DNA of 64,000 nucleotides. It comes from an uncultured Pelagibacteraceae bacterium. GTDB lineage: Bacteria; Pseudomonadota; Alphaproteobacteria; Pelagibacterales; Pelagibacteraceae. Position 1 is the stretch's first letter. Every line of letters begins with the position of its first letter. The notes beneath the pieces are model-generated. The model was not told the DNA's origin. It did no database searches and worked only from the letters and a program-made list of their open reading frames with translations. Both the position numbers and the translations under genes were made by a program. The DNA is taken from the NCBI GenBank assembly GCA_902629695.1, contig CACORY010000001.1, forward strand, positions 28,566-92,565. The letters run 5' to 3'. Shown here piece by piece: positions 1 through 64,000 of the stretch.

Positions 1-834
1 AGTTTAGATAGATTTATCAAAAGGATTGATACAGAAAATGTTATTTCTGAATTAATAGATTTAAGTTCTCCAGATCCTGAAAAAAAAACTTTTTTTTTAT
101 GGCCTGAGGGGATTGTACCTGACACTTATCAAGATCAGTTAATTTTTTATAATGATTTATTTAAAAAAAATTTTAATAAAAATCATTTGATTGGGCTCGG
201 GATAACAACGAAGTCTATGAATGATGGAGAATACGAATATTATAATTCATTTTCTGTATTTGATAGTGATCTAAATTTAATTAAAAATTATAACAAAGTG
301 AATTTAGTACCTTTTGGAGAATTCTTACCATTGGAAAATTTCTTAAATAAGGTTGGTTTTAAGACAATAACTAATAATTTTGGATCTTTCTCCAAAGGTG
401 AAAAAAGAAAGATAATTAAAATGGAAAAGAATTTTGAAAATTTAAGTTTCCTACCGTTAATTTGTTATGAAATAATCTATAGTGGTAAATTAACAACAAA
501 TTTTAATTTTGATTATATCTTTAATATTTCTGAAGATGGTTGGTTTGGAAAATCTATTGGTCCAAAACAACATTTAGTTCATAGTGTTTATAGGGCAATA
601 GAAAGTGGAAAATACGTAATTAGATCCTCTAATAATGGTGTTGCGGTAATAATTAATCCGTTGGGTGAAATTGAAAATAAAATAGATTATGGAAAAGATG
701 GTTTTATTGATTTTGATAAAAGAAGAGACTTAGGACAAACAGTATTTTCTAAATATGGAAATAAGATATTCTTTATATTAATTTTATTGTATATTTTTTT
801 AATTTTTTCATTTAATAGGTTCAAAAATGAGTGA
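1..834 (+). CDS. lnt: Apolipoprotein N-acyltransferase (5' truncated by window)
   Basis: Frame is open from base 1 (..[10 protein letters not shown]..); contains [23 protein letters not shown] and RAIE..RSSNNG nitrilase-fold motifs; C-terminal TM helix. Confidence 0.95.
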
Positions 835-1996
835 TTTAAAAAATTTTCTTTTTACTAGCGAGTCAGTTTCTGAAGGTCATCCAGACAAAGTATCAGACAG
901 AATTTCAGATATGGTGGTTGACACATATCTATCAGGAGATCCTTACTCAAGAGTTGCATGCGAAACACTTACTACTACGAATAAAGTTGTATTAGCGGGT
1001 GAAGTCAGGGGACCTGAAATAAAAAAAAATGAATTAATAAACAAAGTTAGAGAATGTATAAAAGATATAGGATATGACCAAAACGGTTTTACTTGGAAAG
1101 AAGCAACAAAAATTGAAAGTCATTTACATTCTCAATCTGCAGATATCGCCATGGGAGTAGACTCAGCTGGTAATAAAGATGAAGGTGCTGGAGATCAGGG
1201 TATTATGTTTGGTTATGCATGCAATGAAACAGATGGTTTAATGCCAGCTCCTATTCATTATTCTCATAAAATTTTAAGATTAATGGCTATTGATAGAAAA
1301 TCTGGTAAATTAAAAAACATTGAACCAGACTCAAAAAGTCAGGTCACTTTCGAATATTCAAATGGAAAACCTATAAAAGTAAAATCAGTTGTTATTTCAT
1401 CTCAGCACTCTCCTGATGTAAATCAAGAACAAGTTAAGGAATTACTAAGACCTTATATGGTTAATTCAATTCCAAAAATTTTTATGGAAGATTTTAAAGA
1501 GGAAGAGTTTTACGTTAATCCAACTGGAAACTTTGTAATAGGAGGACCTGATGGAGATTGTGGTTTGACAGGTAGGAAGATTATTGTTGATACTTATGGT
1601 GGTGCCGCGCCTCATGGGGGTGGGGCCTTTTCGGGAAAAGATCCAACAAAAGTTGATAGGTCAGCTGCTTATGCTGCAAGGTATATTGCAAAAAATGTAG
1701 TTGCTTCAAAAATTTCTGAAAAATGCTTAATTCAACTTGCATATGCTATAGGCGTATCAAAACCTTTATCAATTTATGTAAATCTTTTTGATGGAGACAT
1801 TGAAAAAAATAAATATGTTGAAAAAAAAATAATTGAAAATTTCGATTTAAGTCCTAGAGGTATCCGAGAAATGCTAAATTTAAATAAACCGATTTATGAA
1901 AAAACATCTGCTTATGGACATTTTGGAAGAGATCCTGAAAAAGATGGTTCATTTTCATGGGAAAATACAGACAAATTAAGTATTTTTTCTAAATAG
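827..1996 (+). CDS. metK: S-adenosylmethionine synthetase
   Basis: [19 protein letters not shown] and [16 protein letters not shown] motifs. Confidence 0.99.
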
Positions 1997-2053
1997 TTTA
2001 TATTGAATAATTAAAAAACTTGAATATATTTTAACAACATTGTCGAATTATTT

Positions 2054-2080
2054 AAAATGGGCTTTGGCCCATTTTTTTTT
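2054..2080 (+). terminator. Terminator/attenuator-like hairpin in the nusA leader
   Basis: AAAATGGGC-TTTG-GCCCATTTT followed by a T-run, ending 15 nt before the nusA ATG. Confidence 0.7.
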
Positions 2081-2095
2081 GGAGAAGAGTAAAAT

Positions 2096-3649
2096 ATGTT
2101 AAATAAAAGAGCAGATAAATTAGAGCTTTTAAGAATTGCTGAAGCTGTAGCTTTAGAAAAATCTATTGATAAAGAGTTAATTATAAATTCAATGGAAACA
2201 GGGATTGCTAAAGCAGCTAAATCAAAATTTGGTTATGATAATGAGATAAAAGTATTAATTAATAGAGAAAATGGAGATATTGAAATATTTAGAAAATTAA
2301 TAATTGCGGATAATCCTGAAAATTCAAATACAGAAATAAAGTTGGAGGATGCAATTAATTTAAATGAATTAAATAAAGATAAAAAAATTGGTGATGAAAT
2401 TCTTCAACCCCTCCCATCATTTGATTTTGGAAGAATTGCTGCACAAACTGCAAAACAAGTTATAAGTTTTAATGTAAGAGAAGCAGAGCGCGAAAAACAA
2501 TTTAATGATTTTATAGATAAAAAAGACACTATTTTAAGCGGTATCGTAAAAAGATTAGAATTTGGAAACGTAATTATGGATCTTGGACGAACAGAGGCTA
2601 TTGTTCAAAAAAATGAATTGATTCCGAGGGAAAATATTAAACCTGGGGATAGATTAAAAGCGTATTGTTATGATGTTAGAAGAGAAACTAGAGGTCAACA
2701 AATTTTTTTATCAAGAGCCCATCCAAAATTTATGGAAAAACTTTTTGTTCAGGAAGTACCTGAAATCTACGATGGATTAATTGAAATAAAATCATCTTCA
2801 AGAGACCCTGGTAGTAGAGCAAAAATTTGTGTTAAGGCTGTTGATACATCACTTGATCCAGTAGGTGCTTGCGTAGGTATGAGAGGTTCAAGAGTTCAAG
2901 CAGTAGTTAATGAATTACAAGGAGAAAAAATTGACATTGTTAATTGGTCAGAAGATCCAGCAACATTAGTTTCAAATTCATTATCTCCTGCTGAAGTTCA
3001 GAGAGTAAACGTTGATGAAGATAGAAAAAAGTTGGATGTAATACTCACAGAAGATAATTTAAGTAAAGCTATTGGTCGGAGAGGCCAAAATGTTCGATTA
3101 GCAACAAAACTTATAAACTATGAAATAAATATAATGACTGATCAGGAAGACTCGGAAAGAAGACAGCAAGAATTTAAGGAGAAGACAGACAATTTTGTTA
3201 AAAATTTAGAATTAGATGAAACTCTAGGTCAATTATTAGTAGCTGAGGGTTTTTCCACAATTGATGATATTAAAGATACAAATTTAGAAAATTTAACAAA
3301 AATAGAAGGTATTGAAGAAGACACTGCTAAAGCATTAATTGAAAGAGCAAAAGAATTTTATCAAAAAGATCAAGAAGATATTGCACAAAGAATAAAAGAT
3401 TTAGGTTTAGCTGACGATCTCATAAATTTAAAAGGCCTAACCCCTGGAATGCTAGTTACACTTGGTGAGCAAAAGATATTGAATCTTGAAGATTTTGCGG
3501 ATTTAGCATCTGATGAATTAACTGGAGGGTTTGATGTTATTAAAGGTGAGAGAGTAAAAATCCAAGGATATTTAGAGGATTTCGCGTTATCTAAAAATGA
3601 GGCGGATGAACTTATAATGTCTGCTAGAAATATTGTTTATAAAGATTAG
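2096..3649 (+). CDS. nusA: Transcription termination factor NusA
   Basis: FGRIAAQTAKQVI, S1/KH domains, DPVGACVGMRGSRV, AIGRRGQNVRLA, acidic AR repeats. Confidence 0.99.
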   Translation: MLNKRADKLELLRIAEAVALEKSIDKELIINSMETGIAKAAKSKFGYDNEIKVLINRENGDIEIFRKLIIADNPENSNTEIKLEDAINLNELNKDKKIGDEILQPLPSFDFGRIAAQTAKQVISFNVREAEREKQFNDFIDKKDTILSGIVKRLEFGNVIMDLGRTEAIVQKNELIPRENIKPGDRLKAYCYDVRRETRGQQIFLSRAHPKFMEKLFVQEVPEIYDGLIEIKSSSRDPGSRAKICVKAVDTSLDPVGACVGMRGSRVQAVVNELQGEKIDIVNWSEDPATLVSNSLSPAEVQRVNVDEDRKKLDVILTEDNLSKAIGRRGQNVRLATKLINYEINIMTDQEDSERRQQEFKEKTDNFVKNLELDETLGQLLVAEGFSTIDDIKDTNLENLTKIEGIEEDTAKALIERAKEFYQKDQEDIAQRIKDLGLADDLINLKGLTPGMLVTLGEQKILNLEDFADLASDELTGGFDVIKGERVKIQGYLEDFALSKNEADELIMSARNIVYKD

Positions 3650-3659
3650 AGGATGAGAA

Positions 3660-5876
3660 ATGGAAAACAAAAAAACAAAACTTACTATTTCTGGAAATCC
3701 AAAAAAAAAGATCAGAAGCTTTCAAACAACTAGATCAAAAGGCCAAAAGACTGTATTTATAGATAAGCAATCAGATCGATCAATAAAAAAAAATAATTTT
3801 ACAAAATCATCTGGGTCAAAACCTACTTTTTCAAATTTTAAAAAAAATAATATTTTAAACAATAAATTTTCATCTCAATTACCACCAATTCAATCTGATT
3901 TTGAGAGACGCAAACTAGCTGAGCAAAGGGCTACTAAGAGATTAAAAGGTGATATAGATAATAAAGATAAAAAATCAAAATTAGGCTCTAAAAAAAGAGA
4001 ATTTAAACTTACTGTATCTCGAGCTTTAAGTGATGAGATTGAAACAAGAGAAAGAAGTTTAGCATCTGTAAAAAGAGCGAGACAAAAAGAGCTTAAAAAT
4101 TCTAATAAAGATCAAAATAATGAAAATTTAAAGAATGTTAAAAGAGACGTTAACATCCCTGAGGCAATAACTGTAAGAGAGTTAGCCAACAGAATGGCAG
4201 AACAGTCAAGCAATGTTATTAAACATTTGTTTGGAATGGGTGTTACAGTCACGATAAATCAAACGCTAGCCGCAGATACCGCAGAATATTTAGTAAAAGA
4301 ATTTGGGCATAATCCGATAAGGGAAGAAAAAGCAGAAGAAATTATAAAAAAAATAAAAGAGTCAAGATCAGAAAATTTAAAAAATAGACCACCTATAATT
4401 ACTGTTATGGGACATGTAGATCATGGTAAAACTTCTGTTTTAGACGTTTTAAGAAGTGCTAATGTTGTTTCTGGAGAGTTTGGAGGAATCACTCAACATA
4501 TTGGCGCTTATCAGATTGAGAGCAATTCACAAAAACTTACTTTTATAGACACGCCAGGACATGCTGCTTTTACCGAAATGAGAGCAAGGGGTTCAAAACT
4601 TACTGATATTGTAGTTTTAGTAGTTGCTGCTGATGATGGAGTAAAACCTCAAACTGTTGAGTCTATCAAGCATGCAAAAGCGGCAAATGTCCCAATAGTT
4701 GTCGCAATAAATAAATGTGATTTACCAGAGGCAGAGCCACAAAAAATTAAAAATCAACTCTTAGAACATGAATTGGTAGCTGAAGATTTATCAGGTGATA
4801 CCTTAATGGTTGAAATTTCAACAAAAACAAAATTGAATTTGGATAAACTCGTTGAGTCTATAATCCTTCAAGCAGAAATTTTAGATTTAAAAACCGATTT
4901 CGAATCTAAAGCAACTGGTATTGTTTTGGAATCAAAAATTGATATTGGCAAAGGACCTGTGGCTAATATAATCGTAACATCAGGAACTGTAAGAAAAGGA
5001 GATTTTTTTGTTAGTGGTTTAAGATGGGGCAAAGTAAGAGCAATTGTAAATGATAAGGGAAAAATTATAGATAAAGCTTTACCTTCAACACCAGTTGAAA
5101 TTTTAGGAATTAACGGAGCCGCAAAGTCCGGTGACGATTTTATAGTTTTAGACACAGAGAAAGAAGCTAAAGTACTAAGTGAAAATAGAGCACAAGAAAG
5201 CAAAGAGAATAAGAATCCTTTATCGTTTGCAACTCAAGAGTCTGCATTTTCAGATAAATCTTCTGAGGAATTAAATTTAATTATTAAATCTGATGTACAT
5301 GGTTCTTCAGAAGCAATTAAAAACGCTATAAGCCAAATAAAACATGATGAGGTAAAACCTAAAATCATCTTAGCAGATATTGGAATGGTTACAGAAACTG
5401 ACGTGACTTTAGCAAAGGCTTCTAATGCTGTATTGATTGCTTTTAATGTAAAGCCAAGCAAGGAAGCAAAAAAATTGGCGGAAAATGAAAATATTAAGAT
5501 AATTTCGTATAATATTATTTATGAAGTTTTGGATTTTATTAAGAAAAAAATGTCTGGTTTACTCACACCAGATATAGAGGAAAAAGTCACTGGAACTGCG
5601 CAAATTTTGGAAATATTTAAAGTTTCAGGAGCAGGAAAAGTTGCAGGATCAAAAATCACAGATGGCGAAATATCAAGTAACTCAAATGTTAGGATAATTA
5701 GAGATGGATCAATTATTTTTACCGGGAAGATTGGAAGTATTTTTAGAGAAAAAAATCAGGTAAAACAGGTTAATAATGGTCAAGAGTGCGGTATAACTTT
5801 AAAGGATTACATGGATTTTCGAAAAAATGACACTATTGAGGCTTTTAATGTAATATCAAAGGAGAGGACAATATAA
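3660..5876 (+). CDS. infB: Translation initiation factor IF-2
   Basis: MGHVDHGKTS, GGITQHIGAY, DTPGHAAF, NKCD GTPase motifs. Confidence 0.99.
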   Translation: MENKKTKLTISGNPKKKIRSFQTTRSKGQKTVFIDKQSDRSIKKNNFTKSSGSKPTFSNFKKNNILNNKFSSQLPPIQSDFERRKLAEQRATKRLKGDIDNKDKKSKLGSKKREFKLTVSRALSDEIETRERSLASVKRARQKELKNSNKDQNNENLKNVKRDVNIPEAITVRELANRMAEQSSNVIKHLFGMGVTVTINQTLAADTAEYLVKEFGHNPIREEKAEEIIKKIKESRSENLKNRPPIITVMGHVDHGKTSVLDVLRSANVVSGEFGGITQHIGAYQIESNSQKLTFIDTPGHAAFTEMRARGSKLTDIVVLVVAADDGVKPQTVESIKHAKAANVPIVVAINKCDLPEAEPQKIKNQLLEHELVAEDLSGDTLMVEISTKTKLNLDKLVESIILQAEILDLKTDFESKATGIVLESKIDIGKGPVANIIVTSGTVRKGDFFVSGLRWGKVRAIVNDKGKIIDKALPSTPVEILGINGAAKSGDDFIVLDTEKEAKVLSENRAQESKENKNPLSFATQESAFSDKSSEELNLIIKSDVHGSSEAIKNAISQIKHDEVKPKIILADIGMVTETDVTLAKASNAVLIAFNVKPSKEAKKLAENENIKIISYNIIYEVLDFIKKKMSGLLTPDIEEKVTGTAQILEIFKVSGAGKVAGSKITDGEISSNSNVRIIRDGSIIFTGKIGSIFREKNQVKQVNNGQECGITLKDYMDFRKNDTIEAFNVISKERTI

Positions 5877-6244
5877 TGGCTGATAGAATAGGAAAACCAA
5901 TCTCACAAAGACAATTGAGAGTTGGGGAAATGATTAAGCAATCTTTAAGTATGATTTTTTTAAGAAATGAGGCTAAAGTGCCGAATTTAGAAACTAATAA
6001 TATAACTGTTACTGAAGTTAGAATGAGTCAAGATTTAAAAATAGCAAAAGCTTATGTTTTACCTTTAGGTGGAAAGGATGCAGATCGAGTTGTTAAAATA
6101 TTAAAAGAATACTCATTTTTGATAAGAAAAATCCTTTCACAGAAAGTAATAGTAAAATTTTTACCAAAAATTCTCTTTCATAAAGATGAGTCTTTTGAGT
6201 ATGCAGAAAAAATAGAAAATTTAATTAAACAAACAAATAAATAG
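5876..6244 (+). CDS. rbfA: Ribosome-binding factor A
   Basis: RQLRVGE..ITVTEVRMSQDLKIAKAY..P.I.F..D.S; follows infB. Confidence 0.95.
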   Translation: MADRIGKPISQRQLRVGEMIKQSLSMIFLRNEAKVPNLETNNITVTEVRMSQDLKIAKAYVLPLGGKDADRVVKILKEYSFLIRKILSQKVIVKFLPKILFHKDESFEYAEKIENLIKQTNK

Positions 6245-6254
6245 GAAAGTAGAT

Positions 6255-6503
6255 ATGAGTAAAAAAACATCAGAACTGGCTATCCATGACAAGGATACAG
6301 GCTCATCTGAAATACAAATAGCTTTATTAACTGAAAAAATTGAGAATTTATCTAAGCACATTAAGCAGTTTAAAAAAGATAAACACTCCTCAGTTGGTTT
6401 ACTAAAAGCAGTTAACAAAAGAAAAAAATTGTTAGATTACCTTAAAAGAAATAAGGTAGATTCTTACAAAAATGTACTGTCGAAATTGAATTTGAGAAAG
6501 TAA
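6255..6503 (+). CDS. rpsO: 30S ribosomal protein S15
   Basis: DTGSSEIQIALLT, HSSVGLLK.V.KRKKLLDYL. Confidence 0.98.
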   Translation: MSKKTSELAIHDKDTGSSEIQIALLTEKIENLSKHIKQFKKDKHSSVGLLKAVNKRKKLLDYLKRNKVDSYKNVLSKLNLRK

Positions 6504-6560
6504 AAATCAAGATAGATAGAACGGTATGGAACGAAAAGAACGAAAAGAAATGGAAATGAA

Positions 6561-8633
6561 ATGTTTAAAGTATATAAGAAGGAAATTGAAGTAGCAGGGA
6601 AAAAGATAAGTTTAGAAACAGGCAAAGTGGCAAGACAAGCAGATGGAGCGATAATTGCAACATGTGGAGAAACGGTTGTTTTAGCAACTGTAGTGGGAGC
6701 AAAAAAAGTTAATCCAGATGTAGATTATTTTCCATTATCTGTAAATTACCAGGAAAAATACTATGCAGCGGGAAAAATTCCAGGTGGGTATTTTAAAAGG
6801 GAAGCAAGACCAACTGAAAGCGAAACATTAATATCTAGATTAATTGATAGACCAATCAGACCATTATTTCCTGATGAATTCAAAAATGAAGTTCAATTAC
6901 TACCAACTGTAATTTCTTACGATAAAGAAAATGAAGCAGATATTTTATCAATCACGGCTTCATCAGCAGCATTAGCTATATCGGGAATGCCATTTATGGG
7001 CCCTGTTGGTGCTTCTAGAGTTGGATATATTGATGGAAAATATATTTTAAATCCATCTAAAGCAGAATTAGAAAAATCAAAATTAGATTTAGTTGTAGCA
7101 GGCACAAAAGATGCTGTGCTTATGGTTGAGTCAGAGGCAAGTTGTTTAACAGAAGAAGAAATGTTAAATGCAGTTAAATTTGGTCACGAAGGCTTTGTTC
7201 CTGTAATTAAAATGATTGAGGAACTTGCAAAAGAATGTAGAAAACCTGAATGGACTGTTGAAAAGAAAGATCTATCTGAAGTTAAGAAAAAACTTGAAGA
7301 AACTTTTACAGAGGATCTTAAAATAGCCTTTGCAACAAGAGACAAACAAGATAGGTCAAATCAAATTTCTGAAGTAACTGATAAAGCTAAAAAACTTTAT
7401 GAGGAAGATGAAAATTATACAGATTTAGATATAAATTCTGAGCTAAAAAAGATAGAAAAATCAATTGTAAGAACCGATATTTTAAAAAATAAGAACAGAA
7501 TTGATGGCAGAGGCTTATCTGATGTAAGACCTATTTCTTGTGAAGTTGGTATTTTACCAAGAACTCATGGTTCTGCTTTATTCACAAGAGGAGAAACACA
7601 AGCAATTGTAACAGCTACCCTGGGTACTTCTGATGATGAACAAAGAATTGAAAGCTTAGATGGATTGCAAAGAGAAAGATTTATGCTTCACTATAACTTT
7701 CCACCATTCTCAGTTGGAGAAACAGGGAGGATTGGAACTGGTAGAAGAGAAATAGGTCATGGTAAATTAGCGTGGAGAGCTATTCATTCTTCATTACCAT
7801 CAAAAGAAGCATTTCCTTACACTTTTAGGATAGTTTCGGAGATTACTGAGTCTAATGGTTCATCTTCAATGGCTACTGTTTGTGGAACATCTTTAGCATT
7901 AATGGATGCAGGAGTTCCGATTAAAGAACCAGTTGCAGGTATAGCGATGGGCCTAATCAAAGAAGGTGACGATTTTACTGTTTTATCAGATATTTTAGGT
8001 GATGAAGATCATTTAGGAGATATGGATTTTAAAGTTGCGGGAACTAAAGATGGAATTACTTCACTTCAAATGGACATTAAAATTACTGGTATTACATTTG
8101 AAATTATGGAGCAAGCTTTAAGTCAAGCTAAAGATGGAAGAGTTCATATCTTAGGAGAAATGAATAAAGCTTTATCTGCTTCAAGAGCAAATGTTGGAAA
8201 ACACACTCCAAAAATGGAAAAAATAAATGTTGATAAAAAAGAAATTGCTGCTGTGATTGGAAAAGGTGGAGCAACAATAAGAGAGATAGTTGAAAAATCA
8301 GGTGCGAAAGTAGATGTAAATGATGAAGGTGTAGTAACGGTTGCTGCTCCAGACGAAGAATCCAGAAACATTGCAATGCAAATGATAAAGGACATTACTG
8401 CAAAAGCTGAATTAAATAAGATTTATTCAGGCAAGGTTATGAAAATTATGGAGTTTGGTGCATTTGTTAATTTCTTAGGTAAACAAGATGGACTTGTCCA
8501 TATATCAGAACTTGCGAATAAAAGGGTTGCTAAAGTTACAGACGTTGTAAAAGAAGGTGATGAAGTAAAAGTTAAAGTAATTGGTTTTGACAGAGGTAAA
8601 GTAAAACTTTCTATGAAACAAGCAACTGAGTAA
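6561..8633 (+). CDS. pnp: Polyribonucleotide nucleotidyltransferase
   Basis: [42 protein letters not shown]; KH and S1 domains. Confidence 0.99.
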
Positions 8634-8671
8634 ATTTTCGGGGACACCTGGAAGCAGAATGCACTTTTTTA

Positions 8672-9457
8672 TCAAGTAATATTCTTTGGATCGGGCATTC
8701 CAACTTTGTTATATCCAGCATCTACGTAGTGAATTTCACCAGTTACTCCGTTTGCAAGGTCACTTAGTAGGTATAATGCTGAATTTCCAACGTCATGGAT
8801 ATCTACGTTCCTTTTTAGGAAAGAATGATCTTCATTCCATTTATATAGGAATTTTGCATCTCCGATTGCAGATGCAGCTAATGTTTTAATAGGGCCTGCG
8901 CTTATTGCATTTACTCTCATGCCTTTGGCACCTAAATCCCTAGCAAGATATTTTACACTTGCCTCAAGAGCAGATTTACAAACACCCATTACATTATAAT
9001 TTGGAATTGCTTTAGTGGATTCATAAGTTAAAGTTAACATACTTCCACCTTTTTTCATTACTTTAGATGCTTCTTTTGCTATTTCGGTAAATGAAAAACA
9101 TGAAATCAACATACTTCTCAAAAAATTCTCTCTAGTAGTATTTAAATATTCACCTGATAATTCTGACTTATCTGAAAAAGCAACAGCATGAACAACAAAA
9201 TCAATTCCATCCCATTGTGATTTTATATCCTCAAATAATTTTATTACTTCTTCTTTTTTTTCAACATCACAACTAAATGTTACTTTTGAGTTCAACTTAT
9301 CAGCTAAAGGGATTACTCTTTTTTTTAAAGCATCTCCTAGATAAGTAAATGCAAGTTCTGCACCAGCTTCAGCTAGTTTTTGTGAAATACCCCAAGCTAT
9401 AGATCTCTCATTGGCAACTCCCATGATTAATCCTTTTTTACCTTTCATTAAACTCAT
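8672..9457 (-). CDS. fabI: Enoyl-ACP reductase (NADH)
   Basis: GVANERSIAWGI, YNVMGVCKSALE, AISAGPIKTLAA. Confidence 0.97.
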   Translation of the reverse strand: MSLMKGKKGLIMGVANERSIAWGISQKLAEAGAELAFTYLGDALKKRVIPLADKLNSKVTFSCDVEKKEEVIKLFEDIKSQWDGIDFVVHAVAFSDKSELSGEYLNTTRENFLRSMLISCFSFTEIAKEASKVMKKGGSMLTLTYESTKAIPNYNVMGVCKSALEASVKYLARDLGAKGMRVNAISAGPIKTLAASAIGDAKFLYKWNEDHSFLKRNVDIHDVGNSALYLLSDLANGVTGEIHYVDAGYNKVGMPDPKNIT

Positions 9458-9459
9458 AA

Positions 9460-10671
9460 TTAGACCTTTTCAAAAATTAATGCAGCATTGGTTCCACCAA
9501 AACCAAAACTATTAGACATAACTGTATTTAAAGTTACCCCTTTTTCTGTTTTAGCAACTATAGGAAATTTTTTTGCTTCTTCATCCATTTCATTTATGTT
9601 TGCAGATCCAGCAATAAAATCATTTTTCATCATAATTAAGCAATAAATTGCTTCATGAACTGATGCAGCTCCCAATGGATGTCCTGATAAAGATTTAGTT
9701 GAACTAATTTTTGGAATACTGTCTCCAAAAGTATTTTTAACAGCATTCAACTCTGTGATATCTCCAACCGGAGTAGAAGTTCCATGAGTATTGATATAAT
9801 CAATTTTATTTTTAGTTGTAGCCATTGCCATCTGCATGCATCTTACTGCACCTTCACCAGACGGGGCTACCATATCGTATCCATCCGAAGTTGCTCCATA
9901 ACCCGTTAATTCCGCATATATTTTGGCACCCCTAGCTTTGGCATGTTCATATTCTTCAAGAACTAAAACACCACCTCCACCCGCAATCACAAAACCATCT
10001 CTTGTTTTATCATATGCTCTTGATGCTGTTTCTGGAGTATCATTATATTTTGATGATAAAGCAGTCATAGCATCAAACATTGCAGTCATTGCCCAATGAA
10101 TTTCTTCACTACCTCCCGCAAATACAATATCTTGTTTACCCATTTGAATTAATTCCATAGAGTTTCCAATACAGTGTCCACTAGTTGCGCAAGCTGAGCT
10201 CATTGTATAGTTTGTTCCTTTTATTTTAAATGGTACAGCTAGTGTTGCAGAAGCTGTGCTTGCCATTGTTCTTGGAACAATAAATGGGCCCATTAATTTA
10301 GGAGTTTTAGCTCTAGTTTTATCTGCAGCTAAAATTACATTTTCGATAGAGGGACCTCCAGAACCCATTACAATTCCAGTTTTAAAATTACTTACTTCAT
10401 TTTCCTCTAAGCCAGAATCTTTAATTGCCTCTTTCATTGCAATATAGTTATAAGCTGAGCCAGAACCCATAAACCTAATAGTTTTTCTATCAACATGATC
10501 TTCAAGTTTAATATCTGGTTTTCCATGAACATGACTTTTTAAGTTATGTTCTTTGTATTCCTCAGAAAAAGTAATACCAGATTTTGAGTTTAAAAGTGAT
10601 TGATAAACTTCTTCTTGATTGTTACCCAAACAAGAAACTATGCCTAAACCTGTAATTACAACCCTTCTCAT
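9460..10671 (-). CDS. fabB: 3-oxoacyl-ACP synthase I
   Basis: [34 protein letters not shown]; lies between fabA and fabI. Confidence 0.95.
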
Positions 10672-11171
10672 TATTTGAATAATCCTACTTTTAGACTTTC
10701 TGCTGAGTATATCTTTTTATCATCTGCCAAAAGAACTCCATTAGCTAAACCAACAGTAGTTCCACCTGGTGACATAATTTTTTTCATATCAATTTTATAT
10801 TTTACAAGTTTTACATTTTGTAAAACTTCTCCAGTAAATTTTACAGTGCCGACACCAAGAGCTCTACCTCTCCCTGGGTTTCCAATCCATCCTAAAAAAA
10901 ATCCTACTAACTGCCACATTGCATCTAAACCAAGACAGCCAGGCATTACAGGATCTTCCTTAAAATGACAATCAAAAAACCAATGATCTTTTTTAATGTC
11001 TAATTCAGCTTTAAGTGATCCTTTTTTAAATGCTCCGTCGCCATCATTTATTTCTGTAATTCTATCAAACATCAACATTGGTGGAAGAGGTAATTTAGCA
11101 TTACCTGGACCAAATAATTGGCCATTGCCACAACTAATCAGATCTTCATATGAGTATGAATTTTTTTTCAT
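10671..11171 (-). CDS. fabA: 3-hydroxydecanoyl-ACP dehydratase/isomerase
   Basis: [36 protein letters not shown]. Confidence 0.97.
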
Positions 11172-11227
11172 AAAATTGAGTACTCTTATTTACTTGATTT
11201 TATCAATATATAATATATCTAATGTAG

Positions 11228-11244
11228 TTTAGAATAATTATAAC
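11228..11244 (+). promoter_or_regulatory. Putative Irr box (ICE) upstream of irr
   Basis: TTTAGAA-TAA-TTATAAC versus ICE consensus TTTAGAA-N3-TTCTAAA. Confidence 0.6.
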
Positions 11245-11260
11245 AAAAAGTATATTAGAA

Positions 11261-11659
11261 GTGAAATACATTGAAAAACTAAGAAATTCAGGACTAAGGC
11301 CAACTAAACAAAGGCTCCAAATATGTGAAGTTTTGTTTGATACTGAAAAAACATTTCATTTCACTATCAACGACCTGGCAAATAAAATTAGGAAACAATT
11401 AAATAATAAAATCTCTTTAGCTACTGTTTACAATACTGTTCATGCTTTTGAAAAAAAAGGATATTTAAAACAAATACCAATTAACTCAAATCAAACTTAT
11501 TTTGATACAAACGTTTCAGACCATCATCATTTTTATGATTTGAAGGATGAAAAATTAATTGATTTAGAAGCTTCTGAAGTTGGGCCAATAAAAATTTTAA
11601 AGCAAATCAACGGAAAAAAAATTAAATCTGTAGAAGTTCTAGTAAAGCTAGAGGATTAA
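11261..11659 (+). CDS. irr: Fur-family iron response regulator Irr
   Basis: GLRPTKQRL, ISLATVYNT, YFDTN.SDHHHF; divergent from fabA as is typical for alphaproteobacterial irr. Confidence 0.88.
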   Translation: MKYIEKLRNSGLRPTKQRLQICEVLFDTEKTFHFTINDLANKIRKQLNNKISLATVYNTVHAFEKKGYLKQIPINSNQTYFDTNVSDHHHFYDLKDEKLIDLEASEVGPIKILKQINGKKIKSVEVLVKLED

Positions 11660-11692
11660 TTTCAAAAAATATATAGGGTCATTTTTATACAA

Positions 11693-11721
11693 TTGACACT
11701 TTTTTAGAATCGTTATAAACT
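11693..11721 (+). promoter_or_regulatory. katG sigma70 promoter with overlapping Irr box (ICE, 11703-11719)
   Basis: TTGACA(11693)-17nt-TAAACT; TTTAGAA-TCG-TTATAAA is one mismatch from the ICE consensus; AAGGAG SD before the ATG. Confidence 0.7.
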
Positions 11722-11747
11722 AGAAATTAATAATTAAGGAGATATCT

Positions 11748-13985
11748 ATGAGTACTGAAAAATTTAAAAATACATCTTTTAAAGCAAACGAGTTAAGCAA
11801 GTGCCCGTTTACTGGAGCAGGTACCCCAGCAAAATTTTCTGCAGGAAGAGGTCAAAGTAACAGAGATTTTTGGCCAAATAGTTTGAACTTAAAAATTTTA
11901 AGTCAACACTCAAGTCTATCTAATCCAATGGATAAAAATTTTAAGTATTCAAAAGAATTTAAAAAACTAAATTTTAAAGCTTTAAAAAAAGATTTGAAAA
12001 AATTAATGACCAGCTCCCAAGATTGGTGGCCAGCAGATTATGGACATTATGGTCCATTGTTTATCAGACTTGCTTGGCACGCAGCAGGAACTTATAGAAC
12101 AGGTGATGGCAGAGGTGGAGCTGGAACAGGCAATCAACGTTTTGCGCCATTAAACTCTTGGCCTGATAATGTCAATTTAGATAAAGCAAGATTGCTTTTG
12201 TGGCCGATTAAACAAAAGTATGGAAAAAAAATATCTTGGGCAGATCTTTTTATATTGGTTGGAAACGTAGCATTGGATTCAATGGGTTTTAAAACATTTG
12301 GTTTTGGAGCTGGTAGAGTAGACATTTGGGAGCCAGAAGATGATATTTATTGGGGCTCCGAAAAAGAAATGTTAGATGTCAAAAGATATAGTGGGAAAAG
12401 AGATTTAGAGCAGCCTTTAGGAGCTTCTCATATGGGATTAATATATGTAAATCCTCAAGGACCCGATGCAAACCCAGATCCTTTGCTTGCGGCTCATGAT
12501 ATCAGAGAAACATTTGGAAGAATGGCAATGAATGATTATGAAACAGCAGCATTAGTTGCTGGAGGTCATACGTTTGGTAAATCACACGGAGCAGCTTCCG
12601 AGTCTCATAAAGGTCCAGACCCAGAGGCATCAAAAATTCAAGATCAAGCAACTGGATGGAATAGTGGTTATAAATCTGGAAAAGGAGTTGATACAATAAG
12701 TAGTGGTATAGAGGGAGCATGGACTCAAAATCCAATTAAATGGGATATGGGTTACTTGGATTGTCTATATGGTCATGAATGGGAACTTACAAAAAGCCCA
12801 GCAGGCGCTCATCAGTGGACACCAAAAAAAAATGGACAAGAAATTAAAATGGTCCCAGATGCTCACAATAAAAATATGTTTCATCCTCCGATGATGCAAA
12901 CTACAGATATTTCATTAAAAGTTGATCCAAGTTATGGACCTATTACAAGACATTTTCATGAAAATCCAAAAGAGTTCCATGATGCATTTGCTAAAGCTTG
13001 GTTTAAATTAACCCACAGGGATATGGGTCCTAAAGCTTGTTACTTAGGAAGTGACGTTCCAAAAGAAGAATTAATTTGGCAAGATCCAATAGATAAACCA
13101 AAATACAAATTAAAATCAAAAGATATCAAAGATTTAAAATCAAAGATTTTAAAATCAAAATTATCAATTTCTCAAATGGTTTCTACTGCCTGGGCTTCTG
13201 CTTCAACTTTTAGAGGTTCAGATAAGAGAGGTGGAGCTAATGGTGCTCGAATTTTATTAGAACCACAAAAGAACTGGAAAGTTAACAATCCAACAAAACT
13301 CTCAAAAGTTATTTCTGTTCTTAAAAATGTAAAAAATAAATTTGATAGTAAAAAGAAAAGTGTTTCTATGGCTGACCTTATTGTTTTGGCTGGGGGTGTT
13401 GGCATAGAAATGGCCGCTAAAAAAGCAGGTCATAAAATTAATGTGCCTTTTTCGGCTGGCAGAGGAGATGCGAGACAAGACCAAACAGACATTAATTCAT
13501 TTGGATTACTAGAACCACAAGCAGATGGTTTTAGAAATTATTTAAAAGGCGGGGCATCAAATGTATCTTCTGAGGAAAAATTGATTGATCAAGCACAATT
13601 AATGGGTCTTACAGCTCCTGAAATGACTGTTTTAATAGGTGGTATGCGTGTTTTAGACACAAATTCTGATAACTCAAAATTCGGTGTTTTTACAAAAAAA
13701 CCAGGAACGCTTACAAATGATTATTTTACAAACTTATTGGATATGAATACAACATGGAAAGAAACTGATAAATCTGAACAAAAATTTGTTGGCACGGATA
13801 GAAAAACAAAAAAAACTAAATGGGAAGCTACACGAGTTGACTTAATTTTTGGCTCAAATTCACAATTAAGAGCTTTAGCAGAAGTTTATGCATGTGAAGA
13901 TTCTCAAGATAAATTTGTTAAGGATTTCGTAGCTGCATGGGTTAAAGTTATGAACGCGGATAGGTTTGATTTAAAATTAAATTAA
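11748..13985 (+). CDS. katG: Catalase-peroxidase
   Basis: [45 protein letters not shown]; Trp/Tyr/Met adduct residues present; duplicated two-domain fold. Confidence 0.99.
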
Positions 13986-14006
13986 TCAATTAAGAAATAT
14001 ATATAT

Positions 14007-14603
14007 ATGACAACTGTAAGTTTTGAGGACTTTTATGAAGTTCCTAATTTAAATTTCGATATTTCAAAATTGAGAGATGATTTAGATAAAATTTTAAAAG
14101 ATAAAAATTTTAATTCTCCAGGTGTCACTCATTTTGGAGCTATTCCGATTAATCAAATACCAAATGATGAGAATTCAATTAAAGGAAATAACATAAGAGG
14201 AAAATATTGGACTATTGCTGATGATAGTGGGAAAGAAGTTTCAAGAGATATTGATATAGATGAGTCAAAATATACTCAACTAATTCCTGAGTTTGAAAAA
14301 ACTTATTTTAAAGAGGTGTACGAAACATTAAGTAAAAAATTTAAATTGGGAAGAGTAAGGTTATTATTAAAAGAACCTAGATCAACATTGAGTTGGCACA
14401 AAGATCCAGAATGCAGACTTCATGTGCCAATTATTACTAATAAAGGCTGTTCAATGGTTATTGAAAATGTTGCAAAACATCTTCCAGCAGATGGCAAAGT
14501 ATGGATAACTAATAACACTAAATATCACAATTTCTTTAATGGTGGTGAACAAGCAAGGGTACATTTAGTTGCTTGTGTCCTAGAAAGTCCTTTTAAAGAA
14601 TAA
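14007..14603 (+). CDS. Aspartyl/asparaginyl beta-hydroxylase-like 2OG-Fe(II) oxygenase
   Basis: WHKD..RLHVPIITN ... YHNFFNGGEQARVHLV (HxD...H triad plus Arg). Confidence 0.75.
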   Translation: MTTVSFEDFYEVPNLNFDISKLRDDLDKILKDKNFNSPGVTHFGAIPINQIPNDENSIKGNNIRGKYWTIADDSGKEVSRDIDIDESKYTQLIPEFEKTYFKEVYETLSKKFKLGRVRLLLKEPRSTLSWHKDPECRLHVPIITNKGCSMVIENVAKHLPADGKVWITNNTKYHNFFNGGEQARVHLVACVLESPFKE

Positions 14604-14842
14604 TGGAAATTACAAACGGCATAGTTCAAGTAGCTCAAAACATTTATCAAAATAACAAAGGTTCTTTATTAAGAACTATAATTTACACAATCGGACATTT
14701 TATAATTGCGATAACAGTTTTAATGCTAGTTGCAGATGTATCTTTTACTGTAGCATTAACAGACGCTATAGTAGAACCAATAGCAAATTCTATTTGGTAC
14801 TTTATTTTAGATAAGTGGTGGGCAAGCAAATCAAAGAATTAA
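14603..14842 (+). CDS. Small membrane protein (DUF2061-like)
   Basis: Two hydrophobic segments, RTIIYTIGHF..EPIANSIWYFILDKWW; start overlaps the upstream stop (TAATG). Confidence 0.65.
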   Translation: MEITNGIVQVAQNIYQNNKGSLLRTIIYTIGHFIIAITVLMLVADVSFTVALTDAIVEPIANSIWYFILDKWWASKSKN

Positions 14843-14890
14843 ATATTCAAAATTAACTATTATCTTGAAAATTCAAGTATAAATAAAAAT

Positions 14891-14910
14891 CTGTCTTTAG
14901 ACAGTTTTTT
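14891..14910 (+). terminator. Possible intrinsic terminator
   Basis: CTGTC-TTTA-GACAG followed by TTTTTT. Confidence 0.45.
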
Positions 14911-14936
14911 AGTAGGCAAAATTTAAATTGTTATAA

Positions 14937-15008
14937 GTTGACTTAAATATTTTAAATGATGAGGCACTACATCCTATCGATCTAGTAGCTAAAAGTTATA
15001 GATTACGA
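14937..15008 (+). pseudogene. Probable C-terminal remnant of the rubrerythrin-associated Fe-S oxidoreductase (GlpC/HdrD-like)
   Basis: Start-less frame reads VDLNILNDEALHPIDLVAKSYRL, resembling the HP(I/V)xL(V/L)AxxY C-terminus of that family, immediately upstream of DUF3501. Confidence 0.6.
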
Positions 15009-15010
15009 TT

Positions 15011-15604
15011 ATGCCAAGAGAGAAAAGAGTAATTCAAAAAGAAGACATCATGCCCTTGGAGGTCTACACTCAACAAAGAAAAGAATTAAGAAAAAAAATT
15101 GTTGAATTTAAAAAAGACCGTAGGATACCTCTTGGTCCTTACGCTACCTTTTACTTTGAGAGTTTTGAAACAATGCTAGCTCAAGTTCAAGAAATGCTTT
15201 ACATTGAAAAAGGTGGGGATGAACAACTTAAAGATGAACTTACTGCCTACAACCCTTTAGTGCCAAACGGAAAAGAATTAACAGCTACTTTGATGTTTGA
15301 AATAGATAATCCAGTTTCTAGAGCAGCTTTCTTAGGGAAAGTAGGAGGTATAGAAGAAATGGTTTACTTAAAAGTAGGGGAAGAATTAATTAAAGCAATA
15401 CCAGAGATGGATGTTGATAGAGCATTTGCGGAGGGAAAAGCATCATCTGTTCAATTTATTCACTTTAAATTTACAGATGATCAAGTTAAAAAATTTAAAT
15501 CAAACTCATCTCAAATTGAAATTGGTATTAACCATAAAGAATATTCTCATTCGACAAGATTAAATGAAAACACAATAAAATCACTATCATTAGATTTTAT
15601 TTAG
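15011..15604 (+). CDS. DUF3501 family protein
   Basis: KKDRRI.LGP..TFYFE, QVQEMLYIEK, ELTAYNPLVP, TLMFEID, KASSVQF. Confidence 0.85.
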   Translation: MPREKRVIQKEDIMPLEVYTQQRKELRKKIVEFKKDRRIPLGPYATFYFESFETMLAQVQEMLYIEKGGDEQLKDELTAYNPLVPNGKELTATLMFEIDNPVSRAAFLGKVGGIEEMVYLKVGEELIKAIPEMDVDRAFAEGKASSVQFIHFKFTDDQVKKFKSNSSQIEIGINHKEYSHSTRLNENTIKSLSLDFI

Positions 15605-16055
15605 TTTTTCCCCAAATATTATCTGTTTTTATCCAGCCTTTAAATTTATCTGATTTAACTTTACACCAATTATTTTCACAATCTAACAAAACTAAGACCC
15701 TTCCTTTTTTGATTTTCGCGAGTGGTTTTGAAAAAACTAATGGCCTTTTAAATAAGATTTTATCCTCAGTAGGAATAATTGAGTTATTTTTTTTTAATTG
15801 AGATTGATGTATCCAACCACTATTATTTTTTAAATCTATTATCCTTCTCCAATTTTCTTTAGTATCTATTTGTTTAATAGGCAAATTAATTTTTTTGTAT
15901 ATAAATTTTACTGGAGAGTCAAAACTAGGCCCATATCTCACATTCACTTTATTTTTTTTTAAAGATAAAAAAAATTCTTCAGCATAACAATTTGAAATCA
16001 TAAATAAGATAAATATTGATATTAAAACTTTTTTTAAAATCTTATTTATGCACAT
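15597..16055 (-). CDS. Secreted bacterial SH3-domain protein
   Basis: Signal peptide; VNVRYGPS, WRRIID...GWIH and WCKV...GWI tandem SH3b repeats. Confidence 0.8.
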   Translation of the reverse strand: MCINKILKKVLISIFILFMISNCYAEEFFLSLKKNKVNVRYGPSFDSPVKFIYKKINLPIKQIDTKENWRRIIDLKNNSGWIHQSQLKKNNSIIPTEDKILFKRPLVFSKPLAKIKKGRVLVLLDCENNWCKVKSDKFKGWIKTDNIWGKTK

Positions 16056-16794
16056 TTTTTAACTTCTTAAGTTTTACTTTTCTAAAATTAAGATTCAAAA
16101 AGTCTAAGATTAATATGAAGCCATTTAAGTCTTTGCCAATAGATAAGATTTTTTTTAAAATTTCATTAGCCTGTATTGTGCCTATAATACCAGCTACTGT
16201 TCCTAAAATACCTTCATATTCACAATTTAAGATATCATCCGTAATTGTATTATCTTGAAAAAAAGATCTAATACATGGAGTATTTTTGTTTGTAAAATCA
16301 AAAGTAAAAATGTGACCATCAAATTTACTAATTGCACCTGTAACAAGAAATTTTTTTAATTTTAGACTTAGATCATTTATGATAAATTTTGTTTTAAAAT
16401 TATCTGATCCATCTACAATAAAATCATAGTTTTTAGCTATCTTTTTAAAATTTATTTTGTTTAATCTTGTTTTAAAACAATTTATTTTTGTTTTAGAATT
16501 TATTTTATTTAACTTTTTTTTAGCAGCTTTTACCTTAGATTTATTTATATCATCGTAATCATATAAACTTTGCCTGTGTATGTTTGACAGTTCAACATCG
16601 TCATAGTCAACTATTCCAATAGTACCTACGCCTGCTCTTGTTAAAAATTCTGCAGCAGGACAACCTAATCCTCCCATACCAATTATTAAAACTTTGGATT
16701 GAAAAATTTTCTTTTGACCTAAAATACCTATGTCTTTCAAAATAATTTGTCTTGAAAATCTATCTAGTTGTTTCTTATCTAATTTAATATTCAT
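16042..16794 (-). CDS. HesA/MoeB/ThiF family adenylyltransferase
   Basis: RFSRQI, IIGMGGLGCP, VELSNIHRQ, DGSDNF. Confidence 0.9.
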   Translation of the reverse strand: MNIKLDKKQLDRFSRQIILKDIGILGQKKIFQSKVLIIGMGGLGCPAAEFLTRAGVGTIGIVDYDDVELSNIHRQSLYDYDDINKSKVKAAKKKLNKINSKTKINCFKTRLNKINFKKIAKNYDFIVDGSDNFKTKFIINDLSLKLKKFLVTGAISKFDGHIFTFDFTNKNTPCIRSFFQDNTITDDILNCEYEGILGTVAGIIGTIQANEILKKILSIGKDLNGFILILDFLNLNFRKVKLKKLKNVHK

Positions 16795-17228
16795 TTACCA
16801 GTTGAACCAAATCCATCATTTCCCCTTAAAGTTTGAGGTAATTCGTTAGTTTCCTCTAACTCCATTTTTACAACTGGCGTGAATACCATTTGAGCAATTC
16901 TATCACCATTATTGATTATAAAGTCTTTATTGCTATGATTATAAATGATTACTTTGATTTCACCTCTATAGTCACTGTCAATAGTTCCTGGCGTATTTAA
17001 AACACTTATATTATTTTTTGCTGCTAGTCCCGACCTAGGTCTTATCTGAATTTCAAAATTTTCAGAAAAAGCAACAGACAATCCAGTTGGAATTAATGAA
17101 GATGAATTTGGCTTTACATTTATCGGGTTTTTTATAAACGCCATTAAATCCATACCTGATGCTCCAGTGCTTTTGTATGCAGGTAATTGTACAGCTGAAT
17201 CTAATTTTTTTATTAGAACTTTAGCCAT
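16791..17228 (-). CDS. dut: dUTP diphosphatase
   Basis: GMDL, RPRSGLA, GTIDSDYRGE, DRIAQ, RG..GFGSTG. Confidence 0.98.
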   Translation of the reverse strand: MAKVLIKKLDSAVQLPAYKSTGASGMDLMAFIKNPINVKPNSSSLIPTGLSVAFSENFEIQIRPRSGLAAKNNISVLNTPGTIDSDYRGEIKVIIYNHSNKDFIINNGDRIAQMVFTPVVKMELEETNELPQTLRGNDGFGSTGK

Positions 17229-18433
17229 TAATTTATATGAGAAACTATTCTATCTACAATTTCTTCAGATATCTCTGACTTGTTTTTTAATGAAAGTTTC
17301 TCTTTTTTATTATTTATATTTTTGTAATAAATAATTACTTCATTTAATTCACTGTCAAAACCGCCCTCTTTTTTTGAAATATCATTGGCTATTATCCAGT
17401 CACAATTTTTGTTTTGAAGTTTATTTATTGCATTTTTCTCAAGGTTATGTGTTTCAGCAGCAAAACCTATAACTAGTTTAGGTCTTTTAGAATTATGATT
17501 TGAAACATAATTTAATATGTCAATATTTTTTTCTAGATTAATTATCAGATTTTCTTGTTTTGGAATTTTCTTATTATATTTTTTTTTTACCTTAAAATCT
17601 GACACCGCTGCTGTAAATATGGCAACATCAGTTGGCAAGTTTTGCTGAGTTGCTTTAAACATTTCTTCTGCTGTTTCAACTTGAATAAGCTTGATATGTT
17701 CAGTTATTTCAATGTTAGTAGGACCAGATATTAAAGTTGTTTCAAATCCTCTATTAAACAATGATTTAGCTATTTCGTATCCTTGTTTTCCACTCGATTT
17801 GTTCGTAATATATCTTACTGGATCTATATACTCATTAGTTGGTCCAGCTGTAACAAGCGCTTTAATTTTTTTATTTTTTGTTTTGTTAGTTAAAAAGTTG
17901 TAAATTCTTTTATAAATGTCTATAGGTTCAGACATTTTACCTTCACCATATTCACCACAAGCCATATCACCAATTATCGGACCAATAAATTCATACCCGT
18001 AACTTTTAAGAGTCTTTAAATGATTTTGAGTTGATTTATGGTTCCACATTCTAACATTCATTGCAGGTGCTAAAAAAATTGGTTTATTAGAAGCAAGTAT
18101 CACAGTTGAAGCTAAATCTTCAGAATAACCATGACTTAATTTCGCAATAGTATTAGCAGTAGCTGGTGCAACAACAATAATATCTGCCCATCGCGATAAA
18201 GAAATATGATCCATTTCAGCTTCATTTTCTATACAAAAAAGATCATCGTAAACTTTACCTTGAGATAAAGAGGCAATTGAAAGTGGAGTTACAAATTCTT
18301 TTGCACTTTTTGTTAAAATAGTTTTTATTTCAGCATTATCTTTTTTTAACAATCTTATTGTCTCGAGACTTTTGTAAGCTGAAATACCTCCACAAATGAT
18401 GAAAAGGATTTTTTTGTTAATTAAATCTTTCAT
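17228..18433 (-). CDS. coaBC: Phosphopantothenoylcysteine decarboxylase/ligase
   Basis: GGISAYK, APATANTIAK, PAMN..MW, TAGPT.E.IDPVRYITNKSSGKQG, GFAAET. Confidence 0.97.
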   Translation of the reverse strand: MKDLINKKILFIICGGISAYKSLETIRLLKKDNAEIKTILTKSAKEFVTPLSIASLSQGKVYDDLFCIENEAEMDHISLSRWADIIVVAPATANTIAKLSHGYSEDLASTVILASNKPIFLAPAMNVRMWNHKSTQNHLKTLKSYGYEFIGPIIGDMACGEYGEGKMSEPIDIYKRIYNFLTNKTKNKKIKALVTAGPTNEYIDPVRYITNKSSGKQGYEIAKSLFNRGFETTLISGPTNIEITEHIKLIQVETAEEMFKATQQNLPTDVAIFTAAVSDFKVKKKYNKKIPKQENLIINLEKNIDILNYVSNHNSKRPKLVIGFAAETHNLEKNAINKLQNKNCDWIIANDISKKEGGFDSELNEVIIYYKNINNKKEKLSLKNKSEISEEIVDRIVSHIN

Positions 18434-18441
18434 GAAAATAA

Positions 18442-20010
18442 TTAAAATATCAAAAGACCAAAAATTACAAGGATTAATAAACCAATAATAGATTGATTTC
18501 TAAAAGCAGTCATTTCATTTTTTTGAGTGTTTAAAGCAGTGTAAGAGTTAGAGTTATTGGGTATTTGTCCACTTGCTAAATAAGTAAGAGCTTGATTTGC
18601 TTTATCCATAATTTCTGGAAACTCTGGTAATCTTTTAATTACTTCAGATGTGTTTTGAAGAGTCTCATTAATTTTTGTCATTGGATCCTTCGTTTCTTTT
18701 AACCAACTTTCAAGAACAGGTTTAGATGTAGTCCATATATTAGTATTTGGATTTAATTTTCTTGCTACTCCCTCTACCACAACCATTGTTTTTTGTAACA
18801 TTAAAAGCTGAGGTTGTGTTTGCATATTAAATTTTTCTGTTACGTCAAATAATTGTTTTAATAATTTTCCACCAGAAATGTCTTTTACAGCTTGTCCAAA
18901 AATGGGCTCTCCAATTGATCTTAAAGCTTGCGCAAGATCATTAATTGGTACTTCTTTAGGAACAAGTCCAGCAATCAAGTGTACTTCTGCAACTTTACGA
19001 TAATCTCTTTGAATAAAACCAAATAAGATTTCTGCTAAAAATCTTTTGCTCATTTTATCCAATCTACCCATTATTCCAAAATCTATAGGTACAATTTGAC
19101 CATCATTATCTATAAATATATTTCCTTGATGCATGTCAGCATGAAAAAAACCGTCTCTTACAGCATGTCTTAAAAAGTTTTGAATTACATCTTCAGCAAT
19201 TTTTTCAGTATTAAAATTCTTATTTTTAAGTTCATCAGTTTCTCTTATTGATATTCCATCTACCCAGTCAAGAGTCATGACGTTCTCACTGGTATAATTC
19301 CAATATATTTGAGGGACTCTAAAGCCAACATCATTTTTTGTATTTTCAGCATATTCATTGGCTGCAGCTGCTTCAAATCTTAAGTCCATTTCAAGATTTG
19401 TAATCTCTTTTAGTAAAAAAACTACTTCAACTAATTTCAATCTTTTTGTTTTTTTAATAAAAGATTCAATTAAAAATGCAAAAAGCATTATTGCATCAAT
19501 TTCTTCATTGAAAATTTTTTTAATATCTGGTCTTAAAATTTTTATAGCAACATCTTTAATAATTCCATTATCATTTATTTGTGCTTTATGAACTTGAGCT
19601 ATTGAAGCTGCAGCAACAGGTTCACCTAAATTAATGATAGAATTGTAAGTATTTTCACCTAAATCTTTTTTAATTATTTCTTTTGCTTGAAGAAGTGAAA
19701 ATGGTGGTAATTTATCTTGAAGATTTTCAAGTTTTTTTGACAGCTCCTCTCCAATTATATCTGGTCTTGTAGCTAAAAATTGACCGAGTTTTATAAAAGT
19801 TGTTCCCATGGACTCTAATGAATTTGATAATCTTTCGCCTTCGTCTTTTTGAGTATCTATTTCTTTTTTTTGAGAAAATGAAAAAGACAAAATTTTAAAG
19901 AGTATTCTAATTGCAAAAGGTGGTTCTTGGAATTTTGTGACTATATTTAATATATCAGATTTAGCTACTTTTCTTCCAATTTTAAATAAAATAATAAATT
20001 TTTTTATCAT
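18442..20010 (-). CDS. ubiB: Ubiquinone biosynthesis kinase-like protein UbiB
   Basis: FIKLGQFLATRPD, AAASIAQVH, FFHADMHQGN, IDFGIMG; start placed at the ATG overlapping the ubiE stop. Confidence 0.96.
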   Translation of the reverse strand: MIKKFIILFKIGRKVAKSDILNIVTKFQEPPFAIRILFKILSFSFSQKKEIDTQKDEGERLSNSLESMGTTFIKLGQFLATRPDIIGEELSKKLENLQDKLPPFSLLQAKEIIKKDLGENTYNSIINLGEPVAAASIAQVHKAQINDNGIIKDVAIKILRPDIKKIFNEEIDAIMLFAFLIESFIKKTKRLKLVEVVFLLKEITNLEMDLRFEAAAANEYAENTKNDVGFRVPQIYWNYTSENVMTLDWVDGISIRETDELKNKNFNTEKIAEDVIQNFLRHAVRDGFFHADMHQGNIFIDNDGQIVPIDFGIMGRLDKMSKRFLAEILFGFIQRDYRKVAEVHLIAGLVPKEVPINDLAQALRSIGEPIFGQAVKDISGGKLLKQLFDVTEKFNMQTQPQLLMLQKTMVVVEGVARKLNPNTNIWTTSKPVLESWLKETKDPMTKINETLQNTSEVIKRLPEFPEIMDKANQALTYLASGQIPNNSNSYTALNTQKNEMTAFRNQSIIGLLILVIFGLLIF

Positions 20011-20714
20011 CAAATTTTCCATCCGCTATGTATAGAAACAATTCCACCAGATAAATTCCTATAAAAACATTTTTCAAAACCTTCTTTTTTCATTAAATCT
20101 ATTAATTCCTCTTGATTTACAAAGTTTTCAATACTCTTAATAAGGTACTCATATGGTTGTTTTTCACCAACAATAAATTTTCCAATTAAAGGCAATAGTT
20201 CAGAATATTTTTTGTAGATAAGATTAAAGTTAGAATTTTGTATCTTTGAAAATTCTAAACAAAAAAATCTACCACCAGGTCTTAATACACGAAAAGCTTC
20301 GGAAAGAGATTTTTTTAAGTTATTAGTATTACGTAAACCAAAACTTATTGTGTATAAATCAAATGAATTATCTTGAGCTGGAATTCTTTCTGCTGGTGCT
20401 ATAATCCAATTTATATTTTTATATATCTTTAGTTTTTCTTTAGCTTTACTTATCATTTTTTTATTGGGGTCAATACATGTGATCTCAGATTTTTTATCTA
20501 CATGTTTTAAAAAGAGATTTGCTATATCTCCGGTTCCACATGCAACATCAATTAATTTAAGTTTTGCAGATGGATTCATCATATTAAGCATACTTTTTTT
20601 CCATAATCTGTGAATACCCAATGACATAAAATCATTCATTAGGTCATACCGATCATAGACCTGATCAAAAACATTTTGTACTAGTCCTTTTTTATTTTGT
20701 AGATATTGTTGCAT
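20010..20714 (-). CDS. ubiE: Ubiquinone/menaquinone C-methyltransferase
   Basis: YDLMNDFMSLGIHRLWK, DVACGTGD, ISFGLRN, RVLRPGG. Confidence 0.96.
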   Translation of the reverse strand: MQQYLQNKKGLVQNVFDQVYDRYDLMNDFMSLGIHRLWKKSMLNMMNPSAKLKLIDVACGTGDIANLFLKHVDKKSEITCIDPNKKMISKAKEKLKIYKNINWIIAPAERIPAQDNSFDLYTISFGLRNTNNLKKSLSEAFRVLRPGGRFFCLEFSKIQNSNFNLIYKKYSELLPLIGKFIVGEKQPYEYLIKSIENFVNQEELIDLMKKEGFEKCFYRNLSGGIVSIHSGWKI

Positions 20715-20745
20715 AATAAAAAATATATAATCAATATAGTATCAA

Positions 20746-21609
20746 ATGCCAGAATTACCAGAAGTAGAAATTGTAAGACAATCACTAAATAAAAAGATTA
20801 GTAATAAAAAGGTAAAAAAAGTAATAGTCAGAAATAGAAATTTAAGATTTAAAATACCCTCAAATTTTGTAACTTTTTTAAAGAATAAAAAAATAATAAA
20901 TGTAAAAAGGTTTTCTAAATATTTGATTTTATGTTTATCAAATGATCAATATTGTTTGCTTCATCTTGGCATGTCGGGGACAATACATATAGTAAATAAT
21001 ATTCAAAAGAATTTATTTACTAATACAAGTTTTTATAGTTCTCCAACTTTACCGACAAAACACAATCATGTAGAAATTATTTTTAAAAATTTGAAAGTTA
21101 TTTACAACGATCCTAGAAGATTTGGTTTTTTTGAAATTATCAAAAGTTCATCTTTATTAAAAAAGAGATTTAATAAATTTGGACCAGAACCATTTCAACC
21201 TCAATTTAATTTGAAATATATTACTTCATATTTTAGAGGTAAAAAAAAAAATATAAAAAATTTTTTAATAGATCAAAATTTTGTTTCTGGAATTGGAAAT
21301 ATATATGCAAGTGAAATTTTGTTTTTGAGTAAAATAAATCCTTTTAAACAAGCAGATTTAATTAAGAAAAAAGATTATAAAAAAATCTTAATTAATTCAA
21401 AAAAAGTTCTTATTAAAGCAATTAAAAAAGGTGGTTCAAGTATAAGAGATTTTAAAAATACCTCAGGCAAAAAAGGAGGTTTTCAAAAAAATTTTAATGT
21501 TTATGAGAGGAATGGATTAATTTGTAAGCGACAACATTGTAATGGAATTATACAAAAAAAAATAATTACAAACAGATCTACTTTTTTTTGTAATATATGC
21601 CAAATATAA
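20746..21609 (+). CDS. mutM: Formamidopyrimidine-DNA glycosylase
   Basis: N-terminal PELPEVE, HLGMSG, GIGNIYASE, C-terminal zinc finger. Confidence 0.97.
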   Translation: MPELPEVEIVRQSLNKKISNKKVKKVIVRNRNLRFKIPSNFVTFLKNKKIINVKRFSKYLILCLSNDQYCLLHLGMSGTIHIVNNIQKNLFTNTSFYSSPTLPTKHNHVEIIFKNLKVIYNDPRRFGFFEIIKSSSLLKKRFNKFGPEPFQPQFNLKYITSYFRGKKKNIKNFLIDQNFVSGIGNIYASEILFLSKINPFKQADLIKKKDYKKILINSKKVLIKAIKKGGSSIRDFKNTSGKKGGFQKNFNVYERNGLICKRQHCNGIIQKKIITNRSTFFCNICQI

Positions 21610-21621
21610 TTAATTATTTCG

Positions 21622-21650
21622 TTGACCAATATAAAATCTCAAGTTATACC
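21622..21650 (+). promoter_or_regulatory. Putative rpsT promoter
   Basis: TTGACC-17nt-TATACC ending 9 nt before the ATG, implying a very short leader. Confidence 0.5.
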
Positions 21651-21659
21651 CCTGCCAAT

Positions 21660-21920
21660 ATGGCGAACACAAAATCTGCAATTAAGAGAATTAGAAGAAT
21701 TTCGAAACAAACAGCTGTAAATAAAGCTAGGAAAAGTAGATATAAAAATGCATTAAAGAAAATGAATTTATTGATTAATAGTAAAAAGAAATCAGAAGCT
21801 CTTAAATTCTTACCTAAGTTGAATTCAGAACTAATGAAGATTGCTAAAACTGGCATTATTAAAAAGCAAAATGCTTCAAGAAATGTTTCCAGAATAACTA
21901 AAAAAATTTCAAGTTTATAA
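21660..21920 (+). CDS. rpsT: 30S ribosomal protein S20
   Basis: MANTKSAIKRIR...KQNASRNVSR; true start is the ATG at 21660, not 21597. Confidence 0.96.
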   Translation: MANTKSAIKRIRRISKQTAVNKARKSRYKNALKKMNLLINSKKKSEALKFLPKLNSELMKIAKTGIIKKQNASRNVSRITKKISSL

Positions 21921-22092
21921 TTTATACCTAAGGTTGTTTGGTCATTATACAACTTTAAAAGCTACAAAATCTGATAAAATTAAACATCAAAATACAATAT
22001 TTAGATTTAGTAAATATTCTTAACAATTCTTTTCAATTATAAATTTTATTTTATTTTTTTTTTAAAAATTTTTCAAATTTTTTTTTTTAGAT

Positions 22093-22168
22093 ACATCAAT
22101 TGATTGTGCAATCTTAGATTTTATTTTTTAACATCTTTTAATTGCACAATCGTAGATTTTATTTTTTT
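22093..22168. repeat. Two imperfect 38-bp tandem units upstream of dnaA
   Basis: 22093-22130 versus 22131-22168 match at 31/38; each has a quasi-palindromic ATTG(TG/CA)CAATC core. Confidence 0.7.
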
Positions 22169-22240
22169 TTTAAAATTTTGAATTATTTGTTGTAATGATT
22201 TTTATTATAGCTTTAACTCAGGCTTCTCCAAATTTTATAA

Positions 22241-23662
22241 ATGACCAATAATTTTTCGAACAATAACCTTCATTCTTTAAAATCACCTAACATAAATTGG
22301 GTTTTAATTCAAAATGACATGAAATTAAAACTCGGTAAAGATATTTATGAAAGCTGGTTAAAAAAAATTAACTTTGTTGAAGAATTTAATAATTATATCT
22401 TATTATCTGTACCAACCAGATTTATTAGAGACTGGATCACCTCAAGGTATTTAGATCAAATTTTACAAATTATTAAAAATTTTAAAAAAGAAATTATTAG
22501 AATAGAATTCAAAATTATTGAGGAAAATACTAAAAAAGAGAACAAAGACAATGGAAATTTTAAAGTTTTAGAAAATAATGAAAATGTTTCCTTTATTAAA
22601 GATACTTATCTTCAATATAATAGGATAGATCCAAATAAAAGTTTTCAAAATTTCATTACTGGAAGTAGTAATAAATTGGCTTACGAAGCATCATTAAAAG
22701 TATCAGAGAACTCTGCACAATATAATCCATTATATATTTATGGAGGAGTTGGAATGGGCAAAACTCATTTGCTAAATTCTATTGGCATAGAATTAAAGAA
22801 TGATAAAAAAGTAATGTTTATATCTGCAGAGAGATTTATGTATCAATTTGTAAAATCCATTAAAGCAAATGAAATGGTTAAATTTAAGGATTATTTCAGA
22901 AATACAGACATTTTATTAATAGATGATATTCAGTTTATGAATGGTAAAGAAGCTATGCAGGAAGAATTTTTTCATACTTTTAATGCTTTACTTGAGAAAG
23001 GTTCACAAATCATAGTTTCAGCCGATAGAGCTCCTAATAAATTATTAAGAATACAAGAAAGAATTAAATCTCGTTTTTCTGGAGGTTTAGTTGTTGATAT
23101 TCAAAAACCAGATTTTGAGTTAAGAAAAAAAATTGTTGAAGCTAAAACTGAGGAACTTTACAATCTACATTCAAAAGAAATTAAAATTACAAAAGACATA
23201 CAAAATTTCATTAGCACAGAAATTACAACAAGCATAAGAGAATTAGTAGGTGCAATTAATCGAGTAGTTTCTTTTTCAAGAATTTATAAAAAAATTCCTA
23301 ATTTATCTGAAATTAAAGTTGTGCTTAAAGATTTATTAAATTTATCTGAAAATAAAGTTACTATAGAATTAATTCAAACCGTAGTTTGTAAATTTTTTAA
23401 AATTAGTAAAAATGAAATGTTGTCATCAAGAAGATCTAGATATTTAGTTAGACCAAGACAAACAGCAATTTACTTAACGAAAATTTTAACTTCAAAGTCT
23501 TTGCCTGAAATTGGCCGTGAATTTTCAAATAGAGATCATACAACAATAATTCATTCAGTAAAAACTATTGAAAAATTAAAAGAAAAAAATCCTGAAATGG
23601 TGGATAATATTAACAAGTTAAAGAATCAGATACTTTACAATAATAAAGAAAATGAAATTTAA
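22241..23662 (+). CDS. dnaA: Chromosomal replication initiator DnaA
   Basis: YNPLYIYGGVGMGKTHL, LLIDDIQF, QEEFFHTFN, RDHTTIIHS. Confidence 0.99.
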   Translation: MTNNFSNNNLHSLKSPNINWVLIQNDMKLKLGKDIYESWLKKINFVEEFNNYILLSVPTRFIRDWITSRYLDQILQIIKNFKKEIIRIEFKIIEENTKKENKDNGNFKVLENNENVSFIKDTYLQYNRIDPNKSFQNFITGSSNKLAYEASLKVSENSAQYNPLYIYGGVGMGKTHLLNSIGIELKNDKKVMFISAERFMYQFVKSIKANEMVKFKDYFRNTDILLIDDIQFMNGKEAMQEEFFHTFNALLEKGSQIIVSADRAPNKLLRIQERIKSRFSGGLVVDIQKPDFELRKKIVEAKTEELYNLHSKEIKITKDIQNFISTEITTSIRELVGAINRVVSFSRIYKKIPNLSEIKVVLKDLLNLSENKVTIELIQTVVCKFFKISKNEMLSSRRSRYLVRPRQTAIYLTKILTSKSLPEIGREFSNRDHTTIIHSVKTIEKLKEKNPEMVDNINKLKNQILYNNKENEI

Positions 23663-24764
23663 CCTTAATCAGCAAGATCTTCAAGAAGCATTAAATTTTT
23701 GTCAAGGTGTTATTGAGAGAAGAAGTACTTTACCAATCCTATCTAACATATTATTAGAGGCCAAGAATAAAAAATTAACAATTACTGCAACAGATCTTGA
23801 TTTAATCTTCATTCATCAAATTCAAGATATTGAAATTCTAGAAGAGGGAAAAACAACCACAACGGCATCAATAATGTATGATATAATAAGAAAAATATCT
23901 TCTGGAAAAAAAATTAATTTAACTTTAAATGATAAAACCAAATTACAACTTGAGTCTGAAAAATCTATTTTTAACTTAAATTGTATTGATGCTTCTGAGT
24001 TCCCACTTACTGAAGAAAATTTTAATAATAATGAGTTCTCTATAAAATCGAAACAATTATTAAAATTGTTAAATAAATGTAAATTTTCTGTTTCAAGTGA
24101 TGAAACGCGTCATTATTTAAGTGGAATTTTTTTTCACCAAACTGAGGTTGAAGATAAAAATTATTTAACCGCAGTAGCTACTGATAGCCATAGAATGTCT
24201 ATATCTAAAATAAGACTTGATCAGAAAATTGATTTTGAACAAATAATCCTTCCAAAAAAAACTATTTTTCAATTATGCTCACTGCTTGATAGTTATGATG
24301 GTGACGTAAAAATTTCTAATATTAAATCAAAAATAAAATTTGAATTAAAAAATAGTATTTTAATTTCAAAATTAATTGATGGAAAATTTCCAAATTATAT
24401 TCAGGTCATACCAAAAAATAACCAAAAAAAGTTAGAGATTGATCTTAAACTTTTTATTGACTCTGTAGACAGAGTGGCATCTGTTTCTTTAGACAAAAAA
24501 GATAGCGTGAAATTTATTTTAGCAAAAGATATATTAAATTTATCTGTAAATAATACAAATAGTGGTGATGGTAAAGAAACTTTACCAGTCAAATTTGATC
24601 ATGAACTTGAGATTAGTTTTAATTCAAGATACTTAATTGATGTAGCATCACAATTAGATGGAAATAAAATTGAACTATTTCTGAATGATACTGGCTCTCC
24701 AGCATTAATTAAAGATCCTGGTGATTTTGATAGTATTTTTGTCATAATGCCTATGAAAGGTTAA
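23652..24764 (+). CDS. dnaN: DNA polymerase III beta clamp
   Basis: LPILSN, ATDLD, ETRHYLSG, ATDSHR, LIDGKFP, VIMPM. Confidence 0.98.
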   Translation: MKFNLNQQDLQEALNFCQGVIERRSTLPILSNILLEAKNKKLTITATDLDLIFIHQIQDIEILEEGKTTTTASIMYDIIRKISSGKKINLTLNDKTKLQLESEKSIFNLNCIDASEFPLTEENFNNNEFSIKSKQLLKLLNKCKFSVSSDETRHYLSGIFFHQTEVEDKNYLTAVATDSHRMSISKIRLDQKIDFEQIILPKKTIFQLCSLLDSYDGDVKISNIKSKIKFELKNSILISKLIDGKFPNYIQVIPKNNQKKLEIDLKLFIDSVDRVASVSLDKKDSVKFILAKDILNLSVNNTNSGDGKETLPVKFDHELEISFNSRYLIDVASQLDGNKIELFLNDTGSPALIKDPGDFDSIFVIMPMKG

Positions 24765-25462
24765 TAAATTTTATTAAGTTCATCATATATATTTTTTTCC
24801 AAAATTTTTAAAAAAGTTTCTTTATCGTGACCAAATTTTATTGGACTAAGAATGGAAACTATAATTTCTTTATTAGATTTTTTTTTTCCAGTTTTGGGCC
24901 AAACTACACCAGAATTAATCGCTAAAGGTAGACATTCTATTTTTAATTGTTCATAAATTTTTCCAACGCCTTTTTTAAAAGGAGGTCTTTCATATGGTAG
25001 AACTCTAGTTGCTTGTGGGAAAATTATTAAAGGTCTGTAAGATTCATTCACATGTTTAATAATATCATCAAGAAAACCTAAATTTTCTTTTGTAATTTTG
25101 TTTCTTCTGATTGAAATAGAACCTATTTTTTTAAGATACCATCCGAATATTGGTATTTGTAAAAGTTCATTTTTTAGAATAAAAACTGGACCATTAAAAA
25201 TTGTTTGAAGAAAAAAAGTCTCAAACATAGATTGGTGAGATGCAGCAATAAAAAATTTTTGATTTTTATTAATATTTTCAAGTCCTCTAATTGTAATTTT
25301 TGTTGAAAGAAAAAATTTTAAACAAAAACTAGACCAATAACCCATTAATTTTCCACCAAAGATAACAACTTTTTTAGGCATTAATAAAGAGGGTAAAAAA
25401 ATTACAGAAATAAAAATTATTCCAAAAAAGAAAAAAATTAAAAAAATTGTATTTCTAAACAC
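24761..25462 (-). CDS. plsC: 1-acyl-sn-glycerol-3-phosphate acyltransferase
   Basis: SHQSMFE (HX4D-like), IIFPQATR, PFKKG. Confidence 0.85.
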   Translation of the reverse strand: MFRNTIFLIFFFFGIIFISVIFLPSLLMPKKVVIFGGKLMGYWSSFCLKFFLSTKITIRGLENINKNQKFFIAASHQSMFETFFLQTIFNGPVFILKNELLQIPIFGWYLKKIGSISIRRNKITKENLGFLDDIIKHVNESYRPLIIFPQATRVLPYERPPFKKGVGKIYEQLKIECLPLAINSGVVWPKTGKKKSNKEIIVSILSPIKFGHDKETFLKILEKNIYDELNKIY

Positions 25463-25474
25463 TTAAATTCAATC

Positions 25475-26689
25475 CTATATTAAGTCTTTAAGTTTTTGCC
25501 TTTTACCAATAATTCTTATTTTAGAATTTTTAATCAGAAGTTCGGTTACTTTTGGTCTTAAATTATAATTTGAGCTTAAAGACATTCCATATGCTCCTAC
25601 ATCTAAAATAATGACTAAATCTTTTTCTTTGAGTTTTTGGAAATTTTTGAAAATTGCAAATTTATCAGTGCTTTCACAAATCGGACCAACGAATTCATAT
25701 CTTTTTTTTGATTTTTTAATACTCATTTTAACAGGTATTATTCTATGAGTTGCATTGTATAATGCTGGACGCATAAAATCATTCATAGCTGCATCCAAAA
25801 TAACAAAATCTTTTTTTGAACTTTCTTTAATATAAATCACTTTTGAAATCAAAATCCCTGAATTGCCAATTATAGATCTACCAGGTTCAAAAATTATTTG
25901 ACATTTTTGTTTTTTTAAAAATTTTTTTATTAATATGGAATATTTTTTAAGACTTAATCTTTTTTTGCTATTATTATAATTAATTCCCATTCCTCCCCCA
26001 AGATCAACAAACTGAAATTGATATCTTGATTTTTCTATTATCTTTTCCAAAACTTTAAGCATTTTTTTATATGGATCAATATCAAGTATTTGGCTACCAA
26101 TATGTACACTTATACATTTTAATTTCAAATTTTGAGAATTTTTTGAGTAATTTACTAAATCTAAAAAAACTTTTTCGTTTACACCAAATTTATTCTCTTT
26201 TTTCCCAGTTGAAATTTTACTTAAAGTTTTAGCATCTGTATTTGGATTCAGTCTAATCCCAATATTAACTTTTCTATTATTTTTTTTTGCAATACGTTCA
26301 ATTTCTAAAATTTCACTTTTAGACTCTGCATTAATTAGCAATATTTTTTTTCTGACAGCATATTCAATTTCATTTGATGTTTTTCCAACACCAGAAAATA
26401 CTATTTTATTAGGTTTTATCCCCGATTTTAATGATCTCATCAATTCACCGATTGAAACTACATCAGCACCTAAGCCTAATTTTCCAATTTCACTCAATAA
26501 GGTTTTATTTGGATTTGATTTAACTGAAAAACAAATCATTGGCTTTATTGATTTAAAATTTTTTTTAAAATTTAAGATATTCTGTTTTAATTTTTTAAAT
26601 GAATAACAATAAAGTGGTGTTGCATATTTTTTTGCCAGCACACTAGTTTTAATATTATCTACTAAAAATTCTTTTTTTTTGTATATCAT
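25475..26689 (-). CDS. lysA: Diaminopimelate decarboxylase
   Basis: SVKSN, KFG, HIGSQ, DLGGG, EPGRS, GPICESTD, GAYGMSLSSNYN. Confidence 0.97.
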   Translation of the reverse strand: MIYKKKEFLVDNIKTSVLAKKYATPLYCYSFKKLKQNILNFKKNFKSIKPMICFSVKSNPNKTLLSEIGKLGLGADVVSIGELMRSLKSGIKPNKIVFSGVGKTSNEIEYAVRKKILLINAESKSEILEIERIAKKNNRKVNIGIRLNPNTDAKTLSKISTGKKENKFGVNEKVFLDLVNYSKNSQNLKLKCISVHIGSQILDIDPYKKMLKVLEKIIEKSRYQFQFVDLGGGMGINYNNSKKRLSLKKYSILIKKFLKKQKCQIIFEPGRSIIGNSGILISKVIYIKESSKKDFVILDAAMNDFMRPALYNATHRIIPVKMSIKKSKKRYEFVGPICESTDKFAIFKNFQKLKEKDLVIILDVGAYGMSLSSNYNLRPKVTELLIKNSKIRIIGKRQKLKDLI

Positions 26690-26814
26690 TACACCTTATT
26701 GGTTTTGGTGTTGAGTATTTTTGAGTCTTTTTCTTTGTATACAGGATCTCCTTTTTTTCCACATGCAAAAAAAAGTGTACTTAGAACTAAAATTATAAAT
26801 AATTTTTTTATCAT
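26689..26814 (-). CDS. Small lipoprotein, LptM/YifL/LppL-like (41 aa; absent from ORF track)
   Basis: Manual translation MIKKLFIILVLSTLFFACGKKGDPVYKEKDSKILNTKTNKV; lipobox followed by CGKKG; ATGA overlap with argH and TAATG overlap with lysA. Confidence 0.8.
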   Translation of the reverse strand: MIKKLFIILVLSTLFFACGKKGDPVYKEKDSKILNTKTNKV

Positions 26815-28202
26815 ATTATTTTTTTATATTTCAATATCATTTTTTTGATATTATAAAAAGCTGTTCCTCCATAAGATTTTTTTGAGTTTATAGAATTTTT
26901 AAGGTCAAAAACTTTTAATACATCATTTGTTAATTTTGGTTCGATTTTTTTTAAATCTTGAATAGACAAATCCTCAAGTTTTTTTTTATTCTTTTCCGCA
27001 AAATTTACCAGCTGAGCCGTTATTTGATAAGCTTCTCTAAAGGATTTAGAATGATTTTTAACTAAATAGTCTGCTAAGTCAGTAGCTGTCAAATATCCTA
27101 TATTTGCAAGTTCATACATTTTCTTCTTATTCGGAATTACATTTATTAAAGTTTCATTCAAAATTCTTAAACAATTTATAAGCGTATCATTTGCTTTAAA
27201 AACAATTTCTTTATCGTCTTGTAAATCTTTGAAATATGACAATGGCAATCCTTTTAAAATTGTTAGCATTGAAAATAAATTACCATATACCAAGCCTGTT
27301 TTTCCTCTTAAGTATTCTAGTAAATCTGGATTTTTTTTTTGGGGCATTATAGATGAGCCTGTAACAACTTTATCAGATAATCTTATTAGATTAAAACCAT
27401 CTGAATTCCAAATTATTAATTCTTCTGCAATTCTAGATATATGCATTGAGCAGACTGAACAATTATATAAAAAATCTAAAACAAAATCTCTATCAGAAAT
27501 AGTGTCAATAGAATTATTTGTTGGACTTTTGAAACCTAATTTTTTTGTTGTGTATTTTCTATCTATATTAAATGATGTTCCAGATAAAGCACAAACGCCT
27601 AGAGGGTTTTCATTTAAATTATCTAAACTATTTTTAAATCTTTTTTTATCTCTTAAAAAAATTTCGACATAAGCCATCAAATAATGTGCAAAAGATATAG
27701 CTTGAGCATTTTTAAGGTGTGTAAAACCAGGCATAATAGTTTCAATATTTTTTTCTGATATCTTTAAAATTGTTTTTATTATGTTGTCTAAATTATTACT
27801 GATTTTTTCTGTATTTGATCTCATCCATATTTTTAAATCTGTAATTATTTGATCATTTCTTGAACGAGCTGTATGTATATATCCAGCATCATCACCAATA
27901 ATTTGAAACAATCTCTTCTCAATATTCATATGAATGTCCTCATAGTTCATATTAAATTCAAATTTTTTTTTTATAATCTCATTTTGAATTTTTTTAAGAC
28001 CATAGATAATCTTATTTTTAACTCTAAAAGAAATTATTTTTTGTTTGAAGAGCATTTCGACATGTACAATTGAACCTTGAATGTCCTCTTTAAACAGTCT
28101 TTTATCTATGTTGATTGAACTTCCAATCTTTTGAAAAGTTGATGAAATTTGTTTTTTAATACGAGTGTTCCAAATTGCCTGATTGTTTTTATTTTTTACC
28201 AT
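26811..28202 (-). CDS. argH: Argininosuccinate lyase
   Basis: EDIHMNIE, HTARSRNDQ, GSSIMPQKKNPD, KDLQDDKE. Confidence 0.98.
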   Translation of the reverse strand: MVKNKNNQAIWNTRIKKQISSTFQKIGSSINIDKRLFKEDIQGSIVHVEMLFKQKIISFRVKNKIIYGLKKIQNEIIKKKFEFNMNYEDIHMNIEKRLFQIIGDDAGYIHTARSRNDQIITDLKIWMRSNTEKISNNLDNIIKTILKISEKNIETIMPGFTHLKNAQAISFAHYLMAYVEIFLRDKKRFKNSLDNLNENPLGVCALSGTSFNIDRKYTTKKLGFKSPTNNSIDTISDRDFVLDFLYNCSVCSMHISRIAEELIIWNSDGFNLIRLSDKVVTGSSIMPQKKNPDLLEYLRGKTGLVYGNLFSMLTILKGLPLSYFKDLQDDKEIVFKANDTLINCLRILNETLINVIPNKKKMYELANIGYLTATDLADYLVKNHSKSFREAYQITAQLVNFAEKNKKKLEDLSIQDLKKIEPKLTNDVLKVFDLKNSINSKKSYGGTAFYNIKKMILKYKKII

Positions 28203-28226
28203 GGTAATTACTTATACCTTTTTAAT

Positions 28227-28736
28227 ATGAGATTTTTAACAATATTTATTTTTTTGTTATTAAATTCCTTTTCGCTTGAAGCTTCAGAAATTAAGAATTT
28301 AATTATTCATGAAGAGCCTAAGAAATATGATGATTTGTCATTTTTAGACGATAAGAATAACGAATTAAAACTCAATAGTTTTAAAGGAAATGTCATTTTG
28401 TTAAATTTTTGGGCAACATGGTGTGCTCCATGTAAAGAAGAAATGCCTTCGCTTGATCTTCTTGAAGAAAATAAGGAATTGAATAATTTAAAAATATTTC
28501 CAATAAATATTGGAAAAGATAACTTGAACAAAGCTATGAGTTTTTTCAAGAATTTAAAAATTAAAAATTTAAATTTATATTTTGATAATCCAGAAACTTT
28601 AGCCAAAAAACTTTCTTTAAGGGGCCTACCAACAACAATTTTATTGAATAAAAAGGGAGATGAGTTTGCCAGAATTATTGGATCTATAGATTTTTCAGAT
28701 GAAAAATTTCTTGAGTGGTTAAAGCAACATAATTAA
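28227..28736 (+). CDS. TlpA-family thiol:disulfide oxidoreductase
   Basis: LNFWATWCAPCKEEMP, GLPTT; start reassigned to ATG 28227 (MRFLTIFIFLL anchor). Confidence 0.9.
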   Translation: MRFLTIFIFLLLNSFSLEASEIKNLIIHEEPKKYDDLSFLDDKNNELKLNSFKGNVILLNFWATWCAPCKEEMPSLDLLEENKELNNLKIFPINIGKDNLNKAMSFFKNLKIKNLNLYFDNPETLAKKLSLRGLPTTILLNKKGDEFARIIGSIDFSDEKFLEWLKQHN

Positions 28737-28936
28737 TTTTTAAAAAAATAGGCAAATCCAATAAGAACTATTATAGCTATAAATTGTAGCAAAACCCTTA
28801 ATTGCATTAATTTGTTTGAATATTTTTTACTAGTTTCTCCTCCTTTAAATAAAGTTCCAATTCCAAGAATGAGAACTACACCAACTGAAATTAATAATAT
28901 GATAGATAATAATTTTACAAATATTCCAGAAACCAT
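28733..28936 (-). CDS. HIG1-domain twin-transmembrane small protein
   Basis: Two TM helices flanking SNKLMQLRVLLQ. Confidence 0.8.
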   Translation of the reverse strand: MVSGIFVKLLSIILLISVGVVLILGIGTLFKGGETSKKYSNKLMQLRVLLQFIAIIVLIGFAYFFKN

Positions 28937-28991
28937 GTATGTATTGTAGGGTGTTTTAAAAATAAAAAAACATAATTATTAAATTAAAAGT

Positions 28992-29645
28992 ATGACATTT
29001 TGTCTAGAAACAGTCTTTATCAAACCTAAAAAAGATGCTCAAATTAAAAGTGCTATAATTTTGTTGCATGGCTATGGAGGAGATGGAAAAGATATAAGTA
29101 TGCTATCTTTAAATTGGAAAAGATATTTGCCTAATACAATATTTATTTGTCCAAATGGTCATGAACCATGCTCAATTAATCCATCAGGTTATCAATGGTT
29201 TGATCTTACAAATGATGATACAAAACATATATTAGAAGAGTCTATAAAAGCAGAAAAAAAATTGAAAAAATTTATCGATGAGATTAAATCTGAGTTTGGT
29301 CTTAAAAATCAACAGATTTGTCTTTCAGGATTCAGCCAGGGATGTATGATGTCAATAAATTTAGGCTTAACAGCTGAAAAAGAATTTAGTTGCATAGTAG
29401 GATTTTCTGGAAAAATAATCGATCAAAACGATCTAAAATTAAGAATAAAAAACTCTACTAACACTTTATTAATCCATGGAGAAAAGGATCAAGTAGTTTC
29501 ACCAAATTATATGTTGGAAGCTAAAGATTTTTTTATGAGAAACAATATATGTATAGAGACACATCTAATTAAAAACTGCGACCATCATATTCCTATTGAG
29601 GCCTCAAGTATAGCATTAAATTACATTTTAAAAAAAATAAAATAA
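28992..29645 (+). CDS. Phospholipase/carboxylesterase family alpha/beta hydrolase
   Basis: LLHGYG, QWF, GFSQG, IHGEKDQVV, DHHI. Confidence 0.9.
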   Translation: MTFCLETVFIKPKKDAQIKSAIILLHGYGGDGKDISMLSLNWKRYLPNTIFICPNGHEPCSINPSGYQWFDLTNDDTKHILEESIKAEKKLKKFIDEIKSEFGLKNQQICLSGFSQGCMMSINLGLTAEKEFSCIVGFSGKIIDQNDLKLRIKNSTNTLLIHGEKDQVVSPNYMLEAKDFFMRNNICIETHLIKNCDHHIPIEASSIALNYILKKIK

Positions 29646-29689
29646 TTCCTTAATATTGAAATAAATTTTATTTAAGTTAAACTTAAAAT

Positions 29690-30259
29690 ATGAATAGCTT
29701 TGTCGAACAAGAAATTTCATTAGAAAAATGCCCAGCACTAGTTTTAAATGCTGACTATAGGCCTTTAAGTTATTATCCTTTATCTTTGTGGTCATGGCAA
29801 GATACAGTAAAATCAGTTTTTTTAGATCGTGTTATTATAGTAAGTAATTATGATCGAATTGTAAGAAGTCCATCGTTTAACATGCAATTACCAAGTGTTA
29901 TAGCTCTGAAAGATTATATTGTTCCGCAATCTAAACCTAGCTTTACAAGATTTAACGTTTTCTTGAGAGATAAATTTTCATGTCAGTATTGTGGAAGTGG
30001 AGAAGAATTAACATTTGATCATTTGTTACCAAGATCAAAAGGTGGTGAAACAAATTGGGATAATGTTGTTACAGCTTGTTCAGCCTGTAATGTTAAAAAA
30101 GGAGGAAAATTATTAAAATCTTCAGGGATGAAACTCACTCAATATCCTTTTCAACCTTCTACTGAGGATCTTCATCGAAATGGAAAAAATTTTCCACCAA
30201 ATTATTTACATAAAAGTTGGATGGATTATTTGTATTGGGATGTTGAATTAGAGGCTTAA
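29690..30259 (+). CDS. HNH endonuclease (conserved chromosomal family)
   Basis: LVLNADYRPL, RD..CQYCG, LTFDH..PRSKGG..WDNVVTACSACN.KK. Confidence 0.9.
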   Translation: MNSFVEQEISLEKCPALVLNADYRPLSYYPLSLWSWQDTVKSVFLDRVIIVSNYDRIVRSPSFNMQLPSVIALKDYIVPQSKPSFTRFNVFLRDKFSCQYCGSGEELTFDHLLPRSKGGETNWDNVVTACSACNVKKGGKLLKSSGMKLTQYPFQPSTEDLHRNGKNFPPNYLHKSWMDYLYWDVELEA

Positions 30260-30261
30260 AA

Positions 30262-30792
30262 CTAAATTTTTTCAGAAATATTAATTGCGATCTTTGAGCC
30301 AGTTTTTATAATTTTATCCATTAAAGAATATAAACCTTTTTTTGTTGCCCCTTTTTCATAAGCAATATCTTTGTGATGTAGTTCATCCTCTCTAAATTTA
30401 ATAATTTTGTTTTTGAGATTTTTTTCTTCTGGGCCAAGTTGATTAATTTGATTTTGATAATGTTCGTCAATCACTTCTTCGACAGACGCAGTACAAAGCA
30501 TTGCAGCTTTCTTTCCAAGAATTGTAGAGCCAAAGCCTAAACCAACTCCTAATAAATCCCACAAAGGAAGAAATTTAGTTGGTCTTATTTTTCTTTTTTT
30601 AATTTCATTTTCAAAAAATTCACAATGCTCTTTTTCATGAATTTTCATTTCCTCAATAGTTTTTTTCAAATTTTCGTCTTTTACTAGTGTATTCAATGCT
30701 AACAATTGACCTTCATAAATTTTAACTGCACCCCTTTCACCTGCATGGTCTACTCTAATAAACTCTTCAACTTTATTATCTGTTTTTTTCAT
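30262..30792 (-). CDS. coq7: Demethoxyubiquinone hydroxylase (Coq7, di-iron)
   Basis: IRVDHAGERGA..IY.GQ, EKEH, VEEVIDEHY, DELHH. Confidence 0.92.
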   Translation of the reverse strand: MKKTDNKVEEFIRVDHAGERGAVKIYEGQLLALNTLVKDENLKKTIEEMKIHEKEHCEFFENEIKKRKIRPTKFLPLWDLLGVGLGFGSTILGKKAAMLCTASVEEVIDEHYQNQINQLGPEEKNLKNKIIKFREDELHHKDIAYEKGATKKGLYSLMDKIIKTGSKIAINISEKI

Positions 30793-31261
30793 AAGTATTA
30801 AAAATTTTAGTCAATGCAAAAATCAGCAATAGACTTATAACAATATTAATGCTTGTTAGTGATAATCCAAAAATCCTAAATGTCACATCTTTGCAGCTTA
30901 CTCTTTCTTGACTTAATAGTTCAAGCAAATCCTTTTTAGAGATATTTTCATTAAAATTTTTTGTACCACAAACTGATGATTCCTGAAAAAAACCCTGTTC
31001 GATCCCAAAATGATAAATTGAAATTGCAAAAGAAAATATAAATGTAAGAATTAATAACATGATGAAGAATTCTTCATTTTTTTTTAAGATAAATATTGCG
31101 ATAATTAAAATGATACCCATTCCATAAGGAATTCTCTCAATTAAACACAGATTACAAGGTTGGTAACCAAGCACATATTCTATAAAATATGCTGATATTA
31201 ATGCAGTACAAGTTATTAAAAAAATTATTTTTAGATATAACTCTCTCTTTAATTTAGACAT
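30776..31261 (-). CDS. dsbB: Disulfide bond formation protein B family
   Basis: PCNLCLIER, second Cys pair, four TM helices. Confidence 0.85.
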   Translation of the reverse strand: MSKLKRELYLKIIFLITCTALISAYFIEYVLGYQPCNLCLIERIPYGMGIILIIAIFILKKNEEFFIMLLILTFIFSFAISIYHFGIEQGFFQESSVCGTKNFNENISKKDLLELLSQERVSCKDVTFRIFGLSLTSINIVISLLLIFALTKIFNTYEKNR

Positions 31262-31859
31262 TAGATTTTAAAATTAAATAGATTATTATAGCAATTACTA
31301 CAATTAATATTCCAAGAATTGTAAACCATTTGGAACCATGTTTGTCCATAAATTTAGTAAATAAATCACCAAATTTATAAGATAAGAATGCGACCATAAA
31401 AAATCTTAATCCTCTAGAAATTAAGCTTATTAGAATAAAGATAAAAAGATTAAAGCCAATCAAGCCACTCGTTATAGTAAAAACTTTATAAGGAAGAGGT
31501 GTGAAACCTGCTAAAAAAAGTATACCTAACCAAGCATAAAAACCATCACTATTAAGTAAATTGTTTTTGATATCAATTAATTTATCTTCATAACCATAAA
31601 AACTCATAATCTGTGTTCCAAAATCAAAAAAAAATACTCCAATCAGATAGCCTAAAATTCCACCCAAGACTGATGAAATTGTTGTAATAAGAAAAATTTT
31701 AATAAAATCATTTTTTTTCGAAATCACCATTGGAATAACCATTACATCAGGCGGAATAGGAAAAAATGAGCTTTCGACAAATGATACAATTGCTAGGTAA
31801 TATTTAGAACTTTTATGAGCTGCCAAATCTAAACATTTTTTGTAAAGACTATTAAACAT
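31254..31859 (-). CDS. YqaA/DedA family membrane protein
   Basis: SFVESSFFPIPPD, GFTPLPYKVFTI, SRGLRFF. Confidence 0.9.
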   Translation of the reverse strand: MFNSLYKKCLDLAAHKSSKYYLAIVSFVESSFFPIPPDVMVIPMVISKKNDFIKIFLITTISSVLGGILGYLIGVFFFDFGTQIMSFYGYEDKLIDIKNNLLNSDGFYAWLGILFLAGFTPLPYKVFTITSGLIGFNLFIFILISLISRGLRFFMVAFLSYKFGDLFTKFMDKHGSKWFTILGILIVVIAIIIYLILKSNV

Positions 31860-31918
31860 TTTTTAGTTTTAATATAATTTTAGTTCTTATACTATTTATA
31901 ATATTAATAAACAATTAA

Positions 31919-32003
31919 GGGCGAATGGCGGAACTGGTAGACGCGCACGACTCAAAATCGTGTTTCGCAAGAAGTGAGAGTTCGATTCTCTCTTCGCCCA
32001 CCA
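31919..32003 (+). tRNA. tRNA-Leu(CAA)
   Basis: GGGCGAA/TTCGCCC acceptor stem, CACGA-CTCAAAA-TCGTG anticodon arm, long variable arm, TTCGA T-loop, encoded CCA. Confidence 0.97.
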
Positions 32004-32008
32004 AAGTT

Positions 32009-33748
32009 ATGGAATTAAACAAAATTAACAGTTTAGTAGAACTTTTTTTTATAAAATATGAAGAAAAGTTTCCCAAAGGTGCAAAGGCTTATGAAGAGAC
32101 TTTTTTAGTTTCACTTAAAAATAAAGATTTACCAGATACAAATTCTGGGCCGTTTACATATTCGTGGGGAAACGTTGATACAAAAATAAAGATATTATCA
32201 AACTATTTGGGAAAAATTATTTCTAAAGGCGATAGATGTATTTTATTATCAGAAAATCGACCTGAATGGTTAATATCTGATATAGCAATAATGAATGCAG
32301 GCGGGGTTACTGTTCCACTTTTTACAACTTATTCTGAAAAAGATTATGAATATATAATCAATAATTGTGAACCCAAAGTATGTATTGTATCTAATTTTTC
32401 ACAATTTGAAAAAATTAAAAATGATATTAAAGAAAATACAATTGTAATTTCAATGGATAAATTTGATGGTGAAATAGAATTTTTAGAAAATATTTTTTCT
32501 AAAGCTGAATATAATATAAAGACTTCAACTGAAAGTATAAAATTTTATAATAATAATTTAAGAAGAAATGATTTAGCTTGTATAATTTACACGTCAGGAA
32601 CTACTGGAAATCCAAAGGGAGTAATGTTAAGCCATGGGGGCATTTTATCAAATTGTGAAGGTGCACAAGAAATTTTAGATACATTAGTTAAAAATAAAAA
32701 ACCAGTTTTTTTAACTTGGTTACCATTATCTCACTCGTATGAACATACTGTTCAATATGTACAAATATTACTAGGAGCAAAAATTTATTATGCTGAAAGT
32801 TTAGAAAAATTGCTACCCAATATGGCTTTGGCAAAACCTACTATTATGACTGCTGTCCCAAGATTTTACCAAAATTTATATAGTAAAATTTTCCTCAACT
32901 TTTCAAAACAAAAAGGTTTCAAAAAAAAATTGATAGAAAATACTATCTTAATAGGTACTAAAAATTTAAACAATCAAGAATTAAGTTTTAAGGAAAAAAT
33001 CATAGATTTTTTTTGTGAAATTTTGGTGAGAAAAAAAATCAAAAAACAGTTTGGTGGAGAGTTAAAAGCGTTTGTATCCGGTGGTGGAGCTTTAGACCAA
33101 AAAATAGGTGAATTTTTGAATTCTATAGGCTTACCAACTTTACAAGGATATGGCTTAACTGAGACTTCGCCTGTTGTAAGTTGTAATATCCCAGGAAAAA
33201 TTGAAATTGAGACAGTTGGCCCACCTTTTAAAACGAATAAAGTAAAAATCGCTGATGATGGAGAAATTCTGGTTAAGGGTGAAAACGTTATGCTTGGTTA
33301 TTGGAATATGAAAAAAGAAACTGATGATATTTTAAAAGATGGTTGGTTACATACAGGTGATATTGGTGAGATAACTAATGAAGGTAATTTAAAGATAACT
33401 GATAGAAAAAAAGAAATAATAGTTAACCTGGGTGGAGATAATATATCCCCATCTAAAATTGAAAATTTATTATGTTTAAATGAAAAAATTAAACAAAGTT
33501 TAGTTTATGGAGATAAAAAAACTTATTTAGTTGCATTAATTGTAACTGAAAGCGAAGAAAACAAAAAAGAAATTGAGTTTTATTTAGAAAATTTAAATAA
33601 AAGTTTATCTTTAATTGAAAAAGTTAAAAAATTTAAATTAATTAAAGAAGAATTTACAATTGAAAATGGGATGTTAACACCAACTTTAAAATTAAAAAGA
33701 AAAAAAATTTTAGAAAAATACAAAAAGGATTTGGAAAAACTTTATTAA
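32009..33748 (+). CDS. fadD: Long-chain fatty acid-CoA ligase (AMP-binding)
   Basis: IYTSGTTGNPKG, QGYGLTETSP, WLHTGDIG, DRKKE; start reassigned to ATG 32009 because the ORF-track N-terminus is tRNA sequence. Confidence 0.9.
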   Translation: MELNKINSLVELFFIKYEEKFPKGAKAYEETFLVSLKNKDLPDTNSGPFTYSWGNVDTKIKILSNYLGKIISKGDRCILLSENRPEWLISDIAIMNAGGVTVPLFTTYSEKDYEYIINNCEPKVCIVSNFSQFEKIKNDIKENTIVISMDKFDGEIEFLENIFSKAEYNIKTSTESIKFYNNNLRRNDLACIIYTSGTTGNPKGVMLSHGGILSNCEGAQEILDTLVKNKKPVFLTWLPLSHSYEHTVQYVQILLGAKIYYAESLEKLLPNMALAKPTIMTAVPRFYQNLYSKIFLNFSKQKGFKKKLIENTILIGTKNLNNQELSFKEKIIDFFCEILVRKKIKKQFGGELKAFVSGGGALDQKIGEFLNSIGLPTLQGYGLTETSPVVSCNIPGKIEIETVGPPFKTNKVKIADDGEILVKGENVMLGYWNMKKETDDILKDGWLHTGDIGEITNEGNLKITDRKKEIIVNLGGDNISPSKIENLLCLNEKIKQSLVYGDKKTYLVALIVTESEENKKEIEFYLENLNKSLSLIEKVKKFKLIKEEFTIENGMLTPTLKLKRKKILEKYKKDLEKLY

Positions 33749-33855
33749 ATTAATTGATTATTTAACGCATAAACACTATCTTTTTTAGTCATATCAACAA
33801 AATAATTTAATTTTTTTTTTTAGTTTTTGTAAAAAATTTTTTGTTAATTTAAGAA

Positions 33856-33884
33856 TTGACATAACGTGTATAAAAAAATAAAAA
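33856..33884 (+). promoter_or_regulatory. Putative sigma70 promoter for the basic micropeptide
   Basis: Perfect TTGACA at 33856, 17-nt spacer, TAAAAA; followed by a 5' hairpin (CGAATCAA-T-TTGATTCG) and a GGGAG SD. Confidence 0.6.
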
Positions 33885-33935
33885 TAACGTAATAGCGAAT
33901 CAATTTGATTCGTTTAACTTAAAAGGGAGCTAAAG

Positions 33936-34013
33936 ATGCCTAAGAGAAGAAAAAAAGCAAAGAAGGCTAAGAAAAAAGCTAAGAAAAAAGCTAAAAAAAG
34001 AAGAAGAAGATAA
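33936..34013 (+). CDS. 25-aa hyper-basic protamine/histone-H1-like micropeptide (absent from ORF track)
   Basis: MPKRRKKAKKAKKKAKKKAKKRRRR*; AAGGGAG SD 6 nt upstream; tandem TAATAA stops; own promoter and terminator. Confidence 0.75.
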   Translation: MPKRRKKAKKAKKKAKKKAKKRRRR

Positions 34014-34033
34014 TAACTTAGTATTCTTTAATT

Positions 34034-34076
34034 AAAACGCTTCTCATAACTTTATGTGTGAGAGGCGTTTTTTTTT
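34034..34076. terminator. Strong, probably bidirectional intrinsic terminator
   Basis: AAAACGCTTCTCATA...TGTGAGAGGCGTTTT stem with a 9-T tract on the + strand, between the convergent micropeptide and carD. Confidence 0.85.
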
Positions 34077-34944
34077 AATCTTCTATTGTTTCATCATTAT
34101 CAGAAATTTGATCTTCCTCAGGCACTTCAGTCGAAGCACTTTTTGCAATTGGTGTAACATTTTTAGATTGTTGAGCTTCCAAATTTCTTTTTAGTGCTTT
34201 ATCTAATTTTTTTTGAGTGTCTTCAATTGAGATGTTTAAAATTATTTGAAACTCTGACAGAATTCTTTCATAAGCTTTTTCAAACAGTTGTCTTTCACTG
34301 TATGATTGATCAACCATAAGATCATCGCCCTTATTTAGATCCCTTACTACTTCGGCTAATTCATAAATTTTCCCTGAAGATATTTTGGCTTCATATTCTT
34401 GTGCTCTTCTACTCCACATTGATCTTTTAATTTTTGGTTTACTTTTCAAAATTGAAATACATTTATTGACTTGATTAATTGTAGCTAAAGGCCTTAAATG
34501 TGTCTGTTTATTTACAGGAACCATGCCGTTAGCTTTATCTTTATCAAACTTAATGATATAGGTTTCAACATCAATCCCACCAATATTTATTTTTTTAAAT
34601 TCAGTAATCTGACCTACGCCGTGTTTTGGATAAACAACATAATCTTTTACTTTATACTCCTTTTTTTGGGTTTCTTGTTTTTTGACTTTTTTAATCTCTG
34701 GTTTAACTTCATTACTTTTTGGGATTCTTAAATTTTCATTTTTTACATCTTTAGATTTTTTAGGGTCAGATTTTGATAATTTTTTTATAATACCCTTTTT
34801 TTCTTTTTGAATACTTTTAATTTGATATTTTTTTTTTGAAGGCTTATTCGATTTTTTTACTTTTTTAGCAGCTTTTTTTTTAACTTTTTTAACTTTTTTT
34901 TTAAATGTTTTCTTTAAAATATTTTTCAAACTTATTTTTTTCAT
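34075..34944 (-). CDS. carD: CarD/CdnL family transcription regulator with Lys-rich N-terminal extension
   Basis: [39 protein letters not shown]; start at 34944 or 34959. Confidence 0.92.
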
Positions 34945-35227
34945 TCTTATATTTTTCATGATCCACTGGAGGATCTTTTTTTTTATTTATATTAGGCCAG
35001 ATTTCAGAATACTTTTTATTGACCTCTAACCACTTTTCGCTCCCAGGTTCAGTATCTGCAGTGATAGCATCAACGGGACACTCTGGTTCACAAACGCCAC
35101 AATCTATACACTCATCCGGTTTAATTACAAGCATATTTTTTCCTTCATAAAAACAATCTACTGGACAGACTTCAACACAATCCATTAATTTACATCTAAT
35201 GCATTTATCATTTACTATATATGTCAT
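34901..35227 (-). CDS. fdxA: Ferredoxin (FdxA type)
   Basis: [30 protein letters not shown]. Confidence 0.95.
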
Positions 35228-35640
35228 TCAGAAATTTCTTTCTTAATTTTCTCTTTTATATTTCCCATAGTTCTACTGTCGATATAAAGCAATCCAGCAA
35301 GTTTTCTCATTAATCCTGTTTCATAAATATCAGCTTCTTGATTTGAATAAATAATTTTCCATAAAGTTTCTACAATTTTAACTTTGTTTTCGTGTGACAT
35401 ATTTTTAACTTCTTTTGTAAAATCAAGTATTTGAATAGAATTTGCCTCGATTTGTTCAGCTTTTTTTAAAATATTATCTATATTTTCATTTTTCTTATTA
35501 AATTCACTTATAGTTTTTTTGATTATATTTTTTTCGTCAGTAGAGTAATTTTCATCAATTTTTGCCGCATGCACTAACAATGCACATACTTTAATTAAAT
35601 CCTCGTTATCACTTATATTCTTATTTTTTCTAAAAAACAT
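35224..35640 (-). CDS. TerB family protein
   Basis: [11 protein letters not shown]...E, LW.IIYS...[12 protein letters not shown]. Confidence 0.8.
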
Positions 35641-35645
35641 AAAAT

Positions 35646-38132
35646 TTAATTTAAATCTAAATTTTTTAATACACCAAACGGACTTTCTTTTTGTGTTTTT
35701 TCATTGAATATTTTTCTTTTAATTTTTTTAGGGACATAAGTAAAAAATGTATCTGCATCTTTTTGAAATACTTTATAGTTCATGTTTTGAAGAAGTTTTT
35801 TAAAGTTATCTTTACTACATCCCAGCAAATTTAGCATTTCAGGTATCATTTTAATTTGTTGATTTTTTATTTTTTGAGTGTCCGAACTAATTATTTGCAT
35901 AAATAATCTCTCTAAAATGTCAATTCTTACATAAAAATTATCAAAACTTTCAAATCCACATAACAACATAAAACTTTTATTCTTTATCTTATTGTTATCT
36001 AAAAAATTTAAACCAAAAGTTGGCGGTTTAAGATTAAAGTATTTTTGATGATAATTTTTCCAAAGCAATGTTCTTAAAGAAACAGCTTCTGGTTTTATTA
36101 ATTTATAAAGAAATATGTGATACCTTCCAAATTTGACACCTAAGTCCCTTAAAATTTTTCTGTCATTTTGTTCTAAATCTTTAATATATTCATAAACATT
36201 TTCTCTTTTTAAAACACCATTATTTTCATATAATTGGTACGCCAATGCTTTTACAGAGGATTTTTTTTCTTTAAGATTTTTTAAATCAATTAAGCTCTTT
36301 AAAATTATTGAAATTTTTTCTTTTATCCATTTTTCTATGAAAAGGATAAGTTTTTGTTTTTGATCTTGTTCGATAATATCGTCAACAATTAAATCAAATT
36401 TAGGTGACAAATAATCTCTGCCAGGTAAAATTCTTGCTATAGCAAATTCATTCCAATAAATTTTGAAATCATCACTTAAATTTATAAGGCCGGTATCTAT
36501 TATTAGTTTAATCCTTTTATTTAGTTCAGGACCAATTGTTTTCCTTGCTGCTTTCTTAAGAGATTTTACATCTGTTTCAAGAGATCCCTTTTTTAAATCT
36601 AGTTGTAATTTTAGACCATTAATTTTTCCAATAAATTGATCATCAATAATAACATCATTATTTTCTAAAATTTTTGTTTCAAATTCCATGTCTTGTTTTA
36701 AACCCCTTGCAAGAACACTTGCTCTTTTATCAATAAAAGTTTTTGTAAGTTCTTCATGAAGCCTATTTGAGAGTTTGTCTTCTAATAATTTTGTTTTTTC
36801 TATCCAATAAAATTGATTTTCTACCCAATTATTTTTATTAGAAACATAAGACCAAGTTCTAACATTTGCAATTCTATTTGATAAAGAATCAACATTTCCT
36901 TCTAATTTGTTAAGTTTCATGAGCTGTAGATGCATAAAGTCATCAGAAATTTTGCCATTTTGACTATTTAAGTAATTAAAGACATTTTTGATTACATCAT
37001 AGTGATTACCATAAGTTTTTTTAACAAAATCAGGTATTTGACAACACTCCCATAATAAACTTAATTTTTCTTTGCTAAAATTGATATCTTCAAAACTTTT
37101 GTCTCTTAAAAAAAATTTAAGAGCTTTTTCATCTTCACATTCATGCACTTTCCTAAGCCATCCATACAGTGGCTTTTTATCTAAAGATCTAATTAATGAT
37201 AAAGGATTATTAAAATCTAAATCTGAATTTCTCCAAAAAAGATTTTGAATATTTTCAAATTTATGGTTTTCCAATAAATCAACATCTTCTGCATTAATTT
37301 CCTTACATTGACCAGTTATCCCAAAATTTCCATCATTAAGATATCTTCCTGCTCTACCAGCAACCTGACCGATTTCTGATAAATTTAACTTCCTTAATTT
37401 TTTTCCATCAAATTTTTTGAGATTTGAAAAAAAAACGTTATTTAAATCCATATTTATACCCATCCCAATTGCATCAGTTGCAACCAAAAAATCAACATCA
37501 CCTGATTGATAAAGATCCACTTGAGCATTTCTTGTTTTCGGACTCAGAGAACCCATTACGATAGCAGCTCCACCTTTTTGTCTTCTAATGAGTTCCGCTA
37601 TCGCGTAAACTTCTTCAGAAGAAAAAGCAATTATGGCTGTTTTTCTATCAATTCTTGAAATTTTTTTATGTCCTACGTAGGAGAGTTTTGATAATCTTTC
37701 TCTATTAATAAATTCTACATCTTCATCTAATTTTGAAATAATGTTTTTAATAGTATTTGATCCCATCAACATAGTTAACTTATTACCTCGAGTATTTAAT
37801 AATCTTTCAGTAAAAATGTGTCCACGTTCATGATCCGAACACATCTGAATTTCATCAACCGCAACAAAATCTAATTCTTTATCAACTGGCATAGATTCTA
37901 CTGTACAAAGAAAATATTTCGCATTTGATGGAATGATTTTTTCTTCACCCGTTATTAACGCAACTTTATTAATATTGGTTTTTTTGACAACTTTGTCATA
38001 AACCTCTCTAGCTAATAATCTTAAAGGAAAACCGATCATACCACTGTCGAATGAAAGCATTGTTTCAATAGCTAAATGAGTTTTACCAGTATTGGTTGGA
38101 CCTAAAACTGCAGTAATTTTATTTTTTCTCAT
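35646..38132 (-). CDS. Suv3/MgpS-like SF2 helicase
   Basis: GPTNTGKT, PLRLLARE, DEIQ, ATDAIGMGIN, QVAGRAGR. Confidence 0.92.
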   Translation of the reverse strand: MRKNKITAVLGPTNTGKTHLAIETMLSFDSGMIGFPLRLLAREVYDKVVKKTNINKVALITGEEKIIPSNAKYFLCTVESMPVDKELDFVAVDEIQMCSDHERGHIFTERLLNTRGNKLTMLMGSNTIKNIISKLDEDVEFINRERLSKLSYVGHKKISRIDRKTAIIAFSSEEVYAIAELIRRQKGGAAIVMGSLSPKTRNAQVDLYQSGDVDFLVATDAIGMGINMDLNNVFFSNLKKFDGKKLRKLNLSEIGQVAGRAGRYLNDGNFGITGQCKEINAEDVDLLENHKFENIQNLFWRNSDLDFNNPLSLIRSLDKKPLYGWLRKVHECEDEKALKFFLRDKSFEDINFSKEKLSLLWECCQIPDFVKKTYGNHYDVIKNVFNYLNSQNGKISDDFMHLQLMKLNKLEGNVDSLSNRIANVRTWSYVSNKNNWVENQFYWIEKTKLLEDKLSNRLHEELTKTFIDKRASVLARGLKQDMEFETKILENNDVIIDDQFIGKINGLKLQLDLKKGSLETDVKSLKKAARKTIGPELNKRIKLIIDTGLINLSDDFKIYWNEFAIARILPGRDYLSPKFDLIVDDIIEQDQKQKLILFIEKWIKEKISIILKSLIDLKNLKEKKSSVKALAYQLYENNGVLKRENVYEYIKDLEQNDRKILRDLGVKFGRYHIFLYKLIKPEAVSLRTLLWKNYHQKYFNLKPPTFGLNFLDNNKIKNKSFMLLCGFESFDNFYVRIDILERLFMQIISSDTQKIKNQQIKMIPEMLNLLGCSKDNFKKLLQNMNYKVFQKDADTFFTYVPKKIKRKIFNEKTQKESPFGVLKNLDLN

Positions 38133-38305
38133 TTCTATCTTTGGTATATCTTTTTTTTTACCTACAAGATGTTGTTAGTGTTAAAGAACAAAAATAGTCT
38201 AAAACATGACCGAATCGTAGGATTAAAAGTTCTCATTTTAACAATTATGAGAAATCATTTTAGCATAATTAAAATTATTTCTACATCAATTATTGTTAAA
38301 ATATT

Positions 38306-38731
38306 TTATCCGCCTGGACCTAGGTTAATAGGTTTAATTTTTAATATTTTCCAAACTCCTGAAGCAGAAGTAATAATCTTATTATTAGTTTTTAATTCGC
38401 AAAATAAAAAAACTAATGTTTTAGTTTTTTTTAAAATTTTTACCTTTCCAATTATTTCGTCACCTAATTTTGAAGCACCAATAAACTTAAGATCTAATGA
38501 AATAGTTACGCATGGGGCATTATCTACTGATCGATGAGCGGCTGTTCCAGCTCCAGCATCCACTAAAGCTGACAAGTATCCTCCATGGGTAATACCAGCT
38601 GCGTTTAAATGATTTTCATTAATAGAAGATTTAAATTCATATTCAGACTCAGAAATATTTCTAAACATGACACCACCGTTATGTTTCATGAAACCTGGTT
38701 TCAAACTTATTTGTTCAAATTTACTTGACAT
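38306..38731 (-). CDS. PaaI family hotdog thioesterase
   Basis: HLNAAGITHGGYLSALVD. Confidence 0.9.
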   Translation of the reverse strand: MSSKFEQISLKPGFMKHNGGVMFRNISESEYEFKSSINENHLNAAGITHGGYLSALVDAGAGTAAHRSVDNAPCVTISLDLKFIGASKLGDEIIGKVKILKKTKTLVFLFCELKTNNKIITSASGVWKILKIKPINLGPGG

Positions 38732-38734
38732 TTT

Positions 38735-38833
38735 TTACAATATAAAAGTTAAGATTAATATAATAATAAAAATAATCACAAAAAAGTAAATAACTGATCT
38801 CTGAAGAGAAGCATTAATAAGCCAATCAAACAT
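38735..38833 (-). CDS. Putative 32-aa single-pass membrane microprotein (absent from ORF track)
   Basis: MFDWLINASLQRSVIYFFVIIFIIILILTFIL*; AAGGGA SD; fills the gap between tRNA-Arg and the PaaI gene almost exactly. Confidence 0.55.
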   Translation of the reverse strand: MFDWLINASLQRSVIYFFVIIFIIILILTFIL

Positions 38834-38845
38834 AAATTTCCCTTT

Positions 38846-38922
38846 TGGTGCACCTGCTAGGAGTTGAACCCAGAACCTCCTGGTCCGTAGCCAAGCGCTC
38901 TATCCAGTTGAGCTACAGGTGC
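38846..38922 (-). tRNA. tRNA-Arg(ACG)
   Basis: GCACCTG/CAGGTGC acceptor stem, CT-ACG-GA anticodon loop, TTCAA T-loop, encoded CCA. Confidence 0.96.
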
Positions 38923-38982
38923 ATTTAATTTCTTATTTTATTATAGTATATTTATTTTTATTATATTTAAATTTAATATTTT

Positions 38983-40158
38983 ATGATTGAAAATTCAGAA
39001 GAAGTAGTCATTATATGCGCACTAAGAACACCGATTGGTGCATATAATGGAGAATTGAAAAATATCAAATCTCATGAACTTGGATCAATAATTATTAAAG
39101 GTATTTTAGAACGATCAAAATTTAGCAGCAATGAAATTGATGAGGTAATAATGGGTCAAGTATTAACTACAGGTGCCGGACAAAACCCAGCAAGACAAGC
39201 TGCAGTTCACGCTGGTATACCAATTTCAAAACCAGCATATATTGTAAATCAAGTATGTGGATCTGGACTTAGAGCTGTAATATCTGGTTATCAATCTATT
39301 AAATTAGGTGAGGCAAAAAATATAATTTCTGGAGGACAAGAAAATATGTCGATAACCCCTCACTCTATTTTTTATAAAGATAAAATACGTATTTCAAAAG
39401 AAAATTTGATAAATACAATGATTAATGATGGATTGTTAGATGCTTTTAATGATTATCATATGGGAGTAACAGCAGAAAATATTGCACAACAATTTAATAT
39501 TTCCAGACAAGAACAAGATGAATTTGCATTATTATCTCAAAAAAAAACAGAAAATGCTATCAATCAAAATAAATTTAAAGATGAAATTATAAAGATTAAT
39601 CAAAATGGTACATTTTTGAGTAAAGATGAACATCCGAGAGAAGGATTAGATATTTCAGATTTAAAAAAATTAAAGACAGTTTTTTTGAAAAATGGAACAG
39701 TTACTCCTGGAAATTCATCTGGAATAAATGATGGGGCTGCTGCTTTATTATTAACTACTTTAAATGAGGCAAAAAAAAAATCTATAAAACCGCTGGCTAG
39801 GATAGTTTCATGGAGTTCAGTTGGAGTGGAACCTGCTTTAATGGGTCTTGGACCTATAGAGGCTGTACGCAAAGCAACTCATAAAGCCAAGTGGAATATA
39901 GAAGATATTGATTTGTTTGAAATTAATGAGGCTTTTGCTGCGCAAAGTATTGCAGTAATTAAGGAATTAGGTATTGAGCCAAAAAAAGTAAATGTAAATG
40001 GCGGAGCCATAGCGCTTGGACACCCTATTGGGGCCTCTGGAGCAAGAATACTGGTAACATTAATACATGAAATGATTAAACAAAAAAAAAATAAAGGTTG
40101 TGTGTCTCTTTGTATTGGAGGAGGGATGGGTATAGCTTTATGTATTGAGAGAATTTAG
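38983..40158 (+). CDS. Acetyl-CoA C-acetyltransferase (thiolase)
   Basis: [29 protein letters not shown]. Confidence 0.95.
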
Positions 40159-40271
40159 GAATTAATTTTTCCGTATTTCTCTTCTAATAAAATTTTTTGT
40201 ATCCAAGTTTTAGCATCTATACACGGGCTAACTTTTGGTTGAATAAGTAAATTTAATAACTTTTTAATCAT
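40155..40271 (-). CDS. Possible 38-aa hypothetical protein (absent from ORF track)
   Basis: [38 protein letters not shown]; stop overlaps the thiolase stop; fills an otherwise long intergenic gap. Confidence 0.4.
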   Translation of the reverse strand: MIKKLLNLLIQPKVSPCIDAKTWIQKILLEEKYGKINS

Positions 40272-40366
40272 TTTTGAAGCATGCACTTAAAGAATGTCAA
40301 AAAATTGGACATAATGTGTTAGAATTAGAAGATAAGTAACTTTTATGGTGTATAAGCCTTAAACAA

Positions 40367-43300
40367 ATGACTGAAAAATTATTAGTTCCAGATATTGGTG
40401 ATTTTGAGAATGTGGAAGTAATTGAAATTTTGGTAAAAGAGGGTCAAGAAATTGAAAAGAATGATCCCGTGGTTACTATTGAAAGTGATAAATCAAGTGT
40501 TGAGGTACCCTCAATATTTTCAGGCAAGGTAGACTCAATAAATGTAAAAGTTGGAGACAAAGTTTCAAAAGGAGATTTATTAATCAATATAATAAATAAG
40601 GTAAAAATTTCAGACCCAACTGAAGAAATTCCCAAAAATACAGAAAATTTGATTAAAGAGGCAGAAAAAGCTTTGGAATTAGAAAAAAAACAAAGACCAA
40701 AGATTGAAAAAATTGAAAAAGAAAAATCTGAAATTCAGTTTTCAAAAGATGATGATATTGATCCATTAGAAACAAGTGAATGGTTGGAGTCTCTATCTGC
40801 TGTTATTGAAAAGGATGGTAATCACAGAGCTCATTATTTAATTAAAGAATTAATTAATAAAGCTTACATGGAAGGTGCCAACATTCCATATACACAAAAT
40901 ACTCCATATATAAATACAATACCCTCAAGCGAGGAAAAAAAATCTAATGGTGATCAAAATATTGAGAGAAGGATAAGGTCATTGATAAGATGGAATGCAG
41001 CTGCAATGGTAGTTAGAGCTAATAAAAAATTTCCAGAACTTGGTGGTCATATTGGAACATTTGCATCTGCAGCAACTCTTTATGATGTTGGAATGAATCA
41101 TTTTTGGAGAGCAAAAAATAATAAATTTGGTGGAGACTTAATTTATTTTCAAGGTCATAGTGCACCAGGTATGTATGCGAGAGCTTATTTAGAGGGAAGG
41201 CTTAGTACAAAACAATTAGATAGTTTTAGACAAGAGGTAAACCCTGGAGGATTATCATCATATCCACATCCTTGGTTAATGCCAAATTTCTGGCAATTCC
41301 CAACTGTTTCAATGGGGCTCGGACCAATGTTGGCTATATATCAAGCAAGGTATATGAAATATTTAATTAACAGAGGCTTAATAAAAGATGAGGGTAGAAA
41401 AGTTTGGTCATTTTTAGGTGACGGAGAAATGGATGAACCGGAGTCTCTTGGTGCTATTGGTTTGGCTGCTAGAGAAAAATTAGATAATTTAATATTTGTT
41501 ATAAATTGTAATTTACAAAGATTAGATGGACCCGTACGTGGCAATGGAAAGATAATCCAAGAATTAGAGGGTATCTTTCGTGGAGCCGGATGGAACGTAA
41601 TTAAAGTAATATGGGGTTCTTATTGGGATCCACTTTTAGCAAATGATAAAACAGGTCATTTAGTCAAAACCATGAATGAAACTGTTGATGGTGAATATCA
41701 AGCTATGAAAGCTCGAAATGGAGCTTATGTGAGAGAAAAATTTTTTGGAAAATATAAAGAAACTCAAGAACTCGTCTCAAGTTTTTCAGATAAAGATATT
41801 TGGAGGTTAAATAGAGGTGGGCATGATCCACATAAAGTTTATGCTGCTTACGATAAAGCATCTAAAAATATTGGTAGTCCAACAGTAATAATTGCTAAAA
41901 CTATTAAAGGTTATGGAATGGGCAAAAGTGGAGAAAGTGTAAATACTACTCACCAAACTAAGAAATTAGATGTTGACGATTTAATGTACTACAGAGATAG
42001 ATTCGATGTTCCTTTAACAGATCAACAAGTAAAAAATATTGAATATTATAAACCAGATCAAAATTCCCCAGAAATAAAATATATCAAAGATAGAAGACTT
42101 CAATTAGGAGGATTTATTCCAGAGAGAACTACATATGCAAAACCAATAAAAGCTCCTCCTAAAGATATTTTTGATAATATGAAGGAGTCAACTGGAAAAA
42201 AGGAAATGTCCACTACCATGGCATTAGTTAGAATGTTAACAAACCTGTTAAGAGATAAAAATGTTGCACCAAGACTAGTCCCTATTATTCCAGATGAAGC
42301 TAGAACTTTTGGTATGGAAGGTTTTTTTCAAAAAGTTGGAATTTATGCACATGAGGGGCAAAAATATGAGCCTGAGGACTCAGCACAATTGAGTTCTTAT
42401 CGAGAAGAAAAAAGTGGGCAAGTTTTAGAGGAAGGTATAACTGAGGCTGGTGCTATGTCTTCTTGGATTGCTGCTGGAACCTCTTACACTAATCATGATA
42501 TTGAAATGATACCTATCTATCTTTTTTATTCTATGTTTGGTTTTCAAAGAATTGGTGATTTTGCATGGGCGGGAGCTGATAGTCAGTCGAGGGGATTCTT
42601 AATTGGTGCGACAGCTGGAAGAACAACTTTAGCTGGAGAGGGGTTACAACACCAAGATGGCCATAGTCATCTTATGGCATCAACAATTCCTAATTGTGTA
42701 GCTTACGATCCGACATTTCATTATGAATTAGCAGTTATTTTTAGAGAAGGATTAAGAAGGATGCATGAAAAGAAAGATAATGTTTTTTACTACATTACAA
42801 CTATGAATGAAAATTATCCTCATCCTGCTATGCCATCGGATAAATCTTGTGAAGATGGAATTTTACGAGGTATGTATAAAATAAAAGAATTTAATAAATT
42901 TAAAAAAACAAAAATTCAATTCTTAGGATCTGGTACAATTTTAAGAGAAATGATTGCAGGTGCAGAAATACTTCAAAATGAATACCAAATAGATAGTGAA
43001 GTTTGGAGCATAACTAGTTTTAATGAATTAAGAAAAGATGGTTTAGAGGTAGAGAGATATAATCTTTTAAATCCAGATAAAGAACAAAAAAAATCTTTTG
43101 TTGAAAAATGCTTAGGTAAAACAGAGGGACCAGTTTTGGCTGCTTCTGATTATATGAGAATGAACTCTGATCAAATTAGACCTTTCGTAAACAAAAGTTT
43201 TTATTCTTTAGGAACAGATGGATTTGGTAGAAGTGATACAAGAAAAAATTTAAGAAAATTTTTTGAAGTAGATAAGGAACATGTTGTAACCTATGGATTG

Positions 43301-43402
43301 AGTGTATTAGCCAAAGAGCAATTAATAGCATCTAAATATGCTACAGAGGCTGTAAAAAAATATAAAATTGATCCAAATAAACCAATGCCAACTAAATTAT
43401 AG
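40367..43402 (+). CDS. aceE: Pyruvate dehydrogenase E1 (homodimeric AceE type) with N-terminal lipoyl domain
   Basis: N-terminal VPDIG...IESDKSSVEVPS; GGHIGTFAS, FPTVSMGLGP, GDGEMDEPES (ThDP motif), GEGLQHQDG. Confidence 0.97.
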   Translation: MTEKLLVPDIGDFENVEVIEILVKEGQEIEKNDPVVTIESDKSSVEVPSIFSGKVDSINVKVGDKVSKGDLLINIINKVKISDPTEEIPKNTENLIKEAEKALELEKKQRPKIEKIEKEKSEIQFSKDDDIDPLETSEWLESLSAVIEKDGNHRAHYLIKELINKAYMEGANIPYTQNTPYINTIPSSEEKKSNGDQNIERRIRSLIRWNAAAMVVRANKKFPELGGHIGTFASAATLYDVGMNHFWRAKNNKFGGDLIYFQGHSAPGMYARAYLEGRLSTKQLDSFRQEVNPGGLSSYPHPWLMPNFWQFPTVSMGLGPMLAIYQARYMKYLINRGLIKDEGRKVWSFLGDGEMDEPESLGAIGLAAREKLDNLIFVINCNLQRLDGPVRGNGKIIQELEGIFRGAGWNVIKVIWGSYWDPLLANDKTGHLVKTMNETVDGEYQAMKARNGAYVREKFFGKYKETQELVSSFSDKDIWRLNRGGHDPHKVYAAYDKASKNIGSPTVIIAKTIKGYGMGKSGESVNTTHQTKKLDVDDLMYYRDRFDVPLTDQQVKNIEYYKPDQNSPEIKYIKDRRLQLGGFIPERTTYAKPIKAPPKDIFDNMKESTGKKEMSTTMALVRMLTNLLRDKNVAPRLVPIIPDEARTFGMEGFFQKVGIYAHEGQKYEPEDSAQLSSYREEKSGQVLEEGITEAGAMSSWIAAGTSYTNHDIEMIPIYLFYSMFGFQRIGDFAWAGADSQSRGFLIGATAGRTTLAGEGLQHQDGHSHLMASTIPNCVAYDPTFHYELAVIFREGLRRMHEKKDNVFYYITTMNENYPHPAMPSDKSCEDGILRGMYKIKEFNKFKKTKIQFLGSGTILREMIAGAEILQNEYQIDSEVWSITSFNELRKDGLEVERYNLLNPDKEQKKSFVEKCLGKTEGPVLAASDYMRMNSDQIRPFVNKSFYSLGTDGFGRSDTRKNLRKFFEVDKEHVVTYGLSVLAKEQLIASKYATEAVKKYKIDPNKPMPTKL

Positions 43403-43403
43403 A

Positions 43404-44666
43404 ATGTCAAAAAAAAATATTCAAGTTCCTAATATTGGTGAATTTAAAGATGTAGAAGTTATTGAGGTTTTAATCAAAGATGGACAAGAAATTCAGAAGA
43501 ATGATCCTCTCATTACTATCGAAAGTGATAAATCTAGTGTAGAAATCCCCTCAACAGAAAGTGGAATAGTTTCTTCATTAAAAGTAAAAATTGGTGACAA
43601 GGTTTCTGAAGGCTCTGATATTTTAGAATTAGAGATTAAAGAGAAAGAAATTGAAAAAAAACTCTCAAACCCGCAACCAAAAATAATTAATAAAGAAAAA
43701 AAAGTAGAGGTTGAACAAAAATCTAATCCTCAAAACCTAATAGTAAAAGACTTCTCAGGAAAAACTGCAGCATCACCGAAAGTAAGAAAATTTGCAAGGG
43801 AATTAGGTGTAGATATTGATCGTGTGGACGGTAGTCAACGTCAAGGTAGGGTTAGTGAAAATGATATTAAGTTATTTGTGGCATCAAAAACATATGAAAT
43901 TCCAAAACCTGAAATTAAAAACAATAAAAAACTTAAACAAGAATACGCACACTCTGATTTTGGGGAAGTAGAAATTAAGGATATCCCAAGGATTAAGAAA
44001 CTTTCATCAAAATATTTAATGAATTCATGGACCAACATTCCTCATGTGACCAATCATGATGAAGCAGATATAACTGAATTAGAGGAATTTAGAACATCTT
44101 TAACCGATATATACACAGGCGAAAAAAAAAAAATTACACCTTTAGCCTTTATTGTTAGAGCTTTAACCGCTTCATTAAAAAAATTTCCAAATTTTAATAG
44201 TTCAATCGATGAAATTGATGAGGGTAAAATGACGGTAAAAAAATATTACCATATTGGTATTGCTGTAGATACACCTAATGGTTTAATGGTTCCTAAACTT
44301 AGAAATGCTGATAATAAAAATTTAAATATTATAAGTTCGGAACTAAAAAAATTAAGTGATCAATGTAGAAATCTTAAAATTGATAAAAAAGAATTATTCG
44401 GTGGTTCAATGACAATAACAAGTTTAGGCGGAATTGGAGGTTCTTTTTTTACACCAATTATAAATTTTCCTGAAGTTGCAATTTTGGGTGTAGGAAAATC
44501 TGAAAAAAAGCAAATCTTTTTGGACGGTAAATTTGTAACAAGAGTAATTTTACCTTTGTCTTTATCTTACGACCATAGAATAATTGATGGAGCTGAGGCA
44601 GCTCGTTTTAATAATGATTTAAAAGAAAATTTAGGTAAAAATTTTGCTTATAAGTTAGCTGTTTAA
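43404..44666 (+). CDS. aceF: Dihydrolipoamide acetyltransferase E2
   Basis: One lipoyl domain (ESDKSS), ASPKVRKFARELG subunit-binding domain, DHRIIDG; start at ATG 43404. Confidence 0.95.
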   Translation: MSKKNIQVPNIGEFKDVEVIEVLIKDGQEIQKNDPLITIESDKSSVEIPSTESGIVSSLKVKIGDKVSEGSDILELEIKEKEIEKKLSNPQPKIINKEKKVEVEQKSNPQNLIVKDFSGKTAASPKVRKFARELGVDIDRVDGSQRQGRVSENDIKLFVASKTYEIPKPEIKNNKKLKQEYAHSDFGEVEIKDIPRIKKLSSKYLMNSWTNIPHVTNHDEADITELEEFRTSLTDIYTGEKKKITPLAFIVRALTASLKKFPNFNSSIDEIDEGKMTVKKYYHIGIAVDTPNGLMVPKLRNADNKNLNIISSELKKLSDQCRNLKIDKKELFGGSMTITSLGGIGGSFFTPIINFPEVAILGVGKSEKKQIFLDGKFVTRVILPLSLSYDHRIIDGAEAARFNNDLKENLGKNFAYKLAV

Positions 44667-44674
44667 TCCAAATT

Positions 44675-45565
44675 ATGTCAAAAACTACATCACTTTTTAG
44701 CGCTTTACTTTGCACGTTTATTTGGGGGACTACATTTATTGCTCAGGATACTGGCATGGATGATATAGGCCCTTTTACTTTTAATGCGGTAAGATTTTTT
44801 GTTGGATTTTTAGCTATTATTCCTTTGGCAATTTTATTTGAAGTAAAAAAATTTAGATTAGAGTTTAAAATAGATTTAAAAACTTTTTTAGTTCTTTCGT
44901 TTTTAATTGGAGTATCACTTTTTTTGGGTTCGGCATTACAACAAGTTGCACTACTTTATACAGATGTCGCTAATGCCGCCTTTTTTACAATTTTTTACGT
45001 ACCTATGGTTCCAATAATAATTTATTTTTATAGGAGGAAATCTCTACATTGGAGTGTGTGGCCATCAGTAATATTGTGTCTGATTGGAGGATATTTATTG
45101 ACAAATTTTCAGGATGCAACTGTAAGACTTGGAGATAGTTTAGTAATTCTTGGTGCTTTATTCTGGAGTTCACATATTATTTTTACGGGTATAATTGTTA
45201 CTAAATATAATTTACCTTTAACATTAGGAGCTATTCAAACTTTAATAGTTGCTTTGCTTTCATTTATAATCGGGCTCATCTATGAAGAGTTTGTAATCAG
45301 AAATATTATGAATGAAATTGATTCAATCTTGTATGCTGGAATTTTATCTGGTGGATTTGCTTTTGTATTACAGATTTATGCCCAAAAAAATATCACACCA
45401 GCTCCAGCAGCAATAATTTTTTCCTTAGAAGGAGTATTTGCAACAATAGCAGCATGGTTCTTATTAAATCAGTTATTGGGAATTAATAATCTTTTAGGTT
45501 GCTTTTTTATATTATGTGGAGTTTTATTATCTCAATTATTACCATTAATGAAAAAAACAATTTAG
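44675..45565 (+). CDS. DMT/EamA family transporter
   Basis: IWGTTF, 10 TM helices, AAIIFSLEGVFA. Confidence 0.88.
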   Translation: MSKTTSLFSALLCTFIWGTTFIAQDTGMDDIGPFTFNAVRFFVGFLAIIPLAILFEVKKFRLEFKIDLKTFLVLSFLIGVSLFLGSALQQVALLYTDVANAAFFTIFYVPMVPIIIYFYRRKSLHWSVWPSVILCLIGGYLLTNFQDATVRLGDSLVILGALFWSSHIIFTGIIVTKYNLPLTLGAIQTLIVALLSFIIGLIYEEFVIRNIMNEIDSILYAGILSGGFAFVLQIYAQKNITPAPAAIIFSLEGVFATIAAWFLLNQLLGINNLLGCFFILCGVLLSQLLPLMKKTI

Positions 45566-46329
45566 AGATATATTATCAAAAGTAAAATTATTCCTAAAAA
45601 AACTCTATAGATTACGAAAATATTTAAAGAAAAATTATTCACATATTTTAAAAAGTATTTAACTGTTATGAACGAAAATAAAAAAGATAAAACAATTGCA
45701 ATAATTGATAAATAACTTATCTCTAAAGTTTCTTTAAATGCATCTGTGATACCAATTGAACTTGCACCAATTAAAGCTGGGATTGATAACAAAAAAGATA
45801 TCTTAGTCGAGTCTACTCTATTGAAATTTAGAAACCGGGCAGCGGTTATCGTAATTCCTGCTCTGCTAACACCAGGAATTAGAGCTAGAATTTGAAATAT
45901 CCCAATGAATATAATTGACTTTAAATTTAGGTTTTTAGATATATTTTTTTCTGTTTTGCCTTGATCTGAAAAATAAAGAATTAAACCAAAAAATAATGTT
46001 GTCCAAGCAATGATTTCTACATTTCTAACGAAATATATAAGATCACTAGAATGAAGTATGTATCCAAATATCATTAATGGAATTGAACCAACTATAATTA
46101 ATCCTAAAAGTTTTTTATTATTCTTGAGATCAAATAGATCTTTTTTAAAATAAAACATGATTGCAAACAAAGAACCTAAATGCAGGCTAATATCTATTAA
46201 TAAAGAGCTTGTTTTAAAATCATAGAAATTTGAAATTAAAATTAAATGTGCAGAGGAGCTTATTGGTAAAAATTCAGATATACCTTGTATTGCAGAGAGA
46301 ATAAGAATTTCTATAAAATCTTGAAACAT
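45562..46329 (-). CDS. uppP: Undecaprenyl-diphosphate phosphatase
   Basis: QGISEFLPISSSAHL, ALIPGVSRAGIT, SFLLSIP. Confidence 0.96.
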   Translation of the reverse strand: MFQDFIEILILSAIQGISEFLPISSSAHLILISNFYDFKTSSLLIDISLHLGSLFAIMFYFKKDLFDLKNNKKLLGLIIVGSIPLMIFGYILHSSDLIYFVRNVEIIAWTTLFFGLILYFSDQGKTEKNISKNLNLKSIIFIGIFQILALIPGVSRAGITITAARFLNFNRVDSTKISFLLSIPALIGASSIGITDAFKETLEISYLSIIAIVLSFLFSFITVKYFLKYVNNFSLNIFVIYRVFLGIILLLIIYL

Positions 46330-46433
46330 TAAAGTGTCGTAACTTAAAAAATATGTATTTTAAACAATTCGATTTAATCATATTAGGTATGCAAAAATTA
46401 AATTTTATATATTTTTAGCTTAATATTAATAAT

Positions 46434-46458
46434 TTTAGGTCAAATTTACTGACCTAAA
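46434..46458. promoter_or_regulatory. Perfect 9-bp inverted repeat (operator-like) upstream of gltD
   Basis: TTTAGGTCA-N7-TGACCTAAA in a divergent intergenic region. Confidence 0.5.
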
Positions 46459-46511
46459 TAATCCTTTTAATAATAAAAACAATATATAATTTGCCGTAAA
46501 TTTTAAAATAT

Positions 46512-47951
46512 ATGACTGATAAAATGCTAAAATTTGTAAATATAGGTCAGCAAAATCCACCTAAAAGAGATGTTGGAAATAGGAAAGATGATTTTAATGA
46601 AATATATGATGATTTTATCACTAAGAAAGCTGAGGAGCAGTCAAGTAGATGTTCTCAATGTGGTGTCCCTTTTTGTCAAGTTCATTGCCCCTTGAGCAAC
46701 AATATACCTGATTGGTTAAAACTGACTGCTGAGGGAAGATTAAAAGAAGCATACGAATTATCTCAAAGTACTAACAATATGCCAGAAGTTTGTGGAAGAA
46801 TATGTCCACAAGATAGATTGTGTGAAGGAAATTGCGTCATAGAGCAATCAGGACACGGAACAGTAACCATTGGCTCAGTGGAAAAATATATAACTGATAA
46901 TGCTTGGGAAAAAGGTTGGATTAAACCAATTTCAGTTAATCATGAAAAAGATCAAAGTGTGGGAATAATTGGTGCTGGTCCAGCTGGTTTGGCAGCTGCT
47001 GAACAATTAAGGAAGAGTGGATATAAAATTACTGTTTATGATCGTTACGATCGAGCGGGAGGATTACTGATTTATGGTATTCCAAATTTCAAATTAGAAA
47101 AACATGTTGTAGAAAGAAGAACAAAATTACTCAAAGAAGGTGGTATTGAATTTATTCAAAATTTTGAAGTTGGTAAAGATGCAACTCTTGATCAACTCAG
47201 AAAAAAACATGATGCAATTTTAATTGCAACAGGAGTATATAAACCCAGAGAAGTGAACTTACCTGGAAATGATTTAGAAAATATTTTTCCTGCTATGGAA
47301 TTTTTAACAGCGTCAAATAAAAAAGGTCTAGGTGATGATGTAGAATTGTTTGATAACGGAACATTAAATGCAGAAGGAAAAGATGTTGTTGTAATAGGTG
47401 GTGGTGATACAGCAATGGACTGTGTAAGAACATCTGTGAGACAAAAAGCAAAATCTGTTAAATGTCTTTACAGGAGGGATAAAGAAAATATGCCTGGATC
47501 TGCTAGAGAAGTCTCAAATGCAGAGGAAGAAGGTGTGGAATTTGTTTGGTTATCAAGTCCTAAAGAATTTAAAGGAAAAAATAAAATTGAAAATCTAGTA
47601 GTTAATAAAATAAGATTAGGTGAACCAGATGAAACTGGAAGAAGAAGACCAGAAATCAAAGAGGGAGCAGATTTTGAAATAAAGACAGATATGGTAATTA
47701 AGGCCCTAGGATTTGATCCAGAAGATTTACCATTATTATTCGACTCTCAGGATTTGCAAGTCACTAAATGGGGAACTTTGAAAACTGACTTTGATACAAT
47801 GGAAACTAACTTAAGGGGAGTTTTTGCTGCTGGAGATATAGTAAGAGGTGCATCTTTAGTTGTTTGGGCAATTAAAGATGGTCGAGATGCAGCCTCTTCA
47901 ATTAAGACTTACTTAGAAAATATCGAATTTAAAAAGAATAAAGTTGCATAA
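46512..47951 (+). CDS. gltD: Glutamate synthase small subunit
   Basis: RCSQCGVPFCQVHCP, GRICPQDRLCEGNC, GAGPAG, GGGDTAMD. Confidence 0.97.
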   Translation: MTDKMLKFVNIGQQNPPKRDVGNRKDDFNEIYDDFITKKAEEQSSRCSQCGVPFCQVHCPLSNNIPDWLKLTAEGRLKEAYELSQSTNNMPEVCGRICPQDRLCEGNCVIEQSGHGTVTIGSVEKYITDNAWEKGWIKPISVNHEKDQSVGIIGAGPAGLAAAEQLRKSGYKITVYDRYDRAGGLLIYGIPNFKLEKHVVERRTKLLKEGGIEFIQNFEVGKDATLDQLRKKHDAILIATGVYKPREVNLPGNDLENIFPAMEFLTASNKKGLGDDVELFDNGTLNAEGKDVVVIGGGDTAMDCVRTSVRQKAKSVKCLYRRDKENMPGSAREVSNAEEEGVEFVWLSSPKEFKGKNKIENLVVNKIRLGEPDETGRRRPEIKEGADFEIKTDMVIKALGFDPEDLPLLFDSQDLQVTKWGTLKTDFDTMETNLRGVFAAGDIVRGASLVVWAIKDGRDAASSIKTYLENIEFKKNKVA

Positions 47952-50900
47952 TGCTAAATTATAAAAAAAACTTGGAATTACTAACAAGAAATCATGTTTA
48001 CTCTAAGGAAATGGAGCATGATGCATGTGGCGTAGGATTAATTGCATCCACTGAAGGAAAAAAATCTAGAGCAGTTGTTGAATACGGTATTGAGGCATTA
48101 AAAGCTGTTTGGCATCGAGGAGCTGTTGATGCAGATGGAAAGACAGGAGATGGAGCAGGGATTCATGTAGAAATACCAAAAGATTTTTTCATAGAAAAAA
48201 TAGAGGTTACTGGCCATGATTATGATAATTCTGAAATTTGTGTAGGTATGATTTTTTTACCAAGAAATGATTACTCTGCACAAGAGAGTTGTAAGACAAT
48301 TGTAGAGAGTGAGCTTACAAAAAATAACTTTAGCATTTATGGTTGGAGACAAGTACCAGTTAATTCTAAAGTTTTAGGAGAAAAAGCCTTTCAAACAATG
48401 CCAGAGATTATTCAGGTATTGTTTAAATCAAATGATCAAAATTTACTTGATAAAAATTTAGAAAGAAAAATTTATGAGACAAGAAAAAAAATTGAAAACA
48501 AAGCTTTTAATTTATCTCTAAATAATTTTTATGTTAGCTCTATAAGCTCAAAATCAATTATTTATAAAGGAATGTTTTTAGCTGAAGCTATCTCTGATTT
48601 TTACTTAGACTTAAAAGACAAAAGGTTCATTTCAAGATACGCAATTTTTCATCAAAGATTTTCAACAAATACAGCACCAAGCTGGAGTTTGGCTCAACCA
48701 TTTAGAGCAGTAGCACATAATGGTGAGATTAATACATATAAGGGAAACAAAAATTGGATGAAAGTTCATGAGCAAGAAATGAGCAGTCCTCTTTTTGATG
48801 ATGTAGATAATCTAAAACCAGTAATTCAAAAGGGTGTTTCAGACTCAGCAGCATTAGATAATGTTTTTGAATTATTAAATAAATCTGGACAACCTGCCCC
48901 ATTAGCCAAATTAATGTTAATCCCAGATGCTTGGTCAAAAAAAAATAAAACATTACCCAAAAGTCATCAACAATTGTTTAATTTTCTAAATAGCACTATG
49001 GAACCTTGGGATGGACCTGCAGCAATTGCTGCAACTGATAATGAGTGGGTAATTGCAGCAAATGATAGAAATGGATTGCGACCTCTGAGATATGCAATCA
49101 CGAAAGACAAACTTCTTTTTGCAGGTTCAGAGACAGGGATGATAGAACTTAATGAAAAAAAAATTTTGTCAAAAGGAAGACTTGGTCCAGGTGAAATTAT
49201 TGGTGTAAGAATTGAAAAAGGTAAAGTTTTTTCTAATGATCAAATTAAAGACTACTTAGCTAAGGAGTATAAACATTTTAATTCTCAAATAATCGATTTA
49301 GATGAAAAATTAGTTATCTCAAATGAGAAAAATAATTTTGAGGGAGAAGATCTTAGAAGAAGACAACACACATTTGGGATTAGTATAGAAGATTTAGAGT
49401 TAATTTTACACCCAATGGCAGAGGATGCTAAAGAGGCTATTGGTTCAATGGGAGATGACACTCCTTTAGCAGTGCTATCAGACAAATATAGACCTCTTTA
49501 TCATTTTTTTAGACAAAATTTTAGTCAAGTTACAAATCCACCTATCGACTCATTAAGAGAAAATAAAGTTATGAGTTTAAAAACAAGATTTGGAAATTTA
49601 GGCAATATATTAGATTTTGATACTTTAACTAAAGAAAATATTTATGTTTTGAATAGTCCAATATTATCTAATTCACAATTTAATAAATTTATAAACTTTT
49701 TTGGTAAAAACTCAGTATTAATTGAATGTACATTCTCTCATAAAGAAAATTTATTTAATTCTATTAAAAGAATTCAAAAAGAAGCTGAAATTGCTGTTCG
49801 TCAAGGTGCTACCCAATTGATTTTAAGTGATAAAGAAATCTCTCTAGATAAATTGCCAATGCCAATGTTATTGTGCGTAGGTGCAATTAATACTTTTTTA
49901 ATAGAAAAAAAATTAAGAGGATATGTTTCAATTAATGTACAGTCCGGGGAGGCTCTTGACACACATTCTTTTGCTACCTTGATAGGAGTAGGTGCAACAA
50001 CTATAAATCCTTATCTAGCTTTTGATAGTTTGTACCAAAGACATGAAAAAAAATTATTTGGTCAATTTAGTTTTGATGATTGTGTATCGAGGTATATAAA
50101 ATCTGTAAATGCTGGTTTACTTAAGATAATGTCTAAAATGGGAATTTCTGTTTTAAGTTCTTATAGAGGTGGGTGTAATTTTGAAACAGTAGGTTTGAGC
50201 AGAACAATAGTTAATGAATATTTTCCAGGTGTAACTTCTAAAATTTCAGGAATTGGATTGATGGGTATTGAAAAAAAGATACATCAAATTCACGAGGAGG
50301 CATTTAAAAGTACGGATAATGTTTTACCTATTGGTGGTATTTATAGATATAGAAAAAATGGTGAAACACACCAATACCAAGGTAGATTAATTCATTTGCT
50401 ACAAAGTGCTGTAGGATCCAACTCATATTCAGCTTATAAGAAGTATGTTGAAGGAATATATAATTTACCACCAATAAATCTAAGAGATTTAATTGATTTT
50501 AGAAAAAAAAAACTTGGACCACAAATAGATATTTCTGAAGTTGAACCGATTGAAAAAATTTTAAAAAGATTTGGAAGTGGAAGTATGTCTCACGGAGCAT
50601 TATCAAAAGAGGCGCATGAAACATTGGCTATTGGTATGAATAGAATAAAAGGTGCTTCATGTAGTGGAGAAGGTGGAGAAGACGAAAGTCGGTTTAAAAT
50701 AATGAGTGATGGAGATAGTGCAAATTCTAGAGTGAAACAAATTGCTTCAGCAAGATTTGGAGTGACAGTAAATTACTTAAATAATTGTAACGAGATTGAA
50801 ATTAAGATTGCACAAGGAGCAAAACCAGGCGAAGGAGGACAATTACCTGGTTTTAAAGTTACAGAGGAAATAGCTAAATTAAGACATTCAACGCCAGGTG

Positions 50901-52456
50901 TGACTTTGATATCGCCACCTCCTCATCACGATATATACTCAATAGAGGATTTAGCTCAATTAATATACGATTTAAAACAAATTAACCCAAAAGCAAGAAT
51001 TGGAGTTAAATTAGTTGCATCCTCAGGAGTAGGAACTATTGCAGCAGGTGTTGCTAAGGCAAACGCTGACATTATCCTAATTTCTGGTCATAACGGTGGA
51101 ACAGGTGCTACACCACAGACTAGTGTGAAGTACGTTGGTATTCCATGGGAAATGGGTCTGACTGAAGCTAATCAAGTCTTGACGTTAAATAATTTGAGAC
51201 ACAAAGTTACACTAAGAACTGATGGTGGAATAAAAACTGGTAGAGACGTCGTAATAGCTGCAATGATGGGTGCAGAGGAATATGGTGTAGCAACAACGGC
51301 TTTAGTTGCCATGGGATGTATAATGGTTAGACAGTGTCATTCGAATACATGTCCTGTAGGTGTTTGTACTCAAGATGAAAAATTAAGAGAAAAATTTACG
51401 GGAACACCAGATAAAATTGTTAATCTTTTTACTTTTATTGCCACAGAGGTTAGAGAAATTCTAGCAGAGTTAGGATTCAAGTCGTTAAATGAGATAATTG
51501 GCAGAACTGATTTATTAATGCAAGTTAGTAAAGCTTCGCCAAATTTAGATGATTTAGATTTAAATCCTTTATTTGTGCAAGCGGATCCTGGAAATAATAA
51601 AAGATACTGTGAATTAACAGTTATAAATGAAGTGCCAGATACATTAGATCAAGAAATTTGGCCTGAAATTGAAAAATATTTAGATAACTCAAAAAAAATT
51701 GAAAGAGAATTTTTAATTAAAAATACCAATAGAGCTGTAGGAACAAGAATTTCACACCATTTATATAAAAAATACGGAAATGAAAAACTTAAAGAAAATT
51801 TTTTAAATTTAAATTTTAAAGGTTCTGCTGGTCAATCATTTGGTGCATTTGCTTTAAAAGGTTTAAAACTAAATCTTAAAGGAGACGCTAATGATTATGT
51901 TGGAAAAGGATTGTCTGGTGCAACAATAACTATTAAAATTCCTGATGAAAGTAATTTAATTTCAAATAAAAATACAATAATTGGTAATACAGTACTTTAC
52001 GGAGCTACTTCTGGAAAACTTTTTGCAGCAGGTCAAGCAGGTGACAGATTTGCAGTAAGAAATTCAGGTGCAATAACAGTGATTGAAGGATGTGACTCGA
52101 ATGGTTGTGAGTATATGACAGGAGGCACAGCTGTAATTCTTGGTGATGTAGGGGATAATTTTGCTGCTGGAATGACTGGAGGTATGGCATTTATTTATGA
52201 TAAATCAAAAAGCTTTGATAAAAAAGTAAATCCAGAAAGTGTAGTTTGGCAAAATGTAGAAACCGATTATTGGAAGAAGTATCTTAAAGATTTAGTAAAA
52301 GAGCATTTTGAAGAAACAGAGTCATTTTTATCTGAAAATATAATTAAAAATTTTGATGAGGAAGTTGAAAATTTTGTACAAGTTTGTCCAAAAGAGATGA
52401 TCGGTAAACTTCAATATCCAATAACTTCAAAATTAGATATTCAAGAAGTTAGTTAA
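47951..52456 (+). CDS. gltB: Glutamate synthase large subunit
   Basis: HDACGVG, HQRFSTNT, QGAKPGEGGQLPG, CIMVRQCHSNTCPVG, GXGXG domain. Confidence 0.99.
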   Translation: MLNYKKNLELLTRNHVYSKEMEHDACGVGLIASTEGKKSRAVVEYGIEALKAVWHRGAVDADGKTGDGAGIHVEIPKDFFIEKIEVTGHDYDNSEICVGMIFLPRNDYSAQESCKTIVESELTKNNFSIYGWRQVPVNSKVLGEKAFQTMPEIIQVLFKSNDQNLLDKNLERKIYETRKKIENKAFNLSLNNFYVSSISSKSIIYKGMFLAEAISDFYLDLKDKRFISRYAIFHQRFSTNTAPSWSLAQPFRAVAHNGEINTYKGNKNWMKVHEQEMSSPLFDDVDNLKPVIQKGVSDSAALDNVFELLNKSGQPAPLAKLMLIPDAWSKKNKTLPKSHQQLFNFLNSTMEPWDGPAAIAATDNEWVIAANDRNGLRPLRYAITKDKLLFAGSETGMIELNEKKILSKGRLGPGEIIGVRIEKGKVFSNDQIKDYLAKEYKHFNSQIIDLDEKLVISNEKNNFEGEDLRRRQHTFGISIEDLELILHPMAEDAKEAIGSMGDDTPLAVLSDKYRPLYHFFRQNFSQVTNPPIDSLRENKVMSLKTRFGNLGNILDFDTLTKENIYVLNSPILSNSQFNKFINFFGKNSVLIECTFSHKENLFNSIKRIQKEAEIAVRQGATQLILSDKEISLDKLPMPMLLCVGAINTFLIEKKLRGYVSINVQSGEALDTHSFATLIGVGATTINPYLAFDSLYQRHEKKLFGQFSFDDCVSRYIKSVNAGLLKIMSKMGISVLSSYRGGCNFETVGLSRTIVNEYFPGVTSKISGIGLMGIEKKIHQIHEEAFKSTDNVLPIGGIYRYRKNGETHQYQGRLIHLLQSAVGSNSYSAYKKYVEGIYNLPPINLRDLIDFRKKKLGPQIDISEVEPIEKILKRFGSGSMSHGALSKEAHETLAIGMNRIKGASCSGEGGEDESRFKIMSDGDSANSRVKQIASARFGVTVNYLNNCNEIEIKIAQGAKPGEGGQLPGFKVTEEIAKLRHSTPGVTLISPPPHHDIYSIEDLAQLIYDLKQINPKARIGVKLVASSGVGTIAAGVAKANADIILISGHNGGTGATPQTSVKYVGIPWEMGLTEANQVLTLNNLRHKVTLRTDGGIKTGRDVVIAAMMGAEEYGVATTALVAMGCIMVRQCHSNTCPVGVCTQDEKLREKFTGTPDKIVNLFTFIATEVREILAELGFKSLNEIIGRTDLLMQVSKASPNLDDLDLNPLFVQADPGNNKRYCELTVINEVPDTLDQEIWPEIEKYLDNSKKIEREFLIKNTNRAVGTRISHHLYKKYGNEKLKENFLNLNFKGSAGQSFGAFALKGLKLNLKGDANDYVGKGLSGATITIKIPDESNLISNKNTIIGNTVLYGATSGKLFAAGQAGDRFAVRNSGAITVIEGCDSNGCEYMTGGTAVILGDVGDNFAAGMTGGMAFIYDKSKSFDKKVNPESVVWQNVETDYWKKYLKDLVKEHFEETESFLSENIIKNFDEEVENFVQVCPKEMIGKLQYPITSKLDIQEVS

Positions 52457-53196
52457 ATCATTAATTTAATTTCTTTTTTTATTATATTGAGCCATTTTGG
52501 TTTTGAAAGGCTATGATCACCACCTTTAATAATCACAAGTTTTTTTTCTGAATTCTTAAAAAGTCTTAAAATTTTCTTAGAGTAAATAATTGGTACAGAC
52601 TCATCATTTTTTCCATGTATCATAGTTATCTTAATATTTTGCAGATAAGATTTATTAAAAATTCTATTTTTTCTTCCATCTTTTATTAATTGGTAGGTAA
52701 TTGGATATTCATATTTTCCATGTCTTAAATTAATGACACCATTTTTTTTGATATCTCGTTGCATTTTTTTTGAAAACTTTTTCCACATTAATTTTTCTAA
52801 AAATTCAGGTGCAGATCCAATACCAACAAATCCAATAGTTTGTTTACTAAATTTTCTAATTAGGTTTAAAGTTATCCAAGCACCCATACTTGATCCAACA
52901 AAGATAATTTTATTTTTTTTTACAATTTTTTTTATCAAATAATTTGTTTGTTGGGTCCATTTTGAGATATTACCTTCAGTAAGTTTACCACTAGATTTAC
53001 CATGCCCTGAATATTCTAATGCTAAAAATCCAAGTTTATTCTGTCTTGCAAAAGTATTAAGAGTCTTTGGTTTTTTTCCCTCTAAATCTGACATAAATCC
53101 ATGTAGAAAAATCAGAAAAGTATTTTTTTTTTGAGAAATCTTTAAATATCTAATTTTTAGTAATTTATTTATTCTTATACTATTGAATTTAATCAT
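52453..53196 (-). CDS. Alpha/beta hydrolase
   Basis: FLHGFMSD, YSGHGKS, GSSMG, HGKNDESVP, GGDHSLS. Confidence 0.88.
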   Translation of the reverse strand: MIKFNSIRINKLLKIRYLKISQKKNTFLIFLHGFMSDLEGKKPKTLNTFARQNKLGFLALEYSGHGKSSGKLTEGNISKWTQQTNYLIKKIVKKNKIIFVGSSMGAWITLNLIRKFSKQTIGFVGIGSAPEFLEKLMWKKFSKKMQRDIKKNGVINLRHGKYEYPITYQLIKDGRKNRIFNKSYLQNIKITMIHGKNDESVPIIYSKKILRLFKNSEKKLVIIKGGDHSLSKPKWLNIIKKEIKLMI

Positions 53197-53238
53197 AAAA
53201 GTTTATTAGTTAAATCTATTATTATATAATCATACCAA

Positions 53239-54393
53239 ATGTCATCTAATTTAAAAGTTCTACAAGTTATTCCAAGGCTAGGATTTGGTGGAGCTGAAAC
53301 TGGCTGTTATGATATTGCTCATTATTTACCTGAAAATAATTGTGAGTCATTTGTTGCAACTAGTGGAGGAGAATTAGTTAAATTTGTAAATAAAAAAAAA
53401 GTTAAGATTATTAAATTACCCGTTCATAGTAAAAATCCACTAATGATACTTTTAAACGCAATAATATTAATTGGAATTATTTTGTTTTATAATATTTCTA
53501 TTGTTCATGCTCGAAGTCGCGCACCTGCATGGTCATGTTTATTTGCAACAAAACTTACGGGTAGAAAATTTGTTACAACTTATCATGGTACGTATAATTT
53601 CCGAGGTAAAATCAAAAAATTTTATAACTCAATTATGCTTAGATCAAATTTGATTATAGCAGGTTCGAATTTTATTTTTTCACATATAAAAAATAATTAC
53701 TCTGAATTAATCAATGTTAAAAAGAAACTTTTAGTAATATTTAGAGGCATAAATGTTGATTATTTTGATCCCTCTACAAAAATTGAGGAAGATGAAAAAA
53801 AACTTTTAAATAACTGGGGATTAAATAGAGAAAAGAAAATTATATTAATGCCAGGCCGGCTTACTGCTTGGAAGGGACAAGAATTATTTCTCAACGCAAT
53901 AAATTTAGTAAATATAGAACTTGGTTATGAGGCATTTTATGCTGTCATTTTGGGCAATGATCAAGGAAGAGATCAATATAAAAAAAAATTAATTGATTTA
54001 ACTAAAAAACACAAAATTACTAACCAAGTAAAATTTTTTGATCATTGTGAAGATATGGCTTTGGCTTACAAAATTTCAGATATAGTAGTTTCAGCTTCTG
54101 TTGAACCAGAGGCATTTGGTAGAGTTTCTGTTGAAACTCAATCAATGCAAAAACTAATAATAGCTAGTAATATTGGTGGATCTAATGAAACAATTATCGA
54201 TGAAAAAACTGGATTTTTATTTGAGTCTGGTGATCCAAAGTCATTAGCTAAACAAATTACGCGTGCTTTAACAATGGATGAAACCTCATTGAAAAAAATA
54301 GGCATTGAAGGTAGAAAAAACGTTATTAAAAAGTTTAATGTTGAAAAAATGTGTTTTTCTACTTATTCAGAGTATAAAAAATTAATTAATTAG
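53239..54393 (+). CDS. Glycosyltransferase family 4
   Basis: GGAE, HARSRAPAW, GRLTAWKGQ, EAFGRVSVE. Confidence 0.92.
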   Translation: MSSNLKVLQVIPRLGFGGAETGCYDIAHYLPENNCESFVATSGGELVKFVNKKKVKIIKLPVHSKNPLMILLNAIILIGIILFYNISIVHARSRAPAWSCLFATKLTGRKFVTTYHGTYNFRGKIKKFYNSIMLRSNLIIAGSNFIFSHIKNNYSELINVKKKLLVIFRGINVDYFDPSTKIEEDEKKLLNNWGLNREKKIILMPGRLTAWKGQELFLNAINLVNIELGYEAFYAVILGNDQGRDQYKKKLIDLTKKHKITNQVKFFDHCEDMALAYKISDIVVSASVEPEAFGRVSVETQSMQKLIIASNIGGSNETIIDEKTGFLFESGDPKSLAKQITRALTMDETSLKKIGIEGRKNVIKKFNVEKMCFSTYSEYKKLIN

Positions 54394-56310
54394 ATGGTTA
54401 CAATTACATTACCAAATGGAAACACTTTAAATTTCCCAAAAAAAGTTACAGGGTTAGAAATAGCTGAAAAAATTAGTAAATCATTAGCTAAACAAGCATT
54501 AATAATGAGTGTTAATGGAGAACTAAGAGATTTATATTTCACTATAGACAAAGATAGCTCTGTAAAAATTTTTACCGCGAAAGATCCTGAGGGACTTGAT
54601 GCAATTAGGCATGATACAACACATATAATGGCTATGGCTGTTCAAGAATTATTCCCAGGAACAAAACTAGCAATTGGCCCAGCGATAAAGGACGGGTTTT
54701 ATTATGATTTTAGTCGTGAAGAACCTTTTACTCCTAAAGATCTTGAGAAAATTGAGATTAAGATGAAAGAAATAATAGAAAAAGATGAAAAAACTAGAAG
54801 AGAAGTTTGGGGGCGAGAAGAAACAAAAATACATTATTCTAAGCTTGGAGAAAAATATAAAGTTGAACTTGTTGATATGATACCTGAAAACAACGAAGTT
54901 TCCATTTATTATCATGGTGACTGGTATGATCTTTGCAAAGGTCCCCACTTATTATCAACTGGAAGAATTGGTAAATATTTTAAATTAACAAAAGTAGCTG
55001 GTGCTTACTGGCGCGGAAACTCTGAAAATGAGATGCTTCAAAGAATATATGGTACTGGATGGGCTTCACAAAAAGATTTAGATGATTATTTAAAAAGAAT
55101 AGAAGAGGCAGAAAAAAGAGATCATAGAAAACTTGGTAAAGAAATGGATCTATTTCATTTTAGAGAAGAGAGTCCAGGATCTGTATTTTGGCATGAAAAA
55201 GGATGGGCATTATTTCAAAAATTAATCAATTATATGAGAGCAAGACAAGATGCAGCTGGATATAAAGAGGTTAATACTCCCGAGGTGTTGGATAGACAAT
55301 TATGGGAGAAATCGGGTCATTGGGAAAAGTATCGGGAAAACATGTATACTTCTCAGACACCTGATGAAAAAATTTTTGCAATAAAACCGATGAATTGTCC
55401 TGGCCATATTCAAGTTTTCAATCAAGGTCTTAAGAGCTACAGAGATTTGCCCTTAAGAATTACTGAGTTTGGGAAAGTTCACAGATATGAGCCATCTGGA
55501 GCTCTTCATGGATTATTAAGGGTAAGAGCTTTTACTCAAGATGATGCACATATATTTTGCTCTGAGGATCAAATTACAAGTGAGTGTCTGGAGGTAACTA
55601 ATTTAATTTTAAGTATTTACAAAGATCTAGGTTTTGAAAATGTAATACTTAAATATGCTGATAGACCTGAGGTAAGAGTTGGAGAAGATAAAGTTTGGGA
55701 CAAAGCAGAAGCATCTCTACTTGAAGCAGTAAAAGCATCTAAATTAGAATATAGCATTAATAAAGGTGAAGGTGCATTTTATGGTCCAAAAATTGAATTT
55801 GTTTTAAGAGATGCGATTGGAAGAGACTGGCAGTGTGGAACTTTACAAGTAGATTTAAATCTTCCAGGCAGACTAGACGCTTCATATGTAGATAAAGATG
55901 GCACAAAAAAAGTTCCTGTAATGCTTCACCGTGCTTTATTTGGATCATTAGAGAGATTTATTGGAATTTTGATAGAAAATTATGCAGGAAAATTTCCTTT
56001 TTGGATATCACCTTTACAAACAGTGGTAATTCCTATCTCAGAAGATTTTAATGATTATGCAAAAAAAGTATCTGATCAAATTAAACAAGCAGGCATGAGC
56101 TCATTTGTTGATTTAAAAAATCATAATTTAAATTATAAAATAAGAGATCATTCTTTAGCTAAGATACCGATTTTATTAATTTGTGGTAAAAAAGAAGTTG
56201 ACTCTAACTCAGTAACCATTAGAAGATTGGATTCTAATAGACAAGAAAATATGGAACTAAAAAAATTCTTAAAAACATTCTCTGCTTTGAACAAAGTATC
56301 TCAAAATTAA
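54394..56310 (+). CDS. thrS: Threonine-tRNA ligase
   Basis: TGS domain, GAYWRG, RDHRKLG, KPMNCPGH, GAFYGPK, HRALFGSLERF. Confidence 0.99.
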   Translation: MVTITLPNGNTLNFPKKVTGLEIAEKISKSLAKQALIMSVNGELRDLYFTIDKDSSVKIFTAKDPEGLDAIRHDTTHIMAMAVQELFPGTKLAIGPAIKDGFYYDFSREEPFTPKDLEKIEIKMKEIIEKDEKTRREVWGREETKIHYSKLGEKYKVELVDMIPENNEVSIYYHGDWYDLCKGPHLLSTGRIGKYFKLTKVAGAYWRGNSENEMLQRIYGTGWASQKDLDDYLKRIEEAEKRDHRKLGKEMDLFHFREESPGSVFWHEKGWALFQKLINYMRARQDAAGYKEVNTPEVLDRQLWEKSGHWEKYRENMYTSQTPDEKIFAIKPMNCPGHIQVFNQGLKSYRDLPLRITEFGKVHRYEPSGALHGLLRVRAFTQDDAHIFCSEDQITSECLEVTNLILSIYKDLGFENVILKYADRPEVRVGEDKVWDKAEASLLEAVKASKLEYSINKGEGAFYGPKIEFVLRDAIGRDWQCGTLQVDLNLPGRLDASYVDKDGTKKVPVMLHRALFGSLERFIGILIENYAGKFPFWISPLQTVVIPISEDFNDYAKKVSDQIKQAGMSSFVDLKNHNLNYKIRDHSLAKIPILLICGKKEVDSNSVTIRRLDSNRQENMELKKFLKTFSALNKVSQN

Positions 56311-56856
56311 GTGGCAGATTTTAAACAAAATTATTTTCAAAGAAGAACCAAAGATCGTGGGCCGCGATACAATAACAGAATTTCATCACCTGAAGTGCAA
56401 GTAATTACCAGCGATGGAGAAAATTTAGGAACTTTAAATACTAATGAAGCAATAACAATGGCAAAAAATCAAGGTCTTGATTTGATTGAAATAGCTCCAA
56501 ATGCAAATCCGCCGGTATGTAAAATAATGGATATGGGAAAGTTCAAGTATGATGCTCAAAAAAAAGCAAACCAGGCAAAAAAGAAACAAAAAATTATATC
56601 TCTAAAAGAGATTAAGATGAGACCAGTTACAGAGACACATGATTATGAATTTAAGGTTAAAAATGCAAAAAAATTTATAGCTAAGGGAGACAAAGTAAAG
56701 TTTACAATTAGATTTAAAGGACGTGAACTTCAGCACTCTCATTTAGGAAATGAACTTATGAGCAAAATTAAAGAGGATATGAAAGATATAGGAAAGGTAG
56801 AATTACATCCAAAATTTGATGGCAAACAAATGATAATGGTTATTCAGCCTTTATAG
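56311..56856 (+). CDS. infC: Translation initiation factor IF-3
   Basis: LDLIEIAPNANPPVCKIMD, KEIKMRP, GDKVK..IRFKGRE. Confidence 0.97.
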   Translation: MADFKQNYFQRRTKDRGPRYNNRISSPEVQVITSDGENLGTLNTNEAITMAKNQGLDLIEIAPNANPPVCKIMDMGKFKYDAQKKANQAKKKQKIISLKEIKMRPVTETHDYEFKVKNAKKFIAKGDKVKFTIRFKGRELQHSHLGNELMSKIKEDMKDIGKVELHPKFDGKQMIMVIQPL

Positions 56857-56909
56857 GCTTTAATAGAGGTTGTAAAATATTATCATTCTTTGTATAACCT
56901 CGCTCAATT

Positions 56910-57116
56910 ATGCCAAAATTAAAAACAAAAAGCTCAGCAAAAAAAAGATTTAAAATTTCAGCAAGGGGAAAAGTGATTATGTCTCAAGCTGGAAAAAGAC
57001 ATGGCATGATTAAGAGAACAAATTCTCAGATTAGAAAATTAAGGGGCACTACAACGATGTCAAAACAAGACGGTAAAATTGTAAAATCGTATATGCCATA
57101 CAGTTTAAGAGGTTAA
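56910..57116 (+). CDS. rpmI: 50S ribosomal protein L35
   Basis: [19 protein letters not shown]. Confidence 0.97.
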
Positions 57117-57117
57117 A

Positions 57118-57474
57118 ATGGCAAGAGTTAAAAGAGGCGTAACTAGCAGAGCAAAGCATAAAAAAGTTTTTAAAGCTGTAAAAGGTCAATGGGGCAGAAG
57201 AAAAAATACAATTAGAGTTGCTAAACAAGCAATGGAAAAGGCAATGCAGTATGCCTATAGAGATCGTAGAAACAAGAAAAGAGATTTTAAATCTTTATGG
57301 ATACAAAGAATAAATGCTGGCGTGAGAGCAGAAGGTCTTACTTACTCTAAATTTATTAATGGATTGAATAAGTGTGGTATAAAAATTGACAGAAAAATTC
57401 TAGCTGAGATAGCTTATGATAGCCCACAGGCCTTTAAAATTATAGTCCAAAAAGCACAATCTGCATTAAATTAA
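57118..57474 (+). CDS. rplT: 50S ribosomal protein L20
   Basis: [22 protein letters not shown]. Confidence 0.99.
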
Positions 57475-57517
57475 TCTTCGCTATTGTTTTATTTCCCTGA
57501 AGAAATAATCTGTGAAA

Positions 57518-58585
57518 ATGTCAGATCTTAAAAAAATAAAAGAAGAATTTTTATCAAAACTTAAAAAGAAATTAAATTTCTCAGAAATTAATCAAATCAA
57601 ATCTGATTTATTTGGTAAAAATGGATTAGTTTCGTTGCAATTCAAAAAAATTGGAACGTTAGCTGAGTCAGAGAGAAAAAAATTTGCCTCTGATCTTAAT
57701 ATAATCAAAGATGAATTGCAGAGTTTGATCAATTCAAAAATGGATGAAATTCAAAGTGCTGAGATTAATGAAAAGCTTGAAAAGGAGAAAATTGATATCA
57801 CTTTACCTGAGAGACCATTTCTAAAAGGTAAAATTCATCCAGTATCACAAACAATTGATGAAATATCATCTATCTTTTCTGAAATAGGTTTTAGTGTCGA
57901 GGAAGGTCCTGATGTCGAAAATGAATATAATAATTTTACAGCATTAAATACCCCTGATAATCATCCTGCGAGAGATATGCACGACACATTCTATCTTGAT
58001 GAAAAAAAAGAAAAATTACTGCGTACACACACTTCTCCTGTTCAAATAAGGACTATGCTAAAAAGCAAGCCACCTTTTAAAATTATCGCACCTGGAAGAA
58101 CTTATAGATCTGATAGTGATCAAACGCATTCTCCAATGTTTCATCAAGTCGAAGGTCTTTATATTGATAAAGATGTAAACATGGGTCATTTAAAAGGTTG
58201 TTTGAATTACTTTATCAAAGAGTTTTTTGAGGTAGATAAAATTAAAATGAGATTTAGACCGAGTCATTTCCCTTTCACAGAACCTTCTGCAGAAGTTGAT
58301 ATAGGATACAAAATTAAAGATGGGAGAATAATAATAGGAGAGGGTGATAAATGGCTTGAAATTTTAGGATGTGGAATGGTTCATCCTAATGTCTTAAAAA
58401 ATGTAAAAGTTAATCCATCAAAATTTCAGGGATATGCATTTGGTATAGGAATAGATAGATTGGCTATGCTAAAATATGGAATTAATGATTTAAGATCTTT
58501 TTTTGATTGTGATTATAGATGGTTAAATCATTATGGGTTTGATCCTTTAGACGTGCCAACAAATTATAGAGGCTTGAGTAGATGA
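57518..58585 (+). CDS. pheS: Phenylalanine-tRNA ligase alpha subunit
   Basis: [34 protein letters not shown]. Confidence 0.99.
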
Positions 58586-60990
58586 AGATCACATTTGATT
58601 GGCTAAGAGATCATTTAAAGACAAATTTAAAAGAAAAAAATCTTTTAAACCAACTCACGAATATTGGACTAGAGGTCGAAAGTGTAGAAAATTTATCTGC
58701 AGAGAATGAGTTATTTAAAGTAGCAAAAATCATTAAAACCGAGAAACACCCTAATGCAGATCGACTTAAAGTCTGTGATGTTGACATTGGAAATAAAAAT
58801 ATAAAAAAGGTTGTATGTGGGGCTTCGAATGCAAAAGAGGGATTAATTACCGTTTATGCTCCTCCTGGCGCAATCATTCCTAAGACTAAAACAAAACTAG
58901 TAGTAGCTAAAATCAGAGGTATTACTTCTTATGGAATGCTTTGTTCTGAGTCTGAATTAAATTTATCAGATAAAAAAGATGGTATCACAGAATTGTTGAA
59001 ATCTAAATATGAAAGAAATATTGGTAAAAATTTCTTTTCAAAGTCAAAAACAAATATTATTGATTTATCAATTACGCCAAACAGACCAGATTGTTTAGGT
59101 ATTAGAGGAATTGCTAGAGATCTTGCTGCCTCTGGTTTTGGTAAATTAAAAGATATAAAAAAAGAAAAGATTAAATCAAAGATAAAACAAACTCTTAAAG
59201 TAAAAATTAATAAAGAGAAAAAACAAGGATGTAGTATTTTTGGAAGTTGTTTGATTACAAACGTTAAAAATACAGAAAGCCCACAATGGTTAAAAGATAA
59301 ATTGGTTTCTGTTGGTCAAAAACCAATTTCCGCAATTGTTGATATAACCAACTATGTTATGCTTGATATCAATCGACCATTACACGCATATGATGTAGAT
59401 AAAATTGAAAAAGGTATAATTGTTAGAAACTCTAAATCTGGTGAAGAATTTACAGCCTTAGATAACAAAAAATATAAATTAGAAAATGGCATGTGTGTTA
59501 TTAGCGATAATAAAGGCGTTTTAGGATTGGGAGGAATTATTGGAGGAACAAGGTCAGGTACAGAATTTGATACAAAAAATATATTATTAGAATCTGCTTA
59601 TTTTGACCCTATATCAATAAGAAAAACTGCTAAAAAGTTAAATCTTGATACAGATGCAAAATTTAGATTTGAAAGGGGCATTGACCCATTTTCTATCGAG
59701 GATGGTTTAAATAAAGCAGCTTCTCTAATTAAAGAAATATGCGGTGGTGAAATAAGCAAAATAGATGTTCAAAAATTTGAAAATTTTAAAAATAAAATTA
59801 TCAAGTTTGATCCTAATTTGTTTGAAAAGGTATCAGGTTTTAAAATTTCCACCAAAGAAATGTTTAAAGTGTTAGAAGATCTTGGTTTTAAATTGAAAAA
59901 AGAGAGAAAATATTTGAAATTAACTATTCCATCATGGAGACCTGACATTTCACAAGAAGTTGATATTGTAGAGGAATTGGTGAGAATCATTGGTTATGAC
60001 AAAATAAGCACTATAGACCCAATTAAAGAAAGAACAAAATCTACTTTAACGCAAACTCAAAAGTTATTTCATTTCTTACAGAGATCGATCGCTTCCAAAG
60101 GCTATTTGGAAACAATTACTTGGTCATTCACTGACGCAAATTACAATAATTATTTTAAAGATAGATTTAAAGAAATTAAGATAATAAATCCTATTAGTTC
60201 CGAATTAGGAGTTTTAAGAAATTCTATATACTCAAATTTAATAATGTTTATGAGCAAAAATCTTGATAGAGGATTTAAAGATCTATCAATCTTTGAAATA
60301 GGTCCAGTTTTTACTGGCTCTAATCCTGGCGAACAAAATACAATCATTTGTGGATTATCGGCAGGTAAAAAATCTAGATTATCCTGGATTGAAAAAGAAA
60401 GAAATTTTGATGTATTTGATGCAAAAAAAGATGTAGTTCAGACATTGGTTGAAGCAGGCTATAACTCTGATAAGTTTTTTATAGATAGTGAGACACCTAA
60501 TTATTATCATCCTGGTAAATCAGGTAGATTATTTTTAAATGAAAGAAAAGACCAAGTAGCCGCGTATTTTGGTGAAATTCATCCCAATATTTTGAAGAAA
60601 ATTGATGTAAAAACAGACTCACTAATAGGATTTGAAATTTATTTAGATAATTTAAACTTACCAAAAAAATCATTAAATGATCAAAAAACAAAGTTTGTTA
60701 TTTCAGATTACCAAAAATCAGAACGAGATTTTGCGTTTGTTGTAAATAAAGATGTAAACGCTCAAGACTTAATTAATACCATTTCTAATATAGACCAAAA
60801 TTTAATAAGCAATATAAAAGTTTTTGATGTTTATGAAGGCGACAATATTCCTGAAAATCAAAAATCAATAGCAATTAATGTAACAATCCAATCTTTTGAT
60901 AAAACATTAAATGATAACGATTTGGAAAAAATTAATAATCTTATTATAAAGACAGTTGAAGATAAGACTGGTGCTAAAATAAGATCCTAA
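58582..60990 (+). CDS. pheT: Phenylalanine-tRNA ligase beta subunit
   Basis: [27 protein letters not shown]. Confidence 0.98.
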
Positions 60991-60997
60991 AACTTTA

Positions 60998-62806
60998 ATG
61001 AATACAATTGATAATATAAGAAATTTTTCAATAATTGCTCATATTGACCATGGCAAATCAACAATAGCTGATAGAATTATTCATAGGTGTGGTGGTTTAA
61101 GTGAAAGAGAAATGAAGGCACAGGTTTTAGACTCAATGGACATTGAAAGAGAAAGAGGAATAACTATCAAAGCTCAAACAGTAAAACTTAACTATAAGGC
61201 AAAAAATGGAAAAGATTATATTTTCAACATCATAGATACTCCCGGACATGTTGACTTTAGTTATGAAGTAAGTAGATCACTTTATGCATGCGAGGGTTCG
61301 ATATTAATTGTTGATAGCACCCAAGGGGTTGAAGCACAAACTTTAGCAAATGTTTATCAAGCTTTAGATATTAATCATGAAATTATTCCAGTATTAAATA
61401 AAATTGATTTACCAGCATCAGATTTAGATAGAACTAGTAAACAAATTGAGGATGTTATCGGCATTGATACGCAAAATGCAATTCCATGTTCAGGTAAAAC
61501 TGGGGAGGGGATAGATGATATTTTAGAACAAATAGTAAATCAATTACCTGGGCCAAAAGGAAATTTAGAAAAAGATTTAAAATGTTTATTGGTTGATAGT
61601 TGGTACGATACATACCTTGGAGTGGTAATATTAGTCAGAGTAATAAACGGTAAAATTATTAAAAATATGAGAATAAAAATGTTATCAACAAATCAAGATT
61701 ATGTTGTTGAAAAAGTTGGTGTGTTCACACCTAAACCAAAAGATATTAATGAATTAAATGCTGGTGAAATTGGTTTTATAACTACGGGTATAAAAGTTCT
61801 ATCTGAGACAAAAGTAGGAGACACTATTTGTGATGCGTCGAAACCAGTTATCGAAGCTCTACCAGGATTTAAACCAAGTAAACCTGTTGTTTTTTGTGGA
61901 CTTTTTCCAGTTGATAGTTCTGAATATCAAAAACTTAAAGATGGCTTAGCTAAATTACAATTAAATGATGCAAGTTTTTCATACGAAGCCGAGTCTTCTT
62001 CTGCTCTAGGATTAGGTTTTAGATGTGGATTTTTAGGTTTACTCCATCTTGAGATAATTACAGAAAGGCTAGAAAGAGAATTTGATGTAAATTTGCTTAC
62101 AACAACCCCTGGCGTTGTTTATAAAGTAAACTTAAATAATGGAAAAATAGTTGATTTACAAAATCCCTCAAGTTTACCTGATCCTACACACATCAAATTT
62201 ATTGAGGAGCCATGGATTAAAGCAACGATAATAACACCAGATGAGTACTTAGGTTCAATAATAAAATTATGTCAGGATAAAAGAGGAATACAGACTAATT
62301 TAAGTTATTCGGGAAATAGAGCAGTGTTAACTTACGAATTACCATTGAATGAAGTCGTATTCGATTTTAATGATAGAATAAAGTCAATGACTAGTGGATA
62401 TGCAAGTTTTGATTATGAGATAATTGGTCATAGAGAGGGTGATTTAGTAAAACTTGGAATACTGGTAAATGGGGAACCTGTTGACGCATTAGCTATGATG
62501 ATACATAAAGATTTTGCTCAAAGAACTGGAAGAGAAGTGTGTGAAAAATTAAAAGATTTAATCCCAAGACATAATTTTATGATACCAGTACAAGCAGCCA
62601 TAGGGGGTAAAATTATTGCTAGAGAAACAATTAAAGGTTTTAAAAAAGATGTTTTAACAAAAATTCACGGCGGAGGTGCTACTGACAGAAAAAGAAAACT
62701 TTTAGAAAAACAAAAAAAGGGCAAGGCAAAGTCAAAACAATTTGGAAAAGTTGAGATACCCCAAGAAGCATTTATTGGAGTTTTAAAAATAAATAAAGAA
62801 AAATAG
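60998..62806 (+). CDS. lepA: Elongation factor 4
   Basis: [43 protein letters not shown]. Confidence 0.99.
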
Positions 62807-62809
62807 TAA

Positions 62810-63619
62810 ATGAAAAAAAAAATTGATTGTATAACTTTTTTTGATAACAATTTTATGTTTGACTTCAGATATAATGTGCTAAAAAATTATGTAGATAAGT
62901 TTATTGTTTGTGAATCGTTATATGATCATAGAAATAACAAAAAGGGAATAAATTTTGATCCAGAAAAAAAATATATTAATGATCCACAAATTTTACATAT
63001 AGTTATAGAAAAGCCATTTCCAAAGAATACTAATGCTTGGCAAAACCAAGCAATTCAAAGAGATTACATTATTAAGAAATTAAATTTTGCTGAAGATAAC
63101 GATTTTATTTTTTTTTCTGATCCTGATGAAATCTTAAATCCTGAAGTATTAAAAAATTTTGATTTAAAAAAAAAATATGGAATATTTTTACAAAGATTTT
63201 TTAATTATAAGTTTAATATATTTAATTCATACGAAAGTCCTTGGGAGGGAACAAAAGTTTGCAAAAAAAAAGATTTGAAATCAATCGATTTTATGCGTGA
63301 AAAAGTAAGAAAAAAAAATCTTATATACAAGTTTTATAGATTTGATAAAGAAAAAAATATTCAAATTTTTGAAAATGCTGGATGGCATTTTAACAATATT
63401 ATGTCACCAGAAATGATATCAAAAAAATTGAAAACATTTGCTCATAATGAATACAGCTCAGAGGAATTTTCATCTGTTGAGACAATTAGAGCCAAGATTA
63501 AAGAAAAAATTGATTTATTTAATAGAAATGAAAAATATGAAGTAGTTAAAATTGATGAAGGTTTTCCTAAATATTTACTAGATAATTTGTTAAAATTTAA
63601 AGATTATATAGCTAATTAA
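62810..63619 (+). CDS. Glycosyltransferase family 17-like protein
   Basis: [35 protein letters not shown]. Confidence 0.75.
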
Positions 63620-63624
63620 GCAAA

Positions 63625-63714
63625 GGAGAGGTGGCCGAGTGGTTGAAGGCGCACGCTTGGAAAGCGTGTATAGGGGAAACTCTATCATGGGTTCGAATCC
63701 CATTCTCTCCGCCA
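63625..63714 (+). tRNA. tRNA-Ser(GGA)
   Basis: GGAGAGG/TCTCTCC acceptor stem, CACGC-TTGGAAA-GCGTG anticodon arm, long variable arm, GTTCGAATCC, encoded CCA. Confidence 0.97.
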
Positions 63715-63732
63715 TATATAATTAACATATTC

Positions 63733-64000
63733 TTAATTATCAAAAAAAGTAATTTGGCAAGTCGTTGTTTTAAAATTCTTTTTAAACCAATAAGGCATAA
63801 ATCTTTCAGCTAAAAATCCATAAATTCTTTTTTTTTCATACCCTTCAAGGTTAAAATTCTTAAATTCATTTTCACATTTAAATAACCAAGGAAATATTTC
63901 ATTATAGAATTGATGTAAAATTTTTGTATTTTTACAAATAAACATATTGTAAGGATTAAGTTCATATCTATTTAAAAATTCAATAAAGCCATTTTTATCA
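63733..64000 (-). CDS. DUF4422-like glycosyltransferase-related protein (5' part outside window)
   Basis: Frame open to the window end; NPYNMFI..Y...FPWL..E..GY...[10 protein letters not shown] motif. Confidence 0.7.

What the first reader, a model, noticed from the sequence alone, without database searches (positions are those of the whole stretch)
33856..34076. Stand-alone transcription unit for a 25-aa protamine/H1-like peptide (candidate minimal nucleoid-condensing or ribosome-associated protein)
Seen: a perfect TTGACA -35 element, a 5' hairpin, a strong AAGGGAG SD (most genes here lack an obvious SD), ATG 33936, then MPKRRKKAKKAKKKAKKKAKKRRRR (13 K, 6 R, 4 A; net about +19), a double stop and the strongest terminator I saw in the window, with its long T-tract on this strand. 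Spending about 220 bp on dedicated signals in a genome with almost no intergenic DNA argues for selection and high expression. The ORF is too short for standard gene callers. Knowledge: KKAK repeats resemble histone H1 tails and Chlamydia Hc1/Hc2 or Bordetella BpH1, Arg clusters resemble protamines, and tiny basic ribosomal proteins (eL41, bS22/mS38, bTHX) are of similar size. Inference: an overlooked DNA-compaction or ribosome-binding peptide of ultra-small SAR11 cells.
Basis: partly seen in the sequence, partly recalled or inferred. Interest (0 to 1): 0.82.

Follow-up and report, generated by a model that had tools for sequence, protein, structure and literature searches.

The report
Hidden polycationic mini-protein gene of SAR11
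The gap between fadD and carD holds a real gene, not found in the protein collection I searched, for a 25-residue peptide of lysine, arginine and alanine that is conserved across the SAR11 ocean bacteria and is most likely a minimal histone-H1-tail-like nucleic-acid binder; its ribosome-binding site base-pairs and co-varies with the orphan 'rhtB' RNA hairpin.

Summary
Its claims of a rare SD and the strongest terminator in the window also hold.

**The gene is real.**
- All 45 same-genus orthologues read keep ATG, frame and stop; lengths run from 17 to 35 codons.
- AAG codons are enriched, which keeps poly(A) runs short.
- Orthologues share the TTGACA promoter, the ACGAATCA element, a 5' hairpin and the position convergent with carD. 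They occur in all 11 genera sampled in the order, at 23-50 aa in the same family and 40-99 aa with AAPKKKK repeats in the sister family.
- None was found beside carD in 28 other alphaproteobacterial families.

**Best reading (about 0.5):** a minimal H1-tail/protamine-like polycation that binds the nucleoid. A ribosomal role is less likely, because length and sequence drift freely.

**Earlier lead confirmed.** This scan found the same gene before on other genomes, and I tested its rhtB lead independently. The loop of the rhtB hairpin (Meyer 2009) is the exact complement of the SD-to-AUG stretch. It co-varies with it: 7 of 7 loop C-to-U variants carry G-to-A in the gene, in two tree positions, and one paired deletion also matches.

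**New here.** The 5' palindrome is two copies of TGATTCG, the Caulobacter GcrA/CcrM consensus site. This heptamer is five-fold depleted in the genome, which does encode GcrA and a CcrM-sized methylase.

Neither the peptide nor its target has been observed directly.

The parts
33856..33861 (+). -35 hexamer TTGACA
   Evidence: Invariant in 17 of 17 aligned same-genus loci. It is part of a pattern found once per genome in 227 of 301 genomes of the order.
33879..33885 (+). -10 zone (TAAAAA at 17 nt, or AAAAAT at 18 nt)
   Evidence: The block AAAAAAATAAAAAT is conserved across most of the genus. The start site near 33891 is predicted, not mapped.
33894..33914 (+). 5' palindrome/hairpin CGAATCA-ATT-TGATTCG: two inverted TGATTCG (GANTC) sites
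   Evidence: Folds as 9 bp. The core arms CGAATC/GATTCG are invariant and the loop varies in 17 of 17 aligned same-genus loci; the core is also part of the pattern matched in 179 of 200 genomes of the genus. The first copy, ACGAATCA, is kept in all 11 genera even where the stem partner differs. TGATTCG is the Caulobacter GcrA consensus site (PMC4647560). This is the only GANTC pair within 20 nt in the window.
33923..33929 (+). Shine-Dalgarno AAGGGAG
   Evidence: AGGGAGCTAAAGATG is invariant in 18 of 18 loci. Only 1 of 45 long ORFs in the window has a 5-mer SD.
33925..33937 (+). 13-nt target of the rhtB hairpin loop (GGGAGCTAAAGAT)
   Evidence: Exact complement of the loop AUCUUUAGCUCCC, both in the published consensus and in the copy in this genome at G000:C7:3549-3602. 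Pairing is 14 nt, then one mismatch, then 6 nt in this genome, and 18 contiguous nt in MAK-type genomes. Co-variation is shown.
33936..34013 (+). CDS of the 25-aa polycationic peptide (stop included); a second TAA follows at 34014-34016
   Evidence: In-frame orthologues of 17-35 aa in 45 same-genus genomes, giving 35 distinct CDS among the 42 analysed. AAG makes up 27.5% of Lys codons against 11.5% in long ORFs. Mean longest A-run is 7.3 against 10.0 simulated.
34034..34076 (+). Intrinsic terminator (stem 34038-34047 / 34058-34067, T9 at 34068-34076)
   Evidence: Conserved, with U-G to U-A exchanges that keep pairing only on plus-strand RNA.
34075..34959 (-). carD (convergent neighbour, Lys-rich N-terminal extension): the conserved synteny anchor, not part of the unit
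   Evidence: The mini-gene is convergent with carD in every locus read across the order.

Best explanation
Window 33856-34076 is an independent, strongly signalled gene. Its product is a 25-residue peptide of net charge about +19. It is the shortest form of a SAR11-wide family of Lys/Arg/Ala repeat proteins (17-99 aa).

**Inferred function.** The peptide acts like a histone-H1 tail or a protamine. It is unstructured when free and binds the phosphate backbone of nucleic acid non-specifically, chiefly the chromosome, neutralising charge and compacting the nucleoid of a very small cell.

**Shown.** The gene, its frame and its signals are under selection. In this genus its SD-to-AUG stretch is complementary to, and co-varies with, the exposed loop of the rhtB hairpin RNA.

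**Inferred control.**
- The hairpin RNA occludes the ribosome-binding site and limits synthesis of a peptide that would be harmful in excess. This parallels the sRNA IhtA, which represses the chlamydial histone-like HctA.
- Transcription may be tied to the replication cycle through two TGATTCG (CcrM/GcrA-type) sites just after the predicted start.
- The same palindrome would also form a 5' stem-loop that could stabilise the mRNA.
For: **Coding**
- 45 same-genus orthologues read all keep the SD, the ATG, a frame of only K/R/A/T/S/P codons and a stop. Ten different lengths occur among the 42 analysed, 11 counting one more read, and no frameshift appears despite A-runs.
- AAG codons are enriched, and the longest A-runs are shorter than in all 2000 codon-usage simulations.
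- Frame +2 is closed.

**Orthology across the order**
- The same TTGACA promoter, with ACGAATCA 33-35 nt later, a 5' hairpin and the position convergent with carD, occurs in 5 further genera of the family (23-50 aa).
- The sister family has it too (40-99 aa, MEELKVIFA plus AAPKKKK repeats).
- The promoter-palindrome pattern occurs once per genome in 227 of 301 genomes; the reversed-pattern control gave 2 hits.

**H1-like character**
- Composition and repeat-number variation fit.
- The nearest Atlas clusters to the 85-aa orthologue are unnamed. The nearest cluster with any Pfam family carries HC2 on 23% of its members, which is only a lead.

**Transcript.** Contigs from 4 marine RNA libraries in 4 studies cover 33884-34075.

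**RNA partner**
- Consensus loop.
- The copy in this genome has a 13-nt open loop.
- One copy per genome in 167 of 200 genomes of the genus.
- 7 of 7 genomes with loop C-to-U have AAAGATG changed to AAAAATG in the gene. More than 30 genomes with the C loop keep G, and none is discordant.
- The seven lie in two separately supported places on a carD tree.
- G134 has lost one C in the loop and one G in the SD.
- CUCUC loops keep pairing through G-U.
- The antisense strand of the hairpin has no conserved ORF.

**Methylation sites:**
Against: - No peptide, ribosome footprint or binding datum exists.
- There is no HMM or sequence-search link to any known DNA-binding family.
- Positional conservation is weak: 260 synonymous against 392 non-synonymous codon differences in same-length pairs. 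Selection therefore acts on composition, which fits any polyanion target, rRNA included.
- The 12-nt repeat unit would keep the frame even without coding selection, although single-codon length steps also occur.
- RNA-library contigs are unstranded, may include DNA, and two extend upstream of the -35, so the start site is unproven.
- One lineage (G087, G217, G163) has an uncompensated loop change.
- No RNA partner was found in the sister family, so that control layer is specific to this genus.
- The other non-coding TGATTCG sites precede a mixed set of genes: clpP, clpX, acs and a DUF2721 gene.
Confidence: 0.5

Rival explanations
1. The peptide is a ribosome- or rRNA-associated mini-protein, comparable in size and charge to eL41, bL37, bS22 or bTHX, and fills an rRNA groove in SAR11 ribosomes.
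For: Size (25 aa) and charge are similar, with a strong SD and promoter. The start MAKRRKK resembles small basic ribosomal proteins; that resemblance is from memory and was not tested. A polycation will bind rRNA in any case.
Against: - No NCBIfam or Pfam hit.
- Length runs from 17 to 99 aa by repeat gain and loss, and residues are not positionally conserved. This is unlike proteins that fit a fixed rRNA pocket.
- The gene is not in a ribosomal operon.
- The sister-family orthologue looks like an H1 tail.
Confidence: 0.2
2. The RNA is the main actor. The mini-gene mRNA and the rhtB-leader hairpin form an RNA-RNA regulatory pair, either a sponge or a trans-acting 'leader peptide' that reads Lys/Arg-tRNA supply. 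The peptide itself matters little.
For: - There is 13-18 nt of co-varying complementarity.
- The hairpin lies 5-15 nt before the ATG of a LysE/RhtB-family exporter in 12 of 16 loci, and has its own promoter-like element TAATGCA-N15-TGATATWAT.
- The ORF consists almost entirely of Lys/Arg codons.
Against: - The gene, its SD and its ORF are conserved in 10 other genera where the hairpin was not found.
- The exporter's best NCBIfam match is homoserine/HSL efflux, below the curated cut-off, not LysE.
- 3 of 16 hairpin loci lack the rhtB-type ORF just downstream: two precede other ORFs, and in one none was found within 60 nt.
- Selection against long A-runs points to translation of a product.
Confidence: 0.12
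3. It is a neutral A-rich repeat or non-coding sRNA that happens to be open.
For: Purine-rich DNA lacks stop codons, and frame +1 is also open.
Against: SD and ATG are invariant. No frameshift occurs in 35 distinct sequences with A-runs. There is codon-choice bias. The gene is conserved across the order, next to poorly conserved spacer DNA.
Confidence: 0.03

Closest known systems
Chlamydial histone-like HctA (Hc1) / Hc2 with the small RNA IhtA (PMC3469542, PMC4355289, PMC8343073)
   Same: A small, highly basic Lys-rich nucleoid protein. Its translation start region pairs with a trans-encoded small RNA; for Chlamydia this comes from the abstracts read. Here the pairing and co-variation are shown.
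   Different: There is no sequence or HMM relationship. The peptide is 5-8 times shorter and has no folded domain. The RNA partner is a single hairpin beside an exporter gene. Repression itself was not tested here.
Eukaryotic histone H1 C-terminal tails, protamines, and bacterial KPAA/AAKK-repeat proteins (AlgP, BpH1, mycobacterial HupB tail); named from general knowledge
   Same: Lys/Arg/Ala(Pro) low-complexity repeats, a terminal Arg cluster and repeat-number polymorphism.
   Different: It stands alone at 17-35 aa in this genus. No homology can be shown, and DNA binding is not tested.
rhtB RNA motif of 'Ca. P. ubique' (Meyer et al. 2009, PMC2704228)
   Same: The hairpin in this genome at G000:C7:3549-3602 matches the published consensus stem, bulge and loop.
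   Different: The paper gave it no function. Here its loop is identified as an anti-SD for the mini-gene.
GcrA/CcrM methylation-dependent promoters of Caulobacter (Haakonsen 2015, PMC4647560)
   Same: Two exact TGATTCG sites lie within about 25 bp of the predicted start. GcrA and a CcrM-sized methylase are encoded.
   Different: Methylation, GcrA binding and the start site are untested in SAR11. The same bases also form an RNA hairpin.
Small basic ribosomal proteins eL41, bL37, bS22, bTHX
   Same: Size and charge.
   Different: Variable length, no positional conservation, no family hit and no ribosomal gene context.

Membership tests
Bacterial histone-H1-like proteins (Pfam Hc1 PF07432 / HC2 PF07382 and relatives) | Match to the family profile | tested here: not met
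   No Pfam hit for the 25-aa peptide or for the 84/85-aa orthologues at E up to 10. The only link is an Atlas neighbour cluster with HC2 on 23% of its members.
Bacterial histone-H1-like proteins (Pfam Hc1 PF07432 / HC2 PF07382 and relatives) | Lys/Ala(/Pro)-rich tandem repeats with variable copy number | tested here: met
   Repeats of the (A)KKK and AAPKKKK type, with lengths from 17 to 99 aa across the order.
Bacterial histone-H1-like proteins (Pfam Hc1 PF07432 / HC2 PF07382 and relatives) | Binds and condenses DNA | not testable with these tools
   Needs synthetic peptide assays or in-cell imaging.
Small basic ribosomal proteins (bS22, bL37, bTHX, eL41) | Match to a family model | tested here: not met
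   NCBIfam and Pfam gave 0 families. Bias filters may suppress such sequences.
Small basic ribosomal proteins (bS22, bL37, bTHX, eL41) | Fixed length and position-specific conservation | tested here: not met
   Ten lengths among the 42 analysed within one genus (11 counting a 20-aa form read). Only 4 of 33 codon columns are invariant, and K/R/A interchange freely.
Small basic ribosomal proteins (bS22, bL37, bTHX, eL41) | Presence in the ribosome | not testable with these tools
   No SAR11 ribosome structure or proteome is available here.
sRNA-controlled basic nucleoid protein (IhtA-HctA type) | Trans-encoded RNA complementary to the translation start region, with co-variation | tested here: met
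   13-18 nt of complementarity; 7 of 7 C-to-U / G-to-A pairs in two tree positions; one paired deletion; wobble-compatible changes.
sRNA-controlled basic nucleoid protein (IhtA-HctA type) | The RNA represses translation | not testable with these tools
   Needs reporter assays with compensatory mutants.
Leader peptide / attenuator | A downstream gene on the same strand under its control | tested here: not met
   A strong terminator is followed by the convergent carD.
GcrA/CcrM-dependent promoter | High-ranked YGAKTCK site within 40 bp of the start; GcrA and CcrM encoded | tested here: inconclusive
   Two TGATTCG sites at about +5 to +22 of a predicted start. GcrA and a methylase are present. 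Neither the start site nor methylation has been measured.

The most novel reading that the evidence does not exclude
The mini-gene is a dual-function mRNA, a trans-acting 'leader peptide'. How fast ribosomes clear its all-Lys/Arg ORF would set how often its SD-AUG stretch is free to pair with the loop of the hairpin that sits immediately before a LysE/RhtB-family exporter gene. Basic-amino-acid supply, exporter expression and synthesis of the polycation would then be coupled through one mRNA-mRNA contact. A milder version: a replication-timed (CcrM/GcrA), RNA-gated 'bacterial protamine' circuit.
Probability: 0.08. Interest if true: 0.9.

Novelty: new variant of a known kind. Interest (0 to 1): 0.68.

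Why it matters
SAR11 is among the most abundant organisms in the ocean and has one of the most streamlined genomes of any free-living cell, yet it spends about 220 bp on this unit. If the peptide is made, it would be among the smallest chromatin-like or polyanion-binding proteins known, and one that the exact-sequence look-up of a 15-billion-protein collection did not hold. It would bear on how a cell whose DNA fills much of its volume neutralises and packs that DNA. The work also gives a testable function to the rhtB RNA motif, an orphan since 2009, and supplies natural compensatory variants for testing it. Finally, it points to CcrM/GcrA-type control in SAR11.

Tried and rejected
- **Family and homology searches gave nothing.** NCBIfam and Pfam on the peptide and on the 84/85-aa orthologues returned no hits. 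Rfam on the region and on the whole window found only tRNAs. An exact-sequence cluster look-up of five orthologues found none in the collection. A homologue search with the 85-aa form returned only two fragments, because low complexity defeats it.
- **Read depth is not usable as an expression measure.** Depth over the unit is far above that over carD and fadD. However, contigs give one figure each, the runs were chosen with this stretch, and the unit is more conserved than its flanks, so relatives' reads pile up there. I do not use it to rank expression. The lack of cover at 33752-33839 and the contig ends at 33844 say nothing about the start site.
- **RNA duplex-energy scan was not discriminating.** The mini-gene is the best target in the window, but U-tracts pairing with A-rich DNA give near-equal scores elsewhere.
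- **No anti-SD partner found in the sister family:** only self-matches and 1-mismatch noise.
- **No neighbours elsewhere.** No basic ORF lies within 700 bp after carD in 28 other alphaproteobacterial families. The gene could still lie elsewhere in those genomes. One unpublished genome (G490) was in the tally, but none of my claims rests on it.
- **The Lys/Arg-exporter link is not supported.** The exporter scores best as homoserine/HSL efflux, below the curated cut-off.
- **The dN/dS-style count was uninformative** for a low-complexity peptide.
- **Literature:** no description of this gene in the held library.

Full report
**1.

- TTGACA at 33856-33861, with TAAAAA 17 nt later.
- The palindrome CGAATCA-ATT-TGATTCG at 33896-33912.
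- AAGGGAG at 33923-33929 and the ATG at 33936.
- A 25-codon ORF of 13 Lys, 6 Arg, 4 Ala, 1 Pro and two TAA stops.
- A 10-bp G+C-rich stem followed by T9.

The comparative claims also hold. By a fold scan of all T-tract hairpins this terminator is the strongest in the window, -18.5 against -11.1 kcal/mol for the next. Only 5 of 45 long ORFs have a 4-mer SD core. The terminator's two G-U pairs would be C-A mismatches on the other strand, so it is built for this gene, although the carD stop codon overlaps its T-tract. No Pfam, NCBIfam or Rfam family matches. The ORF is unique in the 964-kb assembly.

**2. It is a gene under selection**

- A DNA search of 40 relatives gave 17 same-genus loci that span the fadD-carD gap, plus one reaching the ORF. 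Every one has the ORF.
- In the alignment, the spacer after fadD is not conserved. In contrast, the -35, the A-rich -10 zone, the palindrome core arms CGAATC/GATTCG, AGGGAGCTAAAGATG and the terminator are conserved. The terminator shows U-G to U-A exchanges that keep pairing only on plus-strand RNA.
- With further loci I read 45 same-genus orthologues. Among the 42 analysed there are 35 distinct coding sequences, 24 distinct peptides and ten lengths from 17 to 35 codons; a 20-aa form read makes eleven. All start at the same ATG, stay in frame and use only K/R/A/T/S/P codons.
- No sequence has a one- or two-base length change, although 6-10-base A-runs are prone to slippage.
- AAG is 27.5% of Lys codons against 11.5% in the window's long ORFs. 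The mean longest A-run is 7.3, against 10.0 (sd 0.16) when the same peptides are re-coded with genomic codon usage; none of 2000 simulations was as low. This fits selection against poly(A) during translation.
- Positional amino-acid conservation is weak, so selection acts on composition and charge.

**3. The family spans the order**

- The pattern TTGACA-N30-38-CGAATC-N3-8-GATTC occurs once per genome in 227 of 301 genomes. That is 179 of 200 in the genus and 46 of 60 in the sister family. The reversed-pattern control gave two hits.
- In the sister family the same promoter and palindrome precede a longer leader and an ORF of 40-99 aa: MEELKVIFAKA followed by AAPKKKK-type repeats and an Arg/Lys end. 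It has its own terminator and is again convergent with carD-fdxA.
- Five other genera of the window's family lack the exact pattern but carry the orthologue beside carD, at 23-50 aa. These keep TTGACA and ACGAATCA at the same distance, but the hairpin uses different stems, such as CACTTAAA/TTTAAGTG. A 5'-proximal hairpin and the ACGAATCA element are therefore conserved separately.
- In 28 other alphaproteobacterial families, no basic ORF follows carD.
- The 25-aa peptide is thus the short end of a repeat-length-variable, H1-tail-like family confined, as far as sampled, to this order.
- The Atlas holds the 85-aa form only as 'hypothetical protein'. The nearest cluster with any Pfam family has HC2 on 23% of its members, which is a lead only.

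**4. Transcript evidence**

Thirteen RNA runs hold part of the stretch. Contigs from four runs of four studies cover 33884-34075. Contigs cannot give strand, ends or level, and may include DNA, so this shows only that matching sequence is present in RNA libraries.

**5. The RNA partner**

Earlier notes of this scan, made on other genomes, claimed that the SD is the complement of the rhtB hairpin loop. I tested this independently.
- The published consensus (PMC2704228, Additional file 8) has the loop AUC-UUUAGCUCCC. Its complement, GGGAGCUAAAGAU, is window 33925-33937.
- The 11-mer occurs three times in this genome: in the mini-gene, in a coding site in a 409-aa ORF that I take to be trpB, and in an intergenic hairpin at G000:C7:3549-3602 that matches the motif. 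That hairpin folds with the 13 nt in an open loop.
- The hairpin occurs once per genome in 167 of 200 genomes of the genus and in 0 of 100 outside it.
- Complementarity reaches 18 contiguous nt in MAK-type genomes. In this genome it is 14 nt, then one mismatch, then 6 nt.
- Co-variation: all seven genomes whose loop reads CCAUUUUUAGC carry AAAAATG instead of AAAGATG in the mini-gene. More than 30 genomes with the C loop keep G, and none is discordant.
- On a carD tree the seven fall in two separately supported places. This is a single short gene in a recombining group, so two events is the likely count but not a certain one.
- G134 lost one C in the loop and one G in the SD. CUCUC and CUCCU loops keep pairing through G-U. 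One lineage (G087, G217, G163) is uncompensated, which leaves 12 nt.
- The antisense strand of the hairpin has no conserved ORF.
- The hairpin has a conserved promoter-like element (TAATGCA-N15-TGATATWAT) and lies 5-15 nt before the ATG of an RhtB/LysE-family gene in 12 of 16 loci. Of the other four, one has the rhtB-type start missed by my ORF scan, two precede other ORFs, and in one no ORF was found within 60 nt. A U-tract follows in some loci, including this genome.
- Pairing is well supported. The direction of control is inferred. The simplest reading is occlusion of the SD and AUG, as IhtA does to hctA.

**6. Methylation sites (new here)**

- The palindrome consists of two inverted copies of TGATTCG. 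[quoted passage not shown]
- This genome and three relatives encode GcrA above the Pfam cut-off, and one CcrM-sized N6/N4 methylase.
- GANTC is about two-fold depleted: 92 against 182 expected in the window, and 1.44 per kb against 2.66 in coding DNA.
- TGATTCG occurs 18 times against 93 expected. Eight of the 18 lie in the roughly 9% of DNA outside long ORFs, and two of those eight are the mini-gene's. The others sit just upstream of clpP, clpX, an acs gene and a DUF2721 gene.
- The mini-gene holds the only GANTC pair within 20 nt in the window.
- This suggests, but does not show, transcription coupled to methylation or replication.

**7. Function**

What is established is a selected, probably translated polycation under RNA-level control. 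What it binds is inferred. I favour non-specific binding of the nucleoid (H1-tail/protamine-like, about 0.5) for four reasons: the repeat-length drift, the H1-like sister-family orthologues, the need for tight control, and the possible replication coupling. A ribosomal or rRNA role (0.2) fits the size and charge but not the variability. An RNA-first role (0.12) is weakened by conservation of the ORF where the hairpin is absent. A neutral repeat is very unlikely (0.03).

**8. Novelty**

I found no description in the held literature. The kind is known (bacterial H1-like basic proteins, some under sRNA control). The extreme minimal form, the link to the rhtB motif and the GcrA-type sites are new. 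The same gene was reported earlier by this scan on other genomes.

Noticed in passing
window 31919-32000 and 31925-33748: The longest fadD ORF begins inside a tRNA gene (Rfam 58.5 bits). Its first ~28 residues (MAELVDAHDSKSC...) are a translated tRNA, so the true start is probably the MELNK methionine just after the tRNA.
   Followed up: partly
window 34075-34959 (-), overlap with 34901-35227 (-): CarD carries a Lys-rich N-terminal extension of about 95 aa and an acidic tail, and its ORF overlaps the ferredoxin gene by 59 nt. So two H1-like basic sequences face each other here.
   Followed up: no
L063:1500-1511 (G000:C1:144927-144937, outside the window): The third copy of the 11-mer complementary to the rhtB loop lies on the coding strand of a 409-aa ORF. 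From its translation (MGAKDIKRQ) I take this to be trpB. It is probably a coding coincidence, but it could be a second target of the hairpin RNA.
   Followed up: no
L156:122 and L156:818 (G000:C6); L155:501; L157:2013: The rare heptamer TGATTCG (18 in the genome against 93 expected) sits 1-11 nt upstream of the start codons of clpP, clpX, a DUF2721 gene and an acetyl-CoA synthetase gene that is divergent from proteorhodopsin. This may be a small GcrA/CcrM-type regulon in SAR11.
   Followed up: partly
G000:C3:27530-27545, next to the methylase gene at C3:26776-27435: One of only 7 closely spaced GANTC pairs outside long ORFs lies just upstream of the CcrM-like methylase gene. This matches the position of the 'babIM element' of Meyer 2009.
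   Followed up: no
L022:1346-1420 and the aligned sister-family loci: The sister-family orthologue is followed by two successive terminator hairpins before carD. Its leader has a second small hairpin (CCC-AAAC-GGG) that abuts the SD.
   Followed up: no
L019, L020, L050, L052, L053, L057: Several assemblies break exactly inside or beside the Lys-codon repeat. The gene will therefore often be missing or truncated in metagenome-assembled genomes.
   Followed up: partly
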